Part shown: piece after piece, positions 1-64,000 of the stretch | Position numbering within the stretch: position 1 is the first letter of the stretch | Layout of the letters: each line of letters begins with the position of its first letter | Assembly (NCBI GenBank): GCA_030429565.1 | Contig: JAUIFE010000004.1 | Location: 158,848 to 222,847, forward strand | Reading direction: 5' to 3' | Source: Holophagae bacterium | GTDB taxonomy: Bacteria; Acidobacteriota; Holophagae; Acanthopleuribacterales; Acanthopleuribacteraceae | DNA length: 64,000 bases | The notes under the pieces: generated by a model | Told to the model about the DNA's origin: nothing | What the model saw: the letters and a program-made list of their open reading frames with translations, nothing else | Databases searched by the model: none | Program-made: the position numbers and the translations under genes

Positions 1-154
1 AGGGGCGTTCTTACGCGTGTCGTGTGATTTTTTAAACGTCGCCGTCCCAAAAGTACCGCTGGGTGGACGTCAAAGCTTTGGCGGCCAAGCCTTGATTGCA
101 TGCGTCCACGGTTCGCGTTAAGATGCCGCAACATCATAAAAAAAAGGAAAACAG

Positions 155-610
155 ATGCGTTTATGGGGTTTGTGGTTGCTGGTAATGGGTGGTGCAGTTT
201 GGGCCGGTGATGCCGACTTGACCGATGAACAGAAAATTCGCGCGCTCAACCAAACCTATTTGGCAACCCTTAAAGCCGGTGATCTCGACGGTCACTTGGC
301 GTTGTTTTGTGACGATGCCGAAGTCTATTTTCCCGGGCAAGCGCCCCTATTCGGCGCAGAGGCGATTAAATATGCGCGAGCTGAAAATTTGCGTTTGGTT
401 CGCCTGGTAAACGGCGCGATTCACACGGATCGCCTCGATATTGACGGAGGCACCGCCTATGCGCGTGGCCGCTTTAGCTACACCTTGCAGCGCTTGGATC
501 AAGATCGCAAGACATGGAGCTATAGTGGCTTATTTGTGCTGATCCTCAAGAAACAGGCCGACGGTTCGTGGCGAATTAAGGTGGACGGCGGTTTCCCGTC
601 GCCCGAATAA
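155..610 (+). CDS. NTF2-like (SnoaL/DUF4440-type) small secreted protein
   Basis: 151-aa ORF; AAGGA RBS 6-7 nt before ATG 155; hydrophobic N-terminus (MRLWGLWLLVMGGAVWA) looks like a signal peptide; size and motif pattern typical of ketosteroid-isomerase/SnoaL-like fold proteins. Confidence 0.5.
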   Translation: MRLWGLWLLVMGGAVWAGDADLTDEQKIRALNQTYLATLKAGDLDGHLALFCDDAEVYFPGQAPLFGAEAIKYARAENLRLVRLVNGAIHTDRLDIDGGTAYARGRFSYTLQRLDQDRKTWSYSGLFVLILKKQADGSWRIKVDGGFPSPE

Positions 611-1069
611 GCTGTAGCCAGGGGTGAGCGCACGTTTGAAAAGCGCGGGTCTGGATAAACAATGCGGGATAATTTTTAATCCTCGCTTTTTGGCTCATAA
701 CAGCAAGGTAAACAAAGGCTTAGCCGACTAGTTGGCTAACAATATTCCGGCCACTGCCGTGATTGGCTTATGGTTTCGGTGTCTTCCGACCACCATGCCT
801 GAAAAATTTTTAAGCCTTCGGTGTCGCCCATCCGATACTTATTGATAGGTTTCTTGTTCCATTGGAGATTTACCGCAAGCAAGCCACTTTATCGTTGTTC
901 AGGCACTTGGCTCATGTGGTGAATTTCATCGCGTGCCTTTGCCTTTTGCTGTTTCATTTTTAACCCGCTTTTTCGCCCTGCCAACCACTGACCCAACGAC
1001 CGGTTCCACCGGTCCCTTGATGAAATGACATGTGACCCCAGGGTTGGGGTCGTCCTGGGGGAGGTACCT

Positions 1070-1648
1070 GTGAACCCTAAACTGTTGTTATTCTTGATTT
1101 GTGTTGGCGGCTGGAGCTGCCTTTTTGCTCAGGAGCAAGTGACCGTTCAGACTGAAGTTGCCAAAGAAGTACGGCCGTTTGTGTTTTGGATGGAGAAGAT
1201 GGTGGAAGACCGCGAAGGTCGGCCGGTTGTAAAGGTCCAGTTCAAACGTGTGTTGCTGAAAGACGGCCAGTTCCACTCTGAGTTACGCTTATCGAAAGAC
1301 GACCGCAGCGAACTCTTTTATTTCCTCAAAGAAAACTTTCGTTTGTATCGCGGCAACGGCCAGATGGGCGTTTTTAAGTACCGTGTTTTAAAAGGGAAAG
1401 AGAAACCGAAACGGGGTGGCATTTACCTGGCGGCGATTCCGATGGACAACGATTCGCTGTTGTCATCGCTGCGTGAGGAAGTGACCGATGACGCTGATCT
1501 ATTTGCTCTGTTGGAAATGGATGTGTCCTCCGCGATGGAAACTACCGAGAAAGAAGACCACGTTAACGACGCCTTAGAGAAAGCCAAAAGCACTGAAAAA
1601 GATTTGCTAAACCAACGTGAAATTAACTTTTTTGTGGCGGTTAAATAA
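1070..1648 (+). CDS. hypothetical secreted protein
   Basis: ORF 1025..1648; preferred start GTG 1070, 6 nt after GGGGAGG (1057-1063); N-terminal hydrophobic stretch LLLFLICVGGWSCLFAQEQ; charged Lys/Glu-rich C-terminus; no recognised family. Confidence 0.45.
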   Translation: MNPKLLLFLICVGGWSCLFAQEQVTVQTEVAKEVRPFVFWMEKMVEDREGRPVVKVQFKRVLLKDGQFHSELRLSKDDRSELFYFLKENFRLYRGNGQMGVFKYRVLKGKEKPKRGGIYLAAIPMDNDSLLSSLREEVTDDADLFALLEMDVSSAMETTEKEDHVNDALEKAKSTEKDLLNQREINFFVAVK

Positions 1649-1659
1649 ATGCGTTTCCG

Positions 1660-2592
1660 CTACGACCAAGGCTGTTCGGTTTGAAAGGCTCCCAAGAGGT
1701 CATCGAGAAAAAGGCGGATTTTTGCGGCGGTGTGTACGGCGCTGGCGTAAAGTGCCAGGATTGGATAGACAGGTGGTTGCCAATCGGCCAAGACCACCTG
1801 TAACCGGCCTGCCGCCAAATCACGCGCCGCCAAAAACATGGGTAGCATGGCAATGCCTTTGCCGGCCAATGCCACTTCTTGCATCAGTAACCCATTGTTG
1901 GTGACAAAACAGGGCTGAATGCGCGCCGTTTTTGGCCCTAGTTGGGGGTGTTCAAGGCGCCAGTCGCGCCCTTCATCTAAGTATTGATAATGAATGATGT
2001 GGTGATGGTAAAGGTCTTCCGGGCGGGCCGGTGTGCCGAACTCGGCTAGGTAAGTGGGCGCGGCGACCAAGACCCGTCGCAAGGCGCCCAAGCGCCGGTA
2101 ACTCAGGTTGCCGCGTGCGCCCGGCTGATCCCATATGCTGATATCAAAACCCTCCTCGATCGGGTTGGGGTTGCGATCTAACAGCAGTAAGGTGATGCGC
2201 GTTTTGGGGTAACGTTTTTGAAAGTCACAAGCGATCGGACCGACGACGCGTGTGCCCAGCGAAGTGGGACAGCTAATGCGTAAACGACCTTCGGGTTCGT
2301 CGTCCTCGCGGCGAACGGCCCGTTCGGCGGCATTGACTTGTTCGAGGATTTCACGGCAAAAATCATAATAGCGTCGACCCGCTTCGGTGGTGTGGACGAC
2401 CCGTGTGGTGCGTCGCAATAAGGGCACGCCCAGATGGGCCTCGAGTTGGTCGACGCGTTTGCTGATGACCGATTTTGATAAACCCAGACGACGGGCGGCG
2501 CTTGAAAAGCTGCGCTGGTCGGCGACTTCTACAAAGGCTTCCATGTTGGCGAAGCGGTCAACCACGGCGTCCTCCGGTATAAGTAACGTCAT
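1660..2592 (-). CDS. LysR-family transcriptional regulator
   Basis: N-terminal HTH (MEAFVEVADQRSFSSAARRLGLSKSVISKRVDQLE) plus LysR substrate-binding region; ATG placed at complement of 2590-2592 (MTLLIPED...); the longer ORF to 2748 looks like an upstream read-through; transcribed divergently from 2774..4236. Confidence 0.85.
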   Translation of the reverse strand: MTLLIPEDAVVDRFANMEAFVEVADQRSFSSAARRLGLSKSVISKRVDQLEAHLGVPLLRRTTRVVHTTEAGRRYYDFCREILEQVNAAERAVRREDDEPEGRLRISCPTSLGTRVVGPIACDFQKRYPKTRITLLLLDRNPNPIEEGFDISIWDQPGARGNLSYRRLGALRRVLVAAPTYLAEFGTPARPEDLYHHHIIHYQYLDEGRDWRLEHPQLGPKTARIQPCFVTNNGLLMQEVALAGKGIAMLPMFLAARDLAAGRLQVVLADWQPPVYPILALYASAVHTAAKIRLFLDDLLGAFQTEQPWS

Positions 2593-2667
2593 TCGATGTC
2601 GATTTTGCGGCCGCCTGGCTGCGAAGTCAATGGCCGGCCGCTTTTCAGGTTTCAACGCAACCGCGAT

Positions 2668-2718
2668 GGTAATCTGGTCGAGAATCGCTTGTTCCTTGCC
2701 TGGCTTTTGGGTAATCTG
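2668..2718. promoter_or_regulatory. 10-bp direct repeat GGTAATCTGG x2 in the LysR/target divergent intergenic region (candidate regulator-binding sites)
   Basis: identical decamers at 2668-2677 and 2709-2718 inside the 181-bp divergent promoter region between the LysR gene and the 2774 operon. Confidence 0.25.
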
Positions 2719-2773
2719 GCGATATTCCCGCCAACATACCGAACCCAACCGCCCTAGCTATTTGGAGGCGCGC

Positions 2774-3562
2774 ATGGAACGTTTTTACCTTGAAAAAATG
2801 GTCGAGGAGATCAACAGCGCCATGGCCGCCGCGCTCGAACGTTGTTTTGATCAATGGCTGAGCTTTTTTTGGGCCATGGATCGCGCGGTAGACGTCGGCG
2901 ATACCCATTTTAAAGTGCTGCGTTACGTCGCTGCTTTGGACGGCGCCTGCCCGGCGGCGCATCTGTTGGCGGTGCGCGAAAACCTGGATGAGGTGGCGCG
3001 GCGTTTTAGCGGTCAGGGCTATCGCTGTCACGTGCACATCGGCCACGATGATGGTGTGGTTCCAGACGTGGATGGTTACCAATTCGTCCTCCACTTATAT
3101 CTACTGGCCGACGGGCAAGATCACCTGGCCAACAAGTTACTTATCGCGAAGCTTTTAGAAGATCCCGAACAACAAGAGTCGGCTTTGCCGCCTTGGTTGC
3201 ACTACGATCAAGCACTGCCGTGGCGGTACGTGAGGGAAGCGGTGTTTTCCTTTTGCCAATTGTTTGTCTCCAGTGAGTTTCGCTTGCTCAGTGAGGTCCG
3301 TTTTTTTGAGGCCGCTTTTTGGCGTGTCGTCAACCTTGCCTGCAGCTATTTCCATCTGGAAACTTACGAAGCCTTGGTCGCCCTTTTACCGGCACGTTTC
3401 CAGCCGGCATGTTTAACGATTCCAGAAGAATGGCGCGCGCTTCGGGAACAGGAACGCGCCTTCCGCCGCGACGATTGGCACCAATGTTCGCGCAATAGCA
3501 TTCGCTTTGGGCTGCATTTACTGGCGATGGACGGTCGGTCACCGCGGGAGGCATTGTCATGA
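2774..3562 (+). CDS. hypothetical protein (first gene of a LysR-adjacent two-gene operon)
   Basis: ATG 2774 with GGAGG at 2764-2768; 262 aa; the longer ORF from 2387 runs antisense through the LysR gene and is rejected; stop overlaps next start (ATGA at 3559-3562). Confidence 0.6.
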   Translation: MERFYLEKMVEEINSAMAAALERCFDQWLSFFWAMDRAVDVGDTHFKVLRYVAALDGACPAAHLLAVRENLDEVARRFSGQGYRCHVHIGHDDGVVPDVDGYQFVLHLYLLADGQDHLANKLLIAKLLEDPEQQESALPPWLHYDQALPWRYVREAVFSFCQLFVSSEFRLLSEVRFFEAAFWRVVNLACSYFHLETYEALVALLPARFQPACLTIPEEWRALREQERAFRRDDWHQCSRNSIRFGLHLLAMDGRSPREALS

Positions 3563-4236
3563 TCCATGTTGCTGAATTGGCGCAGAAGTTGGTTGACGAC
3601 GGCTTCGTGCGCGCGGTGCGACGCTACAACCTGCGCAAGTTTTGTCGCGCCTTGGACTTGCCCGCCTGCGGTTTGTCCTTTTGGGTGGTCGACGATCTGA
3701 ATTATGATTACCTCAACGAACTCAACCAAAAGTTGCGCCATGATGCCTTTCGTTTTCAAGGGGGTAGTCGGTTTCCGCGCGCCTACCTCGACGACTGTGC
3801 CTATGGTGGGAAACGCCGCACCGAATTTATTTTTCTTACCGTCGATGCCGGCCGCTGTCATCCCTGGGGCGTGCTGTTGCAACGGTGTTTTGCCGATCAG
3901 GTGCGGGTATTTGGTGATGAAACCTGGTTTACCGATGCGACAAGCGACGGGGACGCCTTGTTGCGCGACCGCTTAAAAGTGCAGTTTGTTTTGGATTTAA
4001 TGCACTTCTCGCAAAAACCGGCGTTTCTGTCGGCCCTTGCCGAATTCCATTTGGGCCTGTTTTTGTTGACCTTGCCGGGTTTGTCCGGCGGCGCGACGAC
4101 GGCCGACCTGATTGAACGCGCCAAAGAACAATTACCGGAGCATCGCGCCCAACTGACGCGCATCAAAACGACGGCTGATGTCACGGCCCGCCTCGACGAG
4201 ATTTTGTACTTTATGAACCAGGTGGCGGTATCGTAG
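3559..4236 (+). CDS. hypothetical protein (second gene, translationally coupled)
   Basis: 225-aa ORF, 4-bp ATGA overlap with the upstream gene; protein-like composition; no recognised motif. Confidence 0.55.
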   Translation: MIHVAELAQKLVDDGFVRAVRRYNLRKFCRALDLPACGLSFWVVDDLNYDYLNELNQKLRHDAFRFQGGSRFPRAYLDDCAYGGKRRTEFIFLTVDAGRCHPWGVLLQRCFADQVRVFGDETWFTDATSDGDALLRDRLKVQFVLDLMHFSQKPAFLSALAEFHLGLFLLTLPGLSGGATTADLIERAKEQLPEHRAQLTRIKTTADVTARLDEILYFMNQVAVS

Positions 4237-4249
4237 CGGGAAGCCGGGT

Positions 4250-5002
4250 TCAGAAGGAAGCAGCGCCGGCGCCGCTGATCGCCAGTGTTTTTCGGTGTTG
4301 CACGTACACAGCGACAGCGCGTCGACTGGGGTGAAGGTTGGCGGGTAACCGAAGCGTGAGTGCTGTTTCATTGAGAGACAAGGGCTCGCGACGGAAGAGG
4401 TGGACGGCGTTGGCATGGTATAGGCGGCGGCCGCGATTTTCTCCGGTCTTTACCAGTTTGGGATCACGGTCGGCGATTAAGGCGATATTGACCCAATAAT
4501 CGGCGGGATCGAACGGTGCCGTGGTTTCGGTAAACCGCGCGACGGCCAGTTGCAAGTGCAGGGTTTGTGCTTCGCGACGTGGGTTGAGACGAAGCCGGAA
4601 AAGCGGTGCATTTTTGAGCGCACGGGCGATTTCGAGATCGCCGCGCCCGCGATCGGACCCCACAAAACCCGCGCGTCCGTTGACGAACATTTGCGGCGTG
4701 TAAACGCGGTGCGGTGCCAGGGTTTGGTTGTAGGCGCGCTGACGGTTAGAGAATGCTTTGTCGGCTAACGGATCACGCCAACCCAAATAATCCCAATAAT
4801 CGACGTGGAACGCGAGTGCCGGCACTTGATCCTCGCCGGTTGTGGCGAGGTGATTGAGATAGGCTTCGGCGGGCGGACACGAGGAACAACCCTCGGATGT
4901 GTATAGCTCCACGACGGCAAAGGGGCGCGTGCCGTCAAACCGGCTCAGATCGGCATTCGGTGCACCCATGAACACCAGGCTGATCCACAACATATTCGGC
5001 AT
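4250..5002 (-). CDS. DUF1223 family thioredoxin-like secreted protein
   Basis: N-terminal signal peptide; hallmark ELYTSEGCSSCPPAE (CxxC) motif typical of DUF1223; AAGGAG SD 6 nt before the start; immediately downstream of the TonB-dependent receptor on the same strand. Confidence 0.7.
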   Translation of the reverse strand: MPNMLWISLVFMGAPNADLSRFDGTRPFAVVELYTSEGCSSCPPAEAYLNHLATTGEDQVPALAFHVDYWDYLGWRDPLADKAFSNRQRAYNQTLAPHRVYTPQMFVNGRAGFVGSDRGRGDLEIARALKNAPLFRLRLNPRREAQTLHLQLAVARFTETTAPFDPADYWVNIALIADRDPKLVKTGENRGRRLYHANAVHLFRREPLSLNETALTLRLPANLHPSRRAVAVYVQHRKTLAISGAGAASF

Positions 5003-5052
5003 AACATCTCCTTCGTGTGGCGATGTTAGGTGAAACAGTGGGGAATATGGAT

Positions 5053-7053
5053 TTATTCGCGGGTGCGTTTGTTCCTTGCCAATTTAAAGCGGCCTTCAAC
5101 GGTGATGGTTGGCTCGGCATCGCCACTTGGCGATATACGACCGGGCTGCATGTTGGCAACATCGGCATGAAACACATCCTGACCCAGTATGTTGGCCAGC
5201 GTTACTTTAAAATCAAAGTGTGGCCAATGAAGATTGTAGGCAAGGTTGACCAAGTGATAGGCCGGTGCCGCTTCCTGCTCGTCGACAAAGCGCCACGATA
5301 AACCCAGTCGCGTGCTGTGGTCGACCTTGAGGCAGAGCCCCAAATCTGCGTTCCATCGCGGTGAAAACAAGGCGGCCGGATCATCGTCCAGCCGACGATT
5401 GCCGCTGTGGCTGTAGGCAACATTGGCAAACAGGCGGTGGCTGCCGACCAAATGCTGATAATCGAGCTCAAAACCGAAACGAGAGAAGTCGGTGCCGTTA
5501 AGGTAGACGGAACCGTTTTCGCCGTCGATGGGGGTGCGCAGGATAAAATTCTCGCCGCGCAAATGGTAGAGATTGGCCACGAAGATCCGCGTTGGGGTGG
5601 CGTAGTTGTAGGCGAGGTCGAAGGTTTTTACTTCCTCGGGTTGAAGCTGATCGTTGCCGCGCACAACGCCGGCGATATCGAGGCCGGTTTGAACGAAGTT
5701 AGGGCTGTTAAAGCCTTGTGATAGAAGAAACTTGAGCGAGGAAGCTTCGGAAAGGTGGTAAATGGCGGCAAGGCGCGGTTGGGTTTGCGCCATTTTTTGG
5801 CTGAGTTCGGTGTGGCGCAGTCCTACCAGGAGTCGCCAGGCGCCCAGGTAGGCGTCGACTTGGGTGAAAACGGCGGTTTCATCTTGGTGACCGGCACTCA
5901 TGGTAAGGATGGGGGCGAGGTCGGCGTCGCGTGGTATGTGGCGATAGTGGCCGGATTGGCGGTGCTCGTACTCAGCGCCGCCCTGTAGCGAAAGATTTTG
6001 ACCAAGCTGCCAGGTGAATCGCGTACCTAGCCGGGCGCGGTAGTTATCGCGGCCATGATCGTCGAAGACTTGAACGCCGTCGATGCGGCCGTCAAAGAGA
6101 TTGTCAGTGGGAATGGTCAGATAAAAGTTGTTGTAATCGCCGTAGGTCTCACAATCCCAGCGGGGACCGTACCAGCGTTTGTGGACATGGAGCAGCCAGC
6201 CGTCGTAATTGAGTTCCGATTGGTTGATGAGTCGGGCGGGTCCGGCCAAACCGGTCGAAGTAGATGAAAAGGCGTGGGCGAGAATGGTTAAATCATCATC
6301 GTAGGTCAGCTTGGCCATGACTGAACGGGCTTTGCGGCGACGGGTGATGGTGCCCTGCGACGGCGTTCCTGGTGGAAAAAATGAGGGTGGTGGGCGATGA
6401 CGAAATAAGCCTTGGTACCCGTTGTCATCGTAGAATTCGCCCGCGACTTGGGCGCGCCACAGGTTGTTCTGGAAGCGAATTTGGTGGAAAAAACCCAGCG
6501 CGCGTTGCCGGTGGGAACCGGTTGCGGCCGTCACTTGGGTATCGCCCTCGGTTTTGAGGACCACATTAATGACGGCGGCGGTGGCGTTGGTACCGTAAAG
6601 AACCGAGCCAGGTCCCCGAATAATTTCAATGTGACTCACGGCTGCTAAGGGAATACCGTGAAGCGGGTGGTCGCCGTGAGCGGCCTGCCAGTAAGGTACG
6701 CCGTCGAGCATGAACAACACTTTTTGATTGAAAAATTCATAAAGGCCACGCGCCATGAGGGTGGTGGTACCGATTTCCGTATCAATCGGAATCAAACCCG
6801 GGACCAGCGACAGCACCTCGACCAAATTATTGAGGCCCAGTTCTCGGTACTCGTCGACATCAATGCGGGAAACCACGGCCGGGGTACTGATGACATTTTC
6901 GGCGCGCAAGGCGGCCACCGACACATGAAGTTCGAGTAAATCCTTTAGAGCCAAGCCATGATCTTGCATATCAGTCGCCAGAGGCGAGGCCTCTTGGGCG
7001 CTCAGTCCTTCGGTGGCGACGATGATTAAAATCAAGAGGGACAGGGTCCGCAT
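5053..7053 (-). CDS. TonB-dependent outer-membrane receptor
   Basis: signal peptide MRTLSLLILIIVATEGLSAQE, plug-domain motifs (IEIIRGPGSVLYGTNATAAVINVV) and a 666-aa beta-barrel-sized body. Confidence 0.85.
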   Translation of the reverse strand: MRTLSLLILIIVATEGLSAQEASPLATDMQDHGLALKDLLELHVSVAALRAENVISTPAVVSRIDVDEYRELGLNNLVEVLSLVPGLIPIDTEIGTTTLMARGLYEFFNQKVLFMLDGVPYWQAAHGDHPLHGIPLAAVSHIEIIRGPGSVLYGTNATAAVINVVLKTEGDTQVTAATGSHRQRALGFFHQIRFQNNLWRAQVAGEFYDDNGYQGLFRHRPPPSFFPPGTPSQGTITRRRKARSVMAKLTYDDDLTILAHAFSSTSTGLAGPARLINQSELNYDGWLLHVHKRWYGPRWDCETYGDYNNFYLTIPTDNLFDGRIDGVQVFDDHGRDNYRARLGTRFTWQLGQNLSLQGGAEYEHRQSGHYRHIPRDADLAPILTMSAGHQDETAVFTQVDAYLGAWRLLVGLRHTELSQKMAQTQPRLAAIYHLSEASSLKFLLSQGFNSPNFVQTGLDIAGVVRGNDQLQPEEVKTFDLAYNYATPTRIFVANLYHLRGENFILRTPIDGENGSVYLNGTDFSRFGFELDYQHLVGSHRLFANVAYSHSGNRRLDDDPAALFSPRWNADLGLCLKVDHSTRLGLSWRFVDEQEAAPAYHLVNLAYNLHWPHFDFKVTLANILGQDVFHADVANMQPGRISPSGDAEPTITVEGRFKLARNKRTRE

Positions 7054-7953
7054 AAAGGATTCCTAATGCACAAAAGTTAAAGAGAAAACAGAGGATGAGG
7101 CACCGACCGGGGCCGCTCCGACCCGAGACCCAACCCCGCGGCGTTCTGGTGGGTCTGACAACCCTGGCGATGCAGCTCTACCTAGTGCGATTCATCCGAT
7201 GATTTTGACCAAAAAGGCCGCGAGTGATCGCGTAAATCGTGCTTTTCGGGGCTTAGGCCGGGAGACGATGGTTGGTCTGTGGACCGCGGGTGGATTCGAC
7301 AGGGAACGGCGTTCGGGTGGTTGAGGCCGGCAAGGTTCTCTTTTGGCGACAACCAGACTGGTGGCGGCCTCATATGGACCGAACAGGTAAAAGAGCGCGA
7401 GGTCGGCGAACGGCACGGCTTTAAAAAGCTGTCACATCCCCGCGAACAGGCACGTCAGTGAACTTGGAGAGTTATCCGTTGCGCTTTTTGTGTTCGCGGT
7501 TCTTTTCAAGCAGCGTACTCGTTTCTCAATGGCCATCGGCATTTTCTCAGATTTAATTAAAAAACCCGATTCGGTCTCGATCGTATCGTCATTGTGACCC
7601 GACCCTCGCGCAAACGGCTTAACTCGGCTAGACTAAAACCAAAAGTGAGCCATATGTGGCGGCGCAAACAGGCAATCAGTCGGCGTGCTTGGCGCCCGCA
7701 AAACGCGTCGCACGCTTCAAGTACGGCTTCGTTTTGGTCGGCCCCTGTCGTGCATGTCTTGCGCGATGTCCTCCACCTAAACCGTTCACTTTAGGTATGA
7801 TCATCATGTGTCTCGTTGTTTTGGCGTGCTGGGTTTCGGTTTCGGTGGGCCTGTCCTATCCCGACCGGGAATGCGTCGCCTTTTTTCATTTTTCTTATGA
7901 CCTGCTTTATGTTTTTTGCGCTTTTTAGAAACGCGCAATGATCGGAGTGATTC

Positions 7954-10518
<2,565 letters not shown>

Positions 10519-12014
10519 CGGAGGCTTGTGTTTTGGATTGCAAGGCGAAAAGCGCCGAAGGTGGCGATTGGGCGGCTTATTTTTCTTGGCTGGCCGAGCA
10601 AGGTTGTCGCTTTCCCTATATTCAGGTCGCGCTGCATGCCGACGGTGAACGGGCGTTGCGTGCCAAAAAAAGTTTTGACGGCAAAGACGAGATCGTTTTT
10701 GTACCGCGCAGCTTGATGATTACCCCTGGATTGGTTCACCAGTCGCCGTTGGGGGCCTTGCTCAAAGAACACGATGTGCAGTTACACTCGTCGCAAACGT
10801 TGATTGCTTTGTTCATTTTGGAAGAGAAACGGCGTGGCAACAGTTATTGGCAATTTTTTCTCGATCACTTGCCCGAGACCTACGATCACATCCCCGCCTA
10901 TTTTAGCGACGAACGCCTTGACGAGCTCAAGGGGTCGTTTACCTACCGGCCGATTCTCTACCGGCGCCAATTGATTCAGCGCGAATATGAAACTGTGCGG
11001 GACAAACTGGGGGCGGTGCGCGATTGGTCTTTCGAAGAAGTGCGTTGGGCCTTAACCGTGGTCAACACGCGCTGTTTTTCGCTGCCCAACGAAGAAGGCA
11101 AAGACGAACCGGTGGTGGTGCCTTTGGCCGACATGATGAATCACGGCGAACCGGCCAATGCTAAGTGGCGTTGTGATGAGCCGGGCGGCGGTTTGGTGAT
11201 TCGCGCGCGTGGGCCCATTGCCGCCGGCCGCCAAATCACGATTAGCTACGGTCAAAAAACCAAGGGGCGCTTTTTCGCCAGTTACGGGTTCTTCGATTTG
11301 AACAATGATCGTTGGCAGGCGGTATTGCCGATTCACATCGACAAAGACGATCCCTATTTTGGCGAAAAGCAGACCTTTGTGCACCGCCAGCAAGGGCCGC
11401 GATTTGCGCTGCATTACCGCCGTTATGAAAAGCTGGCGCGTGCGTTGCGTGCCGTGCGCTGCCTGTTGACCGATTGGCACGTCGCCTGGGAACGGCGCAT
11501 GGTGCTGGCCGGCAAGGTGGTTTCGCAGGAAAACGAACGCATGACGATGATGTATTTGGTCGGCCTTTGTCGCGATGCACTCGAAGCATTTCCACAGACC
11601 TTGGAAGAGGATCGCGCTCTGTTGTTGGACGAAACGCGTATGAGTCGATTGTCGCTACCCGAGCAGTCGGTAGTGCAGTTGCGCTGCTCCGAAAAACAGG
11701 TTTTAACGCGGGTTGCGGCCTTTGCGGCGAGTGTTGCCGACCTTTTAGAGGCCGACACCCAAGAGGTGTTGGAGGTCCTGGTTAAACCGGAGGCGGTCGA
11801 GGCCTGGCCACCTGCTTTGCGGCGCTGGTTCCAGTCGTGGTCGGAAGAAATGGTGCCGGTCTTGTTCGCAGAGAGTGGTTCGCGTCGGTTGGAAGAACCC
11901 CTGACGCGGCCCATGATTGGTGATGATGGTGAGGACGGCGACGAAGAGGCGATGCTGTCAGAGGATGCACCAAAATCGTCGGAAAAATGATGCGGGTGGC
12001 GTTGTTTGTCGCGC

Positions 12015-12914
12015 CTAAAAGATGAGCGCGATGCCGAGAATGACCACCAGCACGCCGACTAAGGCGCGCAGGCTAACGTGTTCGCCTTGCCACCAGGCAA
12101 TCGCCAAACCGAAGATGGGCGAGGTCACCAGCAGGGTTTGGGCGATACCGGCGCTGGTGTACTTGAGTGCGATCTGTTGCAGCCACAAACCGGCGTAGGT
12201 ACCAAGCAAGGTGGCACCGAGCAGCCACGGCCAAGGCTTGCCGGTTGCCGGCGCCACGCGCGCTGTTTGCCTCGGCTGTTTGCGCCGCAACGCGAACATG
12301 GGCAGTAGTGCGATGCCCGCCAGCAAACGGATCAGCGCGCTCCAGAGCGGGCCGACCTCGGTTTGGTTCAAGGCTGCGCTCGAAAGCACCGCGCCGCCGG
12401 CTTGAGCGCTCGCGGCCAGGGCGCCAAAGATAAAACCGGCTTTGGTCATGTGGCCGACGTGGGCGTTTTTGGGTGTCTGGCGCTCCATAATGACCCAGGC
12501 TATGCCGGCGGCGGCCACGCCGATGCCCAGCCACGCCCGTAACGGCAGGTGGTCTTTCAAAAAGAAAAAGGAGAGCAAGGCGGCAATCGGCGGCGCCAGG
12601 GTTTCCATGACCAAGGCATAACGAACACCGACGCGGTTGAGGCATTCGAAGAAGAAGGTATCACCTAAACCAATGCCCAGAGCGCCGCTGACCAGCAATA
12701 AAATCCAGGCTTTGGGCGGCACCGAAACCCACAATTCGCCGCCGAGGGCAAGGGTAAGGCCAATCATGGTCACGCCGATGAGTCCTTTGTACAGATTCAG
12801 TCGAACCGGTGAGTAGCTGTTGCCGAGTTTGCGGAAAAACAGGGCGGCCAGCGACCAAAAAGCGGCTGCGGCCAGGGCGGCGATTTCGCCGTGGTGGGCG
12901 TTGATGACATCCAT
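12015..12914 (-). CDS. EamA/DMT-family transporter (10-TM)
   Basis: 299 aa, two tandem 5-TM EamA-like halves, highly hydrophobic throughout. Confidence 0.8.
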   Translation of the reverse strand: MDVINAHHGEIAALAAAAFWSLAALFFRKLGNSYSPVRLNLYKGLIGVTMIGLTLALGGELWVSVPPKAWILLLVSGALGIGLGDTFFFECLNRVGVRYALVMETLAPPIAALLSFFFLKDHLPLRAWLGIGVAAAGIAWVIMERQTPKNAHVGHMTKAGFIFGALAASAQAGGAVLSSAALNQTEVGPLWSALIRLLAGIALLPMFALRRKQPRQTARVAPATGKPWPWLLGATLLGTYAGLWLQQIALKYTSAGIAQTLLVTSPIFGLAIAWWQGEHVSLRALVGVLVVILGIALIF

Positions 12915-13175
12915 GAAGGTCCCTCCGGCGCCGACACGGGGCGGCGACCATGGCGACTATACCGCAAAAACGCCAATGGCTTCATGGGTTTGCAGGAAGG
13001 CCGGGTAAAAGTCGCAAGGCTTTTAGGTGATTGTTGTTATATGGTAGTTCAAAATAATGTGAGGGCCCCGGCCGCGCGAGTTGCTTTTCAGGAATTTGCA
13101 AGGTTTGGTCGATAATCATTAAAGGACGGCTTGAGCCGTCGAGGCGATGCGGCAAGCTTAGGAATGAGATAGGTT

Positions 13176-15641
13176 ATGACCGAACCACAGCATGGGCAAG
13201 ACGGATTGGGCGATGGCGAGCCCTGGCTGCGCTACCGCCGCATCGGTCCCTATAAGATTCAGCGCGAGTTGGGTCAGGGCGGCACCGGCCTGGTGCTGTT
13301 GGGTATTCGCGAGGACGATACCCGCAAACAGGTCGCGGTGAAGGTGTTGAAGCGCGGTATGGACAGCGGTGAAATCCTGCACCGCTTTTACCAGGAGCGA
13401 TCCATCTTAGCCTCGCTCAGTCATCCCTACATCGCTCAGCTCTACGATGTTGGGTGCACCGAGGACGGCCTTCCGTATTTTGTCATGGAATATGTCGATG
13501 GTCTCAGCCTGGTGCGCTATGCGGCCGCACGACGGCTCACCCTTCACGCGCGCCTCAAATTGTTTCTGCGGATTTGCGAGGCGGTCAACTACGCCCACCA
13601 AAAGCTGGTCGTGCACCGCGATCTCAAACCCGCCAATATTTTGGTGACCCAACAAGGCGATCCCAAATTACTTGATTTCGGTATCGCCGGCCTGGTTCGC
13701 GATGATCAGGAAGAGGTCGTCACCGATTATCACCATCGCATGCTCACCCTTGAATACGCCAGCCCGGAACAGCTTCGCGGCGAACCGCTGGGTACGACCA
13801 CCGACGTCTATTCCAGCGGCGTCATCCTCTACGAGTTGCTGACCGGCAAGCGTCCGTTTCAGTTCACCGGGAAAAACGCCATGCAGGCGGCTGATCATCT
13901 GGCTTCGCAAACCATGCCGCCACGACCCAGTGCCACCGTGCCGCAACGCAAATTGTCCACGCTCGAATTAAACCAAATTAGCGATGCTTTTAAAGGCTCC
14001 TGGTACCGCAAATTATTCTTGCGTTTGCGGGGGAGCCGCATTGATCGCGACCTCGACCGCATTGTTCTCAAGGCGCTGCATTTCCGCAGGGAAGACCGCT
14101 ATGCGAGTATCGAAGCTTTGGCAGGCGACGTGCGCCGGTACTTACGCGGCTTGCCGATCAAAGCCCGACCACAGAGTTTCGGATACCGGGTGAATCGTTT
14201 CTTTAAGCGCAATCGAGTGCCGATTTTGGCTTCGGTTCTCGCGGCGGGTTTGGTTCTGGGTTCCACACTGCAGGCCTGGCGCAAGCAGCACGAAGCCGCG
14301 GTACAGCGTGACGAAACGGAAATTCTCGTGTCTTTTATGACCGACTTGTTTCAGTTAGACGGTTCGGTTGATGCTTATGGCGACGAGGTTTCGGCCAAGT
14401 TGTTGTTGGACCGCGCCGCGCGCAAGCTCGGTCAAGATTTGGATGCCTTGCCCACGATTCGCGGTGAGTTGCGCATTAAAGTGGGCCTCGCTTACGATGG
14501 CTTGGGTTTGTACGAAGATGCCTGGCATGTTTTTCAGGATGCGTTGCGCGACACCGAAAACGCCTATGGTCCCGACAGTCTGGAGACCGCCAATGTGCTT
14601 TATGAAGCTTCCTTGCTGGCAAGCGAAAGCCGCTATCACGATCAGGTTCGCTTGATGTTGGAGCGGGCGCTCAAAATCCGTATTGCTGCTTATGGCGAAA
14701 AACACCAAGAGGTCTGGAATGTGCTTAGCTTGCTCGGCTATTACTACCAAATCGTCGGTGATCTCAGTCGCGCCGAACACTATTACCGCCGCTCCTATGA
14801 GGGCCGACTCGAACATTTGGGACCTGACCATCCCCATTTAATGGAGAGCATCAATCAACTTTCGATTATTGCCATGCACGATAGCGACTGCGAAAAAGCG
14901 GCCGACGGCTTCAAGCGCGTGATTGATTTCGACACGCGCACCAAGGGGCCGTTATCGCGCGATACCGTCGCGCTTCTGGGCAACCTTGGTTTGGTGTATG
15001 TCGATTGCGGCAATTACGAACAGGCGATTGCCTATCATTCGGAACAACTGCAGCGCAGCCGACGCATTTACCAGCCGAACCATCCTTATTTGGCGGCTGC
15101 TTTAATTTTCCTGGCCGATGCCATGCGGGCGGGTGGGCGCCTCACGGAAGCTGAAGCCCTCTTGCAGGAAGGCCTTGAGGTGTTGGACAAAACCCTGCAT
15201 CCCGATCACACTTACTACGGCAAACTGCGTTTGGTGTTGGGTCGGACTTACTGCGATATGGGCCGCTACGATATGGCCGAGGCCGAGTTAAACCAGACGC
15301 TTCGAATTAACACCCTCAATTTCGGCGCCACCCATTACCGCACCGCCCGCGCACTCATGGCCCGTGCTGATTTGGCCTACCGTCGCGATGATGTGCGCGG
15401 TGCCGAAAACGACGCTCGCAATGCTTTGGAGATCTTTGAGCGCTTGTACGGTACTAATTACTTCCGTACTGCTTACGCGCGGGTGCTGGTTGGCGTTTGC
15501 CTCATCCGATTGGGACGCGTCGAGGAAGGGGAGCGGTTTGCCATGGCCGGTTACCAAGTGTTGAACAAAGTTCAGCCCGATGGAGAGTACACCAAACTTA
15601 CCAAAGACCGCTTGGGTGCCCTGGGCCTAAACAGCTTGTGA
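13176..15641 (+). CDS. Hanks-type Ser/Thr protein kinase with TM helix and C-terminal TPR (TPR_10/12-like) repeats
   Basis: kinase motifs GQGGTGLVL, VAVKVL, HRDLKPANILV, DFGIAG, SPEQ; TM VPILASVLAAGLVLGSTL; at least 8 TPR-like repeats (A..Y......G...EA); lacks the ECF-associated N-terminal motif. Confidence 0.85.
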   Translation: MTEPQHGQDGLGDGEPWLRYRRIGPYKIQRELGQGGTGLVLLGIREDDTRKQVAVKVLKRGMDSGEILHRFYQERSILASLSHPYIAQLYDVGCTEDGLPYFVMEYVDGLSLVRYAAARRLTLHARLKLFLRICEAVNYAHQKLVVHRDLKPANILVTQQGDPKLLDFGIAGLVRDDQEEVVTDYHHRMLTLEYASPEQLRGEPLGTTTDVYSSGVILYELLTGKRPFQFTGKNAMQAADHLASQTMPPRPSATVPQRKLSTLELNQISDAFKGSWYRKLFLRLRGSRIDRDLDRIVLKALHFRREDRYASIEALAGDVRRYLRGLPIKARPQSFGYRVNRFFKRNRVPILASVLAAGLVLGSTLQAWRKQHEAAVQRDETEILVSFMTDLFQLDGSVDAYGDEVSAKLLLDRAARKLGQDLDALPTIRGELRIKVGLAYDGLGLYEDAWHVFQDALRDTENAYGPDSLETANVLYEASLLASESRYHDQVRLMLERALKIRIAAYGEKHQEVWNVLSLLGYYYQIVGDLSRAEHYYRRSYEGRLEHLGPDHPHLMESINQLSIIAMHDSDCEKAADGFKRVIDFDTRTKGPLSRDTVALLGNLGLVYVDCGNYEQAIAYHSEQLQRSRRIYQPNHPYLAAALIFLADAMRAGGRLTEAEALLQEGLEVLDKTLHPDHTYYGKLRLVLGRTYCDMGRYDMAEAELNQTLRINTLNFGATHYRTARALMARADLAYRRDDVRGAENDARNALEIFERLYGTNYFRTAYARVLVGVCLIRLGRVEEGERFAMAGYQVLNKVQPDGEYTKLTKDRLGALGLNSL

Positions 15642-15658
15642 CGCCGTAAATAATGCGG

Positions 15659-16462
15659 TTAGTTGCTGTGGTCTAACACAGGATCTTGCATGTTTGCGAG
15701 CACGCCGTCCCAAAGCGTGATGCGACTTTGCAGGGCGTTGCGTGCCGCCGCATGAACCCGCGCCCACGCTTGTTCACGGTTGCCGCAAATGAGGTTGATC
15801 ATTTCTTCGGCCAAGTGGCTGTGGCTGTCGCCGTCAAGCTCGATGTGGCGGACCAAATAGGTGTGAAATAGTTGGAAGGCGTGCGGTTGATCTTCCGCGA
15901 GTCCGGCGACAAGCGCGCGAAACATGTCGGGAATCACTTCCTCACGGCCAAAGGTGAATGCGGCGGCGATCGAGGCGGCATCGTTGGCGTCGATAAAGGA
16001 GAAGGTGTCCTGAACAAAAGCAGCGGCGGGTTCGGGCACATGGGCGCGTTCAGCGGCGGTTTCAACGGGATGACCGATGGCGGCGACCTGACAGAAGCGT
16101 TCTACCGGGCCGGTGGCGACGCCGGCCTGCTGCATGGCGGCTAAGTAAAGCTCAAAATGGCTCATGACGGTGCCGTCTTCCAGAAGATCGGATTCTTCTT
16201 CAAGCACGATTTGGTTAATGAAGCGACGAATGCGGGGATCGCCTTTGGGCTGCCAGGGCACCGTGGTACCCGTCAGCATTTGTTGGAGTTTTTTGAGTAA
16301 ACTCATGAAATCCCAGACCGCATAGACGTGGTGTGCCATAAAAAAACGAACCTGGTCGGGATGGGCGACGGTGCGGTAGATAGGATGTTCTTTGAGCTGA
16401 CGGCGCAGCGGTAAAAGATCTTGTTTGATGGACGAAATCGAATGCAAAAGGACGCTCCCCAT
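15659..16462 (-). CDS. DUF3050-like (haem-oxygenase-like fold) protein
   Basis: 267 aa; N-terminal HPIY...VR.FM..HV.AVWDFMSLLK pattern recalled from DUF3050/MgoB-like proteins; assignment from memory only. Confidence 0.45.
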   Translation of the reverse strand: MGSVLLHSISSIKQDLLPLRRQLKEHPIYRTVAHPDQVRFFMAHHVYAVWDFMSLLKKLQQMLTGTTVPWQPKGDPRIRRFINQIVLEEESDLLEDGTVMSHFELYLAAMQQAGVATGPVERFCQVAAIGHPVETAAERAHVPEPAAAFVQDTFSFIDANDAASIAAAFTFGREEVIPDMFRALVAGLAEDQPHAFQLFHTYLVRHIELDGDSHSHLAEEMINLICGNREQAWARVHAAARNALQSRITLWDGVLANMQDPVLDHSN

Positions 16463-16578
16463 GGTGAAAACAGAAGGCGTGCCGTTGGGAAAAGGTCAGC
16501 AACGGCAAACTAACAAAAGATAAACGAAAAAGGTCTATGTGTGAAGCGACAACCCGGTCGTCGCGGCAATCGGTGGTT

Positions 16579-17565
16579 TTAAAACAGCGGCCTGGGCACC
16601 AAATCCTTTTCTTGTTGCCACGATTCATCCAGCAGTTTGCTTACGTAACGCGAACCGTGATCGCACAAAAACGTGACGATGGTTTTGCCGCTATCACGGT
16701 GTGCGCAGGCTGTTTGATAAGCCGCCGCGAGGTTCAGCGCCGATGAGGTACCGAGAAACAGGCCGTCGTGGCGACTGACATGAAACAGGGTATCAATCAT
16801 CGCACGATCACTGATGCGCAGCGCGTCGTCGACGTTGGCGCGTGCAAGGTTGGCGGTTAAACGCTTGATACCGATACCTTCGGTCACGCTGCCGCCGTCA
16901 CCGGTGAAGCAGCCCGTTTTGAAGTAGTCGTGGACACCGGAGCCATGGGGATCGGCGGCAATCACCCGCACCTGAGCGATCTGTTCTTTGAGATAGGCGC
17001 TGGTGCCGCCCAGCGTCCCGCCGGTCCCGCAGGCTGATACGAGAAAGTCGAGGCGACCGGCACACTGTTCGGCGATTTCAGGGCCGGTGGTGTCGTAGTG
17101 AATTTGCGCGTTGGCGGTATTTTCAAATTGGTCGGCCCAGACCGCGCCTGGCAACGTGGCCGCCAAGCGTTTGGCTTGGTGGTAAAAATGGTCGGGATTG
17201 CTAAACGGGCAGGGAGGAACGGCGCGAACCTCGGCACCCAGAGCGGTGAGCATTTGGTACTTTTCTTGGGCCTGGTTGTTGGGCATGGTGAGAATCACTT
17301 GGTAACCGCGCTCCGCCGCCAAGGTTGCTAAACCAATGCCGGTATTGCCGGCGGTGCCCTCGACCAAGGTGCCGCCTGGTTGTAACGCGCCCGACCGTTC
17401 CGCCGCCGCAATCATACCTTTGGCGGCGCGGTCTTTAATGCTGCCGCCGGGATTGAGGAACTCGGCTTTGCCGTAAATGTTGCAGCCGGTTTGTTCCGAC
17501 AATGACTTGATGCGAATCAGCGGGGTATTGCCGACACTGTCCCACACGCTTTCGGTTCGTTTCAA
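16579..17565 (-). CDS. PLP-dependent cysteine synthase / cystathionine-beta-synthase family enzyme
   Basis: GNTPLIRI, PGGSIKDRAA (PLP lysine), GNTGIGLA and GTGGT motifs; the maximal ORF reaches 17652 (ATG), but TTG 17565 with upstream GAAGAGG gives a typical 328-aa length. Confidence 0.7.
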   Translation of the reverse strand: MKRTESVWDSVGNTPLIRIKSLSEQTGCNIYGKAEFLNPGGSIKDRAAKGMIAAAERSGALQPGGTLVEGTAGNTGIGLATLAAERGYQVILTMPNNQAQEKYQMLTALGAEVRAVPPCPFSNPDHFYHQAKRLAATLPGAVWADQFENTANAQIHYDTTGPEIAEQCAGRLDFLVSACGTGGTLGGTSAYLKEQIAQVRVIAADPHGSGVHDYFKTGCFTGDGGSVTEGIGIKRLTANLARANVDDALRISDRAMIDTLFHVSRHDGLFLGTSSALNLAAAYQTACAHRDSGKTIVTFLCDHGSRYVSKLLDESWQQEKDLVPRPLF

Positions 17566-17681
17566 AGTGACCTCTTCTGGCTGTGGCCCGTGGATTAATG
17601 GAAAAGACAGTCCAAGGGTGAATTTGTTCCAATTGCTAACAAAATAGCACAATCACGGTCTTTTTGCCTTAGCGGGCCGGC

Positions 17682-18320
17682 CTAGTCGGGCGGGGAAAAG
17701 GCCGCCCGTGCCGCATTGACTTGCTCACGCACAAAACAACCTTCAACGTGGTCGTTTACCAAACCCATCGCCTGCATAAAGGCGTAGGCTGTAGTTGGTC
17801 CCACAAAGGTCCAGCCGCGCTTTTTCAGGGCTTTGGACAGCGCTTTTGATTGTTCGGTCTGACCCAGTGTGCGCAGTACTTGGAAACTGCATACGTCCGG
17901 TCGCTGCGCGGCTTTGGGTTCGAATTGCCAAAAAAAGGCGGCGAGGCTGCCAAACTCGGCGCGCATTTCACAAGCGCGCGCCGCGTTGTTAATGGTGGCT
18001 TCGATTTTGCGGCGGTTGCGCACAATGCCGGTGTCTTGCATGAGCCTGGCTACGTCGGCTTCATTCATGCGGGCCACTTTGTCGAAATCGAATTGGTGAA
18101 AGGCCGCGCGGAAAGACTCGCGTTTGCGCAAGATGGTCAGCCACGACAAGCCGGACTGAAAACCCTCTAAACAGATTTTTTCGAAAAGGCGGCGGTCGTC
18201 GCTGACCGGAAACCCCCATTCATTGTCGTGATAGTGGCGATAGGGCGTGTCCTCACCCGGCCACCAACAACCGTGGCGACCGTCGGCGCGTTTGATAAGA
18301 CCGTTCTCGTGTTCGACCAT
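17682..18320 (-). CDS. tag: DNA-3-methyladenine glycosylase I
   Basis: near-canonical Tag sequence (CWW..DTPYRHYHDNEWGFP..DDRRLFEKICLEGFQSGLSWLTILRKRE). Confidence 0.85.
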   Translation of the reverse strand: MVEHENGLIKRADGRHGCWWPGEDTPYRHYHDNEWGFPVSDDRRLFEKICLEGFQSGLSWLTILRKRESFRAAFHQFDFDKVARMNEADVARLMQDTGIVRNRRKIEATINNAARACEMRAEFGSLAAFFWQFEPKAAQRPDVCSFQVLRTLGQTEQSKALSKALKKRGWTFVGPTTAYAFMQAMGLVNDHVEGCFVREQVNAARAAFSPPD

Positions 18321-18538
18321 GGTGCCCTCGCGGCGGCAGGTTTTGCCTTGGTGGTTTGTTTATCGAGGCTAAGCGACGAGCTTCTTCCTGAAGTGTGCAC
18401 TTCGGGTCTAACCCAGTGCGCAAGATGCCGGGCCGGTGCAACAGTGGGTGTTGACTTGAGCGATGCATCGCTAAGTTTCGGTTCCCGGTTATAACACAGA
18501 CGGCGGTTGCTCATCCATGGCGCATGGCGCCGGCGCGA

Positions 18539-21172
<2,634 letters not shown>

Positions 21173-21724
21173 CAGGTGTTGCCCTGGCGTTTGTGCCTGG
21201 GGTGATGTTGCTGCGCAACAAGCGGAAAAGGTGAAATAACGACGAGAAACTCTCGACCCAGGTATCCTGATGCAGGCCGCGCTGGGAAACCAAAGCCGAA
21301 CGCAGTGTTTGCAACTCCAAGTATTGATTGCGGCAGCGTTCCGTCAGGGTCACCGCTACTTGGTTGTCGTTGGCCAAGGCGTGAACGGCGATTTGGTCTA
21401 GGGTGGCGTTGACCAGTTGGTCGTTGCGGCTTTGTAACTCTTTGAGGGTTGGCAGAATAGCGGCCCGCGTTTCGCGATTAGAAACCATGAGCAGCATGCC
21501 GTGTGCGACCTCGCCGCCCAAGGCGCGGTCCATTTCGTGAATGCCGTTGACCATGTGGTTCGCTTCGAGAAAGTAACGGGCTTGGTTGCGCGAATCAATC
21601 GCGTCACGGGCTAAAAAAATGGCGAGAAAAAGAACCAATCCCGTCAGCGTGGTGGTGACCAGCACCAGTAACAGGCGCACATTGATGCGGATTTTTCTCG
21701 ATGATACGGCCATGAATAGGCCCC

Positions 21725-23776
21725 TTAAAACGTGTAGGTGCAGGTCAAACGGTAGGCGCGTTCCAGCTCAATCCCGCCGGTGCGGAAACCGTTGATGAAG
21801 GTCAAGGTCGGTACTTCGCGATGTTTTTCCAGCAGATTGAAACCACTGAGGCGAACCCGCCAATGCGAACTAAAGCGACGACTGCCGTGGAGGTTCCACA
21901 CCGTATAGGCGTCTTGTTCACCTTGCAGAACCGGCGGCACGTTGAGTGAGGTTGCTGAGAAACGGTAGTTGTCGACCCAGTATAGCTCGCTCTGCAGGAG
22001 ACTCTGTTTGCCATGGTAGTCGACGGTGAGGTTGGCGCGGTGGTTAATTTGGTTGTCCTCCAGGCGGTTGAACACGCCGTAGGGTTCGATCGGCGTGTCC
22101 TCGAGGTCAAACCAGGTTGTGTTGAGCCGCACATCTATTTTGGGATCCGCGAAGTGCCACAATAGCTCGGCCTCTATACCGTAGTGTTCGGTGTCGGCAC
22201 TGTTGACGAAGGTAAAATCGGCCAAGTTGTTTTGGCCGGGGAAAGGCAAAAACACGGCCGGTTCGATGATGTTCTCGCCTTCGCCGACATAGGCGTTGAG
22301 GCGTAATTGATGACGGTTGGTACCGAAGGTATGGGTGTAACTTAGTTCCAGTTGGGAAAGGCCTTCCGGCTTGAGAAACGGGTTCCCGTACGCTTCGTTT
22401 TGGGTGAAACGAAAATCTTGAGATAGTTCAATCAGTGACGGAATGTGGTGTCCGTGTGAAAAGGAAAAACGCAGGTTGCTTTGGGTGCCGATTTTCCAAT
22501 TAATCGCGGTTGAATAGCTGTATTCTTCGCCACCTGGCTCGGGCGCGTCGTTGACCGGGACGACGGGATCAAGCGCGTTAATTTCGGTACTGCGTGTGCT
22601 TTTCCAGTGATCGAATCGTGCCGATGTGTTCCACGCCGCCCGCGTATTGAGCTGCACGTGCCACATGGCGGAGAAACTGAGCGTTTGAATCGACAATTCG
22701 CGCTCGAAGCGATCGGTCGGCGCGGTAAAGGTGACCGCACTGCGCCGGAATTCACCCTCCAAACGCAGCACGTGTTTGGGTGAAACCGAAAACAGGTTGG
22801 CCAAGGCGGCGCGGCGAAACTCGCTTTCGAGTGGCGGCACATTTTGCGTCCCGCCGAAGCGCAAGGTGTCAAAGGTAACTTCGCTGTTGTAGGCTTGCAG
22901 GTCGACCTGGATCAAGCCTTGTTCCGTATCATTGGTCAGGTTGAGGTCGAAGAAAAACTGTTCGGTTGCTTGTTTGCCGCGCGATGCGCCAGGGCCGAGC
23001 ACGTCGAAGGCGTTGTCGTTGTAGCCAAGGTGGAAAAGCAAGTCGGTGGTGGCATCGGCCAGCCAGTGTGCCTCGGCGCTGAAGGCCGTGCGTTCCAGCG
23101 AATCCTCGACCGGGACGCGTCCGTCCGGCAAATCGTCATTCTCGAACCCTTCCGATTCTTCGCGACCCGCCGACAGGCGCACCGCAAAGCGCTCGCTCAG
23201 GCGCAAGGGGGTCGAGAGTGCCAAACGCGAGCCTTCGGGTTCTTGGATTTCGGCCGTCAGACGCGTTTCTTTGATTTTGTGGGGCGTTCGGGTAATGAGA
23301 TTGATCACGCCGAGTTCTGCATTGAAGCCGTACAACGACGAGGCCGGCCCTCGCACCAGCTCAATTTGTTCGAGGTCCTGGAGCTCGATGGCAAAACTGT
23401 GCCAAAAGACGGTGCCGTAAACGTCGAGGTAGACCTGGTGCCCGTTAATCAGGACCAAGGTGCGGTTGGCGAGGAGTTGGTTGTAGCCGCGGATGCTGAG
23501 GTCGGCATGGCTCTGAAAGGTACGCGCCACCTCAACGCCGGTGTAGCGGCGCAGGAGCTCGGGAATATCGCGCGCGCCGCTGGCCAAAATTTCTTGGCGG
23601 GTAATGATTTCCATCGACACCGGCACATCGGACAGGCGCTGCGGTTTGCCGGTGGCACCGGCGGTGACCGGTTCGTCATAGAGTGATGCAAGGCCTTCGT
23701 AATCGATGCTTTGCGACCACGCCGGCGTCGCGGCGACCACCATGACCCAAAGGGCCGACAAGAGGATTCGTTTCAT
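21725..23776 (-). CDS. TonB-dependent receptor-like outer-membrane protein
   Basis: signal peptide MKRILLSALWVMVVAATPAWSQ, plug motifs (IELVRGPASSLYGFNA), C-terminal aromatic residue (..TYTF). Confidence 0.85.
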   Translation of the reverse strand: MKRILLSALWVMVVAATPAWSQSIDYEGLASLYDEPVTAGATGKPQRLSDVPVSMEIITRQEILASGARDIPELLRRYTGVEVARTFQSHADLSIRGYNQLLANRTLVLINGHQVYLDVYGTVFWHSFAIELQDLEQIELVRGPASSLYGFNAELGVINLITRTPHKIKETRLTAEIQEPEGSRLALSTPLRLSERFAVRLSAGREESEGFENDDLPDGRVPVEDSLERTAFSAEAHWLADATTDLLFHLGYNDNAFDVLGPGASRGKQATEQFFFDLNLTNDTEQGLIQVDLQAYNSEVTFDTLRFGGTQNVPPLESEFRRAALANLFSVSPKHVLRLEGEFRRSAVTFTAPTDRFERELSIQTLSFSAMWHVQLNTRAAWNTSARFDHWKSTRSTEINALDPVVPVNDAPEPGGEEYSYSTAINWKIGTQSNLRFSFSHGHHIPSLIELSQDFRFTQNEAYGNPFLKPEGLSQLELSYTHTFGTNRHQLRLNAYVGEGENIIEPAVFLPFPGQNNLADFTFVNSADTEHYGIEAELLWHFADPKIDVRLNTTWFDLEDTPIEPYGVFNRLEDNQINHRANLTVDYHGKQSLLQSELYWVDNYRFSATSLNVPPVLQGEQDAYTVWNLHGSRRFSSHWRVRLSGFNLLEKHREVPTLTFINGFRTGGIELERAYRLTCTYTF

Positions 23777-23778
23777 GG

Positions 23779-24300
23779 CTACAACCTCTTTGCCGTGTAC
23801 ATAAACGCGGCATCGAAGTCGATGCGATTGCGTTTCATGTTTTTTTGATTGATGAAAATTTCAATGCCGGCGCGGGTTTCAAAAGATACCACGCAACCCT
23901 CGGAGTTGGCGCATTCACGATCCATGCTCAATGTCAGCAGCGAACGTTCAAACGCGATTTGGGCGATCTGCTCGTAATAAGCGGATAGGTGGCGGGTGAT
24001 AAACAGCACTTTGGCGGTCTCATTGGTTGCTAGCGCGTTGATTGGGATTAATTCGATTGCCATTGACCGGGCGGCGGGTTCACTGTCGAGCAAATGTTGC
24101 AAAGCGAGGGCCTCCTCTTCAGAGGCGCTGTCCTCCGGATTAAAAACAATCCCGAGATGAATGGTGTCGACGCCCTGTAAATTTCGGACGTACTGCAGCG
24201 TGCGCAACAAAATGCGCGCGTCGCGTGGATGAAGCGGTGCTTTGTCGCCGCCGGCAAATACGGGAGCGGCGCTCAGCAACAACAGCAAGCACCATCCCAT
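23779..24300 (-). CDS. DUF4154 (YfiR-like) periplasmic protein
   Basis: start re-placed at MGWCLLLLLSAAPVFA signal peptide (ATG complement 24298-24300); C-terminal pattern LTLS..GF...G.IEIFINQKNMKRNRIDFDAAFMYTAKRL resembles YfiR/DUF4154; stop is 2 nt before the receptor start. Confidence 0.55.
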   Translation of the reverse strand: MGWCLLLLLSAAPVFAGGDKAPLHPRDARILLRTLQYVRNLQGVDTIHLGIVFNPEDSASEEEALALQHLLDSEPAARSMAIELIPINALATNETAKVLFITRHLSAYYEQIAQIAFERSLLTLSMDRECANSEGCVVSFETRAGIEIFINQKNMKRNRIDFDAAFMYTAKRL

Positions 24301-24592
24301 GCGGCACCATCGGCGGGCACAGGTGCGCGCCGTGAGCGGTTGGATTGGTGCGAGGGAAAACGAAAACAATTGCCGCTCCTGCGCGGAATCAATGCGAATA
24401 CCGGCCAACGAAACCAAGCACAGATGCGGGTCGCAACCTAACGAAGGGCGCCGCGGCCTGAGGTAAAAGGGTAGAGGGTCGTGAAGCTGTAAGGTAGCTC
24501 GTTTATATCACGCGTTTCGGCAAGCCACAACGAAACCTAAAGAATCCGTGAAGGGCGACATGGAACGGGACCTCTGCCTTTTCGGTCGATGA

Positions 24593-25486
24593 TTAACCCA
24601 CGGCCGTGGTTTCCTCGCTGTCGATATTGTGTTCCTGGTTGGGATCAATTTCTAAATAGCGGCTTAGGTAGTGGACCGCAAGGTAAAGCGGACCCGTGTC
24701 CAGCAAAGCGACGACCATTTTGAACAAATAACCCGAGCCGATTAGGACCAGGAGATTCTTGAGCTCCATTTCTCCGCGCCAATAGGCCGCTCCGAAGGTA
24801 ATGCTAATAACCATGACCGTGTCAACCAACTGACTAATCAACGTGCTGCCGTTGTTGCGCAGCCATAAATGCTTGCCGTTGGTTAGCCTTTTCCAAAAGT
24901 GGAACAGGCTGACATCGCACAATTGGGCCGCCATGTAAGCGAACATCGAAGCGATCATCGAGCCCGCCGCGCAAGCGTAAAGCACCGAAAAAAACGAAAC
25001 CTTACCGGCGACTTGGCGACCGTCGGCCAAATAAATTGGCTCGCTGAGCTGAAGGAACTGCCATGGTGCTTGCGAGGCTTCGGCCACATCGGGACTGATC
25101 TCACCCAGCCACAGGGTTCCGATGACCATGAGGTTCACCACCAAACCCACCATGACCAGCCAATTGGCGCGGCGTTTGCCGTACAACTCACTGATTAGGT
25201 CGGTACACAGAAATGTCAGCGGGTAGGGCAGCACGCCGACCGCGAGGGCCAAGGGGCCGATGTGGATGAACTTGGTAATACCGATTATGTTGAGCATCGC
25301 CATGGCGCCGATAAAGATGCCGGCCAGCATTAAAAACACGCGTTCACGACGCTCGTGTAGTTCAGCAGATACAGGGGCGGCTGTACGAATCAATGGAAAC
25401 CTCGTTGTGGAGACAAGTGTGCCCCATCCTAGCACAAGCCGCCTGAAACCAACGGCAACGTCCAACGCGCGGTTGGGCGGCATCAT
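24593..25486 (-). CDS. YhhQ/VUT-family queuosine-precursor transporter (DUF165)
   Basis: polytopic membrane protein with the PYPLTFLCTDLISELYG signature; true start probably internal (near MLAGIFIG), so the about 50-codon 5' extension may be leader sequence. Confidence 0.7.
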   Translation of the reverse strand: MMPPNRALDVAVGFRRLVLGWGTLVSTTRFPLIRTAAPVSAELHERRERVFLMLAGIFIGAMAMLNIIGITKFIHIGPLALAVGVLPYPLTFLCTDLISELYGKRRANWLVMVGLVVNLMVIGTLWLGEISPDVAEASQAPWQFLQLSEPIYLADGRQVAGKVSFFSVLYACAAGSMIASMFAYMAAQLCDVSLFHFWKRLTNGKHLWLRNNGSTLISQLVDTVMVISITFGAAYWRGEMELKNLLVLIGSGYLFKMVVALLDTGPLYLAVHYLSRYLEIDPNQEHNIDSEETTAVG

Positions 25487-25668
25487 GCCGCCGTCGCTTG
25501 GCGCTAAACCAAAAAGGCGCGATCCTTAGCGACGGATCTGGTCAAGACTCTGGGCTGCAACAGCTTGTACAATGCGCCACCCAACCGGCTGGTGCCTGTT
25601 CTCGTTAACCAAGCTACTGCATTTCAGACCGTTGACCAAAATCAATAACCCTTATCGCGCCGATTCGG

Positions 25669-26451
25669 TTAAAGGTTGTCCTCGATGATGTGTTGAATCA
25701 TTTCGAACACCTCTTCCGGGGATTCTTCGCCCACCGTAAACCGCGCCAAGGTTTCGTCGCGGTCGAAGGCTTCGGCAAAAAAGCCGGAAAAGCCGCGGGC
25801 GCGTCGGTCAATTTCCATCAAAACCTCGACGTAGTCGCCATTGTGGTTAAAGACGACTTCGACTTCGTCAAGGCGACGGTAGTAAGGCCCGGCGCAAGGT
25901 TTAAACTCAAATTCCTGAATGAAGGGGAGTCGCGAGCGCCAGTTGCCGCCGACTTCTTCACATGTTGCCTCAACCAACTGGAACCCCAAATCCTCGAGGG
26001 CTTGGAAGACGTTGGCCTGCATCGCGTCGGGCTGGATTTGGAAATAATCGCGGTCACCTGGATCAATAGCGGACTTAATGTCGAGGCCGGTTTGCAGCCA
26101 AATTTTAGTGCCGCCGAAGGTTAACGGCGCATCCCACGGGACTTCCATGTCGATGGCCAGTTCCAATTCCTCGCCTGGCTGGATCAATATCGATTCACCT
26201 ACCTTGAACTGGTCGATCGTCGCCGTGCGTGTGACCGTTTCCTCTTCGCCTTCCGCGTTTTCGCGTTCACCGAGGTAGTTGCAGTGCATGGAGAAGTAAA
26301 GTGCGTCGATTTGCTGTTCGACGCTGCCGCCTTTGATTTTGACAATCGCATCCAAGGGTTCGCCGACGCGATAAAGCTCGCGGTCCAGGATCGTATCGAC
26401 CTTGGCTGCGCCAATTCCAACCTTGGAGAAAACTTTTTTAAAAAAAGACAT
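25669..26451 (-). CDS. Spo0M-like (arrestin-fold sporulation-control protein family) protein
   Basis: start MSFFKKVFSKVGIGAAKVDTILDRELYRVGE closely matches the Spo0M family N-terminus; ATG complement 26449-26451 with GAAGGTGG upstream. Confidence 0.7.
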   Translation of the reverse strand: MSFFKKVFSKVGIGAAKVDTILDRELYRVGEPLDAIVKIKGGSVEQQIDALYFSMHCNYLGERENAEGEEETVTRTATIDQFKVGESILIQPGEELELAIDMEVPWDAPLTFGGTKIWLQTGLDIKSAIDPGDRDYFQIQPDAMQANVFQALEDLGFQLVEATCEEVGGNWRSRLPFIQEFEFKPCAGPYYRRLDEVEVVFNHNGDYVEVLMEIDRRARGFSGFFAEAFDRDETLARFTVGEESPEEVFEMIQHIIEDNL

Positions 26452-26888
26452 AAAACCACCTTCTTTGCCCGGTTTGAGGATGAGTTGGGGTACGCGGATA
26501 TCTCTCAAACGATATCACAGCTCGCCCCTTCGCGAACTTGGACCTTAAGTGAACGGAACGCGGCGGTGCTTCAGCGCCGTCTGCCGGATCGGAATGTGCC
26601 GAAAAAAAGGCGGCGGCTTCGCCACCTAGCCCGGATCTTAAAGGCATATGTCGCACCAACATCCGGCACCCGCATCGCAAACTTTAAGGTCGGAACGCAA
26701 GCGCAGGCGCCGGCTGTTGTTAGAAGGGGCCGTCGAATCAGACCTTTGTCTTGGTGTACGCGGCGCGTTGGCTTTTCTCATCAAAATGACACATTCGGCA
26801 ATTTGCCTGCCCTTGTCAACCGGTGAATTTGATAAAATTCGTTACACGCAAGCGATAGGAATGACGTCGATTGACCCTGGGCAACGGC

Positions 26889-27533
26889 ATGGGAAGGTCA
26901 TCTTTGACACGCTCCAACAAGATAATGGTGGAATCGCAAATTAAAAGTCGCGGTATTAGTGACGAACGGGTGCTGGCGGCCATGTTGGAAGTGCCGCGCG
27001 CCGCCTTTGTGCCGCCCGAGTACCGGCAATTTGCCTATGCCGATTGCCCGCTGCCGATTCCCGCCGGACAAACCATTTCGCAGCCCTACATGGTGGCCGC
27101 CATGAGCGAGTTTCTGCAGCTCGACGGGCAGTCTAAAGTGCTCGAGGTCGGCACCGGATGCGGTTATCAAACCGCCGTGTTGGCCAAGCTGGCCGGCAGC
27201 GTCTACAGCGTTGAAATTCTCGAAGAGCTGTCGCGCGGTGCTCAGGAAGTGTTGCGGTCACTCGGGTTTACCAACATTCAATTCAAGGTTGGCGACGGCT
27301 GGTTTGGTTGGGCAGAGCAGGGACCCTTCGACGCCATTATGGTCACCGCCGCACCCGACCAAATACCGAGCCCGCTGCTGGCGCAGCTCAAGCCCGGCGG
27401 CCGCATGATTATTCCGATCGGTCCGGAAGGCGGCATGCAGTACCTGCACTTGGTCGAGAAGACACGGGAACAAGAGATCGTGCTGCACAACGTGATGGCG
27501 GTGCGTTTCGTTCCTCTAACCGGTGATCATTAA
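26889..27533 (+). CDS. pcm: protein-L-isoaspartate O-methyltransferase
   Basis: motifs GISDERVLAAMLEVPR, TISQPYMVA, VLEVGTGCGYQTAVLA; start ambiguous among TTG 26871, ATG 26889 and ATG 26922. Confidence 0.85.
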   Translation: MGRSSLTRSNKIMVESQIKSRGISDERVLAAMLEVPRAAFVPPEYRQFAYADCPLPIPAGQTISQPYMVAAMSEFLQLDGQSKVLEVGTGCGYQTAVLAKLAGSVYSVEILEELSRGAQEVLRSLGFTNIQFKVGDGWFGWAEQGPFDAIMVTAAPDQIPSPLLAQLKPGGRMIIPIGPEGGMQYLHLVEKTREQEIVLHNVMAVRFVPLTGDH

Positions 27534-27549
27534 CGAAACCGGTGAGGCT

Positions 27550-27915
27550 TCACCAAAGTTCTTGTAGCGAGCGCGCCGCCACATAGGTCCGACTGCGCAG
27601 GGGGCGAACTTCGGTAAAGGCGTCGACCACACCGTCGCGCATGAGGCGATCCACGCCTTCGGCGTCGTAAACAAATCCCTCACAACAGGGCTTGTTGATT
27701 TGGAAGGCGTGTTCGGGATCAAATGACTGGTCACAGTGACGACAAGCGCCGCGTTCACTGTTGACCTCTTGGAGGATATCGACTTCGAAGCTGTGGTTGC
27801 ACTCGTGGCACAACACTTGGGAAGCCTGTTGCGGGATGACGGCGGTTTCGATTTGGTGGTTGTGCTTGCACAGCGGGCAGGTCAAAGTCACGGGATAGAC
27901 ATGTTTTTGAGCCAT
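27550..27915 (-). CDS. Cys-rich zinc-ribbon hypothetical protein
   Basis: 121 aa from MAQKH with GGAGA SD; CPLC...CHEC...CRHC...CC pairs suggest two zinc ribbons. Confidence 0.45.
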   Translation of the reverse strand: MAQKHVYPVTLTCPLCKHNHQIETAVIPQQASQVLCHECNHSFEVDILQEVNSERGACRHCDQSFDPEHAFQINKPCCEGFVYDAEGVDRLMRDGVVDAFTEVRPLRSRTYVAARSLQELW

Positions 27916-28251
27916 CACTTTCTCCGTTGGGACAAAAAGTTTGTCGGTAGTGCCGTTAGGCTGGTCGCTGGAAGGGAGAATGAGGTTTCGCTGGGGCTTG
28001 GGTCGCGTCCCGGCAACGCGATGACCTTTAAAAGAACCGCAACCGCGCTTTGCCGCCCGTCGATACATAGGGGACTCGCCGCCTTGGCGACCCAGGACGC
28101 GGGGGACTTACCGCACAGGTTACAATGATGGTGTAATCTAATTTAACGCCGTGTCTTGAGTTTTCATAATGGCGAACCGACTTTGGTGAGCGGGCGCACG
28201 CTTTTTTCTTTGAACTCTTGCCGTGTGACCGATGCTTCGGTCAAACAACCC

Positions 28252-28746
28252 TTATTCAGGCTTGCACTGATCGCTGTAGGCCGGTGGCATTTCGCCGTCT
28301 TGCGGTGGCTCCTCGTCCAGAAAACCAAGGTGTAAGGCTTCGACAACCTTAAGGCACGTTTCCAGCTCGGCGGCGTCAATGGTTTGCGCGACGGCGGCTA
28401 AATTGGCCGCTTCTCCGGCGCGAATCGCTTCAAAGGCGTCGCGGCCCTTGTCGGTGACCACCAGCAGTTGCGAGCGGCGATGGGCCGGATTCTTTTGTTT
28501 GGTCAGCAGCTCCTCGGCCAAATTATCGTTGACCATACGCTGGACGTACTGACGTCCGGTTCCCATCAGTTCGGCGATACGGGGGACCGAGATGGGGCCG
28601 GCCTCGTAAACCAGCTCTAAAATGGCGCGCATGCCGACCGAGATCCCGGTGTCGGCGAGATTTTTCTCAACCGCGCGACCCAAGTTGCGGTAGAGCGGGC
28701 GAATGAAGCGAATGAGGTCGTAGAGGCGAGCGGGTTCTGCGTGCAT
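28252..28746 (-). CDS. MarR-family transcriptional regulator
   Basis: 164 aa from MHAEP; winged-HTH region (GPISVPRIAELMGTGRQYVQRMVNDL..KQKNPAHRRSQLLVVTDKG). Confidence 0.75.
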   Translation of the reverse strand: MHAEPARLYDLIRFIRPLYRNLGRAVEKNLADTGISVGMRAILELVYEAGPISVPRIAELMGTGRQYVQRMVNDNLAEELLTKQKNPAHRRSQLLVVTDKGRDAFEAIRAGEAANLAAVAQTIDAAELETCLKVVEALHLGFLDEEPPQDGEMPPAYSDQCKPE

Positions 28747-28946
28747 CAGCGTGGTTCCTTTATGGATGGGTTGGGGCCCATTGTAGGGGACCAGGGGCGT
28801 TCCGCCAAGACATTGGCCGGCGCAGGGACGTCGCCGGTTGGGGGAAGAGGGCGTTTGTCGGTCGCAAACGCCGGCGGAGCAGGCCGCGTAAGCCATTTCG
28901 ATGAGGCTCCCACCTCGCGCGCAAACGGGAGCCTCGACAATGGCTG

Positions 28947-29393
28947 TTAAGCAGCGGGGGCGAAAGCTTGGTTGAGTTTCTGCAAGACGTCCAGGGCCTG
29001 GTTAATCGCGTCGCGATTGACTTGCGCCGTCACTGGCTGCAAGTTGCGATTTTCACGCTCGCGAATGCGCTCGAACAAGCTGCGTCCGCCTTCTTCCAAG
29101 GCAAAGGTTTTGGGTTGCTGGGCGGTTTGGCGGATTAAGTTGCGTTCGAACATCGCGGGTGTTGCTTTTTCAAGGCAGGAATCGCTGATGCCGTAAGTTT
29201 CGGCGAGCTGATCGGCGTTGACGGTGCCGAACATGGTTAAACCTTCGAGGATGGCGCGTTGGGTTAGGGTTAAATCAAAGGCTTGCAAGTTTTCGACAAC
29301 GGCCTGACCCAATTGGCGATAGAGCGGATTGATCTGTTGGATCACCTGGTACAAGGCTTCAACGTCAGACGCGGCGCGGTTGGTATTCTTCAT
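28947..29393 (-). CDS. MarR-like transcriptional regulator (paralogue)
   Basis: 148 aa from MKNTNR with AGGAG SD; same overall layout as the adjacent MarR (LYRQLGQAVVENL...LTQRAILEGL). Confidence 0.65.
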   Translation of the reverse strand: MKNTNRAASDVEALYQVIQQINPLYRQLGQAVVENLQAFDLTLTQRAILEGLTMFGTVNADQLAETYGISDSCLEKATPAMFERNLIRQTAQQPKTFALEEGGRSLFERIRERENRNLQPVTAQVNRDAINQALDVLQKLNQAFAPAA

Positions 29394-29578
29394 GGTAATC
29401 TCCTGTTTGTTGGTTTTGACACCTGGGGTGTCAACGAGATTGATAATAGCACCTAAGGTGTCAAAGTGAAGCTTTTTTTTTTCAGAAATCATCCTGCCAC
29501 ACCCTGCCAACGAAAAACGCCGCGTGGTGACCGGAGGGACACGACGCGGCGTTGCGGAAGGGACGTTGCTTGTCGGGA

Positions 29579-30514
29579 TTATGCGGGTTTTTCGATGGGA
29601 AAATACAGTTCGATGATTGGGCTTTCGTCGGTGTCGGCAAAAGGGTCCAGATAGATTTCCATCGGCGGCCGGTTAATCATCCGGTAGGACGATTTGGGTA
29701 GCCAGTGGTAAAGCATATATTCATAAGTCGGCGTCAATTCTAGGAATGGTCCGGTGTGCGGTACCACAATGAACCAGCCGCCGTCGTAGCGCCCTAGACG
29801 CAGAAAGCTGTCCTCTTTGAGGCTGCAATCGCGGGGGACCGTGATGCAAGCGTCGAAGCGGATTTTGTGTTCCGGGGTGATCTCAGGATCGTCGAGACAA
29901 ATCCCCAAGAAGGTGGGTGAAGGTTGGTACAACCCGCGCAAGTGCAGCGCTTTTTGCAAAACGCGCCAAGGCGAGTTTGGTTGCAACGGTTCGGGGCACA
30001 AGGTGTACGCGCCCGACATGCGCATAAACGCCATGGTCAGATCTGGCACCCGCTCGACACGAATCTGATTGGGGTCCATCAGGCGTTTGAGTTCCTCGGG
30101 GAAATCGTCCGGGGTATCGCGCAACTGGTAGCGTTTGCGATACGCCGATGGGTTTAACTTAAACGACTTGCGGAACGCGCGTGTGAAGGTTTCGTGGGTT
30201 TCGTAGCCTGCTTCCAGGGCGATGTCGAGAATCGATTCCTCGCGAGTTTTCAGTTTGTAGGCCGCTTTTTCGAGTCGCAGACGGCGGATATGTGCCTTGA
30301 CGGTTTCGCCGACCAGACGGTTGAAGATGCGGTGAAAATGGAATGGCGAGATGCCGGCGAATTTAGCCAGCTCCTCGAGGTTAAGGTCTTGATCCAAATG
30401 ATTGTGAATGTAGTGGCAGACGTTGCGAATCGTTTGGGTGTGAGAGGGTTCGTCTTCGAACATACTGATCTCGAAAACAGGGGGTTCCGTGTCCTCGAGA
30501 ATGATGTCGACCAT
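29579..30514 (-). CDS. AraC-family regulator with C-terminal GyrI-like effector-binding domain
   Basis: AraC HTH (LEELAKFAGISPFHFHRIFNRLVGETV...IALEAGYETHETFTRAFRKSF) plus a roughly 160-aa C-terminal domain; AGGAGA SD before ATG complement 30512-30514. Confidence 0.8.
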   Translation of the reverse strand: MVDIILEDTEPPVFEISMFEDEPSHTQTIRNVCHYIHNHLDQDLNLEELAKFAGISPFHFHRIFNRLVGETVKAHIRRLRLEKAAYKLKTREESILDIALEAGYETHETFTRAFRKSFKLNPSAYRKRYQLRDTPDDFPEELKRLMDPNQIRVERVPDLTMAFMRMSGAYTLCPEPLQPNSPWRVLQKALHLRGLYQPSPTFLGICLDDPEITPEHKIRFDACITVPRDCSLKEDSFLRLGRYDGGWFIVVPHTGPFLELTPTYEYMLYHWLPKSSYRMINRPPMEIYLDPFADTDESPIIELYFPIEKPA

Positions 30515-31124
30515 GGGGATTCTCCTAACCAATTAATGAAAGTAGGTGGGGAGGGAGTTTCGCGAAAGCCCAAACCTAACCGATTGCGCGATGGTGATGC
30601 ATTCGGTGCCGGGTTGTACGAGAAAGGGCGACGCGAAGTTAATTTGCGGCGTTAAATTAAAAATAAAAGTGGATGAAATAAACCGAAATGCGCTAATAGT
30701 TTGCGCGACTGAGAGGGCGGAATTACTTCTTTTAGTGTACCAGTAATAGGTTGAGAATTATTGCTGAACCTATGAAAAAAGTTCGGATGGCGCCATAAGC
30801 TGAATTTTTGTCACCGAATATCTATTCTGCCTTGCCTTGGGTTGGGTATTTGTGGCTAAAAGGACCGCCTTGCTTCTTATTCCCTGTACCATCATGGCCT
30901 TAAACCGCTTGTGATTCCTGGGAGAGCTCTAAAAAAGAACGACTTTTGCCACGGTTTTCGATGGTTTTTTGACGAGTGAAATTTTAATTTCTTAGGCCGC
31001 TTGATTTTCGTGACGCCTGGGTTCTGTTTGCTCAATGCTACAACTGCAGCCGTTTACTGCGCGTCATTCGCACTTGTTCCTGTTAAGCCCGTTAACTTCT
31101 CGGTGCTGCACCTTTTTATGTCGG

Positions 31125-31166
31125 CGGCCAAAAAAAAGGTGCCGATCCTGGTTGGCTCGGCACCTT
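31125..31166 (-). terminator. rho-independent terminator downstream of the SPFH gene
   Basis: on the minus strand GGTGCCGA-loop-TCGGCACC hairpin followed by T8 (plus-strand A8 at 31133-31140). Confidence 0.5.
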
Positions 31167-31247
31167 GTGACATAGCCCGATGTGTCCTTTTGCCTGGATC
31201 ACGTCTGGGCCGATTGGGTTTTTTGTGGCGTGCGTGCGACTCGCGCC

Positions 31248-32753
31248 TTATTCAGGCGCTTTGATGAGTTTGCCGGTTAGCTCGTCTAACACGGTGCCGT
31301 TACTGAAAACGAAGGTGTTCTGAGCCTGGCTCATAATGGTTTCGACGCTTTCCAGCTCGCGCAAACGCATTAAGGTTGGGTTCTGGGCGTACAAACGCGC
31401 GGTGTTGGCTTGGCTGCGTGCCGAAGCGGTTTCCTCGCGACGACGGATCAGTTCAGCTTCGGCGCGTTTCTTCGCCTCGGTGACTTGGTTCATCAGATTT
31501 TTCATCTCGCCAGGGAGAATGATGTCACGAACACCGGCGGCGACAATTTGTACACCGCGGTCTTCGGCCCACTGCTTTAATTCGTCGGCAACCGCTTCTT
31601 GCAAGGCGCTTTTGTCGGTCAGCAGTGCGTCCAAGGCGCGGCAGCCAACCAAGGCACGCAATGCAAGTTGCGCTTGGCGGTACAGAGCTTGGCTGATGAC
31701 GTCGACACTTTGGACCGCACGCAAAACGTCGACGATGCGGTAGGTCACCAAGAGATTCAAACGCAAACTGACTTTGTCGGTGGTCATAATCTCTTGACCG
31801 TTAAGCTCGAGTGCTTGCTCGCGCATGTCAACGGTTTGGGTTGCGAGTTTACCCAGGCCTTTCCAGTAGACATAACGACCTGGCTGCAACAGTGCTTCGA
31901 TTTCACCGTCGCGGGTTAGGACGACGTGTTCGCCTTTGGCAATATCAACCACTTCCAGCCATTGTTTGGCCTCGGGTAACTGAATCAGGGTTTCGATGTC
32001 GCTTGTTTTGATGGGGTTAGGTGTTGGGGTGATCCGTTCAATGCGGACCGAGCCAACGCTTTTCCAAAAGCCGTAACGACCTGGACCGAGCAATTTGCTC
32101 AGGCAATCGTTGATCCAAACCAGGGCACGTTCGCCGTCCCCCAAGTCAACGGGAACCAGGTTTTCACGAATTTTTGGCTCATCGAGTAATTCGACAGCGG
32201 GGAACAGGTTGTTTTTGTAACAGACCTGTTTCTGCCACTTGCCCGCGCCTTTCCAGAAAACATAACGGCCAGGGTCGAGGACGTCTTGGACCAAACCGTT
32301 GAGGTACATAATGGTTTGTTTGTCGTTATCGCAGCGAGTGACCTCAAACTCTTGGTTTGCATTCGGCAGCGCCAGAATGGATTCCAAATTATCGTGTTCG
32401 AAGGGGTCGCGGTTGACGGAAAGGCGTTCAATGCGAAGGTCGCCGGCCGCCTTCCAGAAGCCGTAACGGCCAGGTGACAGCAAGCATTGCAAACGACCGT
32501 CGATCCAGACTAACGCGCGCTCGCTGTCACAGAGGTCAACGACCTCCAGGTAAGGGGTCAGGAGCGGGTCGGTCAGGAGTGCTTCGTGCTTGCAGAAGTC
32601 AGCCTGGGCCACCGTGGTATCCACCATGGTGAGGGACATTTTGGCGAAAGGATAAAACAAGCGATGGCGGCCGCGTTCGAGAACACGGATGAGATCGCCG
32701 TCGCGGAAGACGAGGGCTAACTGAAAACGTGCAACGGTGATTGACTGAATCAT
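31248..32753 (-). CDS. SPFH/Band-7 (flotillin/YqiK-like) protein with tandemly repeated N-terminal modules
   Basis: start MIQSITVAR (ATG complement 32751-32753, AGGAG SD); four to five roughly 60-aa repeats each containing PGRYxFWK; C-terminal SPFH core plus coiled-coil (EAKKRAEAELIRRREE). Confidence 0.8.
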   Translation of the reverse strand: MIQSITVARFQLALVFRDGDLIRVLERGRHRLFYPFAKMSLTMVDTTVAQADFCKHEALLTDPLLTPYLEVVDLCDSERALVWIDGRLQCLLSPGRYGFWKAAGDLRIERLSVNRDPFEHDNLESILALPNANQEFEVTRCDNDKQTIMYLNGLVQDVLDPGRYVFWKGAGKWQKQVCYKNNLFPAVELLDEPKIRENLVPVDLGDGERALVWINDCLSKLLGPGRYGFWKSVGSVRIERITPTPNPIKTSDIETLIQLPEAKQWLEVVDIAKGEHVVLTRDGEIEALLQPGRYVYWKGLGKLATQTVDMREQALELNGQEIMTTDKVSLRLNLLVTYRIVDVLRAVQSVDVISQALYRQAQLALRALVGCRALDALLTDKSALQEAVADELKQWAEDRGVQIVAAGVRDIILPGEMKNLMNQVTEAKKRAEAELIRRREETASARSQANTARLYAQNPTLMRLRELESVETIMSQAQNTFVFSNGTVLDELTGKLIKAPE

Positions 32754-33244
32754 GGTGTTACTCCTGAGGACTCGCTCGCCACTTGGCAAACGGGTTGAAT
32801 TACTTAAATAGATATGGGGAAGGGATGAAACGCTGATCCATTTCCGGGATCGTCCCACTGGGGTCTCACCCATGCGGGGCAGCCACCGTAACGGGTCGAG
32901 GTCGGCCGGAAACCCTGCCCGTGACACGATGCGCAAGGCGGACCGTGGGCGAGGTGGGTTAAGGTGGCGCGACGCGTCGCCGTGTTGGTTGGCTGCCGCA
33001 AGGCAATTGAAATGTTTTCCGCGGAAAGGCCGCCGGCGGACCGGTTGCGTTTCGGCTCAGATCACAAGGACGCCCGGCCGGCCGGCAAAAACGCGGCATC
33101 GTTTTGGGCCCACCGCGACCGGTCCGTAGCTACGGGTGGTGATTGGTGGGCGCGCCGCGACTTGGCGAATCTGTGTCGGGTCGGACGGCTTGTACCGTTT
33201 CATCCCTATCGAAAATGAGGCGTCATGGACGCCGGGATTAAAAT

Positions 33245-33299
33245 GAAGGAATCGAACCTCCGTCAACAGATGATGTATCTGTTGCTCTACCAAATGAGT
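33245..33299 (-). other. tRNA-like fragment (D-arm, anticodon arm with CAT, T-arm) lacking a pairing acceptor stem
   Basis: minus-strand CTCATTTGGTAGAGC (D-arm), ACAGA-TACATCA-TCTGT (anticodon arm), GGAGGTTCGATTCCTTC (T-arm) with tRNA-like spacing, but the flanking 7-mers cannot pair and position 33 is A. Confidence 0.3.
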
Positions 33300-33664
33300 T
33301 TATGGTGGGGTCAAGATGGGGTAGGTTGTAAATCTACCGCCAGGACACTACCTGGAGCTCTCCTCCTGGGAAAGCGTTTCTTGAGGAATCGTTGAAACTC
33401 AAACGCGACACCAGAACGGAACGGGCCGACAACAAGCACAAAAGCGCGTCGGTACGCCGCATGGCGAGCTCGTCTCGCGACTCGGGGAAGCGTAATAGCA
33501 GCCGGCGTGCCAACACTTTTGCTGAGTTAACTATTTGTTTGTAAATATCTAAAATAAATGAAGTTAATCGGCTGTTTTGGTTGGTGGGGCTTTAAACGTT
33601 TCGATTGATTATTGATCGGGTAATCGAGAGTTTAGATAGGTGTCTAAAAAAGGTAGCCTATTAT

Positions 33665-34933
33665 CTAAATAGTTTTTTGAGGTTTCAAAAGTGTGGCACA
33701 TGCCTCAATACCGCGCTTGCTCTCGACGCCTCCAGCGACGTGATCGTCGCCGACTGGTTTCCGTGCCCAACGACGCCCGCATGTCCACCAGTGGCGGAAG
33801 GGTTCGGCCAAGCTTGGTGGTGGCGCTTGTAGCGGACGCATGTGGCAAAAGGCGGCAAGGTCTTGTCGGAGGGCCGCTACCGACGAATAGCGTTGTTGCG
33901 GTGCTTTGGCCAATGCTTGGAGTGCGATCCAACTGACCTTTTCGTAGAGGCGCGTGTGCCAAGTTTCTGGGTCGGTGCCGCGGTCATGGGCGCGCCGGCG
34001 CCGCTCTTCGTAACGCAAATTCCGCCACAGCAGTCGGGGCGGTAACGGACGGCGTTCGCAAATGTCGCGGTAGATCTGTAGCGGGCCCGCGTTTTTAGGC
34101 CAAGTTAACGGCGGCTCGCCAACCAGCAGTTCGTAAAGCAAAACACCCAGTGCATAAACATCGACACGGCCGTCTTGGGTGTCGCCACCGCCGGCCTGTT
34201 CCGGGCTCATGTAACGCAGCGTGCCTGGGGAGTAAGGGCAGTGGGTCAGGTTATGATCGTTGTTGAGATCTTTGGCGATGCCGAAATCGATGAGTTTGAC
34301 GCGGGCAGCACCGTTTTCCCGGCATACGAGTACGTTGTTGGGTTTGATGTCGCGATGAACGATGCCCTGTTGGTTGGCGTAGGCGACCGCATCACAAACT
34401 TGGTCAAAGAGCGCCAGCCGTTGCGTTAAATCGCAACGATGTTCGTCGCAGTAGCGCGTGATCGCTTGGCCGCGCACCAGCTCCATCACAAAGTAGGGCC
34501 GACCGTTGATCAGACGACCCGCCTCGTGCAAGGCGGCAATGTTGGGGTGATTGAGCCGGCTAAGAAATTGTTGTTCAATCGCAAACCGTTCGCGAATCTC
34601 GGTGTTGCCGGTTGCGAGGGTAAGGATCTTGACGGCCACCTGACGGCCGTCTTCTTCTGATTCGGCCAGGTAGACGGTACCCATGCCGCCTTGGCCTAGC
34701 ACCTCACGGAGTCGGTAGGGACCGATTTGCTCTTCATCAAACCCGCCCTGTTTTTGACCGCCGGCCCATTGCGATAAATCGTCCGTTTCCGTTGCCAGAT
34801 AGTCTTTGAGTTCAGCCGCGAGATCGGGTCGTGTTCCAGCCAGTTGGGCCAGATAGCTCCGGCCCGCCTGTGTATCCATGGTGTCTAGGGTTTCCAGGTG
34901 TTGGTTCAGTTCGCGCCAGCGTTTGACGTCCAT
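33665..34933 (-). CDS. Hanks-type Ser/Thr protein kinase immediately downstream of an ECF sigma factor gene (ECF-associated kinase)
   Basis: start MDVKRWRELNQ with GAGGAGAAGG SD; kinase motifs GQGGMGTVYLA, VAVKIL, HRDIKPNNVLV, DFGIAK, SPEQ; begins 18 nt after the sigma-factor stop. Confidence 0.8.
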   Translation of the reverse strand: MDVKRWRELNQHLETLDTMDTQAGRSYLAQLAGTRPDLAAELKDYLATETDDLSQWAGGQKQGGFDEEQIGPYRLREVLGQGGMGTVYLAESEEDGRQVAVKILTLATGNTEIRERFAIEQQFLSRLNHPNIAALHEAGRLINGRPYFVMELVRGQAITRYCDEHRCDLTQRLALFDQVCDAVAYANQQGIVHRDIKPNNVLVCRENGAARVKLIDFGIAKDLNNDHNLTHCPYSPGTLRYMSPEQAGGGDTQDGRVDVYALGVLLYELLVGEPPLTWPKNAGPLQIYRDICERRPLPPRLLWRNLRYEERRRRAHDRGTDPETWHTRLYEKVSWIALQALAKAPQQRYSSVAALRQDLAAFCHMRPLQAPPPSLAEPFRHWWTCGRRWARKPVGDDHVAGGVESKRGIEACATLLKPQKTI

Positions 34934-34950
34934 AGCCTTCTCCTCGCTGC

Positions 34951-35544
34951 TCAAGCCGGTTGTTGCAAGTTGCGTTTGAGCCACATCTTGGCAATCTTCC
35001 ATTCGCGGCGGACCGTGCGTTCCGATAAATCCAAGACAGCGGCGGTCTCATCGACATTGAGTCCCAAAAAGAAACGCAACTCGACAATGGCGGCCTTGCG
35101 TTCATCCAGACGACGAAATTCATCCAGGCACTGATTGAGGCTGATCAACAAGGTCGGGTCCGGCGTGCCGCTATCGGCCTGTTCATCTTCTTCTAATGGT
35201 TGACGTTGCAGATCCTTACCGCGTTTTAGTGAATCGCGTCGGCGGCTTTCTTGGACCAGGATTTGGCGGATGATCATGCGTGCGGTGTTAAAGAAGTGGG
35301 CACGGCTCTCAAACAGGGCGGGTGGGCTACCCAACAGGCGTGCGTATATCTCGTGAACCAAACCGGTCGGCTGTAAGGTGCGGCCTTGGCCGTGGCGCAG
35401 AAACCAATGGGCGATATTGCGCAACTCGCTGTAGATCAGCGGGAAGAGGTCGTCCAACGCTTCTTTGCGACCCCCGTGCCAGCGATGCAGAAGTTGAGTG
35501 ATGTCAGATCGATCTTCATTTCGTTGGGGTTGACGATTAGGCAT
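34951..35544 (-). CDS. ECF-subfamily RNA polymerase sigma factor (kinase-associated type)
   Basis: ITQLLHRWHGGRKEALDDLFPLIYSELRNIAHWFL is a sigma-2 region typical of the ECF group found with Ser/Thr kinases; sigma-4 HTH near the C-terminus (ETAAVLDLSERTVRREW); start MPNRQ with GGAGG SD. Confidence 0.8.
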   Translation of the reverse strand: MPNRQPQRNEDRSDITQLLHRWHGGRKEALDDLFPLIYSELRNIAHWFLRHGQGRTLQPTGLVHEIYARLLGSPPALFESRAHFFNTARMIIRQILVQESRRRDSLKRGKDLQRQPLEEDEQADSGTPDPTLLISLNQCLDEFRRLDERKAAIVELRFFLGLNVDETAAVLDLSERTVRREWKIAKMWLKRNLQQPA

Positions 35545-35838
35545 GAGGACCTCCGCGACTTGAGATGGTTTTACTCTAACCGTCGCCACTCGGCCCTCCC
35601 AGTTACAGATGTAACGGGTTCGCTCGACTTTTGTCCGCCGTCGTTTCGGGTTTCTCGCCGAATAGACCTTGCCTCTCGGAAGAAGTGAATAATCCGTAGA
35701 GAATGCGTTTTTTATTAATTAGTAGCCCCGCCGCTATTTCGAAAAAATGAAAAAAAAGCCGGCCGGTTTTTCCTTGGTCAGGCCTATTGCCTTGGTGACG
35801 ACCGGATGAGCCGGTTACTTTATTTTCGAGGTATTGCT

Positions 35839-36519
35839 ATGTTTCAGAACGCTCTCAAAAACATGATGATGGTTGCTTTCGCTTGCGTGCTCAGTGCTCA
35901 AGCTTTCGGTTCCTGCAAAACGAATTTTGTCATGATTCAAGACAAATGGTGCAGCGATGGCAGCGCCAAATTCTACGCTATTGGTGATTCCGGAATCACC
36001 ACTTGGAACTGGACTTTTACCATCGGCGGCCAAACGGCCAAATTCTCCACGCGTACCAACGGGGTTGATATCGCGATTGAAAACTTCGCGCCGGTTAAAC
36101 TCGAGCCTGGTCAGTCATACAAAGTGCGTATCGATACCTTCTGCAAAGGAACCGGCGAAAGCGCTTCCTACACCAAATACGGTACGCTTGGTTCTTCCTG
36201 TGTGCGTCGCAAAATGGGTCAAAGTGCACTTGAATTGGACCTGAACAGCGCAGAGCAAGAAGCCTTAGGCGATTATCTGACCCACCTGAACCACGCCTCT
36301 AAAGGTAAAGCCGCTTACTTGGCCGCCAACACCGGGAACCACGTTTTGGTGAATGACACCGATCAAGTTCAAAGCTACGTGCTCGTTGAAAAATGGTCTG
36401 GTGCTGAAATGATCAGCGGCGCCATCGAACTGGCCCCAGGTGAGCATTTCGAACTCGACGCGCAGAACCAAGAAATTTTTGTCTTCGGCGCCGGCGAGCT
36501 GTTTGCCCAAGACAAATAA
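35839..36519 (+). CDS. hypothetical secreted protein
   Basis: ATG 35839; signal peptide MFQNALKNMMMVAFACVLSAQAFG; 226 aa; no recognised family. Confidence 0.5.
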   Translation: MFQNALKNMMMVAFACVLSAQAFGSCKTNFVMIQDKWCSDGSAKFYAIGDSGITTWNWTFTIGGQTAKFSTRTNGVDIAIENFAPVKLEPGQSYKVRIDTFCKGTGESASYTKYGTLGSSCVRRKMGQSALELDLNSAEQEALGDYLTHLNHASKGKAAYLAANTGNHVLVNDTDQVQSYVLVEKWSGAEMISGAIELAPGEHFELDAQNQEIFVFGAGELFAQDK

Positions 36520-36619
36520 GTCAGCGACCTGCTACGTTGATTCGCGAGGCGGCCGGCTTTCCGGCCGCTTTTTGCATTTGGGCTCAACGGTGCTTGTCGA
36601 TTGGTTTGCTTGGGTTAAA

Positions 36620-37840
36620 ATGACCGCAAAAACGGAACAGCTCATGAAAAATCCGAAGCATGAACCCGAGTCAACTTGGCAGATCTTTTTAATTTTTTTG
36701 CGTTTGGGCCTGACCTCTTTTGGTGGGCCGGTTGCCCATCTCGGTTATTTTCGCCAAGCTCTCGTTGTGCGCCGCAAGTGGTTGTCGGAGAGTGCCTACG
36801 CGGATTTAATCGGCCTGTGCCAGTTTTTGCCAGGTCCCGCTAGCAGCCAAGTTTGTATGAGCTTGGGCTTGTTGCGGCGCGGTTATCTGGGAATGGCCTT
36901 GGCTTGGATCGGTTTCACCATGTCGTCCGCACTGGCTTTGATCGCCTTCGCTCTGACCGTGACCCACGGTCGCGCTTGGCTTTCGGCCGGTGCTTTGCAC
37001 GGCCTTAAGGTCGTTGCGGTCGCGGTCGTCGCTCAAGCGGTTTGGGGTATGGGCACGCGATTGTGTAACGACCGCACGCGCGTCACCATGATGGCCGCCG
37101 CCGCTGCTTTTGTGCTGGTTTTTCCCTACGCATGGGGCCAAATTGCCGTGATTGCGGTGGCCGCCGTGGTCGGTTTGCTGGTGTTGCCGACGCCGAAAAA
37201 CGACAAACACGAACCTTTGCCGTTTGCCGTGGGAACACGGACGGGTGCTGTTGCCTTGTTCCTCTTTTTTGTGGGGCTGTTGGGTTTACCGCTTGTGATG
37301 GAAGCCGTTGATTTCGGTGAGTGGCGTGCTTTTGACGGTTTCTACCGCGCCGGTTCATTGGTCTTCGGTGGCGGGCACGTGGTTTTGCCGCTGCTTCAAA
37401 ATGAAGTGGTGGCGCCGGGCGGTCTAAGCAATGAAACATTTTTGGCCGGCTATGGTGCCGCGCAAGCTGTTCCCGGTCCATTGTTTTCGTTTTCCGCGTA
37501 CCTCGGCGCAGCCATGGCCGGTGATGTTTCGCCTTGGCTGCTGGGTTTGTGGTGTTTGCTGGGAATTTATACGCCGTCGTTTTTCTTAGTTGTCGGAACC
37601 ATCTCGTTTTGGGAACGCATTCGCCGCGTTCCGAGCAGTCGTGCTGCTTTGGGCGGGATAAACGCCGCCGTTGTCGGCATTCTGTTGGCGGCGTTTTATG
37701 ACCCGGTGTGGACCGCCGCTATCGTGACGCCGGGCGATTTCGCGCTGGCGTTGGTCGCTTTGACCGCCTTGATTTTTTGGAAACTACCGCCGTGGTTGGT
37801 GGTGGTTCTGTGCGGCGCGATAGGCGCGATCCTGGGTTAG
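36620..37840 (+). CDS. chrA: chromate transporter ChrA (two CHR domains)
   Basis: FLRLGLTSFGGPVAHLGYF and FGGGHVVLPLL motifs in two homologous halves; start ATG 36620 or ATG 36644. Confidence 0.8.
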   Translation: MTAKTEQLMKNPKHEPESTWQIFLIFLRLGLTSFGGPVAHLGYFRQALVVRRKWLSESAYADLIGLCQFLPGPASSQVCMSLGLLRRGYLGMALAWIGFTMSSALALIAFALTVTHGRAWLSAGALHGLKVVAVAVVAQAVWGMGTRLCNDRTRVTMMAAAAAFVLVFPYAWGQIAVIAVAAVVGLLVLPTPKNDKHEPLPFAVGTRTGAVALFLFFVGLLGLPLVMEAVDFGEWRAFDGFYRAGSLVFGGGHVVLPLLQNEVVAPGGLSNETFLAGYGAAQAVPGPLFSFSAYLGAAMAGDVSPWLLGLWCLLGIYTPSFFLVVGTISFWERIRRVPSSRAALGGINAAVVGILLAAFYDPVWTAAIVTPGDFALALVALTALIFWKLPPWLVVVLCGAIGAILG

Positions 37841-37943
37841 GGCGTCGGTAATCCGCGCGCTCCGGGGCGAGCAACTTCGAGTCGAAACCGGAGGCGGGCC
37901 GGCACGCTAAGCCGTGGGCGGCCGTCATCCGGCCGCGCAACGG

Positions 37944-38921
37944 CTAGATTTGCTGCGTTAGGGGCAGCTCTTCAACCGCGTGACGGCCCGGTGGCGGGTC
38001 CATTTTGACCACGTGGTGTTCGAGCAACATGGCAACCGCCAGGCGACGCCGTAAGATGGTTTCTTCACCCAGGTTGAGGATGTCGGTTAGGGTCAGGCCG
38101 GGTTGGCGTTTTATCATGGCGAGCACTTTGTCGGCTGTTTCGCTTTGAAATTGACTGGGGATTTCGGGATCGCCGTCCAGAGGCCGCAAACGCGCGTCGG
38201 GATGAGGTAACCAGTGGCGGCGCAAGCTGAGTTCGTCCTCCAGCCACGCCGTTTCCATGACCACTCTTTGGAGGTCAAGACCCTCGGGGGTGGTGGCGAC
38301 CACACTGCCGGCGGCGGCGGTGTGGAACTCAAAGTAACCGTCCTGGAGTTCAACCATGCGTTCCAGCGCCGTATTGTCATTGGTGCCGGCGAAATGAGCC
38401 GAAACCAAGGCGCCGCCTTCCACATTCACCGTGCCGTTGTCCTCGCCACTCCACAAATGGAGAATGCCGGTTTTACGGCTTTCCATGGCGATTTGGGCGA
38501 TTTCAATAAAAGGGCAGGTGCGCAAACTGCCGCTCAAACCTTGTTTCTCTTCATCACGCAGGCCCAAGATCGCGGCTAAGCGGGCCGAAAGTTCGTTGAA
38601 ATCAAAAGGCTTTTCGATATAGTCGCGCACGCGAAGCCGGTAGGCGCGCGTGCGAAAGCGGCTGCCGCGCAGGGCGGAAACCACAACCACCGGGACCAAG
38701 TGATAGGCCGGTTCGCTGATTAACCGTTCCAGGTCCGCCCAGCACTGCCGGTTTTCAAACAACAATCCGGTCAAAATTAAATCGACCGAATTATTGGGGT
38801 CGCAGGACAGGAAATCGTCGATATGGCGAAACGAGCGAACTTGGTAACCACCGGCACGTAAATGGTCGTGAATAATGGTGCGTACCTGGTCGTCCGATTC
38901 GATGGTGACTAGAGACTTCAT
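37944..38921 (-). CDS. response regulator: degenerate receiver domain plus DUF4388 domain
   Basis: N-terminal REC-like region (VDLILTGL, EKPFD) followed by LRTCPFIEIAQIAMESRKTGILHLW...GGALVSAHFAG, typical of DUF4388. Confidence 0.6.
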   Translation of the reverse strand: MKSLVTIESDDQVRTIIHDHLRAGGYQVRSFRHIDDFLSCDPNNSVDLILTGLLFENRQCWADLERLISEPAYHLVPVVVVSALRGSRFRTRAYRLRVRDYIEKPFDFNELSARLAAILGLRDEEKQGLSGSLRTCPFIEIAQIAMESRKTGILHLWSGEDNGTVNVEGGALVSAHFAGTNDNTALERMVELQDGYFEFHTAAAGSVVATTPEGLDLQRVVMETAWLEDELSLRRHWLPHPDARLRPLDGDPEIPSQFQSETADKVLAMIKRQPGLTLTDILNLGEETILRRRLAVAMLLEHHVVKMDPPPGRHAVEELPLTQQI

Positions 38922-39165
38922 AGGTACCTCGCCTGCAAGCTTGGTTGTGAGGGTTGGGGTTGGGCCAGTTAAATTCTACAAAATGTGATTTGGGAAGGGG
39001 TGGATAAAAGTTGAACTGTGATTAAAGTCAAGTAATCGAAAAAGTTTTTGAAAACCACTCAAGCGCCGAAAAGCTGTGGTTTGGTGTGTCTTTTCACTTT
39101 CTGCTTAAGGAAAGGCCTTGTTTGAGCCGATACACCGGCTGTAACCACCATCGAAGGGGAGTCCC

Positions 39166-39837
39166 TTGGAATTTGTCAGTCAAGTGAGTCTTAATGAGGA
39201 CCTACGCGAATCCTATCGGCGTTTCGTCGACCAGCATCCCGACCTTTGGGTTATTTTTTTCTTGACCACTGGTTTTCCTTTGGGTTACGCGAATCGTGCC
39301 GCGCTCTCTTTTTTGGGGCGGCCGACGCTTGAAACTGACCCGGTTTCCTGGGCCGACGCCTTGGGGCCGCTTGATCCCGACGACACCGCCTTGTTTCAAG
39401 ATTTACGCGAGGGTCGCGTTCATTACGGTTCTTGGCGGCCTTCCCGCGCGACCACGGATCGCATTTGGTTGGAATCTTGGCTGACGCCTTTGCCCGATGT
39501 GGACGGTATGCCTTTTTGTGTGGTCTCCCGTCAGCGTATTCGCATCGCCGAAAAAACAACCGTTACAACCAGGCGGGTCACCGATGAAGCGCTCGATCAG
39601 GTCGCCGGTCAGTTCAGTACCTTGTATAACCGCTTGTGTGCGCTTAAGTACGCCACCCATCAAATTGAAACGGGGGGGGGTGATACACAAGGTGCCGAGC
39701 TCGTTCGGCTGGCGGTTGCCGGAGTCGAAGCCGAGTTGGCCAAGCTGACCGATCTGCCTTTGCCGGAGAGCGATGACGACGAACTCGGTGAACCGGCCGC
39801 GCTTTCCACGGCGGTTTCCCTTAGTGCCGGTCTCTAG
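39166..39837 (+). CDS. hypothetical protein with PAS-like region; contains a G9 homopolymer
   Basis: TTG 39166 six nt after AAGGGGA; PAS-like core (GYANRAALSFLGRP...DGMPFCVVSRQRIRI); nine-G run at 39672-39680 encoding TGGGD. Confidence 0.45.
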   Translation: MEFVSQVSLNEDLRESYRRFVDQHPDLWVIFFLTTGFPLGYANRAALSFLGRPTLETDPVSWADALGPLDPDDTALFQDLREGRVHYGSWRPSRATTDRIWLESWLTPLPDVDGMPFCVVSRQRIRIAEKTTVTTRRVTDEALDQVAGQFSTLYNRLCALKYATHQIETGGGDTQGAELVRLAVAGVEAELAKLTDLPLPESDDDELGEPAALSTAVSLSAGL

Positions 39838-39886
39838 GTCGCTAGAAAATTCATGCGCTTTGCAGCGGACACCGTTTTGGCCGGTG

Positions 39887-40579
39887 TTAGGGGGTTTTGC
39901 CTTTGGGGCTGGGTGTGATTTCCCGCGCCAGACTGCGTTCCCCAAAGGCGGTGAATTGGTCGATCCATTGCTCGAGCTGGTCGCCCAGGCGTGTTAGTTC
40001 CGTATCACGCGTTTCCTGTTCGGCGGTAATTGAAGTTGAAAACCCCTTTAAAAGCGACTGTAATCCTTCCAGTTGATCGCGGTAGGCGGTTTGCATGGCT
40101 TTGTCTGCCGACCGCGCGGCCGCCGGGCCTTCTCCGCTGCTCGGGAAGCTTCCTAGCAAAATGCGGACACCTTCCTCATCGGGCTCTGATACCTGTAGAA
40201 AAAGTTCGCCGGCAGATGACTCTTGTGACGGCGCGCCGATTTGGCAGCGGCCGACAAAAGTACCGCCGTCCTGGAGAATGCCCTCGATAAAGACCAGGGT
40301 GTCTCGGTCGGTATCCTGCTTGATTAAATCCAGTAAACTGAGATCACGCAAATCCATGGCTGAAAGATCGACCAGGCGGCGAAAGCCGGGATTAAAGAAG
40401 TGCCAGTGGAAGTGATGCTCTTTTTGCGTAGCAATAAAGACCGGAATGATGTCGAGGCCGAGCTGCGCCTCGAGTGCGGCGCTTAAGAGCTCGGGGTGTT
40501 TTTGGAAGTCGATCAATGCGACCGTCCCTGGCTTTGGCGAATTATGAAGCGATGATAAAGGTTGAATGAGAATTTTCAT
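39887..40579 (-). CDS. hypothetical protein
   Basis: ORF 39887..40654; start tentatively at MKILIQP (ATG complement 40577-40579), but no SD at either candidate start; acidic C-terminus; no motifs. Confidence 0.35.
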   Translation of the reverse strand: MKILIQPLSSLHNSPKPGTVALIDFQKHPELLSAALEAQLGLDIIPVFIATQKEHHFHWHFFNPGFRRLVDLSAMDLRDLSLLDLIKQDTDRDTLVFIEGILQDGGTFVGRCQIGAPSQESSAGELFLQVSEPDEEGVRILLGSFPSSGEGPAAARSADKAMQTAYRDQLEGLQSLLKGFSTSITAEQETRDTELTRLGDQLEQWIDQFTAFGERSLAREITPSPKGKTP

Positions 40580-41017
40580 CGGCGCAGTGATTGTGATCAC
40601 TAAAGCTGCTGAAAAAAGCGACTTTATCATGCCGGCAAAGAGTAACGCGCTCACTTTAATTTATTTTCACAAAAAAGAACATTTGTGGTTGACCATTGAT
40701 TTAGAAAGTTTTACCTTGAGAACATCCTATTCAAAAATTGAAATATTCACGGTTGGATTCGTTGTTTCGTCCTCCGCCTACGAAACAACTACCGCCACCT
40801 CTATCCGCTTGTTTCCGGTTCAAACAATCGCACCAATCGATAAAGATCTTGCGCGCGCTTGCGTGCCCAAGTGTTTTACCGATTGAGGCAGCCGGGACCT
40901 TTTCGGTTACATCAACCGCGGTCGCCGCGGTCTTCCGTCTCTACGCCGATCACAAATCAGATGTCGGTACGGGAGACAGGCGACGCCTAACTTGTAAAAC
41001 GTTTGGAGGAGCTAGTC

Positions 41018-41377
41018 ATGGCAAAAGTAAGTTTGGAACCACTTGCAGAGATCGATGGTTTTGTTGGAGCGGCGCTGGTCGATAGTTCCAGCGGCATGGT
41101 GCTCGGTTCGCAAGGGGGCGGCAACCTCAATTTAGAAATCGCCGCCGCCGGCAATACCCAGGTGGTTCAATCAAAGCGGAAAACGATTCGTTCGCTGCGT
41201 CTGGATGAGACGATTGAAGACATTTTGATCACCCTCACCAAACAATATCACTTGATTCGGCCGCTCGAAAAGAACGATGCCATCTTCATTTACCTAGCAC
41301 TTAACCGCGAAAAGTCAAACCTAGCGATGGCGCGTCACGATTTGAAAAATTTCGAGGCGACCCTCGACTTCAAATAA
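41018..41377 (+). CDS. Roadblock/LC7 (MglB-like) domain protein
   Basis: ATG 41018 seven nt after GGAGGA; about 119 aa with the [16 protein letters not shown] Roadblock signature. Confidence 0.7.
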
Positions 41378-41579
41378 CGTGCAATATCGGTGGTTTTGCC
41401 GGACCGGACCCTCGGGTAAAACCATCAAAGATGCGACTAAAAAACGCCCGAGTATTCGGTAGTATTTACCGACTCGGGCGTTCCTTATTTCTGCCGAGGA
41501 TATGGCGTCCTAACGGTTGGCATGCAGTGAGACCGGGCCGGCGCGCACCGCATTGTTTGGGACGTTGCTTGGGTCTCGG

Positions 41580-43310
41580 TTAAGGCGAAGCTTCCGCCGA
41601 TTTGCTCGGCTTTTGGCTCAGTTCAAACATCGCCATCTCCTCGGCGTTGCGCAGCAAGAGCAGGTTGTCGATTAAAACAGGATGGTTCCAGGTTTTCCCT
41701 TGTAAAGCGGGAATCTTGGCAAACTCTTGAAATTTCGTGCCGTCCGCGCCGACTAAAGCCAAGTCGCCGCTTTCACTGAGTACCAACAACAGGTCTTGAT
41801 CCGGCAGTAACAAACACTGACCTTGACCGTAGCGGCCGCCTTTCCAGGCTCGTTTACCGTCGTTTAGATTAACCGCCGCCATAATGCGTCCGTCGAATCC
41901 GAAGACTTGTTCGCCGTGGGTGACCACCGCATTGAAATAAACCTTGAGGCCGCGCGATTCCCAAAGCTGTTTGACCTGCCAATCGTCGCCGTCCCTGCTG
42001 ATTTCGAGCCGGAAAAGCGGTTGGCTTGAGCCCGCCGAAACCAGTAACTCGCGCTCATTGAGAATTTTGGGTAGCACGATGCCGAGGCCTGGCAATTCAA
42101 AAGACCACAGCGTTTTCCCATCGGCGGGATCATAACCGCGCAAGCCGTAACCCGAAACGAGGAGAATTTGTTCAACGCCGTCGAGGGTACACCATACGGG
42201 TGAGCTGTAACCTTGGTTGTCTTTTTCGGCTTGCCATACCGGCTCCCCGTTGGCGCGATCGTAGGCCAGCAAGGTGCCGGCTGCGGCTACGTAAACGCGC
42301 TGGTTATGGACCAGGGGCGAGCAAGAAAAACCCCAGCCAGGGGCTTCGACGCCGCTATCAGCGGTAATGTCGCGTGACCAAACCACGGTGCCGTCGCGCG
42401 CTTTCAGCGCGTTAAAGCGACCGGTAGCACCCAAGGTGTAAAGCATATCATCCGCGAGGGTTGGTGTGGCGCGCGGCCCGGCGCCGGCATTGGATTCCCA
42501 GAACCGCGTTTGGTCGGCGTGCTGCCAAACCGGTTCGCCGTCCGCCAACCGATAACAGGTTACCATTTCCTCTTGATCGCGCTGTTCTTGCGTGAAGAAG
42601 TAACCTTGACTGACGGCAAACGAAGACCAGGCGGGTCCAACGGGACGGCGCCAACGTTCGCGCGGCGGGTGATTTTGCCAATCGGTTTCGAAGGTGGTGC
42701 CGCTCACCGCGCTGTCACCCTGATTTCCGCGAAATCCTGACCAGGCGGGCGCAGCGGCCTGATGGTCGAGTTGGGCGATTTCCTGGCGGTCATCATCTAA
42801 CTGGGCGATAAATTGTTGTTCGGCGGTGGGTGACCAGCGCCAGTGAAAGAAGGCGTTGGCGCCGGCGTCGATACCGCCGGTTCTAACCAAGGTCCACCCC
42901 AAACAGGCGGCCGCGAGGGTGGCTACCATGGCACCGAAACGCAAGTTGGCGGCTGCGTTGCGCATTAAGGTCGCCCAAACCAGGAACACCAGGCTCGTCA
43001 CGGGGATGGAGACCACGACAAACATCATGCCCATCATGCCGGTGGCAACAGATTCGTGCAGAAGTTGGGTGGTGAGCATCATAAATAGGATGAGGAGGGG
43101 AATCGCGGAAAAACGTTCGAGTCGGGTGGCGCGACTGAAAAACAGCCACCACACCGCGAGCAGGGCACCGGCGGCGACACCGCCGAGGACACCGAAGTTA
43201 ATAAGGTCGGGATTGAAATAGGCGAGACCGTATCGGGAAAACCATTGCAGGCCGACAATGACAAAGGCCGGCCAGAGACGTAGGGCGGGGGGAGACGGGT
43301 GAGACGCCAT
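41580..43310 (-). CDS. membrane-anchored PQQ-like beta-propeller repeat protein
   Basis: start MASHPSPP with AAGGAG SD; about five N-terminal TM helices then at least six repeats of the x-DG-x-x-W propeller motif (RLADGEPVWQ, ARDGTVVWS, RANGEPVWQ, PADGKTLWS, LNDGKRAWK). Confidence 0.75.
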   Translation of the reverse strand: MASHPSPPALRLWPAFVIVGLQWFSRYGLAYFNPDLINFGVLGGVAAGALLAVWWLFFSRATRLERFSAIPLLILFMMLTTQLLHESVATGMMGMMFVVVSIPVTSLVFLVWATLMRNAAANLRFGAMVATLAAACLGWTLVRTGGIDAGANAFFHWRWSPTAEQQFIAQLDDDRQEIAQLDHQAAAPAWSGFRGNQGDSAVSGTTFETDWQNHPPRERWRRPVGPAWSSFAVSQGYFFTQEQRDQEEMVTCYRLADGEPVWQHADQTRFWESNAGAGPRATPTLADDMLYTLGATGRFNALKARDGTVVWSRDITADSGVEAPGWGFSCSPLVHNQRVYVAAAGTLLAYDRANGEPVWQAEKDNQGYSSPVWCTLDGVEQILLVSGYGLRGYDPADGKTLWSFELPGLGIVLPKILNERELLVSAGSSQPLFRLEISRDGDDWQVKQLWESRGLKVYFNAVVTHGEQVFGFDGRIMAAVNLNDGKRAWKGGRYGQGQCLLLPDQDLLLVLSESGDLALVGADGTKFQEFAKIPALQGKTWNHPVLIDNLLLLRNAEEMAMFELSQKPSKSAEASP

Positions 43311-43664
43311 GACGCGCTCCTTTAAAATTAGATAGATATTGTGTGGGGTTGGGGGGTCCGCTCTTCTCGAGCGAAAAACAAAAGACATTGCAGACGGCTG
43401 CGCCATCGTAAAGCAAGTGAGATTGGCGCGAAAAGGCATGGTTTACCGATGCATGCGTTCGGCGCGCGAGGTGGCTGCCGTTTTTAACCATCGCAAAGGC
43501 AACGCCGGCGCGGGTGATTGTGTTTAGTCAAATAACGGTTTTTTTTTTCGATGTGGCGTGTTCGCTGAGGTTATGACGTAATTGTTATCCTTTTGTGAAA
43601 TCTCTTGGGCTTGAAAGCAGTCTTTTAAATGCGCGATGATGGAAACACGCTGGGAGAAATAAAG

Positions 43665-44582
43665 ATGACGGTCGCCAAACCTAAAAAAGAAGACTGCATT
43701 TTTCGGGAATGGATGATGCTCGCTGATGAAGGCGGCAATGCGCCACAGTTTTCGAATACGCACCACGTCTGTGTCACCAAAACCATGTTGTGGCTGCGCG
43801 CCGATGCCTATGTCTTGTTGAGCGACATCCGGCGGATCACGCTTTATGAGATAGGGGGTTTGCCGAAACGCTTCGGCATTGAGATTACATTTTTTGTGGC
43901 TGAAAACGGTAGTTTTGCCAGATTGCGTTTGTGTTTTCATATCTTGGACATTCACTTGAAGGACAAGCCGCGGCGTTTACTGCATGTGCTGGAGCAAGCT
44001 TGTGCCAAACCCACCGTCCACATGGGGCGGCTTGTGTCCGAGAATCGACAACGTCACCTCATTGATCGTTCGTCCCTTTCGACGAGGGACGGCTTGCTGG
44101 GTTCTAAAGAGTTGGTCGGTTTAAAGATCATCAATCATATAAATTGCGATATCGACTACCGCGCCGAGGATCGCGACGATTTTGAGCAAGCTTTGGAGCG
44201 TTTGTACTTTTTACTGCAAACCCATCGGGGTGTCGTGTCCGTGCCGTCCCGTGAGGAGCTTCGAGAAATTATATTCCGGCATGTGTTGCTGGTGCGTTGC
44301 CAGGTCTATGGTCCGCTGCTGATTCGATTTGGCCTGCCGCTTATCTTAACCGTTGCTGTGGCTGGGCTTCTTTATCGCGATGGCTTTTTGGCCGAGCGTT
44401 GGGACCTGCTCGGCGTAAGTGCCGGGCTCGGTTATATGTTGTGTTCGCCCTTTGTGTCGGCCTTCCGACACTACGGCCTGCCGCTTATCCATCGGTTGTT
44501 GCGAATTCAGGTTTTACACGTTGAACACGCCGGCGAGAGCGGTAACGCTTCGGCGTCGGATTCAAATAAGAAGGCGCCCTAG
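43665..44582 (+). CDS. hypothetical protein with C-terminal TM helices
   Basis: ATG 43665 after GGAGAAATAAAG; 305 aa; two or three C-terminal hydrophobic helices; no recognised family. Confidence 0.45.
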   Translation: MTVAKPKKEDCIFREWMMLADEGGNAPQFSNTHHVCVTKTMLWLRADAYVLLSDIRRITLYEIGGLPKRFGIEITFFVAENGSFARLRLCFHILDIHLKDKPRRLLHVLEQACAKPTVHMGRLVSENRQRHLIDRSSLSTRDGLLGSKELVGLKIINHINCDIDYRAEDRDDFEQALERLYFLLQTHRGVVSVPSREELREIIFRHVLLVRCQVYGPLLIRFGLPLILTVAVAGLLYRDGFLAERWDLLGVSAGLGYMLCSPFVSAFRHYGLPLIHRLLRIQVLHVEHAGESGNASASDSNKKAP

Positions 44583-46759
44583 TATTCGGATATAAGGCGT
44601 TCCGAGTCCAATACTTGCGAAATGGCGCCGTTGCTGAGCACGCTGAAGCCGGAAATCCAGGGTAGTTTGCCCAGGTAGGTCGGCACGCTTTTGATGACGG
44701 TTTGTTGTTGGCCGACGACTTGATCGACCAACAAACCGCGACTGCCGTAGGTTGAGTAAACCACGACCACCAATCCGTTGGCGTAGCAGTCTTCTTCGGA
44801 AAGCACGCCAAACAAAAAGCCGAGTGGAATGGTGGGCACCAGTTCGCCGCGTATTAACAACATGGTGTTGCGGTCGATGTCCGGCACGAACTGATCCTTT
44901 TTGCACATAATCGTCTCGCGCACGGCGGGAATGGGGATGGTCAGGTAAGTGTTGCCAATGCGGACCAACATGCCCTCGATAATCGAAAGGGTTAGCGGAA
45001 TGCGGATGCGGAAACGCGAAAAAACCGCCAGTTCACTTTCGATTTCGACGTTGCCGTTGAGTCCGGTGATGGTGCGGTGGACCACGTCCATGCCGACACC
45101 GCGTCCCGAAATATTGGTAACTTTTTCGGAAGTGGAAAAGCCGGGACGAAAAATGAGGTTAAAGATATCGCTGGGCAACGTTGGTGGCGGGTCCGGTAAA
45201 ACACCGGTTTCACGCGCCTTGTTGAGAATTTTCTCTTGATTTAAACCGCCGCCGTCGTCTTCCAATACAATGTGGATCTCGCCACCGGATTGATGGGCTG
45301 AAAGCTTGAAGGTGCCGGATTCCGGTTTTCCAGCGGCCAATCGTTTCTGGGGACTTTCGACGCCGTGGTCGACGGCGTTGCGCACCATGTGGACCAGCGG
45401 TTGGTAGAGGTGATCGAGGATGGTGCGGTCGAGTTCGACGTCGGTCCCCTCCATGATGACGGTGATTTTTTTTTGCAGTTGGCGCGCGGTTTCGCGTGCG
45501 ACCAGTTTGAGCTTTTGGAAGGTCGCCAAAACGGGAACCATGCGCAGGCTCATGGCGATTTCCTGGAGTTCGCGGATGAGATGCGACATTTGATTGGTGG
45601 CGCGGCGCAAATCTTCGGCTTCGACATTGTTGAGGCTGGGGTGATGCACCAAGGCGTTTTCGGAAATGACCAGTTCGCCGACGAGGTTGCCGAGACGTTC
45701 CAATTTATCGACGTGGACGCGGACCTGGCGGTCGTTGCGCGGGTGGGATTCGGCTGCCGAGTCGGTGCCTTTCTTGCGACTGCGTTGGACGGTTAAAGCC
45801 TTGCGCAAGTCCTTTTCACTGAGCGCGTTCATGTCCATTAAAATGCGGCCCAGCGGCTGCCCTTGTTTGTGCAAAGCCTGATCGAGAACGGCCTGGCTGA
45901 TAAAGCCTTCTTCCACCAAAATCTTACCGAGGAACACGTTTTCACTGGCTGATTCACCGCGGTTGACCAGCCGCGAGATCAGTGATTCTTGGCGGGTCAG
46001 CATTTCCAGGTGGGATTCCGTGGGCTGTGGTAGTTTGGCGCACTCGATAATCGATTGGAGCGCGCGAAACATAATACCGATTAGGTTTTGGCGGGCCTCG
46101 TTGCCCAAGCGCGGTAATTTATTGGCGGCCTGCGTGATGCGGTGGGCTAGTAAGCGGACTTCGCCGGTCCCCAGCTTGCCCGCGTCGCGATCTAATTGGG
46201 TTGCTGCTTGTTTTAACGTGTCCCAATCCTGTTCGGATTGCGCGCCCTCGCGCGCTTTTTGCAGCAGATTCAGGAAATGTTCTGCATCGGCGGGAATCAC
46301 CTTGGCCTGGTCCGGTTTGCCTTTATTTGGGGTGCTCTTGGCCGCGTTGTCGCCACTTAAAAATTGTTTGAGTTTTCCCGCCATTTCTTTAATTTCTTCT
46401 TCATGGCCGGCGTCCGAACTGGTTTCACGTAGGGTGGTCACCATGCCGTGCAGTAGCTTGGCGAGATCGAGAAACAGGACGATTTGATCCTGGTGCAGCG
46501 CTATTTTTTCTTTGCGCAGGGCGTCGAGTAAGGCTTCCCCTTCGTGGGTGACCTCGACGAATTGGTTGAAGCCAAGCGATCCGGCGACGCCCTTAATGGT
46601 ATGCACGCCACGGAATAGAGCGTGGACACGCTCCATGGTTTCCTCTGATTGACCGCGCTCGTTGAAGAGATCCTCGGTTTCGACCAAAACCAGATCAAGC
46701 CGATCAAGGATCTCGTCGGCCTCACTGAGGAAGTCTTGGATCAGTGAGTCATCCTGCAT
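44579..46759 (-). CDS. cheA: chemotaxis histidine kinase CheA (Hpt-dimerisation-HATPase-CheW-like)
   Basis: Hpt motif HTIKGVAGSLG, dimerisation and ATPase boxes, C-terminal CheW-like domain; start MQDDSLIQDF (ATG complement 46757-46759); no cheW/cheY/MCP gene nearby. Confidence 0.85.
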   Translation of the reverse strand: MQDDSLIQDFLSEADEILDRLDLVLVETEDLFNERGQSEETMERVHALFRGVHTIKGVAGSLGFNQFVEVTHEGEALLDALRKEKIALHQDQIVLFLDLAKLLHGMVTTLRETSSDAGHEEEIKEMAGKLKQFLSGDNAAKSTPNKGKPDQAKVIPADAEHFLNLLQKAREGAQSEQDWDTLKQAATQLDRDAGKLGTGEVRLLAHRITQAANKLPRLGNEARQNLIGIMFRALQSIIECAKLPQPTESHLEMLTRQESLISRLVNRGESASENVFLGKILVEEGFISQAVLDQALHKQGQPLGRILMDMNALSEKDLRKALTVQRSRKKGTDSAAESHPRNDRQVRVHVDKLERLGNLVGELVISENALVHHPSLNNVEAEDLRRATNQMSHLIRELQEIAMSLRMVPVLATFQKLKLVARETARQLQKKITVIMEGTDVELDRTILDHLYQPLVHMVRNAVDHGVESPQKRLAAGKPESGTFKLSAHQSGGEIHIVLEDDGGGLNQEKILNKARETGVLPDPPPTLPSDIFNLIFRPGFSTSEKVTNISGRGVGMDVVHRTITGLNGNVEIESELAVFSRFRIRIPLTLSIIEGMLVRIGNTYLTIPIPAVRETIMCKKDQFVPDIDRNTMLLIRGELVPTIPLGFLFGVLSEEDCYANGLVVVVYSTYGSRGLLVDQVVGQQQTVIKSVPTYLGKLPWISGFSVLSNGAISQVLDSERLISEY

Positions 46760-47069
46760 GCAAATACCGCAAATTGTTGGGATTGTTTTAACTATCCTAC
46801 AAAGCTCGGTAAGAGTGGTCAAACATAATTTCCCAAATGATCAAATTCTGTTGGTTAGCATTGGTTTTATCGATGTCGGATTGAGCGTACGCTGCGCCTG
46901 TGGGCTGGTTTTTGGTATGTCTGTCGTTGCGATGCCGGCTCGGTGCGGCAATTTCGCGGCATTCCATCGTATACTTAGTCCTAACGTTCTTAATCATTGA
47001 TACATGGTGACAAATTGCGATGGTTCGTTGAATGGAGCCCTTCGCGATTTGGAATTCAAGGAGATTGGC

Positions 47070-47537
47070 GTGGCCAAATTTAAAGTGAACATCAACAACC
47101 GGGAAGAGGTTGTCGAAGCTGAAGCCGACATGCCGCTGCTGTGGGTTTTACGCGACGTCCTCTCGCTGACCGGCACCAAGTTTGGATGTGGCAAAGCCCT
47201 TTGCGGTGCCTGCACGGTGCACATCAACGGTGTTGCGACGCGTTCCTGTGTGCTACCCATTAGTGCGGTGACCGATGCGAAAATTACCACCATCGAGGGT
47301 ATGTCCCACGGTGGCGATCACCCCTTACAAGAAAGCTGGAAAAAACACAACGTGCCCCAATGTGGCTACTGTCAAGCGGGTCAACTTATGAGTGCCGCCG
47401 CCTTGTTGGCGCAAAACCCCAAACCCGACGACGACGCCATCGATGCCGCGATGAACGGTAATATTTGCCGTTGCGGGACCTACCAACGGATTCGCGCCGC
47501 CATTAAAGATGCGGCCGGCCAAGGGGGGACACCGTGA
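47070..47537 (+). CDS. (2Fe-2S)-binding small subunit of a molybdenum hydroxylase (IorA/CoxS-like)
   Basis: GTG 47070 six nt after AAGGAG; CGxGxCGAC and CGYCQ/CRCG cluster motifs. Confidence 0.85.
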
Positions 47538-49768
47538 GTGGATCACCCCAACCTTTTCGCCGACTCGATCGGCGCGAATTTCTTAAAGTCGGACTCGCTT
47601 CCGGCACCTGTCTCGCCATGGCGGTGGGCGGCACCCCGGTTGCCGCCGGTTTTGATCCGGCCCGCGTGCATCAAGCTGCTGCAAAACCCGTGTTTACCCC
47701 TAACGTTTTTGTGGCCGTCGACGGCGATGGCAAGGTTTCTATTACCGTTCAACGTTCCGAGATGGGGCAGGGGATTCGCACCAGTTTTGCCATGTTGGTC
47801 GCCGAAGAATTGAACCTGCGGCTCGACCAAGTGACGGTGTTACAAGCGACCGGTGACGCCAAATACGGCAACCAAAACACCGATGGCTCGCGCAGCGTAC
47901 GCACGCTCTACATCCCCATGCGCCAGGCTGGTGCGGCCGCCCGCGAGATGCTGGAGACCGCCGCTGCTCAAGAATGGGGCGTGGCCGTCGCCGAGGTTCA
48001 CGCCGAGGACGGCCAAATTTTTCACAAGAAGAGCAAACGCAGCTTGGGTTACGGCGCTGTTGCCGCCAAAGCCGCCGCCTTGCCGGTGCCACAGAAGCCG
48101 AAACTCAAGGATCGCAAGGATTTCACCCTAATTGGCAAAGATCATATCGGCATTGATGTCGATGCCGTCACTCATGGCCAAGCGCGTTACGGCGCCGACT
48201 TGCGTCTGCCGGGTATGGTGTTTGCCTCGATTGAACATGTGCCCGTGGTGGGTGCTCAATTGACCGCTATGGACGATGCCGCGACCCGGGCGATTGCCGG
48301 TGTGCTCGACGTCATTAAGATGCCGTCGGCCACGCCACCGGTGTTGTTTAAGCCGTTGGGCGGGGTTGCGGTAGTTGCCACCAGTACCTTCGCCGCCTTT
48401 AAAGGTCGCGAGGCATTAAAGCTGACCTGGGACCTGGGTGCAAACGCCGGGTTCGAGTCAGGCGCCTACCAAAAGGCCTTGGCCGCAACCGCTGCCAAGG
48501 ATTGCAAGGTCGTGCGTCAGGTGGGTGATGTTGCCGCCGCTTTCGCCAAACCTGGCAAAAAGGTGAAACGCACCTACTACATGCCGCTGTTGGCGCATGC
48601 TTCGATGGAACCGCCCGCCGCGGTTGCGCGGGTTGATGAGAACGGCTGTGAGGTTTGGGCGCCGGTTCAAGCGCCACAACGCACGCGTGAAGTGGTGGCC
48701 GCCGCCTTGGGAATGGACCAAAGCAAAGTGACCATCAATGTATCCCTGCTCGGCGGCGGTTTTGGCCGCAAGTCTAAGCCGGACTTTGTCGCCGAAGCCG
48801 CCATCATTGCCAAACAGGTTGGCAAGCCGGTGTGTTTGACGTGGAAACGCGAGGACGATATTCGCCACGACTACTACCACAGTGTCAGTTGGCAACACAT
48901 GGAAGCGTCGCTTAATGCCGACGGTTACCCCGAAGCTTTGCTACACCGCACGGTGTTTCCGTCGATTGGCAGCACCTTTGATCCTTCGGCTCGCGCCGGC
49001 AGCGAAATGGAGCTGGGTTTGGGTTTCTCCAATAACCCGTACCAGGTACCCAACCAACAACTGGAGGTCGGTCAAGCCGACGCCCATGTTCGTATTGGTT
49101 GGCTGCGTGCCGTGTGCAACCTGTTCCACGCATTCGCCATTAACCGTTTCGTCGATGCCTGTGCACTTGAAGCGGGCAAAGATCCCTTGGCCTACCGCTT
49201 GCACCTGCTGGGTGAACCCCGCAATTTGGTTTTTAGCGAGGCCGACAAGGAAAGTCCCTACCAGCTCAATACGGGTCGCTTGGCGCATGTGCTGCGTTTG
49301 GCGGCCGACAAAGCCGGTTGGCACGAGAAACGTCCCGCCGGGGTCGGTATGGGCATTGCCGCCCACTACAGTTTCCTGAGCTACGTGGCGCACGTGGTGC
49401 GCGTCAAGAAAAAGGCCGACGGCGGCTTCGTTGTGGAACGGGTTGACGTGGCGCTTGATTGCGGTCAGATGGTGAACACCGATTCCGTGCGCGCTCAAAT
49501 GGAGGGCGCGGTGGTTTTCGGTTTATCGTTGGCCCTCAAAGGGGAGATCACCGCCGAGGGGGGTCGTGTGCTGCAGGGCAATTTTGACGATTACCCGATG
49601 CTACGGATGGGTGAAACGCCCGATATCCACGTGCACCTGGTGGATAATGCCGAACTGCCGACCGGGGTCGGTGAGCCCGGGGTGCCGCCGTTGGCGCCCG
49701 CGCTTGCATCGGCCTTGGATGCCGTGGGTGCGCCTCGTGGCGATGCGCTACCGCTTAAATTCGTGTAG
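47534..49768 (+). CDS. molybdopterin-dependent hydroxylase large subunit (IorB/aldehyde-oxidoreductase-like) with Tat signal
   Basis: twin-arginine motif [10 protein letters not shown]; GTGA overlap with the upstream subunit; 744 aa. Confidence 0.8.
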
Positions 49769-50227
49769 GTCAGGGCTTCTCGAGGTGGCGGTTGATTGCG
49801 ACGGCCGCCTCGTTCCGGTTCCGTCCGGTAATTTTTTCGCTGCACGCTAAACCAAAACTTTAAAAATTCTGTAAGGAATATGGATCCACGCGTACTGTGT
49901 CCACCGATCCGGGCTCCAATGCCAAGCAAAACGTGGTCATTCGCTTAAATGAAACCCTTGTCGCAAACCGGCTCGATGGTTTCCTGAGGAAAGCCACGTG
50001 GCCTTCTGCATAAACCGGCTCGTTATGGCGGGCGAAAACAGAAACCGCGCCATTCACTGCCGAACGATTGTTTCCCGTTTGGCCCTTAAATATTCAAAAG
50101 CCGCGTTATTAAAGGTAGGGCCCCGCCGGGTTCCTCAATTCAAAAACGCGTGGAGCACGAGGTGGTGACGGACGGTTGGCCGTCTCCTTGGTTGGTGCTC
50201 CCATCATATTAATCACCAGAGGTTTGG

Positions 50228-52021
50228 ATGAAGAATTTTGCGAGGCAGGTACTAGCAGTTTTTGTAGCGATGGCGTTGTTTGTGTCATTTGGTTCGGCAC
50301 TGGTCGCCGTGATCGCCGCCGCCGCCGCCGCCGGGGGTGGCGAAGAAGTAAAACCCAAGTCATTGTTGCGGCTTGATATGAGTAAGCCGATTGTCGATAA
50401 ACCGATTTCCGGCGACATTGGCGAAACCGTCCGTGAATTGGCCAAAGGCAATGAGCCGCCTGAGGGCATTCCGCTGCGCGATGTACTCGACGCTATTAAC
50501 CATGCGGCCGACGATGACCGCATCGCCGCTTTGTACTTGACCGGGAATGCGGCGGGCGGCGGCTTGCGTTCCGGCTGGGCCACCTTTGAGGAAGTGCGTC
50601 GGGCGTTAATTGCTTTTAAAGCCAAAGGCAAAAAAATCTACGCTTACAACGAAAACTACTCAGAGCGAGACTATTACCTTGCTTCAACAGCGGACAAACT
50701 TTACATCAATAAGTTTGGCTTTATTGAGCTTAACGGATTTGCCGCCGACATGTTGTTCTTTCGCAATGCACTAGATAAGTACGGCGTGAATGTTCAGGTC
50801 ACCCGCGTCGGCAAATATAAATCGGCCGTTGAACCCTACTTACTCGACAAAATGAGCGACGCCAATCGCGAGCAAATTGAAATGCTGTTGGGCGATTTGC
50901 TGACCGCGTTTTTGAACGGTGTTTCCGAAGCACGCGGCGTGTCGATTGAGACCATTAACCAATTGGCTCAGGAGAAAGGCCTTTTGATCGGTGCCGAAGC
51001 TGTTGAAAACAAATTATTTGATGCCACGGTTGACTATGACGAAATCCTTGCTGAGTTGCGCGAGGTAACCGGCACCGAACCCGGTGAAAAAATTGAGAAT
51101 TTGGTTAACCTGGGCGCTTATCACGCCAACATTGCCGACAAACTCAAAAAGTCAGGTGACAAAATTGCCGTGATCTACGCGGAAGGTAACATTGTCGATG
51201 GTGAGAGCCAGAAAAACGTCGGTGGTCGTACCGTTGCGCGTTTGTTGCGCAAAGCCCGTGAAGATAAAGATGTTAAAGCCGTCGTTTTGCGCGTTAACTC
51301 ACCTGGCGGCAGTGCCCAGGCGTCTGAGTTGATCCTGCGCGAAGTGCGTTTGACCAAAGAAGAAAAACCACTGGTGGTTTCCATGGGTTCTCTGGCCGCC
51401 TCCGGTGGTTATTGGATCAGTACTTATGCCGACGAAATTTGGGCGGAACCCAACACCATTACCGGTTCGATTGGTGTGTTTGGGCTGTTCCTCAACTTCG
51501 AGGGCATCATGACGGAGCACGGGGTGACCACCGACCTGGTGGCGACCCACGACATGGCTGCCTTGGGTTCGGCCTATCGCCCGTTAACCGAGCGCGAGTT
51601 GGGCGTAATGCAAACCACGGTTGATTTCGTCTACGAAGGGTTCCTTGATCGCGTGTCCGAGGGGCGTAACTTACCGCGCGAGCAAGTTGCTGAAATTGCG
51701 CAAGGTCGCGTCTGGTCCGGTTCACGCGCCAAGGAATTGGGTTTGGTTGATGAGCTCGGTGGCTTGCAATCGGCCATTGCCGCCGCCGCCAAACGCGCTG
51801 AAATCAAAGAAGACGGTTTCCAAATCGAACAGTTCCAAAAAGAACGGACACCGATGGAAACCATTATGGAAAAAATGGGGATGAACACGGAAGTACGTAC
51901 CCGCGGCCAAGCCGAGCACGGCTTGAATCGCCTGATGGTTGAAGCTGAAGACATGCTCGAGAGCTACAACGATCCCCGCGGCGTGTACGCACGTTTGCCG
52001 TATCAACTCGACATCGACTAA
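50228..52021 (+). CDS. sppA: signal peptide peptidase SppA (67K type, protease IV)
   Basis: N-terminal TM, two ClpP/crotonase-like halves; catalytic-region motifs NSPGGSAQASE and SMGSLAASGGYWIS. Confidence 0.85.
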   Translation: MKNFARQVLAVFVAMALFVSFGSALVAVIAAAAAAGGGEEVKPKSLLRLDMSKPIVDKPISGDIGETVRELAKGNEPPEGIPLRDVLDAINHAADDDRIAALYLTGNAAGGGLRSGWATFEEVRRALIAFKAKGKKIYAYNENYSERDYYLASTADKLYINKFGFIELNGFAADMLFFRNALDKYGVNVQVTRVGKYKSAVEPYLLDKMSDANREQIEMLLGDLLTAFLNGVSEARGVSIETINQLAQEKGLLIGAEAVENKLFDATVDYDEILAELREVTGTEPGEKIENLVNLGAYHANIADKLKKSGDKIAVIYAEGNIVDGESQKNVGGRTVARLLRKAREDKDVKAVVLRVNSPGGSAQASELILREVRLTKEEKPLVVSMGSLAASGGYWISTYADEIWAEPNTITGSIGVFGLFLNFEGIMTEHGVTTDLVATHDMAALGSAYRPLTERELGVMQTTVDFVYEGFLDRVSEGRNLPREQVAEIAQGRVWSGSRAKELGLVDELGGLQSAIAAAAKRAEIKEDGFQIEQFQKERTPMETIMEKMGMNTEVRTRGQAEHGLNRLMVEAEDMLESYNDPRGVYARLPYQLDID

Positions 52022-52200
52022 GTCTTAATGACCACACCCGGGCCGCCCGTTCCAACTGGAACGCGCGGCCCTTTTTTATGGGGTTTTTCCAGCGTAGCGC
52101 CTGGCGATGTGAGAAAATCCACCATGATGATGAATACAGCGGCGATGCGACATCGGGCCGGTGCCTGCTCGGGCCGCGACAGAAAAAGCAGGTGGCGACC

Positions 52201-53394
52201 ATGAAATGGTGTTCGGTGGCTTCGCGCGGCACCGATTTGGCAGCGCAAATTAAGCAAGCGGGTGCCGCCGTTTTGGCGGAATTCGACGGTCAGAGTCCGG
52301 ATATTTTGTTCGTTTTTCTTTCGGCACACTTTCGCGAGCAGTTTGATCAAGTGCCGCGTTTGCTGGTCGATGTCTGTCAGCCCGCGCAAATTTTTGGTTG
52401 TTGTGGCGGCGGTATTTTGGCGGCGGGCAGTGAAATTGAAGACGAGTGCGGTGTTGCTTTGATGGCGGGTTTGTTGCCCGACGTTTTTTGCCACAGTTTT
52501 GCTGTGGCGCCCGAGGAATTCGCTGAACTTGATTCGCAACGCCTAATCGACAAAATTGGTGTCCCAGCCGAAAACAGTCCCTCGTTTGTGTTGTTATTCG
52601 ATCCCTTTTCTTGTCCGATGGAGCCCTTTCTCAGTTTGCTCGATCAAAGCTTTCCCTTTAGCCAGAAAATCGGTGGTTTGGTAAGTGGCGGCCGTGGGCC
52701 CGGTTATCACGTCATGTACCATGGCGGTCACGTGACGGATCGTGGCATGGTCGGGCTGGTGTTCGACGGCAACTTGGCGATGGATACGATGGTGGCGCAA
52801 GGTTGCCGACCGATTGGCAGTCCCTTGTTTCTGACATCCGTCGCCGGCTCGATTATCCGGGAAATTAACGGTGAAACGCCGCGCCGCGTGTTGGAACAAA
52901 TGTACAGTGATTTATCGGAAACCGACCGCGCCCTTTTTCGCCACGCGCTTTTCCTCGGCATTGAGATGCAGCCGGACGAACGTGTCTACAATCGCGGTGA
53001 TTTCCTGATTCGGAATCTGATGGGGATTGATCCGCAAAATGGCTTCATTCAGGTTGGCGCCGACTTGAGCCGTACCAAGGTGGCGCAATTCCATGTGCGT
53101 GACACGCACACTTCGCGCGAAGACTTAAGGTTGCAGCTTGATCGCTACCAGGAGACCCTGGGGGAGCGCGTGCCGCTTGGTTCGCTGATGTTCACCTGTT
53201 TAGGGCGCGGCATGCGTTTTTACGATGCGCCTGATGTGGACAGCGGGTTGGTGCGCGATGTGTTTGACCAACTGCCGATGGGCGGTTTCTTTTGCAATGG
53301 GGAAATCGGGCCGGTTCAAGGACGGACCTTTGTGCACGGGTACACCAGTTCACTGGGCTTTATGCGGCCGCGATTTGGGGCCGACGAAAACTAG
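52201..53394 (+). CDS. FIST-domain (FIST_N plus FIST_C) sensory protein
   Basis: ATG 52201 after AGGTGG; layout and motifs (IFGCCGGGILAAG ... FHVRD) consistent with FIST N and C domains. Confidence 0.6.
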   Translation: MKWCSVASRGTDLAAQIKQAGAAVLAEFDGQSPDILFVFLSAHFREQFDQVPRLLVDVCQPAQIFGCCGGGILAAGSEIEDECGVALMAGLLPDVFCHSFAVAPEEFAELDSQRLIDKIGVPAENSPSFVLLFDPFSCPMEPFLSLLDQSFPFSQKIGGLVSGGRGPGYHVMYHGGHVTDRGMVGLVFDGNLAMDTMVAQGCRPIGSPLFLTSVAGSIIREINGETPRRVLEQMYSDLSETDRALFRHALFLGIEMQPDERVYNRGDFLIRNLMGIDPQNGFIQVGADLSRTKVAQFHVRDTHTSREDLRLQLDRYQETLGERVPLGSLMFTCLGRGMRFYDAPDVDSGLVRDVFDQLPMGGFFCNGEIGPVQGRTFVHGYTSSLGFMRPRFGADEN

Positions 53395-54134
53395 GTGTTA
53401 CCGCGGTTCAGGGCTGCCTTCATCTTACTTAGGACGGCCGGACCACTTTGCTGGAAGAACTCGAGCAGCTCGTTGAGGCCCGCTTGCTGTCCGTGAAGCA
53501 TAATTTTGCGTGGTTTGGGCGAGGCCTTTTGAATATTGGCGGCGTGGGTGAACACGATCTTCTGATAGAGCAGCGAGCATTGCTCTTTTTGTTCGCGTTT
53601 CTTATCAATTTTTTTACGGATCGCGTTGCGTTTGTTTTGCTCCACGGTGGCGCCGAGTTTGGTGCGCAATTCTTTGATTTGGTCGGCCAGCTTGGTGGCT
53701 TCCGTCGCCGTTTTGTAGAGGGTGGGAAACACGTTGTAGGTGACGTTTTTGTAGGTACCGCCGGTTTCCTCTTGAAGGATGGTGACCTTCTCTTCTTCGT
53801 AATAAGACTGCAAACACAGCAGGGCGCGGAAGGTCGCTTTGTCTTCAACAAGCAAACTGGGGCATTCACCCTTGCGCACGATCTTCTCGAAACCCGAAAC
53901 CAGTTTCTTTTCAAGGCTTGAGTATTCGCCGTTAATTCCTTTGTTGATGCCGAGAAACGCGACAATGTCGGCGTGAATGCGTTCAAGGACATTGATCGGC
54001 GTCAAGGAAAGTTGGTACAAACGGTCGGACTCGTCCTGAGTTTGTAAGTCCTTGGGCGAACCTTTTTCGCCGGCGGTGGGGCTCAGCGTTTGATCAGTGT
54101 CGGGAGCAGGAGAGAATTTGTCGTCAGCCACCAT
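53391..54134 (-). CDS. hypothetical Lys/Glu-rich protein (lower GC than its surroundings)
   Basis: start MVADDKF (ATG complement 54132-54134); charged, probably coiled-coil; no recognised motif. Confidence 0.4.
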   Translation of the reverse strand: MVADDKFSPAPDTDQTLSPTAGEKGSPKDLQTQDESDRLYQLSLTPINVLERIHADIVAFLGINKGINGEYSSLEKKLVSGFEKIVRKGECPSLLVEDKATFRALLCLQSYYEEEKVTILQEETGGTYKNVTYNVFPTLYKTATEATKLADQIKELRTKLGATVEQNKRNAIRKKIDKKREQKEQCSLLYQKIVFTHAANIQKASPKPRKIMLHGQQAGLNELLEFFQQSGPAVLSKMKAALNRGNT

Positions 54135-54302
54135 AAACCTACTTGATTGTGTGACGCGCGCAAAAAGAAGTGTATTGGCAATTTCAAAAGACGGCATAAA
54201 CCGTTTTTCAGAGCGCGCAAACTTATTTGTAGCAAACCCTGCACCCGAGAATCAATCATCATCGTGGTGGTTTTACAGCTTTGTTAAAAAACACCGTGCG
54301 CG

Positions 54303-54965
54303 TCACATCCCATGCAGTGTTTTTGTCAAAGCGTCCACGCGGCGTCGCACGTCGTCTTCTAACGATTCCAATTGACGTTGGGCCCGGTAAGCCGTGTTCC
54401 ATTTGGTGGTCAAGTTCAGCGCTAACTGCTTGACCTCCAACGAATCAAAGGGTTTCTTGATGAACAAAAGTTTATCGTTGACACCTAACTTATCAACCAT
54501 TTCGTCCCAGGTGTAATCAGAGTATGCTGTCACAATGACAACTTCCGTAAATGGAAGCCGTCGCCAAATTTGGTCGACCGTGCGAATTCCGTCCCATCCC
54601 GGCGGCATGCGTACATCCATAAATATAAGGGTGTAGGGTTCGCCTTCGTCCGCTGCTTTTTCAACCATCTCCAAGGCTTGTTTGCCCTGGAAGGCCGAGT
54701 CAATGCGGTAGGTAATTTCCGGTACTTTCTTGGTCTTCTCGTTAAAGGTTGGGTCGTCCGAAAAGAGGGCGTCCTCAAAATTGCGCAGCTCGTTATCGAG
54801 TTCGGTTTGCTGAATTGGCGCCAAAATTTTTTGGATATCCTTGTGAATGTCCCGGTTGTCATCGCAAATGAGAATCCGATTGTTGAATGAGTTTTCATTC
54901 TGGAGCAAATGCATTTGCGGTTCGGTATTGACGGTTGAGACGTCACTGCCGGCTTCATGGGTCAT
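54303..54965 (-). CDS. single-domain response regulator (CheY-like receiver)
   Basis: RILICDDN ... LIFMDVRMP ... VIVTAYSD ... KKPFD receiver signature; roughly 30-aa N-terminal extension; start may be the internal MHLLQ. Confidence 0.7.
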   Translation of the reverse strand: MTHEAGSDVSTVNTEPQMHLLQNENSFNNRILICDDNRDIHKDIQKILAPIQQTELDNELRNFEDALFSDDPTFNEKTKKVPEITYRIDSAFQGKQALEMVEKAADEGEPYTLIFMDVRMPPGWDGIRTVDQIWRRLPFTEVVIVTAYSDYTWDEMVDKLGVNDKLLFIKKPFDSLEVKQLALNLTTKWNTAYRAQRQLESLEDDVRRRVDALTKTLHGM

Positions 54966-55400
54966 GACAAACTCCGATGGTGCACATTGTTCCTCTAATC
55001 GGCTCGATCATAACGCTGCTTTAGATTGTCTTTGGCATTTTCGTCACCTGGGTTGATCTCTTTGTCGAACAGGCCCCCGTTGGGCGGCTATAATGACCCA
55101 TCACGGCTTTTGGAAAATGGATCCGCCGTGCCTTGTGCCGTTGCGAGTCCCGGACGAAGTTGATCTTGGCCGTCTTGTCGCGTGCGATGGTCGGAATCTT
55201 TATTTGGCTCCGCTGCCTTTCGGGACGAAACTGGCGCGCAAAGGGTTGGCGTGAAATGTGTTGCGAAATGCAGTGGTGTGCTGAGAAGATATGCCGGTGG
55301 TTGTTACGGCACGTTGTGGTCGGGCCCAAGACGTGAGTTCCGGCGAAAATTGCGCTGTTTCGGTGAAGGCGGCAAGTGTCGCTTAAAATGAGGTGTTGTC

Positions 55401-56216
55401 GTGAAGGTTTTGCGTTTGCTTTTGGTTCTTATGTCGACCCTGACCATGCTTTGCGCCCAAGAGACGCAGAAAAATCGGTTCGACGAATTGCTGCCGACCA
55501 TCGATAAATTGGAAGCGCCCACTCGCGGTGATCGTCTCGCCGCCGTGGGGCGAATTTTTTTGGATGTGCCTTACGAACCCAACACCTTGGAAGTGAACGA
55601 CGAAGAAACGCTGGTCGTTCGTTTCGACGGGTTTGACTGTTTTACTTTCGCCGAATCAGTTTTGGCGTTGGCCCATGTGCCCGCTTCTTATGAGGCCTAT
55701 CGCGAGTTGTTGCAAAGTTTGCGCTATCGCAACGGTCAAATTCAGGGGTATGCCTCGCGTTTGCATTACACCAGCGATTGGGCCCACGAAAATGCGAAAA
55801 AGGGCCATGTTGCCGATGTGACCCAAGCGATCGGTGGCGTGCCCTATGACAAAACCATCGACTTTATGTCGAAGCACCGTCAGAGCTATCAGGCGCTCAA
55901 ACACAACGATGCCGCGCTCGAACAAATTCGCGGGGTCGAGCAAAAACTGAATCAGCAAAAACGTTACTATTTGCCCAAAGAGCAGTTGGCCCAGGCCGCC
56001 GGCCGCATTAAAGAAGGTGACATCTTGGCGATCACCACCTCGATTGCCGGTCTTGATGTGGTCCACGTGGGCTTGGCGGTGTTTGTTGAAGGACGGCTGC
56101 ATATGCTGCACGCCTCTTCTAAAAACAAGAAGGTCGAAATTACCAAAGAGCCGCTTGCCGATTACTTAGCCCGTCACCGCACCCAAACCGGTGTCATGGT
56201 GTTCCGACCTCGGTAA
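55401..56216 (+). CDS. secreted protein, possibly a DUF1460/cell-wall-amidase-like family member
   Basis: signal peptide MKVLRLLLVLMSTLTMLCAQE; RFDGFDCFTFAESVLALA motif recalled from DUF1460-type proteins (tentative); 3' end overlaps the convergent ORF by 43 nt. Confidence 0.4.
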   Translation: MKVLRLLLVLMSTLTMLCAQETQKNRFDELLPTIDKLEAPTRGDRLAAVGRIFLDVPYEPNTLEVNDEETLVVRFDGFDCFTFAESVLALAHVPASYEAYRELLQSLRYRNGQIQGYASRLHYTSDWAHENAKKGHVADVTQAIGGVPYDKTIDFMSKHRQSYQALKHNDAALEQIRGVEQKLNQQKRYYLPKEQLAQAAGRIKEGDILAITTSIAGLDVVHVGLAVFVEGRLHMLHASSKNKKVEITKEPLADYLARHRTQTGVMVFRPR

Positions 56217-57787
56217 GTGCGCCAGGCGCGAAATACCGACAATGCCAAGCCGATGAAGTTACCGGTACTCGTCCGCACCAGGGCCTGGACGGCGGCGCCG
56301 AGCAGTTTGAAGGCAAGCGCCGCTGTTGAAAAGGCTTTGTCAACGGCTTGTTCGTGTTCAAGCCGGCCTTGATTGTCGCGTTCGCCTTGCACCAAATTCA
56401 CTACATCGCCCGCACCTTGCCACCAGGTCGCTACAAAGTTTTGGCCGGTGCCGGTAGCAATGGGTTGTCCGGAAACCAATTGCGCGGTTGTGCGCAGTCG
56501 GCGCCAAAAGACCCGCATGCTCTCTTCGATGGTGCGCCGCAAGGCGGTGAAACAGCGCAAGGCCGTTTGCCAAGGGCCGGTGAGGCCGCGCCAAGCGACC
56601 AAAGCGCCACGTGCGACGGCACGGCCGGCATGAACCAAGCCGGCACGAACGGAAGCGTAGGTGCGCCTCGCTAAGTTTTTAGCCGCGTTCCAGGTGCGTC
56701 CGAGCCAGGAGGTGGTTCCGGCGGTCGGTGTTGGCGCACCTGGGTCTTCAGCCAGAGCCACCGCTTGCGCTTCTTGCATGCCGAGCGCTGATAACTGGTT
56801 TTCGTGGGCCGCGACCTCTTCTTCCGTCGGTCGTTCAAACCCGAACAGCGCGAAACAGCGCGGCGCCAGCCACAAACGGCCGTTCCACCAGCGTATCACC
56901 GTGGCTTGGTCGACGCTGAGCTCTTGAAGCCACAGGCGTAGGGCCGCCAAACTGGCCGAACCGAAGGACGCGTCGAGACCGCGTTGGTAGTTGCCGGCAA
57001 TCCAAAGGTGGACCTGAAGCAGCGCCAACCCGAAACGGTTTTTTAAGCCGTCGTCATCACCGGCCGGCAACGGGGTGGGGGCGCTGGCGAAGCCGCCGCC
57101 GCCACCGTCGATACGCGAAAAGGCAAGGGTGGCCGGGGTGTGGTTCAATCCCTCGGGTGGCCGCCCGGAGGGGACGACCAGGCAGCGACCGCCCGGCGCG
57201 TCGCCGTTGGGTTTTGTTTGATCAAAAAATCGTGCGCCGCATTGATAAGGATCGCCGAGCAAGGTCAGTGTTTCGCGGCTGACGGCGCGATCCAGATGGG
57301 GCAGACCGAGCAAGTGGCGAAACAAACAAAAAGCCAAATACAGAGATTCGTCGAGGGTGTCTTGAATGGGACCGTGATACAGGCCGAGCCGACTGAGTTG
57401 CAGGGCGGCGACGCGCACGATCAAACCGCGCGCACCTTGTGGCAAGGGTTGGGCGGGCAAGGGGAAAGGCAAAGGCTCGAAGGTGGTTAAGCGGGCCACC
57501 CAATCGCGAAAATCGGGGTCGTTGGGGTCCGACGAAGTTGCGTTGGGTCGTTCGTCGGCCAGGCTGGAACAGGCCGCCTTTAACGCCGTCGGGTCCGGCG
57601 CGGTAACGCCTTCGGCCAGGTAACCCAAGGCTTGCAAATGGCCGATAAAGGCCGGGTCGGGTGGTGCCGGTTGCCCCTCAAATTCGGCGACGCCGCCCAG
57701 GTCAAGGGCGGTATCGATCGCCGCAAGGGCTGCGAGCGGATTGGCCGCCGGCGGCGGGGTCGTCCAACCGATCCAAGGCTGCTTCAT
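56174..57787 (-). CDS. hypothetical 537-aa protein (last gene of the peptidase operon)
   Basis: long Ala/Gly/Pro-rich ORF, 4-nt overlap with the upstream 128-aa ORF; no recognised domain. Confidence 0.45.
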   Translation of the reverse strand: MKQPWIGWTTPPPAANPLAALAAIDTALDLGGVAEFEGQPAPPDPAFIGHLQALGYLAEGVTAPDPTALKAACSSLADERPNATSSDPNDPDFRDWVARLTTFEPLPFPLPAQPLPQGARGLIVRVAALQLSRLGLYHGPIQDTLDESLYLAFCLFRHLLGLPHLDRAVSRETLTLLGDPYQCGARFFDQTKPNGDAPGGRCLVVPSGRPPEGLNHTPATLAFSRIDGGGGGFASAPTPLPAGDDDGLKNRFGLALLQVHLWIAGNYQRGLDASFGSASLAALRLWLQELSVDQATVIRWWNGRLWLAPRCFALFGFERPTEEEVAAHENQLSALGMQEAQAVALAEDPGAPTPTAGTTSWLGRTWNAAKNLARRTYASVRAGLVHAGRAVARGALVAWRGLTGPWQTALRCFTALRRTIEESMRVFWRRLRTTAQLVSGQPIATGTGQNFVATWWQGAGDVVNLVQGERDNQGRLEHEQAVDKAFSTAALAFKLLGAAVQALVRTSTGNFIGLALSVFRAWRTYRGRNTMTPVWVR

Positions 57788-58170
57788 ACTACCTTAAAGG
57801 TTTCAATCACGGACTGAATGAAGGCGTTGCGGGCGGTACGTGCCTGCTGAACGGTTTGGTTGTGCAGGGACAACAAACTTTGTTGTTCCGGCGTCAAGCC
57901 GTCCTTGATGAACAGGGCGGTGTCCATATCAGCTTCGATGTGGGTGACAGCCAAGGCGTTGAGGCCTTGGCTCTTGACGCCTTTGATGTTTGACAAAATG
58001 TCCTGAAAGGTAATGGTTGTATCGGCTTGCCCGTCGCCTGCTTGTTGGTTGAGGGTGACATCGATCTCGCCGGTAAGCGTGACCACGTCAAGCGTCGCAA
58101 TGTCGGTGACCATGGCTTCGATGGAATCCCAAAATTTGGCGAGAGGACCGGATGGCACATTGTTGCTCAT
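57784..58170 (-). CDS. hypothetical 128-aa protein
   Basis: small ORF between the peptidase and the 537-aa gene with overlapping stop/start; no motif. Confidence 0.4.
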   Translation of the reverse strand: MSNNVPSGPLAKFWDSIEAMVTDIATLDVVTLTGEIDVTLNQQAGDGQADTTITFQDILSNIKGVKSQGLNALAVTHIEADMDTALFIKDGLTPEQQSLLSLHNQTVQQARTARNAFIQSVIETFKVV

Positions 58171-58195
58171 GAAAAACTCCTTGTTGGATTGGCGT

Positions 58196-59110
58196 TTAAC
58201 GCCAGTTCACTTTGTAGACACGGTCGCGGAAGCGCCAGGGCGGCGTACCTTCCAGTTGGTCTTGGGGGTAGACTTTGAGCAGTTCGCCGCCGAAGGTGGA
58301 GGCGCCGGGAATCAGGCCTTGTTCGAATTGGAAGTGCCACCACTCCGAGGCAAGGGGGTCGCCGTTTTGTTCAAAACGCAGCCGGTAGGGGATGGGGTAA
58401 AAGTCGAATTCGGCCATCAGTGCGGTCAAATCGAAAAACGGGCCGGTGACGCTGCGTTTTTTGGTGAAACCGGGGTCGCCGCTGACGAGAATGTTCTCAA
58501 GTGTCACCTCGGCCACTTTGTCGGCGGTGCCACGGGCAAAAACCCGTAGACTGCGTTTGACGGAGTCCTCAAGCTGGACCACGTAGGGATCGCTGTCGGG
58601 ACGGCGCAGGGCGCACCAAAAGAATAGGTCGAGTGCGCGGCCGAGGTAGTGAAACGAGGTGGCACTGCGGTTGTAGGCGGTGTGCGCGTTCAGGCAACGG
58701 CGGCCGGCCGAAGAGGTCAGCATCCCACCGCGTGCGTTGACCTGTTCTTTAAGTAGCGTGTAGGCGTGGGCGGCGTCGGCGCGCAGAAAAAGACAGTGAT
58801 TGCCGCCTGGAAAATCATCGGCATGGACCTTCATAAAAGGAATTAGGTTGCCGGAGGCGGCGGCGGTGCCCGGCGAGTTGAGTTCAATCACATGGTGTTG
58901 GTAGGCGTTTTCGATGGCGGCCATGGTGATCGGTCCAATGCAGCCGTCGGCGTAGATGCCCGCGAATTCTTGGAAACGGATGACGGCTTGTTCGGTGCGG
59001 TGGTCAAAGTTTTTATCAACCGGACCCGGATAAAAGCCGAGCGCGAGCAGTAGTTGCTGCACTGCTGCAACGGATTCAGAACCCTTTGGGGTTTCCCGAC
59101 TTAACGTCAT
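58196..59110 (-). CDS. peptidoglycan-binding domain plus M15-family (VanY/LAS-type) zinc peptidase
   Basis: N-terminal PG_binding_1-like repeat (AVQQLLLALGFYPGPVDKNFDHRTEQAVIRFQ); SFHYLGRALDL (SxHxxGxAxD) and EWWHFQF (ExxH) zinc-ligand motifs. Confidence 0.65.
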   Translation of the reverse strand: MTLSRETPKGSESVAAVQQLLLALGFYPGPVDKNFDHRTEQAVIRFQEFAGIYADGCIGPITMAAIENAYQHHVIELNSPGTAAASGNLIPFMKVHADDFPGGNHCLFLRADAAHAYTLLKEQVNARGGMLTSSAGRRCLNAHTAYNRSATSFHYLGRALDLFFWCALRRPDSDPYVVQLEDSVKRSLRVFARGTADKVAEVTLENILVSGDPGFTKKRSVTGPFFDLTALMAEFDFYPIPYRLRFEQNGDPLASEWWHFQFEQGLIPGASTFGGELLKVYPQDQLEGTPPWRFRDRVYKVNWR

Positions 59111-59368
59111 GAATTAACCTCGTGTTGGGGGATATTGGTTTGCCTGATCCTACCATCTCACGTTGCGAAAAAACAGCATTGCCGCGAATATTTAGCGCCG
59201 ACCGCCGCCGTAAGATGCGGGCGTTGTATTCCTCTCATCAGATCCGTTTTTCTCTGTCATAATGGGGTCTCAAGCTGGACATCAATCAACATGCAACGGT
59301 TAACCCGTTGGGTGCACCATCGCCCGACGCCGCTTGCCCATAACGGAACCACCACTTAGGGGAACAAC

Positions 59369-62300
59369 ATGCTTGTAAAGAGGCCCGTGCGTTTTTTGGG
59401 TTTGATCACCATGGTTTGCATCGTTTTGGGGGGGCTTTTCGCGGGGGAAACCCTGGAACAAGGCGATGGGTACTACACGATTGATCGCCAGGTTTTCGAG
59501 GTCAATGAAACCATTCAGTTGGTAGCGGAATACGATGAAGAGGTAACCGATGTGCAGTTCCGTTGGTCGCTTGGCGACGGACGCGAACTTGACGGTGCCG
59601 AGGTGGTTTTCAGCTATACCCAAGCCGGCGTGTATGAAGTGGCGCTGTACAGCGTATACAGCGACGGCGATATCGCCGATGATCCCTATACCCATTACGT
59701 TTTTGTCAACGATAGTGCCGCCGTTCCGGTGAACACCGAACCCTTGCCCAATTTGGAGCAGCCCAAGTTCGGCCGTGTCTTTGCTCTAAGCGAGGCCGTG
59801 CCTTACGCCGGTTACGGCTTTGATTACGACGATGATACGGTTGAAACCTACTGGGATTTCGACGACGGTACGGTCGCGGTCGGTGAAGAAGGCGTCAAGT
59901 GTTTTACCTTTCCAGGCCATTATGCGGTGCGCATGTACGTGCGTGACAGTAAGGGTTACACCAATCGCTTCAGCGAGGACGCCCTGATTTACATCTACGA
60001 GGATGAGCCACCGCTTGAAGGTGTGATCGTATCGCCACCGCAGCCCGATGAAGAGCAACAGGAACGGGGCGGCGTGATTATGCGTCCCAATCAGCCGTTG
60101 GTTTTCCGCGGCGAAGCAGCCGCCGGTGTGGTGGCCGGCAATAGCGACGGTCGTTGGCTTTTTGAGGACGAAGAAGGCAATATCGTGCTGGAGCGACAAG
60201 GTCTGGAAATCGAAGTCGCCTTTGCCGAAGAGGGCGAATTAACCGCCTTGTTTTATTTGATTGATCCGGTTGACAGCGATCGTTCCGACCCGATTCCCGA
60301 TGAACGCAACCTGTTGGTGGTTGGTAACCTCGCGCCCGAGTTTGAGATTTTGGAGCCCGGTTTCGATGTGCAAATTGAAGTGGGTGACGCCCTTCCGTTC
60401 GCGGCCGAGGTTGAAGAAGAGGAGGGCGACGCCGTCACGGTTACCTGGCAAATCTCCGATGGTCGCGTTTTTAGCGGGGAACGCATCGATGAAGTGATTT
60501 TTGCCCAAACCGGCTTGTTTTGGGTCGACGCCTTCGCCACCGACAGTCGTGGTGCCGTCGGTCGTGACACCCGCATCTACGTTAACGTCTTGCCGCTTGA
60601 CTTCGACGAGGACGATGCCCCTCGCTTCACCGGCTACACCCCAAAGGAATTGCAGCTATTGGGTCCGGAACGCTTTAATTTTTACTTCTCCGCGAGCGCC
60701 GTAAACCCAGATGGTTCCCCCGTCACGGAGTACCTGTGGGATTTTGATAACGGCACCACCGCGGCGGTTGCCAATCCCGGCAACGTCGCCTACGCGCAAG
60801 CTGGTGAGTATTTTCCGCGCGTATTTGCCCGGGGCGACAACGGCGTTTGGTCGCTGTACCCTCACGAATGGCGTGTGGTCATTTTTGACAAATCCAACAT
60901 TCCGCCCATTACCGAAATCACGCAACCGCCGCCGATTGCCGGCTTGGAAAACGATTTTTTTGGCGCGCGTGTTCTGCTGCACGACATCACGCAACCACTG
61001 GTGCTCGAAGGTACCGCCACCGATCTCGACGGCGACTTACCGCTGCAGGTTGGCTGGTTTCTGGAACCCATAGATTACGACGAAGAAGAGCTCGAGGTGC
61101 CCTTTAGCACCGTGCTCAAGCCCGAGCCGCTGCGCTTCGAGGAAGTCGGCTACTACCATTTGGAATTGGAAGCCTGCGACAGCCGCATGAACTGTGAGGG
61201 CATCGACGATTTCCGTTTGGTTCAGGTCTACGATGCGAGCCTTAAACCGGAGGCGGAAATCATTGAACCCGATGGGACTTATACGGTGGCTCCAGGGGAA
61301 CCGGTTTATTTTGAGGCGGTTGGGTACGATCCCAACGATTTAGATATGGAATTTTACTGGGACTTTGGTGCCAATGCTTCGCCGTCGACCTATGTCGGTC
61401 GCGAAGCCGGTCCGATTGTCTTTAGCGGGCCCGACGATGGTTCGATCACCGTTGACGTCGCCGTAACGGTCAAAACACCGGTAAATGAAAGCGCCGCACC
61501 CGCGCTGCGCCAGGTGATCATTGCTGATTTGGACGAAACCGATTTTGAACCCAACAACAGTTTTACCGAAGCCAAACCCTTGGCGCGTGGTGCCTACAAC
61601 AATCTGGTACTCGGCGACGACGACCCCTTCGACTACTTCATTTTTAACGTTGATCGCGACGGCCGTGATTTTCGTTTGGAGCTGGATAGTCTTGAAGAGC
61701 TGCTGGTGACGGTTTACGAAATCAACAACGGCGTTCCGTCTGACACGCCGATCGATGCGTTTTTGGTTAAAAACGACAGTTTGCTGATTGAGGATGTCGC
61801 GCGCGGCGAGTACTTGCTCGTGTTTTCGGTACCACCCGCCAAAGACGGCAAAAGGCGCAATCTGAACTACGGCATGACCGTCACCACCTTACAGCCCCAA
61901 TTGTTCCTGCCGTTTTTGGTGGAAGACGGCAGCCTGAGCAGCCGTATTGGCTTGGTGAACGTGCACCCCGAACCCGTGGAAATAACCCTGGTTGGTTTGG
62001 ACGGACAAGGTAAAACGATTGACCAACGCACGCTAAGTTTGGCCGCCAAACAACGGTTATACCAACCTGCGCTCGACTTTTTCGGTACCGAAAACAACAT
62101 CAAAAAAGCGCTGCGCATCAAGTGGGTTAAGGTGCTTTCAACGCGGCGTTTGGTCGGTTTTGTTAACGCAGAAACCCGCGACAAACTCCAGCTCATGAGT
62201 GTCGGCGCCTCGAAGTCACTGCAATCGGAGGTGATCGTGCCGCACATCGCCGCACGCACCGACCAGTGGTACACGCGCGCGGTGGTTGTGAACGGCGGTG

Positions 62301-63208
62301 AACAAGCGCAATCGCTCGATTTTACGGCGGTAAACGGCGCGACCGAGATCGGGGTTAATGCCGCCTCAGCGCAAACCGATTTCCGTTTCCGCGAGAAATT
62401 TACAGCCTTGCCGGAGTGGGGTCGCTTTAAAGATCGCGACGGTCGCCCTAGTATCAGCGGTATCGAAATATTCGGCCGGGTCGACGGCGCCAAACAGATG
62501 GCGGGTCTCGAGATGGTGCTGCCGCGTTCCGCCAATCCCAACTTCTTGAGTGACGCCAATACCATTTACTTCACCCACGTGGCGGCCGACACCACCAACT
62601 TCTGGACCGGTATCGCCCTGATTAACGCTGATGCGACCACCGCCGGCTATAACCTGTTCGGCTATGACGCCGCCGGCCAGGTGGTGCAATCGCTCAGCAA
62701 TCAAAGCTTGCCGCCCAATGGGAAGCTCCTCAACACCGTGCAGGGTATTTTTGGTCCCAATCACGGTGTTGCTTGGATTAAGGTGGTCGCGGATAGCTCG
62801 ATTTCCGGCTTCGAACTTTTTGGTGATCCAGGCGGCCGCCGCTTGGCCGGTTTCCCCGCCGTGGAAAACCTGACCGACCATCTGTGTTTCCCACATCTGG
62901 ACATTGTGGCCGGTCAACGCTGGACCGGGATCGCTCTGTTAAATGTGGGGACGGCGACAACCAACGTCACCATTACCGCTTACTCGGCTGCCGGCGGTAA
63001 AGTCGGCGAAACCAGCCGCGCGCTGGCACCTTTGTCTAAGTTGGTGGCCTTACCGGAAACCCTGTTCGACGGTGGTTTGCCGGCCAACGCGGTTTATTTA
63101 GAAGTGCAAGCTGACCGCAAAACCATTAACGGTTTTCAGTTGTTCGGTACCCTCGATCAGAACGGCTTAGGCGATCAATTCGCTGGTCTACCGGGGCAAA
63201 CCCAATAA
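59369..63208 (+). CDS. large secreted multi-PKD-domain protein with PPC domain and about 450-aa C-terminal domain
   Basis: signal/TM anchor LGLITMVCIVLGGLFAG; at least five PKD-like repeats with WDFDDG / WDFDNG / WDFGAN cores; PPC-like segment FEPNNSFTEAKPL...GDDDPFDYFIFNV. Confidence 0.7.
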   Translation: MLVKRPVRFLGLITMVCIVLGGLFAGETLEQGDGYYTIDRQVFEVNETIQLVAEYDEEVTDVQFRWSLGDGRELDGAEVVFSYTQAGVYEVALYSVYSDGDIADDPYTHYVFVNDSAAVPVNTEPLPNLEQPKFGRVFALSEAVPYAGYGFDYDDDTVETYWDFDDGTVAVGEEGVKCFTFPGHYAVRMYVRDSKGYTNRFSEDALIYIYEDEPPLEGVIVSPPQPDEEQQERGGVIMRPNQPLVFRGEAAAGVVAGNSDGRWLFEDEEGNIVLERQGLEIEVAFAEEGELTALFYLIDPVDSDRSDPIPDERNLLVVGNLAPEFEILEPGFDVQIEVGDALPFAAEVEEEEGDAVTVTWQISDGRVFSGERIDEVIFAQTGLFWVDAFATDSRGAVGRDTRIYVNVLPLDFDEDDAPRFTGYTPKELQLLGPERFNFYFSASAVNPDGSPVTEYLWDFDNGTTAAVANPGNVAYAQAGEYFPRVFARGDNGVWSLYPHEWRVVIFDKSNIPPITEITQPPPIAGLENDFFGARVLLHDITQPLVLEGTATDLDGDLPLQVGWFLEPIDYDEEELEVPFSTVLKPEPLRFEEVGYYHLELEACDSRMNCEGIDDFRLVQVYDASLKPEAEIIEPDGTYTVAPGEPVYFEAVGYDPNDLDMEFYWDFGANASPSTYVGREAGPIVFSGPDDGSITVDVAVTVKTPVNESAAPALRQVIIADLDETDFEPNNSFTEAKPLARGAYNNLVLGDDDPFDYFIFNVDRDGRDFRLELDSLEELLVTVYEINNGVPSDTPIDAFLVKNDSLLIEDVARGEYLLVFSVPPAKDGKRRNLNYGMTVTTLQPQLFLPFLVEDGSLSSRIGLVNVHPEPVEITLVGLDGQGKTIDQRTLSLAAKQRLYQPALDFFGTENNIKKALRIKWVKVLSTRRLVGFVNAETRDKLQLMSVGASKSLQSEVIVPHIAARTDQWYTRAVVVNGGEQAQSLDFTAVNGATEIGVNAASAQTDFRFREKFTALPEWGRFKDRDGRPSISGIEIFGRVDGAKQMAGLEMVLPRSANPNFLSDANTIYFTHVAADTTNFWTGIALINADATTAGYNLFGYDAAGQVVQSLSNQSLPPNGKLLNTVQGIFGPNHGVAWIKVVADSSISGFELFGDPGGRRLAGFPAVENLTDHLCFPHLDIVAGQRWTGIALLNVGTATTNVTITAYSAAGGKVGETSRALAPLSKLVALPETLFDGGLPANAVYLEVQADRKTINGFQLFGTLDQNGLGDQFAGLPGQTQ

Positions 63209-63272
63209 AAAAACGGCCGTCGTCCTAATGGGGCGACGGCCGTTACCTGTTTATGGGTCTAATCGCGAGGGG

Positions 63273-64000
63273 TTAAGGGCGATCCCACTCGTCGTGGTGG
63301 GCGGCATCGCGCACATCCCATTCCTGAGTGTCAAAACGCTCATCTTCCACATCGAGCAGCAGCCAAGTGAGAAACTTGGCGACTTGTTCCGGCGCTTGCA
63401 GGCGTCCTTCGTCTTTTAAATCGACAAAACGCTGGAGATCGGGAAAGACCTCGGGAGAAGCGGCGCGAACTTCGCCTTGCATCGGGGTATCAACTACGCC
63501 CGGTCGTGCGCTGCCGATGTTAATGCCGCGTTCCTTGAGTTCTTCCCGCAGGACTTGGTAAATCATGTGAAGGGCGGCTTTGCTGGTGCAGTAGGCGCCC
63601 CAACCGCGATAAGGGTTGTGAGCGGCGCCCGATGAAATGTGTAAAATACGGCCGCCGGTACTCATGTGAGGCACCACGAGTTGTGTCAAAAACAGTGGTG
63701 CGTGAACATTAATCGCCATGTGATCGACCCAGGCGGTCGGATCGACCTCTAAAAGGGGGGCAACCGGTTGCAGGGTGGCGGCGTTGTGGACGAGCAAACC
63801 AATTTCGGTATCGGGTGGGAGTTGGTCGACGACGGCGCGACGCCCGGCGTCCGTGGCCAAATCGGCGACAAGGATTTGGATGCGATCGGGAAAAGCGGCG
63901 TGTGTTTCTTTGAGCAGATGCTCGCGCCGGCCAATGCCGAGGACGTTGATGCCGAGTTTGGCGAGGGCGTGGGTAAGCGCACGGCCGATGCCGGTGCCGG
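63273..64000 (-). CDS. short-chain dehydrogenase/reductase (SDR), 5'-truncated by the window edge
   Basis: YCTSK active-site motif; the frame continues open to position 64000, where GTGIGRALT (Rossmann glycine motif) is encoded, so the N-terminus lies outside the window. Confidence 0.75.
   Translation of the reverse strand, partial: GTGIGRALTHALAKLGINVLGIGRREHLLKETHAAFPDRIQILVADLATDAGRRAVVDQLPPDTEIGLLVHNAATLQPVAPLLEVDPTAWVDHMAINVHAPLFLTQLVVPHMSTGGRILHISSGAAHNPYRGWGAYCTSKAALHMIYQVLREELKERGINIGSARPGVVDTPMQGEVRAASPEVFPDLQRFVDLKDEGRLQAPEQVAKFLTWLLLDVEDERFDTQEWDVRDAAHHDEWDRP

What the first reader, a model, noticed from the sequence alone, without database searches (positions are those of the whole stretch)
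31760..32753. SPFH/flotillin-like protein carrying four to five tandem copies of a roughly 60-aa PGRYxFWK module
The N-terminal 330 aa consist of repeated units (LALVFRDGDLIRVLERGRHRLFYPF; ALVWIDGRLQCLLSPGRYGFWKAAGDLRIERL; TIMYLNGLVQDVLDPGRYVFWKGAGKWQ; ALVWINDCLSKLLGPGRYGFWKSVGSVRIERI; HVVLTRDGEIEALLQPGRYVYWKGLGKL). Each resembles the first beta-strands of an SPFH domain, and the last repeat runs into a complete SPFH core plus coiled-coil. Reiterating the SPFH lead segment like this is not the usual single-domain architecture.
Basis: seen in the sequence. Interest (0 to 1): 0.55.

Follow-up and report, generated by a model that had tools for sequence, protein, structure and literature searches.

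The report
Anchorless stomatin with five repeated SPFH1 modules
This bacterial stomatin-family protein has no membrane anchor, carries five tandem copies of the small beta-sheet module that normally opens an SPFH domain, and sits downstream of a tRNA-like RNA, a layout that resembles the eukaryotic vault particle and that nobody has studied experimentally.

Summary
The gene at 32753..31248 (-) encodes a 501-aa protein with five ~65-aa modules, followed by an SPFH2 core, a coiled coil and a C-terminal tail. Modules 2-5 match each other at z = 10-36 against shuffles. Module 1 is degenerate. Each module is predicted as five beta strands (AF2, pLDDT 91), and module 5 is the ordinary start of the Pfam Band_7 match.

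The architecture is the rule for a large family, not a one-off. The module profile finds 1379 clusters at 50% identity, and at least 594 species genomes encode a relative. Three modules are usual. Counts run from 2 to about 12 and arose by independent duplications. The family lacks a transmembrane segment and an NfeD partner.

About 88% of related loci carry a tRNA-like gene 300-750 nt upstream on the same strand. This matches the predicted "Band-7-associated tRNA" of RtcB RNA-repair loci. The window has an eroded copy at 33236..33308 (-), a sigma-54-type promoter, a structured ~480-nt spacer and a terminator.

Major vault protein is the only solved structure that aligns over the whole length. 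Homology of the repeats to vault repeats is not shown.

Verdict: a new variant of a known kind, of moderate to high interest.

The parts
31248..32753 (-). CDS of the 501-aa anchorless stomatin-like (Band-7) protein, stop codon included
   Evidence: ORF and translation. Identical protein P0001 exists in public data. The longer TTG ORF reaching 32936 is not supported, because the upstream region shows non-triplet indels among relatives.
32556..32753 (-). Module U1 (aa 1-66), the degenerate N-terminal SPFH1-like module (GRHRLFY in place of PGRYxFW)
   Evidence: z=10 against U5. Five predicted beta strands, E2-45. Weak Band_7 match to profile positions 7-47, E=0.06.
32355..32555 (-). Module U2 (aa 67-133), A-type
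   Evidence: z=36 against U4 and z=23 against U5. Strands E69-112.
32166..32354 (-). Module U3 (aa 134-196), B-type; exactly this unit is missing in the 4-module homologues
   Evidence: z=15 against U2 and U5. The alignment gap in 4-module proteins falls on this unit.
31965..32165 (-). Module U4 (aa 197-263), A-type; the best conserved module across the whole family
   Evidence: Family-wide invariant or near-invariant residues L204, R209, A210, W213, R217, G225, A228, W230, E239 and H250.
31764..31964 (-). Module U5 (aa 264-330), the resident SPFH1 subdomain of the SPFH domain
   Evidence: Alone it matches Pfam Band_7 positions 3-59, E=4e-4. Strands E266-309 run on into E313-340.
31431..31940 (-). 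Pfam Band_7 / SPFH domain match (aa 272-441)
31326..31511 (-). Coiled-coil helices (aa 415-476), aligned with the helical region that follows the SPFH domain in stomatin and HflK
   Evidence: AF2 helices H415-457 and H459-476. Human stomatin aligns over aa 306-484.
32761..32765 (-). Ribosome-binding site AGGAG, 8 nt before the ATG
   Evidence: Read in the sequence. Conserved in all four relatives.
33236..33308 (-). tRNA-like element of the Band-7-associated type (anticodon-loop triplet CAU), with a weakened acceptor stem and an A.C mismatch in the D stem
   Evidence: Rfam tRNA 26.9 bits, below the gathering score of 29. Own model R1 gives 42.7 bits, E=3e-10, and this is the only hit in the window. 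ARAGORN finds nothing. Orthologous intact copies exist in L087, L088 and L002.
33498..33512 (-). Sigma-54-type promoter TGGCAC-N5-CTGC, 204 nt upstream of the tRNA-like element
   Evidence: Conserved in relatives. The motif lies upstream of the tRNA-like element in 8 of 75 loci, where 0.005 per locus is expected by chance.
32754..33235 (-). ORF-free structured spacer RNA between the tRNA-like element and the CDS, closed by a long-range helix (33195..33206 pairs with 32822..32832)
   Evidence: No Rfam family matches it.
31130..31166 (-). Terminator-like hairpin (10-bp stem) followed by T8, about 85 nt after the stop codon
   Evidence: Read directly from the sequence printed. The scanner did not list it; its loop limit is 8 nt and this loop is 11 nt.

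Best explanation
The gene encodes the Band-7 (stomatin-type SPFH) protein of the 'Band-7 plus tRNA-like RNA' module that has been predicted to accompany RtcB RNA-repair genes. Its architecture is (SPFH1)x5 - SPFH2 - coiled coil - C-terminal tail. The five-stranded beta subdomain that normally opens an SPFH domain has been duplicated in tandem, here most recently as a two-unit block.

The following steps are inferred. By homology with stomatin, HflK/C and QmcA, the SPFH2 and coiled-coil part should drive assembly into a large homo-oligomeric ring or cage. The stacked SPFH1 modules would lengthen the wall, so module number (2 to about 12 across the family) would set the height and volume of the particle. 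The protein has no transmembrane segment and no NfeD partner, so the particle is probably soluble or only peripherally attached, like the vault. The gene lies between a sigma-54 promoter and a terminator, together with a tRNA-like RNA and a ~480-nt structured RNA. The most likely role is therefore a scaffold or container in an RNA-damage response, with the tRNA-like RNA as cofactor, decoy or cargo.

Shown here: the repeats, the predicted fold, the family-wide variation in module number, the lack of an anchor, and the linkage to the tRNA-like gene, with the RtcR/RtcB genes and a sigma-54 motif in some related loci. Inferred: oligomeric cage, wall extension, co-transcription, RNA binding and a repair function.

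For: Family: 2917 hits; 1379 representative clusters match the module profile with 2-11 stretches each; at least 594 species genomes in Planctomycetota, Acidobacteriota, Verrucomicrobiota, Desulfobacterota and Omnitrophota. Independent duplications: the nearest unit is usually within the same protein. No TM: maximum 19-residue hydropathy is 1.13 here, and only 3 of 120 homologues reach 1.6. No conserved protein neighbour in 80 loci.

tRNA-like gene: 57 of 79 loci by ARAGORN (median 474 nt upstream), rising to 75 of 85 with model R1. Linked elements score 60-84 bits and ordinary tRNAs 54 or less. Covariation supports its stems, and the triplets at the anticodon position vary. RtcR is present in 8 and RtcB in 6 of 80 loci, and L050 and L084 read RtcR, tRNA-like, RtcB, Band-7. 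A sigma-54 motif is present in the window and in 8 loci.

Literature: bioRxiv 10.1101/312249 cites Burroughs and Aravind 2016 for RtcB next to a Band-7 protein and a predicted 'b7a-tRNA' that had not been validated.
Against: No RtcB, RtcR or HNH gene lies anywhere in the 64-kb window, and RtcB is adjacent in under 10% of loci. The repair link therefore rests on a minority of loci and on a prediction that I could not read in the original. The window's tRNA-like copy has lost two of the four conserved acceptor pairs and the otherwise invariant G10-C25 pair, so here the RNA partner may be decaying. The modules are neutral to acidic (net charge -4 to +1), which does not suggest direct RNA binding. 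The oligomeric state was not modelled. The 9- and 12-module proteins have no detectable tRNA-like element nearby.
Confidence: 0.65

Rival explanations
1. It is an ordinary prokaryotic slipin/stomatin that organises membrane microdomains or gates a membrane protease. On this reading the extra modules only add lipid-facing surface, because SPFH1 is the membrane-proximal subdomain in HflK/C, prohibitin and erlin.
For: The closest solved relatives are stomatins, QmcA and HflK. SPFH1 subdomains of erlin and prohibitin contact the membrane through hydrophobic residues (PMC12624060). Lack of a TM helix does not exclude peripheral binding.
Against: There is no TM or hairpin segment in 117 of 120 homologues. 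No NfeD or protease gene is conserved next to the gene in 80 loci. The conserved partner is an RNA gene instead.
Confidence: 0.15
2. It is a true bacterial homologue of the major vault protein, so its modules are divergent vault repeats and the protein forms a closed two-halved vault.
Confidence: 0.1
3. The repeat region is an evolutionarily labile spacer with no function that depends on copy number, and its closeness to a tRNA-like gene only reflects insertion next to tRNA genes or tRNA arrays, for example on a mobile element.
For: Large tRNA arrays and HNH endonuclease genes flank many Planctomycetota loci. The window copy of the tRNA-like element is eroded.
Against: The tRNA-like element keeps the same strand and a 300-750 nt distance across five phyla, including loci without arrays. 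It scores as a class of its own (60-84 bits against 54 or less), shows compensatory changes, and its anticodon-position triplets are non-standard and variable. The modules are well conserved and confidently folded. PADLOC finds no defence-system match.
Confidence: 0.1

Closest known systems
Prokaryotic and human stomatins / slipins (PH1511, human STOM, E. coli QmcA) and HflK/C
   Same: Pfam Band_7 core. 24-31% identity to stomatin SPFH domains. Same SPFH1-SPFH2-CC1-CC2-C-terminal order from module U5 onward. Sources name the relatives 'slipin family protein'.
   Different: No membrane anchor, no NfeD partner, and four extra SPFH1-like modules in front (two extra in the standard family member). 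The conserved neighbour is an RNA gene.
Band-7 / b7a-tRNA module of RtcB RNA-repair loci (predicted by Burroughs and Aravind 2016, as cited in bioRxiv 10.1101/312249)
   Same: A Band-7 protein with a tRNA-like gene immediately upstream on the same strand. RtcB and RtcR are adjacent in a subset of related loci. A sigma-54 promoter is present, as expected for RtcR control.
   Different: The window has no RtcB or RtcR within 64 kb and an eroded tRNA-like copy. I could not read the original paper, so I cannot say whether it described the repeated SPFH1 modules, their variable number or the structured spacer RNA.
Major vault protein (vault particle)
   Same: It works like this in outline: N-terminal tandem beta modules, then an SPFH-type domain, then a long helix; no membrane anchor; an associated small non-coding RNA. 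It is the only solved structure that aligns over the full length. The repeat number also varies among MVP homologues, nine in rat and five in an Asgard protein (PMC12962969).
   Different: No sequence-level relationship was detected. The core is Band_7 rather than MVP_shoulder. The modules derive from the protein's own SPFH1. No cap-ring region was identified. The particle form is unknown.
Ro60 (Rsr) - Y RNA (YrlA) module of the rsr-yrlBA-rtcBA operon
   Same: A scaffold protein plus a tRNA-like non-coding RNA, encoded beside RtcB under RtcR and sigma-54 control (bioRxiv 10.1101/312249).
   Different: The protein fold is unrelated (TROVE ring against SPFH). No Y-RNA family was detected here.

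Membership tests
SPFH / Band 7 superfamily (Pfam PF01145) | Band_7 profile match above the curated cut-off | tested here: met
   105.6 bits against 23.6, aa 272-441.
SPFH / Band 7 superfamily (Pfam PF01145) | alpha/beta SPFH fold followed by coiled-coil helices | tested here: met
Stomatin / slipin subfamily | Closest sequence relatives are stomatins | tested here: met
   phmmer E=1e-17 to PH and human stomatin against 4e-6 to HflK. Relatives are named 'slipin family protein' by their sources.
Stomatin / slipin subfamily | N-terminal hydrophobic hairpin or TM anchor | tested here: not met
   Maximum 19-residue Kyte-Doolittle value is 1.13, and 117 of 120 homologues stay below 1.6.
Stomatin / slipin subfamily | NfeD-family gene as operon partner (typical of prokaryotic stomatins; from general knowledge and the QmcA-YbbJ structure 8z5g) | tested here: not met
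   No conserved protein neighbour in 80 loci, and none in the window.
Band-7 / b7a-tRNA RNA-repair module | tRNA-like gene adjacent to the Band-7 gene | tested here: met
   Window 33236..33308 (-), 42.7 bits with R1 but below the Rfam cut-off and eroded. Present in 75 of 85 related loci.
Band-7 / b7a-tRNA RNA-repair module | RtcB ligase encoded alongside | tested here: not met
   No RtcB in the 64-kb window. RtcB is adjacent in 6 of 80 related loci.
Band-7 / b7a-tRNA RNA-repair module | RtcR / sigma-54 control | tested here: inconclusive
   A sigma-54-type motif lies at 33498..33512 (-) and is conserved in relatives. No RtcR gene is in the window; it is adjacent in 8 of 80 loci.
Major vault protein family | Pfam Vault repeat (PF01505 and relatives) and MVP_shoulder (PF11978) matches | tested here: not met
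   Only Band_7 is found in this protein, in its single modules and in the 7- to 12-module relatives. Real MVPs carry PF01505 and PF11978.
Major vault protein family | Detectable profile-level homology to MVP | tested here: not met
   hhalign E=0.3, 90 columns, shoulder region only, against a shallow vertebrate-only MVP profile. The module profile finds no PDB sequence.
Major vault protein family | Repeats - SPFH-like domain - long helix, aligned over the full length | tested here: inconclusive
Major vault protein family | Assembly into a closed shell of two half-cages | not testable with these tools
   No multimer prediction is available.

The most novel reading that the evidence does not exclude
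This family would be a bacterial counterpart of the vault: a membrane-free SPFH shell. Its wall height would be set by how many times the SPFH1 subdomain has been duplicated (2 to about 12). It would be made together with a tRNA-like RNA that has a truncated acceptor stem, and with a ~400-nt structured RNA, as part of an RtcR/sigma-54 RNA-damage response. If so, it offers a living example of how repeats like those of the vault protein can arise from the leading subdomain of an SPFH protein. It would also give a tractable bacterial model for what a vault-like RNA-protein particle does.
Probability: 0.25. Interest if true: 0.85.

Novelty: new variant of a known kind. Interest (0 to 1): 0.6.

Why it matters
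SPFH proteins are now known to build large cages: HflK/C, flotillin, stomatin, prohibitin, erlin and the vault. A recent structural paper describes the vault as an apparent exception among those studied, because it forms a complete enclosure and is not associated with a membrane (PMC12624060). The function and origin of the vault are still open questions.

This family may be a second anchorless SPFH type. It is widespread in Planctomycetota and Acidobacteriota and has a naturally variable number of candidate wall modules. Its conserved partner is an RNA and not a protease. That makes three things directly testable:
- whether the number of modules sets cage size;
- whether a bacterial SPFH particle holds or presents RNA;
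- whether RtcB-type RNA repair uses such a scaffold.

The linked tRNA-like RNA and the structured spacer have not been validated experimentally, and Rfam has no dedicated family for either.

Tried and rejected
1. A repeat-only structure prediction (aa 1-265, 10-row alignment) gave pLDDT 47 and was useless. Its Foldseek search gave no significant hits, only non-significant local matches of module U1 to stomatin and prohibitin N-termini.
2. The module profile against PDB sequences found nothing.
3. Pfam on single modules hit Band_7 only for U5, with no Vault repeat.
4. hhalign of the family against real MVP sequences gave E=0.3.
5. The afdb50 fold library was not available.
6. NCBIfam gave only sub-threshold HflK/HflC matches.
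7. PADLOC gave no defence-system match.
8. An NfeD or other conserved protein partner was not found.
9. ARAGORN on the window upstream region found no tRNA, because the copy is eroded.
10. The promoter and terminator scanner gave nothing above chance.
11. nhmmer with the window-group spacer found no similarity outside its own group.
12. Burroughs and Aravind 2016 could not be read under its DOI, PMC id or PubMed id. What I say about it rests on its citation in bioRxiv 10.1101/312249 and on my memory of its abstract.
13. Cluster look-ups returned no organism names.

Full report
**Observation.** The finding lies in a minus-strand ORF. The longest ORF starts at a TTG at 32936. The ATG at 32753 is the likely start, because AGGAG sits 8 nt upstream and is conserved in four relatives, while the sequence further upstream shows non-triplet indels. 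The product has 501 aa, and an identical protein exists in public data (P0001). The finding's span 31760..32753 equals aa 1-331.

The motif PGRY occurs at aa 94, 161, 224 and 291, and a degenerate GRHRLFY sits at aa 28, so the period is 63-67 aa. Local alignment scores between the five units, each compared with 500 shuffles, give z = 10-36 for all pairs among U2-U5 and z = 10 for U1 against U5. U1 is otherwise weak. The block U2U3 against U4U5 gives z = 50, so the last expansion copied two units at once. At DNA level the units are 51-61% identical, so the repeat is old.

**What the units are.** Pfam Band_7 matches aa 272-441 (E = 4e-30). U5 on its own matches Band_7 positions 3-59 (E = 4e-4). 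The four-unit N-terminal fragment gives a weak match of U1 to positions 7-47 (E = 0.06).

AlphaFold2 with 120 homologues gave a confident model (pLDDT 91). Every unit has five beta strands and two short helices. U5 continues into two long strands, the helices of the SPFH core, a long helix at aa 415-457, a second helix at 459-476 and a short C-terminal helix. A recent structural paper on erlin and prohibitin puts the SPFH1/SPFH2 boundary at the beta5-beta6 linker (PMC12624060). That fits each unit being an SPFH1-type subdomain. The architecture is therefore (SPFH1)x5 - SPFH2 - CC1 - CC2 - C-terminal tail.

**The family.** The protein search returned 2917 hits. Most of the best ones are 366-380 aa with three units, some are about 438 aa with four, five are 501-513 aa with five, and one of 702 aa has seven by eye. 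Sources call them 'slipin family protein' or 'HflC'.

A profile of the internal unit, searched against 1.84 billion representative proteins, found 1379 clusters at E <= 0.001, with 2 to 11 matched stretches per protein. The largest are 894 aa (about 12 units by eye), 787 aa (9) and several of 600-670 aa (7). All end in one Band_7 domain.

Units are usually most similar to other units of the same protein. Examples are 60-62% in P0006, 64% in P0101, and alternating A/B pairs in P0007. The window's five units are each orthologous to the unit in the same position in Acanthopleuribacter pedis. The four-unit proteins lack exactly U3. Module number has therefore changed many times independently.

Relatives occur in at least 594 species genomes of Planctomycetota, Acidobacteriota, Verrucomicrobiota, Desulfobacterota and Omnitrophota. 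The window itself is syntenic with A. pedis (54% identity), so it probably comes from a related Holophagae-type acidobacterium.

No transmembrane-like segment is present here, and only 3 of 120 homologues have one.

**Surroundings.** No protein-coding neighbour is conserved across 80 genome loci, and in particular no NfeD-like gene. The gene calls showed an empty gap of about 0.9-1 kb upstream of the gene in the window, in A. pedis and in Bremerella. Rfam gave a sub-threshold tRNA match inside that gap in the window, on the same strand, 490 nt before the ATG (26.9 bits against a cut-off of 29).

ARAGORN on the related loci then showed the pattern. In 57 of 79 loci a same-strand tRNA-like gene ends 300-750 nt upstream of the gene (median 474). 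The triplets at the anticodon position are variable and often odd: AUG, AAG, AGG, AAA, AUU, UUA, and loops of the wrong length.

I built a covariance model from 45 of these elements. It scores 60-84 bits on further copies that ARAGORN had missed, and 54 bits or less on the ordinary tRNAs of neighbouring arrays. With it, 75 of 85 loci carry the element. In the window its only hit is 33236..33308 (-), at 42.7 bits and E = 3e-10.

Covariation strongly supports the D, anticodon and T stems and the inner four acceptor pairs: 91% of cells are paired, 18 of 21 pairs show changes on both sides, and no shuffle or slid register comes close. The outer three acceptor pairs are unpaired in 16-30 of the 45 sequences, which is a family-specific departure from real tRNAs.

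The window copy is weaker than its relatives. It has lost two of the four inner acceptor pairs and has an A.C mismatch where the family has an invariant G-C in the D stem. The copies in L087, L088 and A. pedis are intact and show a compensatory change, CAAT/ATTG against CGAT/ATCG.

**Link to RNA repair.** In 8 of 80 loci a gene similar to the sigma-54 activator RtcR is adjacent, and in 6 loci an RtcB-like RNA ligase gene. I named these two ORF families, and the HNH family below, from their sequences; no profile search was run on them. L050 and L084 read RtcR, tRNA-like element, RtcB, Band-7 gene.

A sigma-54-type promoter (TGGCAC-N5-CTGC) lies 204 nt upstream of the tRNA-like element in the window (33498..33512) and is conserved in its relatives. 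The same motif occurs in that position in 8 of 75 loci, where 0.005 per locus is expected by chance.

This matches a published prediction. According to bioRxiv 10.1101/312249, Burroughs and Aravind (2016) found RtcB encoded next to a Band-7 protein and a predicted 'band 7-associated tRNA', which had not been validated experimentally. I could not obtain the original paper. From memory, its abstract names SPFH/Band-7 modules with a novel tRNA-like molecule as possible scaffolding cofactors of RNA repair. The window contains no RtcB, RtcR or HNH gene.

**Other parts of the unit.** The ~480-nt stretch between the tRNA-like element and the ATG has no conserved ORF. It is conserved among the window's relatives and can close on itself through a 12-bp helix, 33195..33206 with 32822..32832.

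The equivalent spacers fold more stably than shuffles in all 25 loci tested (mean z = -4.8). In ten Planctomycetota loci at 53% mean identity the consensus structure has 65 pairs, 34 of them with compensatory changes. Rfam has no family for it, and the groups share no sequence similarity.

A hairpin followed by T8 lies about 85 nt after the stop codon (31130..31166). The apparent transcription unit is therefore promoter, tRNA-like RNA, structured RNA, Band-7 gene, terminator. Co-transcription has not been shown.

**Comparison with the vault.** The order 'tandem five-stranded beta modules, SPFH-type domain, long helix', the lack of a membrane anchor and an associated small RNA recall the major vault protein. 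MVP has nine repeat domains, a shoulder and a cap helix; the shoulder is described as a type of Band 7 domain (PMC12962969).

At sequence level nothing links the two. There are no Vault or MVP_shoulder Pfam matches. The module profile has no PDB hits. hhalign gives E = 0.3, restricted to the SPFH/shoulder region, against a shallow vertebrate MVP profile.

The modules are copies of this protein's own SPFH1. The resemblance to the vault is therefore best read as a parallel solution, or possibly a very distant relationship, and not as membership of the MVP family.

**Mechanism.** The fold, the repeats, the family variation, the missing anchor and the RNA linkage are shown here. The rest is inferred. 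The SPFH2 and coiled-coil part would oligomerise into a ring or cage, as in stomatin, QmcA and HflK/C. The stacked SPFH1 modules would lengthen the wall, so module number would set particle height. The particle would be soluble or peripheral. It would act with the tRNA-like RNA in an RNA-damage response.

Three points argue against a simple RNA-binding role. The modules are neutral to acidic. The window's RNA copy is eroded. RtcB is adjacent in only a minority of loci.

**Novelty.** The protein family is annotated, and its link to a tRNA-like RNA was predicted in 2016, so this is not a new kind of system. In the held open-access library I found no description of four things: the reiterated SPFH1 modules, their 2 to about 12-fold variation, the vault-like overall architecture, and the structured spacer RNA. 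I could not check the 2016 paper itself. I rate the finding a new variant of a known kind, with moderately high interest.

Noticed in passing
window 33236..33308 (-): A tRNA-like element lies 483 nt upstream of the Band-7 ATG. It falls below the Rfam tRNA cut-off and ARAGORN misses it, but a model of Band-7-linked tRNA-like genes detects it clearly. Compared with its relatives, its acceptor and D stems are partly eroded.
   Followed up: yes
window 32754..33235 (-); also the spacers of L002-L088: The ORF-free spacer between the tRNA-like element and the gene is a conserved, strongly structured RNA of about 300-600 nt. It shows many compensatory pairs in a Planctomycetota group and a closing long-range helix in the window group. 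No Rfam family matches it, and there is no sequence similarity between phyla.
   Followed up: partly
window 33498..33512 (-): A sigma-54-type promoter (TGGCACGCCGGCTGC) is conserved in relatives and recurs in the related loci that carry a divergently oriented RtcR-like gene. No RtcR gene is present in the window.
   Followed up: partly
L012, L018, L023, L024, L034, L036, L038, L042, L044, L059, L060 (upstream 3-4 kb): In about a quarter of the loci, mostly Planctomycetota, the Band-7 gene sits at the end of a same-strand array of 10-28 tRNA genes. HNH-endonuclease-like and sometimes RtcB-like ORFs are interspersed, and a tRNA-Cys usually lies just before the Band-7-linked tRNA-like gene.
   Followed up: partly
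alignment A5 (45 Band-7-linked tRNA-like genes): These elements keep only the inner four base pairs of the acceptor stem, and the outer three are mostly unpaired. The triplets at the anticodon position vary freely, and about 18 of the 45 encode a 3' CCA.
   Followed up: partly
L089 (894-aa, about 12-module protein) and L090 (787-aa, 9-module protein): The two longest family members have no detectable Band-7-linked tRNA-like element in their flanks, although both have ORF-free gaps upstream of 1050 and 455 nt.
   Followed up: partly
window 31130..31166 (-): A terminator-like hairpin (10-bp stem, 11-nt loop) followed by T8 lies about 85 nt after the stop codon. The terminator scanner did not list it; its loop limit is 8 nt.
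   Followed up: no
window 33665..35589 (-): An ECF sigma factor gene and a Ser/Thr protein kinase gene lie directly upstream. Their longest ORFs overlap by about 50 nt. The pair is kept in L087, but in A. pedis a two-component system sits immediately upstream of the gap.
   Followed up: no
window 29579..30532 (-): An AraC / GyrI-like regulator lies downstream of the Band-7 gene. The same arrangement is found in A. pedis and L087, followed there by MarR-, zinc-ribbon-, methyltransferase-, Spo0M- and Vut_1-type genes.
   Followed up: no

What the first reader, a model, noticed from the sequence alone, without database searches (positions are those of the whole stretch)
33665..35544. ECF sigma factor gene followed by a Hanks kinase, with an orphan paralogous kinase elsewhere in the window
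The sigma factor (34951..35544) has the HRWHGGRKEALDDLFPLIY-type sigma-2 region. It is followed 18 nt later by a kinase whose N-terminal 50 aa (W-R-E-L ... YLAQLAGTRPDLAAEL) are clearly similar to the N-terminus of the kinase at 7954 (W-K-R-L ... YLAQLEQSDPDLYIEL). The third kinase (13176) lacks this motif. This fits the ECF class in which a Ser/Thr kinase takes the place of an anti-sigma factor. The 7954 kinase has the same N-terminal module but no adjacent sigma factor, so it may act in trans on this sigma factor.
Basis: partly seen in the sequence, partly recalled or inferred. Interest (0 to 1): 0.55.

Follow-up and report, generated by a model that had tools for sequence, protein, structure and literature searches.

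The report
Kinase-activated ECF43-type sigma factor pair
This is an ordinary member of a known class of bacterial switch, in which a sigma factor is turned on by phosphorylation from the protein kinase encoded next to it.

Summary
Window 34951..35544 (-) encodes a 197-aa sigma factor of the TIGR02999/PF07638 type, with the ECF43 hallmarks. 17 nt downstream lies a 422-aa Hanks kinase (33665..34933). The sigma has no acidic sigma2.2 motif; it has Q58-P-T60-G with a conserved Thr. This is the EcfP/PknT and EcfK/PknS paradigm, in which the kinase activates the sigma by phosphorylation rather than sequestering it.

Three further points emerged.
- **Sensor-less kinase.** It has no transmembrane or sensor region, and all four orthologous loci share this (406-422 aa).
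- **N-terminal motif.** The motif shared with the 7954 kinase is real (E=3e-7) but not private to these two. It is a three-helix domain with no Pfam family, found in at least 54,749 protein clusters, homologous to PknS residues 7-55, and linked to an upstream ECF43-type sigma (odds ratio 9.3, p=1.4e-4).
- **Orphan kinase.** About a fifth to a quarter of kinases with the domain lack an adjacent sigma. The 7954 kinase is a conserved orphan in a lineage-specific family of membrane kinases with a weak tetratricopeptide (TPR) signature.

Action in trans on this sigma remains possible, with only weak support. Verdict: new member of a known kind, moderate interest.

The parts
34951..35544 (-). ECF43-type sigma factor gene (197 aa). 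The predicted phospho-acceptor Thr60 is the codon at 35365..35367, within the sigma2.2 sequence T56-L-Q-P-T60-G-L-V-H-E.
   Evidence: PF07638 149 bits, TIGR02999 170.5 bits (cutoff 126.15), region 4 hits, no Sigma70_r2 hit. T60 and Q58 are at least 90% conserved or invariant in 27 homologues.
35597..35633 (-). Conserved block upstream of the sigma gene containing the perfect palindrome GTTACA-TC-TGTAAC (35599..35617). Candidate autoregulated promoter or operator.
   Evidence: Nearly invariant in all four orthologous loci while the flanks diverge. It occurs only at this orthologous position in 1.49 Mb of fetched DNA and once in the window.
34934..34950 (-). 17-nt sigma-kinase spacer with the ribosome-binding site GGAGAAGG. 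It implies co-transcription.
   Evidence: Read directly from the sequence.
34784..34933 (-). N-terminal three-helix module of the sigma-linked kinase (aa 1-50).
   Evidence: Module profile hit at 9e-10. AlphaFold2 helices 3-17, 21-34 and 36-47, pLDDT 87-94. The profile hits PknS residues 7-55 at E=4.6e-6, the top hit in the PDB. dN/dS 0.23 against L168.
34724..34783 (-). Flexible linker (aa 51-70).
   Evidence: pLDDT below 50 for residues 49-64. [quoted passage not shown]
33824..34723 (-). Hanks-type kinase domain plus conserved post-kinase helices (aa 71-370), with all catalytic motifs intact.
   Evidence: Pkinase 2e-44. GQGGMG 80, VAVK 99, HRDIKPNN 193, DFG 216, SPE 243. The best PDB match is PknS 9EED at 8.8e-50. 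dN/dS 0.10.
33665..33823 (-). Short C-terminal tail (aa 371-422 plus stop): one helix, then disorder, no transmembrane segment. Probably the vestige of a juxtamembrane region.
   Evidence: The maximum Kyte-Doolittle 19-residue score in the whole protein is 1.21, against 2.74 for the 7954 kinase. pLDDT is below 50 for residues 393-422. dN/dS 0.62. The orthologues end at the same point.
7954..10518 (+). Orphan membrane receptor kinase (854 aa) carrying the same module (aa 1-52, nt 7954..8109), a kinase domain from aa 82, a transmembrane segment around aa 407-425 and a helical C-terminal region with only a weak TPR signature.
   Evidence: The orthologue in Acanthopleuribacter pedis has 68% identity and the same synteny, with no sigma.

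Best explanation
The locus is a two-gene signalling operon of the ECF43 type.

**Sigma (inferred from family knowledge).** The sigma factor is intrinsically unable to bind core RNA polymerase well, because its sigma2.2 region lacks the acidic DAED/DxxD patch. The co-transcribed Hanks kinase phosphorylates Thr60 in Q-P-T-G, and possibly linker Ser/Thr residues. This supplies the negative charge and switches on the sigma's regulon, which probably includes its own operon through the conserved palindromic block upstream.

**Module (inferred).** The kinase's N-terminal three-helix module sits on a flexible linker. It is a widespread unnamed domain characteristic of ECF43-partner kinases and most likely recruits or recognises the sigma.

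**Peculiarity of this lineage (shown).** In this family-level relative of Acanthopleuribacter (Acidobacteriota, Holophagae), the cognate kinase is a soluble, sensor-less form that ends where its relatives have their transmembrane helix. Its activity must therefore be set by expression level, by a cytoplasmic cue, or by other kinases.

**The 7954 kinase (shown).** It is a separate, conserved orphan member of a lineage-expanded family of membrane kinases with a weak TPR signature that carry the same module variant.
For: Family assignment:
- TIGR02999 scores above its curated cutoff, PF07638 hits, and there is no Sigma70_r2 hit, consistent with the divergent sigma2 noted for ECF43 (PMC7826278).
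- The sigma2.2 sequence TLQPTG has Thr60 at least 90% conserved and no acidic residue. This matches the QTTA/STTA/QATE motifs and phospho-Thr of ECF43 (PMC13147305, PMC8999054).

Pairing with the kinase:
- A 17-nt spacer with a ribosome-binding site separates the two genes.
- The same sigma plus short kinase pair and the same synteny occur in four orthologous loci.
- In a genome survey, 60 of 84 homologous sigma genes are followed by a same-strand kinase. 49 of those kinases have the module at E<1e-3.

Kinase and module:
- The kinase's best PDB match is PknS, the proven ECF43 kinase.
- The module profile hits PknS residues 7-55 at E=4.6e-6.
- Module presence against an upstream sigma in a kinase-centred metagenome sample gives 35/12 versus 5/16, odds ratio 9.3, p=1.4e-4.
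- Catalytic motifs are intact, and dN/dS is 0.10 for the kinase domain and 0.23 for the module.
- No transmembrane segment is present, the orthologues are equally short, and the tail is disordered and nearly neutral.
Against: - No phosphorylation, binding or expression data exist for this locus. The mechanism is transferred from EcfP/PknT and EcfK/PknS.
- ECF group assignment with the ECF Hub models could not be run.
- In EcfK the equivalent Thr is not strictly required, and a linker Thr is also important (PMC13147305). The acceptor site here is therefore uncertain.
- The docking role of the module is inferred from co-occurrence only. 21-26% of module kinases have no adjacent sigma, and Foldseek found no informative structural analogue.
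- A sensor-less kinase leaves the input signal unexplained.
Confidence: 0.78

Rival explanations
1. The orphan 7954 kinase, and its membrane paralogues with a weak TPR signature, use the shared N-terminal module to dock on this same sigma and phosphorylate it in trans, or they activate the sensor-less cognate kinase. They would supply the missing sensory inputs, in a many-kinases-to-one-sigma hub.
For: - The module is statistically coupled to ECF43 sigmas.
- The cognate kinase has no sensor.
- All five relatives of the 7954 kinase examined are orphans. These are its A. pedis orthologue P0245 and four paralogues: P0247, P0250 and P0257 in A. pedis, and P0252, apparently from the window's own genome.
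- These orphans and the cognate kinase share the rare Cys-less module variant. Cys is present in 85-96% of modules elsewhere.
- After orthologues, the orphans rank 4-10 of 209 by N-terminal similarity to the cognate kinase, although they rank 68-205 by kinase-domain similarity.
Against: - Only 64 kb of a roughly 10-Mb genome is visible, so other ECF43 sigmas may exist elsewhere and be the real partners.
- N-terminal alignment scores are small (50-74 raw). The sample was selected by similarity to these two kinases. Shared lineage ancestry alone could explain the variant.
- Orphan module kinases are common in all phyla sampled.
- Cross-talk between Hanks kinases and non-cognate ECF43 sigmas has not been reported in the papers read.
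Confidence: 0.2
2. The module is a general regulatory or dimerisation domain of this kinase clade, not a sigma-docking device. Orphan kinases such as 7954 phosphorylate unrelated substrates, for example the co-oriented SET-domain protein downstream, and have nothing to do with this sigma.
For: - 10-12 of 47 module kinases lack an adjacent sigma.
- The module can occur in 2-10 tandem copies.
- The 7954 kinase keeps a conserved partner-like neighbour, a SET/Rubis-subs-bind protein, in A. pedis.
Against: - The association with sigma adjacency is strong (odds ratio 9.3).
- The module is present in the experimentally validated PknS.
- All longer module proteins inspected are kinases of this clade.
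Confidence: 0.3
3. The short kinase is a decaying remnant of a receptor kinase truncated by a rearrangement next to a tRNA gene, and the sigma is now non-functional or served only by other kinases.
For: - The protein stops exactly at the juxtamembrane position and its tail evolves almost neutrally.
- A tRNA-like sequence lies 360 nt downstream.
Against: - The short form is conserved in four taxa down to 53% identity.
- All catalytic motifs are intact, and dN/dS is 0.10 for the kinase domain and 0.23 for the module.
- Short sigma-adjacent kinases also occur in Planctomycetota and Gemmatimonadota (L042, L056).
Confidence: 0.05
4. A conventional ECF sigma held by an unrecognised anti-sigma factor, for example the divergent 237-aa lipoprotein at 35806..36519. 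The kinase would be merely a neighbour.
For: The divergent gene has no Pfam match and is conserved in three of the four orthologous loci.
Against: - The sigma lacks the acidic sigma2.2 patch.
- The lipoprotein has a signal/lipobox-like N-terminus and no anti-sigma domain, and it is absent from L169.
- Kinase adjacency is the conserved feature across phyla.
Confidence: 0.03

Closest known systems
EcfK / PknS of Xanthomonas citri (ECF43; PDB 9EED; PMC13147305)
   Same: - An ECF sigma without the DxxD patch and with a Thr in sigma2.2, encoded directly upstream of a Hanks kinase.
- PknS is the best PDB match of the window kinase (8.8e-50).
- PknS residues 7-55 match the N-terminal module profile (4.6e-6).
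- The same predicted layout: a helical N-terminal module, a flexible linker and the kinase domain.
- Both modules lack the usually conserved Cys.
   Different: - PknS is a 99-kDa transmembrane receptor with a large C-terminal region. The window kinase stops before any transmembrane segment.
- EcfK keeps one acidic residue (QATE), whereas the motif here is QPTG.
- The EcfK regulon (a type VI secretion system) has no counterpart next to this locus.
- The kinase domains share only about 35-40% identity.
EcfP / PknT of Vibrio parahaemolyticus (ECF43; Iyer et al. 2020, as summarised in PMC8999054)
   Same: The model mechanism: an intrinsically inactive sigma lacking DAED, with Thr phosphorylation in S-T-T-A supplying the charge needed to bind the beta-prime subunit.
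   Different: PknT is a membrane kinase responding to polymyxin stress.
Other kinase-associated ECF groups (ECF59-62, ECF217, ECF267, ECF283; PMC7826278)
   Same: An ECF sigma genomically linked to a Ser/Thr kinase, without an anti-sigma factor.
   Different: According to PMC8999054, those groups generally retain a DAED-like acidic motif. The window sigma does not, and it matches TIGR02999/PF07638, so ECF43 is the better fit. Formal group assignment was not run.

Membership tests
ECF43-type (kinase-activated) ECF sigma factors | Group IV sigma-70 architecture (sigma2 plus sigma4 only) matching the family-specific models | tested here: met
   PF07638 covers residues 13-194 (149 bits, cutoff 21.1). 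TIGR02999 scores 170.5 bits (cutoff 126.15). Region 4 hits cover 144-180.
ECF43-type (kinase-activated) ECF sigma factors | Sigma2.2 lacks the acidic DAED/DxxD motif and carries a conserved Thr (consensus Q-T-T-A) | tested here: met
   Residues 56-65 read T-L-Q-P-T-G-L-V-H-E. The four-residue motif has no Asp or Glu. Q58 is invariant and T60 at least 90% conserved in 27 homologues. Motif definition from PMC13147305 and PMC8999054.
ECF43-type (kinase-activated) ECF sigma factors | A Hanks-type Ser/Thr kinase gene in conserved adjacency | tested here: met
   The kinase starts 17 nt after the sigma stop. The arrangement is the same in four orthologous loci. 60 of 84 homologous sigma genes are followed by a kinase.
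ECF43-type (kinase-activated) ECF sigma factors | No co-encoded anti-sigma factor | tested here: met
   The neighbours are the kinase, a 237-aa lipoprotein-like protein with no Pfam hit (absent from L169), ChrA and a response regulator. This is negative evidence only.
ECF43-type (kinase-activated) ECF sigma factors | Assignment to group ECF43 by the ECF Hub/ECFfinder HMMs | not testable with these tools
   The classifier and its models are not available here, and EcfP/EcfK sequences were not retrievable.
ECF43-type (kinase-activated) ECF sigma factors | Activation by phosphorylation of the sigma by the cognate kinase | not testable with these tools
   Requires biochemistry: an in vitro kinase assay with mass spectrometry, and T60A/T60E alleles.
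Hanks-type (eukaryotic-like) Ser/Thr kinases | Complete catalytic core (G-loop, VAxK, HRDxKxxN, DFG, A/SPE) | tested here: met
   GQGGMG 80, VAVK 99, HRDIKPNN 193, DFG 216, SPE 243. Pkinase 2e-44. AlphaFold2 pLDDT is mostly above 90 over the domain.
PknS/PknT-like receptor kinases (ECF43 partners) | N-terminal helical module preceding the kinase domain | tested here: met
   The module profile hits both window kinases (about 1e-10) and PknS residues 7-55 (4.6e-6). The three-helix model has pLDDT 82-94.
PknS/PknT-like receptor kinases (ECF43 partners) | Transmembrane helix and a C-terminal sensor region | tested here: not met
   For the 33665 kinase, no hydrophobic window reaches 1.6 (maximum 1.21), and the protein ends 52 aa after the conserved core with a disordered tail. 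The feature is met for the 7954 kinase: transmembrane segment at 407-425, with only weak TPR hits.

The most novel reading that the evidence does not exclude
The roughly 50-aa three-helix module is a portable sigma-docking domain. In this Acanthopleuribacter-like lineage, a single ECF43-type sigma, whose own kinase has lost its sensor, would be the common target of several orphan membrane kinases with a weak TPR signature: 7954 here, P0252 and P0248 elsewhere in the same genome, and at least four in A. pedis. All carry the same Cys-less module variant. The result would be a many-sensors-to-one-sigma phospho-hub, in place of the one-kinase-one-sigma pairs described so far.
Probability: 0.15. 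Interest if true: 0.65.

Novelty: new member of a known kind. Interest (0 to 1): 0.36.

Why it matters
Sigma-factor activation by Ser/Thr phosphorylation has been shown experimentally in only a few proteobacteria: EcfP in Vibrio, an ECF43 sigma of Hyphomonas neptunium, and EcfK in Xanthomonas. This locus shows the same design in Acidobacteriota, with a naturally sensor-less, soluble kinase. That makes it a convenient minimal system for biochemistry.

The more general by-product concerns the N-terminal region that was invisible in the PknS crystal. It is a discrete and extremely common domain (at least 54,749 clusters at 50% identity), it has no Pfam family, and it is statistically linked to ECF43 sigmas. 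It sometimes occurs in tandem copies. This gives a concrete, testable candidate for how these kinases recognise their sigma, and for whether orphan kinases can share one.

Tried and rejected
- Foldseek of the module model against the PDB gave a best E of 2.2, with only generic helical matches. No anti-sigma-domain resemblance could be shown.
- A Pfam scan of 24 module sequences gave nothing significant.
- A PDB sequence search with the sigma gave no hit at E<=0.01.
- A search for a degraded sigma gene upstream of the 7954 kinase found none. This used six-frame segments of at least 20 aa and hmmsearch --max at E<=10.
- A search for the upstream palindrome elsewhere in the window, with up to 3 mismatches, found none. 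No regulon could therefore be inferred.
- I attempted a transitive test through a Xanthomonadales pair (L047, Aquimonas). Its kinase is less similar to PknS (144 bits) than the window kinase is (173 bits), so the test was uninformative.
- Iyer et al. 2020 is not held in the library, and two literature searches on the N-terminal domain found nothing relevant.
- The context look-up for paralogue P0248 failed because it is not on record.
- The longer ORF readings are rejected: sigma from the GTG at 35589 and kinase from the ATG at 35002, which overlaps the sigma. Only the 197-aa and 422-aa forms are in public collections, and the orthologues start at the same residues.
- A -35/-10 reading of the conserved upstream block was not convincing. 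No conserved -10 lies at a 16-17 nt spacing.
Full report
**What is at the coordinates.** On the minus strand, 34951..35544 encodes a 197-aa protein. 17 nt after its TGA, behind a GGAGAAGG ribosome-binding site, 33665..34933 encodes a 422-aa protein. These exact products, and not the longer ORF readings, are the ones present in public collections, on a 563-kb NCBI contig.

The first protein matches Pfam PF07638 (Sigma70_ECF, 1.8e-43). It also matches NCBIfam TIGR02999 at 170.5 bits, above the curated cutoff of 126.15. It has region-4 hits but no hit to the ordinary Sigma70_r2 model.

The second protein is a Hanks kinase, with Pkinase covering residues 73-283 at 2e-44. Its G-loop, VAVK, HRDIKPNN, DFG and SPE motifs are all intact.

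**The N-terminal similarity.** The first ~70 residues of this kinase and of the 854-aa kinase at 7954..10518 align with 15/44 identities, E=3e-7. The third kinase (13176..15641) begins its catalytic domain at residue 26 and has no such region. A six-frame scan of the window finds one sigma of this type, three kinase domains, and the N-terminal motif only in these two kinases. Nothing sigma-like lies in the 900-bp gap upstream of 7954. Pfam scans of the other small ORFs that could have been sigma factors found none.

**Which kind of sigma.** Papers held in the library define group ECF43 by three features (PMC13147305, PMC8999054, PMC7826278):
- a Hanks kinase gene in conserved adjacency;
- no anti-sigma factor;
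- a sigma2.2 region that lacks the acidic DAED/DxxD patch and has Q/S-x-T-A with a conserved, phosphorylated Thr.

EcfP/PknT of Vibrio and EcfK/PknS of Xanthomonas are the tested cases. There, phosphorylation supplies the negative charge needed to bind the beta-prime subunit.

The window sigma reads T56-L-Q58-P-T60-G-L-V-H-E. In an alignment of 27 homologues, Q58 is invariant, T60 is at least 90% conserved, and no acidic residue occupies the four-residue motif. The neighbours are the kinase, a 237-aa lipoprotein-like ORF without any Pfam match, a chromate transporter and a response regulator. No anti-sigma domain is present.

Group membership therefore rests on the defining features, not on the formal assignment.

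**Conservation of the pair.** The closest homologues come from Acanthopleuribacter pedis (Acidobacteriota, Holophagae) and three uncultured relatives. Their sigmas are 64-88% identical and their kinases 53-75% identical. I fetched three of these loci, which with the window makes four orthologous loci. All four have the order response regulator, ChrA, sigma (197 aa), kinase (406-422 aa), and three of them also carry the small lipoprotein gene between ChrA and the sigma.

I scanned one genome per species with the sigma alignment and kept 80 loci from Acidobacteriota, Planctomycetota, Verrucomicrobiota, Gemmatimonadota and a few Gammaproteobacteria. In 60 of 84 sigma genes, a same-strand kinase domain begins 230-650 nt downstream. 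Several of the remainder sit at contig ends.

**The kinase is a sensor-less form.** The 422-aa protein has no hydrophobic window approaching a transmembrane helix. Its maximum Kyte-Doolittle 19-mer score is 1.21. The corresponding scores are 2.74 for the 7954 kinase (residues 407-425) and 1.75 for the 13176 kinase.

Its orthologues stop at the same place, just after the PPSL...RR juxtamembrane motif that precedes the membrane helix in relatives.

An AlphaFold2 model (mean pLDDT 83.4) shows the following layout:

| Region | Residues | Confidence |
|---|---|---|
| Three N-terminal helices | 3-17, 21-34, 36-47 | pLDDT 87-94 |
| Linker | 49-64 | pLDDT below 50 |
| Kinase core | about 70-370 | high confidence |
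| One further helix | 376-389 | not assessed separately |
| Disordered tail | 393-422 | pLDDT below 50 |

Comparing the window with locus L168, dN/dS is about 0.10 for the kinase domain, 0.23 for the N-terminal module and 0.62 for the tail. Synonymous sites are near saturation, so these values are rough. The gene is therefore functional and old, not a recent truncation. Only its tail looks vestigial.

Among 53 complete sigma-adjacent kinases in the survey, the median region after the kinase core is about 605 aa, and most have a membrane-like segment. Apart from the A. pedis orthologue, only two short forms were seen (L042 and L056), together with four very long soluble ones. Short partners are thus rare but not unique.

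**What the N-terminal motif really is.** I iterated a profile from the two window kinases and their orthologues, which converged on a 38-position motif (consensus ALEIADPAERAAFLDRACAGDPALRARVEELLAAHEDA).
- It is present in 88 of the 122 closest relatives of the short kinase and 88 of 120 relatives of the 7954 kinase.
- A profile search of 1.84 billion cluster representatives finds 54,749 proteins at E<=1e-3 and 7,791 at E<=1e-10.
- Every longer hit I inspected is a Hanks kinase with the motif N-terminal to the catalytic domain. Some carry 2 to 10 tandem copies.
- No Pfam family covers it.
- Against the PDB, the profile's top hit is residues 7-55 of PknS (9EED), E=4.6e-6. PknS is also the best whole-kinase match of the short kinase, at 8.8e-50.
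[quoted passage not shown] It assigns no function (PMC13147305).
- My model of the isolated module is a three-helix bundle (pLDDT 81.6). Foldseek gives no informative match.

**Is the module tied to the sigma?** In the sigma-centred survey, 49 of the 60 downstream kinases carry it at E<1e-3.

In an independent, kinase-centred metagenome sample, I classified each kinase that had enough upstream sequence:

| | Sigma upstream | No sigma upstream |
|---|---|---|
| Module present | 35 | 12 |
| Module absent | 5 | 16 |

Fisher's exact test gives an odds ratio of 9.3, p=1.4e-4. Of the 12 module-bearing orphans, two have a sigma about 1 kb upstream and three sit beside another sigma-kinase pair.

The module is therefore a hallmark of ECF43-partner kinases, but 15-26% of its carriers are genuine orphans. 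The most economical reading is that it recognises or recruits the sigma. That is an inference from co-occurrence, not a demonstrated function.

**The orphan kinase at 7954.**
- Its orthologue in A. pedis (P0245, 68% identity over the full length) has the same neighbours: a divergent TonB-dependent receptor and a downstream SET/Rubis-subs-bind protein. It has no sigma.
- It belongs to a lineage-specific family of roughly 920-aa membrane kinases with weak TPR hits. Four paralogues whose context could be read are also orphans: P0247, P0250 and P0257 in A. pedis, and P0252. P0252 and P0248 are reported on a contig of the same length as the window's.
- The kinase domains of 7954 and the short kinase are only 37% identical and rank 198 of 209 in similarity. 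They are not recent paralogues.
- Even so, after the short kinase's own orthologues, the lineage's orphans occupy ranks 4-10 of 209 by N-terminal similarity.
- Both groups lack the Cys that is present in 85-96% of modules elsewhere. They have Ala or Glu at that position, and PknS has Ala.

This fits either shared ancestry of the modules or adaptation to a common partner. It is weak evidence, it comes from a sample selected by similarity to these same two proteins, and the rest of the genome is unseen.

**Verdict.** The locus is a new member of the known ECF43-type sigma/Hanks-kinase class.

Shown here:
- the family features;
- conserved adjacency;
- the sensor-less architecture and its conservation;
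- the breadth of the module, its homology to the PknS N-terminus, and its statistical link to the sigma;
- the conserved orphan status of the 7954 kinase.

Inferred:
- phosphorylation of Thr60;
- the docking role of the module;
- autoregulation through the upstream block.

Not resolved:
- what signal controls a kinase without a sensor;
- whether the orphan membrane kinases feed into this sigma.

Noticed in passing
window 32937..33664 (minus strand), especially 33375..33520 and 33243..33303: The 730-nt non-coding gap between the kinase and the Band_7 gene is strongly conserved with the orthologous gap of L168. It includes a block of about 140 nt at more than 90% identity. It contains a tRNA-like sequence with a CAT anticodon loop (Rfam tRNA 26.9 bits, below the gathering score of 29; ARAGORN is silent). 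The L168 counterpart is called tRNA-Met(CAT), and the A. pedis counterpart, 77% identical, is called tRNA-Asn(GTT). This may be a degenerate tRNA plus an unannotated structured RNA or leader.
   Followed up: partly
window 35597..35633 (minus strand): A conserved block ACAAAAGTCGA-N6-CCGTTACATCTGTAACTGG lies about 55-90 nt upstream of the sigma ATG and contains the perfect palindrome GTTACA-TC-TGTAAC. It is nearly invariant in four orthologous loci whose flanks have diverged. It is not found elsewhere in the window or in 1.49 Mb of fetched loci.
   Followed up: partly
window 10485..11990 (+), overlapping the end of the 7954 kinase gene: A SET-domain / Rubisco-LSMT-substrate-binding protein lies immediately downstream of the orphan kinase and is co-oriented with it. 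The same pairing is conserved in A. pedis (L163 7583..8980). This may be a kinase/lysine-methyltransferase operon.
   Followed up: no
P0363 (1156 aa), P0372, P0374, P0377, P0381 and other hits: The N-terminal three-helix module occurs in 2 to 10 tandem copies in front of some Hanks kinase domains. This suggests it is an autonomous binding unit.
   Followed up: partly
window about 35745..35775: A palindromic AAAAACCGGCCGGCTTTTTTT hairpin lies between the divergent lipoprotein gene and the sigma gene. It is conserved, with changes, in A. pedis. It resembles a bidirectional terminator sitting inside a divergent promoter region.
   Followed up: no
L111, L117, L154 (metagenome loci): Some apparently orphan module kinases sit directly upstream of another sigma-kinase pair, giving kinase-sigma-kinase clusters. 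L028 and L038 carry two sigma-kinase pairs within 6 kb.
   Followed up: no
window 35806..36519 (+): A 237-aa protein with a signal/lipobox-like N-terminus (…AQAFGSC) and no Pfam match lies divergent from the sigma gene. It is conserved in L001 and L168 but absent from L169. It is a possible target gene of the sigma.
   Followed up: partly
L163 1..2098 and L165 1..1988 (A. pedis): Further large kinases with clear TPR repeats (1168 aa and 914 aa) lie a few kb upstream of the orphan kinases P0245 and P0247. This lineage therefore clusters several such kinases.
   Followed up: no

Follow-up and report, generated by a model that had tools for sequence, protein, structure and literature searches.

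The locus discussed here raises the question of what a peptidoglycan hydrolase without an export signal does for the cell that encodes it, when its gene is accompanied by two genes for partner proteins. It was found in a 64,000-nucleotide stretch of DNA from a Holophagae bacterium (the window, when the whole of this stretch is meant). The four open reading frames claimed for it in a first-pass annotation are all present in the ORF listing of the stretch, where they run as follows:

58196..59110, minus strand: peptidase, gene 1 of the triad; 304 aa, PG_binding_1 domain plus predicted LAS-fold catalytic domain, leaderless.
57784..58170, minus strand: p128, gene 2 of the triad; 128 aa.
56174..57787, minus strand: p537, gene 3 of the triad; 537 aa.
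55401..56216, plus strand: secreted AmiA-like gene, convergent; 271 aa, outside the conserved module.

The three minus-strand genes are real coding genes, on the grounds that their codon log-likelihoods are positive in frame (+0.26 to +0.42, with +0.42 for the peptidase) against -0.38 to -0.69 out of frame, and that each of them has homologues in other phyla. Their codon scores resemble those of the neighbouring genes. The overlap ascribed to the downstream frames is confirmed, as p128 and p537 share 4 nt (ATGA, 57784–57787). The genes of the peptidase and p128 lie 25 nt apart and do not overlap. The p128 and p537 genes are translationally coupled to each other. A Shine-Dalgarno sequence (AAGGAG) lies 7 nt ahead of the ATG of p128, and a GAGG stands about 8 nt ahead of the ATG of the peptidase. 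The 43-nt overlap of p537 with the convergent gene, as annotated, spans 56174–56216, and it is also found in Acanthopleuribacter pedis.

The product of the convergent gene matches the AmiA-like family PF07313 (E 2.8e-55; 187 bits, cut-off 27). A single cell-wall module formed by the peptidase operon and this secreted amidase would suit the peptidoglycan-related nature of both and the conservation of their convergent overlap in A. pedis. However, the AmiA-like gene adjoins the triad only in the Acanthopleuribacter lineage, where A. pedis holds a homologue, and at no triad locus outside it, which makes such a joint module highly improbable. As a lineage-specific neighbour, it was rejected as a member of the module.

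The peptidase itself had been described as an M15 peptidase with a peptidoglycan-binding domain, and its features are located as follows:

58913..59080, minus strand: PG_binding_1 domain, aa 11–66 (Pfam).
58199..58849, minus strand: predicted LAS-fold (M15-like) catalytic domain, aa ~88–304.
58628..58657, minus strand: putative zinc-ligand motif S152-x-H154-x-x-G157-x-A159-x-D161, from its invariance in the family alignment.
58334..58345, minus strand: putative catalytic/zinc motif E256-W-W-H259 (ExxH), from its invariance in the same alignment.

The PG_binding_1 domain (PF01471) is clear in Pfam (E 2.7e-15; 56.7 bits, cut-off 23), and the two stretches by which the enzyme had been recognised, SFHYLGRALDL and EWWHFQF, occupy aa 152–162 and 256–262 of the 304-aa protein. 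The corresponding motifs, SxHxxGxAxD and ExxH, are invariant in 26 of 26 family sequences and present in 96 of 97 bacterial and viral sequences taken together. Both are common to the LAS/MEROPS M15 peptidases—such as VanY, VanXY, VanX, LdcB, the enzyme of PDB entry 1lbu, and the phage L-Ala-D-Glu peptidases Ply500 and T5. The first of them lines up with the equivalent motif of 1lbu, a Zn DD-carboxypeptidase from Streptomyces albus that exhibits the same whole architecture, with an N-terminal PG_binding_1 domain followed by the catalytic domain. The predicted zinc ligands are H154, D161, and H259, and the predicted catalytic residue is E256. The AlphaFold (AF2) model (pLDDT 91.6) superposes on VanXY, VanY, LdcB, VanX, and Ply500, which assigns the modelled catalytic domain to the LAS (Hedgehog / DD-peptidase) fold. 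The best structural matches of this domain include VanX, VanXYc, and VanXYg. Despite the zinc motifs and this fold, the catalytic domain matches no curated M15 model from Pfam or NCBIfam, not even with the threshold relaxed to E<=1, and among the 120 listed homologues (312 were found, of about 296–304 aa), the Pfam matches are to PG_binding only, with none to M15. The domain comprises approximately 215 residues with extra loops and lies beyond the reach of the curated profiles. The Pfam scan proposed as a check for the M15 assignment would accordingly have come out negative in spite of the LAS fold, and the protein is classed as a new, divergent LAS subfamily outside the existing Pfam families. 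Its predicted activity is that of a zinc-dependent peptidoglycan stem-peptide hydrolase.

As had been noted, the peptidase lacks a signal peptide, its N-terminus leading directly into the peptidoglycan-binding domain. The highest 19-residue Kyte-Doolittle mean is 1.21, and all 26 aligned family members stay below 1.5; a hydropathy scan of the peptidase, p128, and p537 families found no signal peptide or true transmembrane helix in any of the three. In this, the enzyme differs from 1lbu, MepA, and LdcB, which hold signal peptides, and resembles the endolysins of phages with Gram-negative hosts (phiKZ gp144 type), which have the same leaderless layout of a peptidoglycan-binding domain followed by a catalytic one. 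In IMG/VR, 76 loci encode full-length homologues, and the sampled contigs carry genes for UvsX, DnaB, RNR, and virion proteins. The viral and bacterial sequences fall into separate clades, and certain phage homologues of the peptidase domain are embedded in proteins of 700–1300 residues. Phages and bacteria share this family, an endolysin-type protein, and "cell-wall remodelling", as the locus had been labelled, is too general a term. The window copy, however, is not an endolysin gene beside a holin: its surroundings are ordinary chromosome, free of phage genes, holin, and spanin, and the window ORFs scanned include no phage gene, T6SS gene, or holin. No transmembrane protein is encoded in the triad or conserved beside it. 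Moreover, this copy is tied to two partners, p128 and p537, neither of which turned up in viral sequence collections. Most bacterial homologues belong to a gammaproteobacterial clade of ~296 residues, whose members stand alone, indicating that the peptidase does not strictly need p128 and p537. The window peptidase differs from these stand-alone forms in a loop region (aa ~180–222) that is 7–8 residues longer.

The first partner, p128, is a small, acidic, soluble protein (pI 4.4) that belongs to a new protein family. Among 1.84 billion representative proteins, this family forms 140 clusters, all of about 110–140 residues, with a median pI of 4.97 (n=90) and with V29, G34, D81, D83, H103, and R114 invariant. 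Relatives of p128 were found in none of Pfam, NCBIfam, PHROG, PADLOC, and PDB, and no chaperone family matches it. Its AF2 model reaches only a low confidence (pLDDT 62), and the fold search gave no convincing match. A signal peptide is absent from all 90 aligned members.

The statement that both partners have no recognisable domains is accurate for p128 but not for p537, which holds two degenerate PG_binding_1-like domains:

57239..57448, minus strand: candidate PG_binding_1-like domain A of p537, aa 114–183; hhalign against the peptidoglycan-binding profile of the peptidase, 90% probability, E 1.5e-6.
56891..57034, minus strand: candidate PG_binding_1-like domain B of p537, aa 252–299; hhalign, 88% probability, E 3.3e-6.
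56177..56755, minus strand: C-terminal domain of p537, aa ~345–537; predicted helical, cationic, and amphipathic.

Pfam detects PG_binding_1 in 10 of 15 members of the p537 family, the window's p537 being below threshold. Domain A gives a weak NCBIfam match to the N-terminal model of SleB, and the family profile matches the SleB peptidoglycan-binding domain (6tci) in domain B. The C-terminal domain is very basic, with a pI of 11.8 and a net charge of +15 in the window copy. Across the family, the median pI is 10.4, and the net charge is +13 to +19 in 13 of 16 members. Its hydrophobic moment exceeds that of shuffled sequences in all 16 members (z = 2.9–6.4). Charged residues occur even within its most hydrophobic helix, and p537 has no true transmembrane helix.

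The first-pass annotation had placed the three minus-strand genes in one operon, and their conservation across phyla supports a single functional unit. The same gene order (peptidase, p128, p537) is found in Acidobacteriota, Desulfobacterota, Zixibacteria, and Alpha- and Gammaproteobacteria. A scan of reference genomes returned 76 loci, 12 of them with the triad and with surroundings that are otherwise not conserved, and additional metagenome loci carry the same three genes. A motif-based metagenome scan gave 11 true p128 genes, and as far as their contigs reach, each of them is preceded by the peptidase gene and followed by that for p537. A p537 homologue directly follows p128 at every locus reaching far enough, so that p128 and p537 always occur together, and in most loci these two genes overlap or lie at most 25 nt apart. 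One genome has a permuted order (p128, p537, peptidase), in which p128 still precedes p537. Among the compared loci, conservation is confined to the triad: no cargo, regulator, or holin gene recurs beside it, and the small ORFs flanking it are not conserved between lineages. The triad locus is syntenic between two Acanthopleuribacter-type genomes. The recurrence of the unit, put at five bacterial phyla or more, suggests that a self-directed wall hydrolase is controlled here in a manner not described before.

One reading that dispenses with membrane passage is a cytoplasmic complex for the processing of muropeptides or stem peptides, in which the peptidase would act on recycled muropeptides or precursors in the manner of VanX, VanXY, or LdcB. 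The peptidoglycan-binding and peptidoglycan-binding-like domains would bind soluble muropeptides, and p128 and p537 would serve as scaffold or regulator. The lack of export signals in all three families is consistent with this proposal, as are the cytoplasmic VanX, VanXYc, and VanXYg among the best catalytic-domain matches, the stable, syntenic, and non-mobile chromosomal setting, and the occurrence of a PG_binding-like fold in at least one cytoplasmic protein, OpcA (9emm). It is rather unlikely, however, given that bona fide phage contigs commonly encode this full-length architecture, and that in phages a leaderless hydrolase with a peptidoglycan-binding domain marks an enzyme of wall lysis. 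In addition, the recycling genes ampG, ampD, ldcA, and mpl are not conserved nearby, and this reading leaves the strongly basic, amphipathic part of p537 unexplained.

Leaderless peptidoglycan hydrolases with small co-encoded partners are also typical of T6SS cargo, and an effector/immunity-type module had been suggested for this locus. In that case, an antibacterial effector set, with the peptidase and possibly also p537 as its toxin, would be delivered by a T6SS or an extracellular contractile injection system encoded elsewhere, with p128 as a cytoplasmic chaperone or adaptor. Such a role would agree with the small, acidic, and always co-encoded p128, with the resemblance of the hydrolase and its partner to T6SS cargo, and with a faint likeness of p537 to the tape-measure proteins of phage tails. 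Nevertheless, the scanned window ORFs and the neighbourhoods of more than 20 triad loci contained no vgrG, hcp, PAAR, or tail gene. There is no candidate for a periplasmic immunity protein at the window or the compared triad loci either, since p128, being leaderless, cannot be one, and the triad occurs in unrelated contexts in MAGs of Zixibacteria and Desulfobacterota. The suggestion of an effector and immunity pair is thus weak, and the effector set as a whole is quite unlikely.

A compact, patchy, and seemingly horizontally mobile triad, with a latent self-lytic enzyme, a candidate inhibitor, and a GC content of 0.53–0.63 against 0.48–0.53 in its flanks, is reminiscent of an abortive-infection-type anti-phage module, where infection would make p128 release p537 and the peptidase, leading to premature lysis. 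This appears improbable, as the flanking genes are metabolic or regulatory rather than defence islands and the position of the triad is kept between two related genomes. Furthermore, a comparison of eight proteins of the three families with PADLOC-DB v2 gave no match other than one at noise level (E 0.06).

Two known systems come closer to the arrangement of the triad. In the Bacillus spore, SleB is a lytic enzyme with a PG_binding_1 domain that is co-transcribed with, and dependent on, a large partner, YpeB. The triad likewise combines a PG_binding_1 lytic enzyme with a large partner gene, and its peptidoglycan-binding and peptidoglycan-binding-like domains have their best match, in sequence and in structure, in the peptidoglycan-binding domain of SleB. 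Unlike the peptidase, SleB has a transglycosylase catalytic domain; YpeB is not homologous to p537 or p128, and both SleB and YpeB are exported, whereas the triad proteins hold no export signal. The second system is that of the type 10 secretion/lysis cassettes, one of whose hydrolases, Serratia ChiX, is itself a LAS-family peptidase. In these cassettes—the ChiW/ChiX system of Serratia, the Salmonella TtsA and chitinase systems, and the LC of Yersinia entomophaga—a phage-type hydrolase has become fixed in the chromosome and is used by the cell as a secretion or lysis device (PMC10847048, PMC10109510, PMC13284979). They are defined, however, by a holin, often a spanin, and adjacent cargo. In the triad, p128 and p537 take that place: neither has a transmembrane helix, and no gene beyond the triad that could be cargo is conserved among the compared loci.

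The best explanation, tentatively preferred at somewhat less than even confidence, is that the triad is a chromosomal module built around a phage-endolysin-type peptidase, which would act as a self-contained, gated device with which the cell opens its own wall, or undergoes autolysis, without a classical holin. According to this proposal, the peptidase and p537 would build up in the cytoplasm, and p537 would use its cationic amphipathic domain to attack or traverse the anionic inner membrane. In this way, both the enzyme and the peptidoglycan-binding domains of p537 would reach the murein, with the enzyme cutting stem peptides there. The acidic p128, made just before p537, would be the safety catch, either masking the basic domain of p537 in a chaperone- or anti-holin-like manner or blocking the peptidase. 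The output would be regulated autolysis or a local opening of the wall, releasing cell contents, vesicles, or large cargo, in analogy to the domesticated lysis cassettes of type 10 secretion. The opposite charges of p128 and the C-terminal domain of p537 are counted in favour of this model, and cationic amphipathic helices are known to confer membrane activity on endolysins (PMC11929351). Membrane activity of p537, and a contact of p128 with p537 or with the peptidase, are hypothetical, and the basic amphipathic helical domain could equally be a nucleic-acid-binding domain or a soluble bundle. Against the wall-opening device speak the cytoplasmic VanX and VanXY among the closest structural matches of the peptidase, the lack of a conserved cargo, regulator, or holin beside the triad, the many bacterial peptidases that stand alone, and the low confidence of the p128 model. 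The stable synteny of the Acanthopleuribacter-type genomes is as compatible with a housekeeping function as with a suicide device.

A more specific version, in which tape-measure-like helices of p537 breach the membrane in a holin-free lysis/release machine and p128 is the anti-lysis catch, is doubtful. If it is true, the triad would offer a leaderless wall hydrolase a third route across the membrane, besides holins and SAR/signal sequences, and bacteria of several phyla would use it for programmed autolysis or for vesicle or cargo release. The arrangement of a small gene immediately upstream of one for a long helical protein recalls tape-measure proteins and their small assembly chaperones, and weak profile matches to the C-terminal hairpin of p537 recur. 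Those to tape-measure PDB entries are marginal (9d93 at E 4.9e-4, 9m8o at 0.09, 9j1k at 0.5, and others up to 5.6), and the PHROG tape-measure families match two p537 members, mainly one of them, at E 8e-4 to 0.1. Designed helical bundles score similarly, so this signal may be compositional. Unlike in tape-measure systems, no tail genes lie near the triad, and p128 belongs to no chaperone family matched.

Wall hydrolases without a leader endanger the cell that produces them, and to our knowledge the way in which bacteria store and release them is understood for a few systems only, namely holins, SAR endolysins, and type 10 secretion. The window is shown here to encode a leaderless endolysin-type peptidoglycan (PG) peptidase that is genetically locked to a small acidic protein, p128, and a large one, p537. 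These three genes and their convergent neighbor lie where the first-pass annotation had placed them (ORF list):

58196..59110, minus strand, peptidase gene, 304 aa
57784..58170, minus strand, p128 gene, 128 aa
56174..57787, minus strand, p537 gene, 537 aa
55401..56216, plus strand, AmiA-like convergent gene (PF07313), 271 aa

The two downstream ORFs had been described as overlapping, and p128 and p537 do so by 4 nt (ATGA). The peptidase gene and p128 are 25 nt apart; the ATG of p128 is preceded by an AAGGAG 7 nt 5' of the start. The 43-nt overlap of p537 with the 3' end of the AmiA-like gene on the opposite strand is real (56174-56216), and it leaves no space for an intergenic terminator. An overlap of identical length is found at 10918-10960 of the Acanthopleuribacter pedis locus (L001), and the C-terminal residues of p537, ending in NTMTPVWVR, are kept across the Acanthopleuribacter-type homologues. 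The Rfam scan found no RNA family, and the promoter/terminator scan gave no sigma-70-like promoter match. Codon-usage log-likelihoods, calculated with eleven long genes of the window as the training set, are positive in frame for the three genes (+0.42, +0.42, and +0.26) and negative in the remaining two frames, as they are for the neighboring genes. These scores, together with the homologues in distant phyla, identify the three ORFs as genes and dispose of the earlier concern that they might be non-coding.

The window is ordinary chromosome, encoding TonB-dependent receptors, Ser/Thr kinases, histidine kinases, CheA, SppA, FIST, and a PKD-repeat protein, and it is syntenic with A. pedis over at least nine genes, the peptidases sharing 69% identity, and it is treated as a relative of that species. 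An abortive-infection role for the module is very unlikely in this setting, which provides no defence-island context; PADLOC models gave no match for the module either. A single unit formed by the triad and the AmiA-like gene, as the first-pass annotation had implied, is highly improbable and is contradicted by the comparative data: among the compared loci, the AmiA-like gene lies beside the triad only in A. pedis. The GC content of the triad region (56000-59000) is 0.58–0.61 per kb, and 0.63 for p537 alone, against 0.48–0.53 in the flanks, while GC3 (0.67–0.68) is slightly above that of the neighboring genes (0.59–0.64). In p537 the excess lies chiefly in codon positions 1 and 2, the protein being rich in Ala, Arg, and Gly, and it does not clearly point to recent transfer.

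The peptidase holds the expected PG_binding_1 domain at aa 11-66 (Pfam, E 2.7e-15). Its remaining ~215 residues match no M15 family in Pfam even at E<=1, nor in NCBIfam, so that the anticipated Peptidase_M15 assignment is not recovered despite the LAS fold. Both motifs read from the sequence are present, SFHYLGRALDL at aa 152-162 and EWWHFQF at aa 256-262, and in a 26-sequence alignment S152, H154, G157, A159, and D161 (SxHxxGxAxD), as well as E256 and H259 (ExxH), are invariant. These zinc and catalytic motif residues are kept in 96 of 97 bacterial and viral sequences, with R110, D112, S133, R138, and R148 likewise conserved. The Zn DD-carboxypeptidase of Streptomyces albus (1lbu), which has the same PG-binding plus catalytic layout, aligns with the peptidase both by phmmer and with the family profile, and the alignment passes through the first zinc motif. 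The fold comparison of the catalytic domain gave the following figures, which are unlabelled: VanXYc 8.2, VanXYg 8.0, VanYB 7.9, LdcB 7.5, VanX 7.3, Ply500 7.2, LysB4 6.9, Hedgehog 5.8, and MepA 5.1. The BFVD fold search returned only low-TM matches driven by the PG-binding domain and was discarded. Thus, the earlier designation as a LAS/VanY-type zinc peptidase is right for the fold and the active site, as judged from the invariant motifs and the 1lbu alignment, and the catalytic domain represents a divergent LAS subfamily, predicted to be a peptidase, that curated profiles overlook.

The sequence search yielded 312 family members at E<=1e-3. Among the 120 matches listed, PG_binding domains are the sole Pfam domains, and the named ones are all called "peptidoglycan-binding domain-containing protein"; on plasmids, the relatives amount to two distant hits in Novosphingobium. 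Neither the peptidase, as had been noted before, nor its 26 aligned relatives hold a signal peptide or a hydrophobic segment (maximum 19-residue hydropathy of the peptidase, 1.21).

Since a word-indexed search with p128 and p537 reached only relatives of the Acanthopleuribacter type, 76 peptidase-encoding loci of reference genomes were fetched and their ORFs searched locally for both partners. The peptidase gene is immediately followed by p128 and then p537 homologues in A. pedis, in three Desulfobacterota MAGs, in one MAG of Zixibacteria and two of Rhodobacterales, in two other Alphaproteobacteria MAGs, and in an unclassified Pseudomonadota MAG; in an Acidobacteriota MAG, p128 comes after the peptidase and the contig stops short of p537. 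A Thiosulfatimonas MAG (L062 4998-7858) exhibits the permuted order p128, p537-like (515 aa), peptidase. Metagenome look-ups recovered additional triads, and scanning metagenome contigs with the back-translated p128 signature D-x-x-T-L-D-V-x-T-x-[TS]-G revealed 11 true p128 genes, all with the peptidase upstream and p537 downstream where the contig extends. At nearly all loci p128 and p537 overlap or are separated by a short gap, and clustering of all neighboring ORFs detected no gene beyond the triad conserved around the loci. The module is conserved in at least five phyla, within the bacterial peptidase clade, and this linkage argues strongly that the three genes form one functional unit, which has moved between phyla. 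The gammaproteobacterial peptidase homologues (~296 aa) are mostly stand-alone, in variable contexts. In a neighbor-joining tree, the triad-linked peptidases form a paraphyletic grade around the stand-alone clade, and they hold 7–8 additional residues in the loop region of aa 180-222.

Full-length peptidase homologues (25–43% identity) are also present at 76 IMG/VR loci. The sampled contigs are real phages, as indicated by their gene order and by PHROG hits to UvsX-like recombinase, DnaB helicase, ribonucleotide reductase, virion protein, and HNH endonuclease. Bacterial and viral sequences lie apart in a tree of both, and the bacterial clade is related to the phage clade. In one group of phage contigs (L140, L142, L144, L147-L150, L154, and L156-L159, all IMG/VR loci; e.g., L147 5868-8657), the LAS domain forms part of larger proteins, about 420–1300 aa long. 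Their genes come after two conserved small genes and before a ~310-aa gene, with a 1900–2300-aa gene next in several contigs; a 929-aa representative has no PHROG hit. This layout suggests a virion- or tail-associated lysin rather than a soluble endolysin. On the other hand, homologues of p128 and p537 are absent within ±8 kb of the peptidase at the 76 viral loci, tblastn with both against 50,697 phage genomes gave no hit, and the p128 signature had zero matches in IMG/VR; as a positive control, the motif did match 11 of the triad loci that had been fetched. A phage origin of the two partners was rejected on this evidence. Phage-type hydrolases in chromosomal use are a theme already known.

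The two partners had been described as lacking recognizable domains, which stands for p128 and fails for p537. For the window copies of both, Pfam, NCBIfam, PHROG, and PADLOC gave nothing usable. Scans with whole-family alignments returned noise alone for p128, and its profile has no match among PDB sequences even at E<=10. In an exhaustive phmmer search of 1.84 billion representative proteins, the p128 family came to 140 clusters, almost all of them stand-alone and 110–140 aa long; a 297-aa hit owes its size to a longer central loop, and the single long hit was dismissed as a coiled-coil artefact. The family is acidic (median pI 4.97), with V29, G34, D81, D83, H103, and R114 invariant around a variable central loop. 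Its AlphaFold model, of low confidence (pLDDT 62), predicts a helix, strand, loop, helix, hairpin, long helix topology, for which the fold search found no credible structural neighbor; a protein that folds only in complex would fit this model.

In p537, PG_binding_1-like domains occupy aa 114-183 and 252-299 (hhalign 90% and 88%), a third at aa 39-79 being doubtful, and Pfam itself detects PG_binding_1 in 10 of the 15 members of the family. The N-terminal part, with a pI of about 5, is acidic, and the last ~190 residues are helical and very basic, with a pI of 11.8 in the window copy and a median of 10.4 in the family, and a net charge of +13 to +19 in 13 of 16 members. They are markedly amphipathic as well, the mean hydrophobic moment exceeding that of shuffles by 2.9–6.4 SD in each of the 16. 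In most members Lys, Arg, or Asp occurs within the most hydrophobic segment (KD 1.2–1.9), and because of these charged residues a transmembrane helix was rejected. Against the PDB, the p537 profile matches only the PG-binding domain, designed helical bundles, and, marginally, tape-measure proteins, the first helical hairpin hitting 9d93 (E 4.9e-4), 9m8o (0.09), and 9j1k (0.5), as well as several PHROG tape-measure families (E 8e-4 to 0.1). Within the family, PHROG hits of the PG_binding and tape-measure-like kinds are clearest for the Thiosulfatimonas homologue. Since designed helical bundles score like tape-measure proteins, this similarity is treated as a possible lead, not as homology.

No export signal is found in the peptidase, p128, or p537, and holins are neither conserved at the triad loci nor present in the window. 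The lack of an export signal throughout the triad, together with the similarity of the peptidase to VanX and VanXY, favors a cytoplasmic muropeptide-processing complex, but the phage clade of the family speaks against it and makes this reading unlikely. Delivery as cargo of a secretion system encoded elsewhere is quite unlikely, given that apparatus genes are not linked and that there is no periplasmic immunity protein. A holin-free gated mechanism is the favored reading, a real possibility if short of a probable one. As both carry wall-binding domains, the peptidase and p537 would both be meant to meet murein, and the basic amphipathic domain of p537 would be the sole part of the module physico-chemically suited to act at the inner membrane. 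Cationic amphipathic helices confer intrinsic membrane activity on some endolysins (PMC11929351). The p128 protein, encoded immediately before p537 and of opposite charge, would most naturally be cast as a chaperone or safety catch; alternatively, its invariant Asp/Asp/His might serve to inhibit the peptidase. Such a gated system would result in regulated autolysis or local wall opening. Type 10 secretion systems are domesticated lysis cassettes (PMC10847048, PMC10109510, PMC13284979), with which the module would be comparable in function, but it lacks their defining holin.

The finding is solid and testable, and the function is a proposal only. The predicted peptidase belongs to a new, profile-negative subfamily of a well-known fold; as far as the libraries and literature searches show, its constant link to two unannotated families is new, and so is the absence of a holin. 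The triad poses the testable question of what stands in for the holin. If the partners gate or deliver the peptidase, autolysis or protein release would be under a control logic that is new, and the module would supply new membrane-active and lysin parts; if it is cytoplasmic, it would be an unrecognised branch of muropeptide processing. Whichever reading applies, profile libraries label a large family of PG-binding LAS peptidases merely as "peptidoglycan-binding protein", and with a profile built from it, hundreds of "PG-binding domain-containing proteins" would become LAS peptidases in the annotation.

In some Desulfobacterota-type loci the triad has small ORFs on its flanks, which are not conserved elsewhere and are missing from the window. 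One of them, in a single lineage of this type, is an 82-aa ORF (L079 9606-9854, also in L080 and L081) that starts the locus 147 nt upstream of the peptidase. Its two hydrophobic segments and basic tail make for a holin-like topology, and it was found neither at the other triad loci nor in the window. Several triad loci also have a fourth small ORF (78–82 aa) whose start overlaps the p537 stop:

L079 12974-13222, fourth small ORF
L082 12953-13189, fourth small ORF
L160 8272-8511, fourth small ORF

Those of L079 and L082 share no detectable similarity with each other or with the window sequence. Within the window, the gene divergent from that of the peptidase (59369-63208, plus strand) encodes a PKD-repeat protein of 1279 aa that has a hydrophobic segment at its N-terminus, at a position shared with A. 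pedis and not with the other triad loci. Finally, a 268-aa ORF with no Pfam hit (53391-54197, minus strand) converges on the FIST-domain gene (52078-53394, plus strand) with an overlap of 4 nt, and its syntenic position in A. pedis is occupied by a 247-aa gene without domains.
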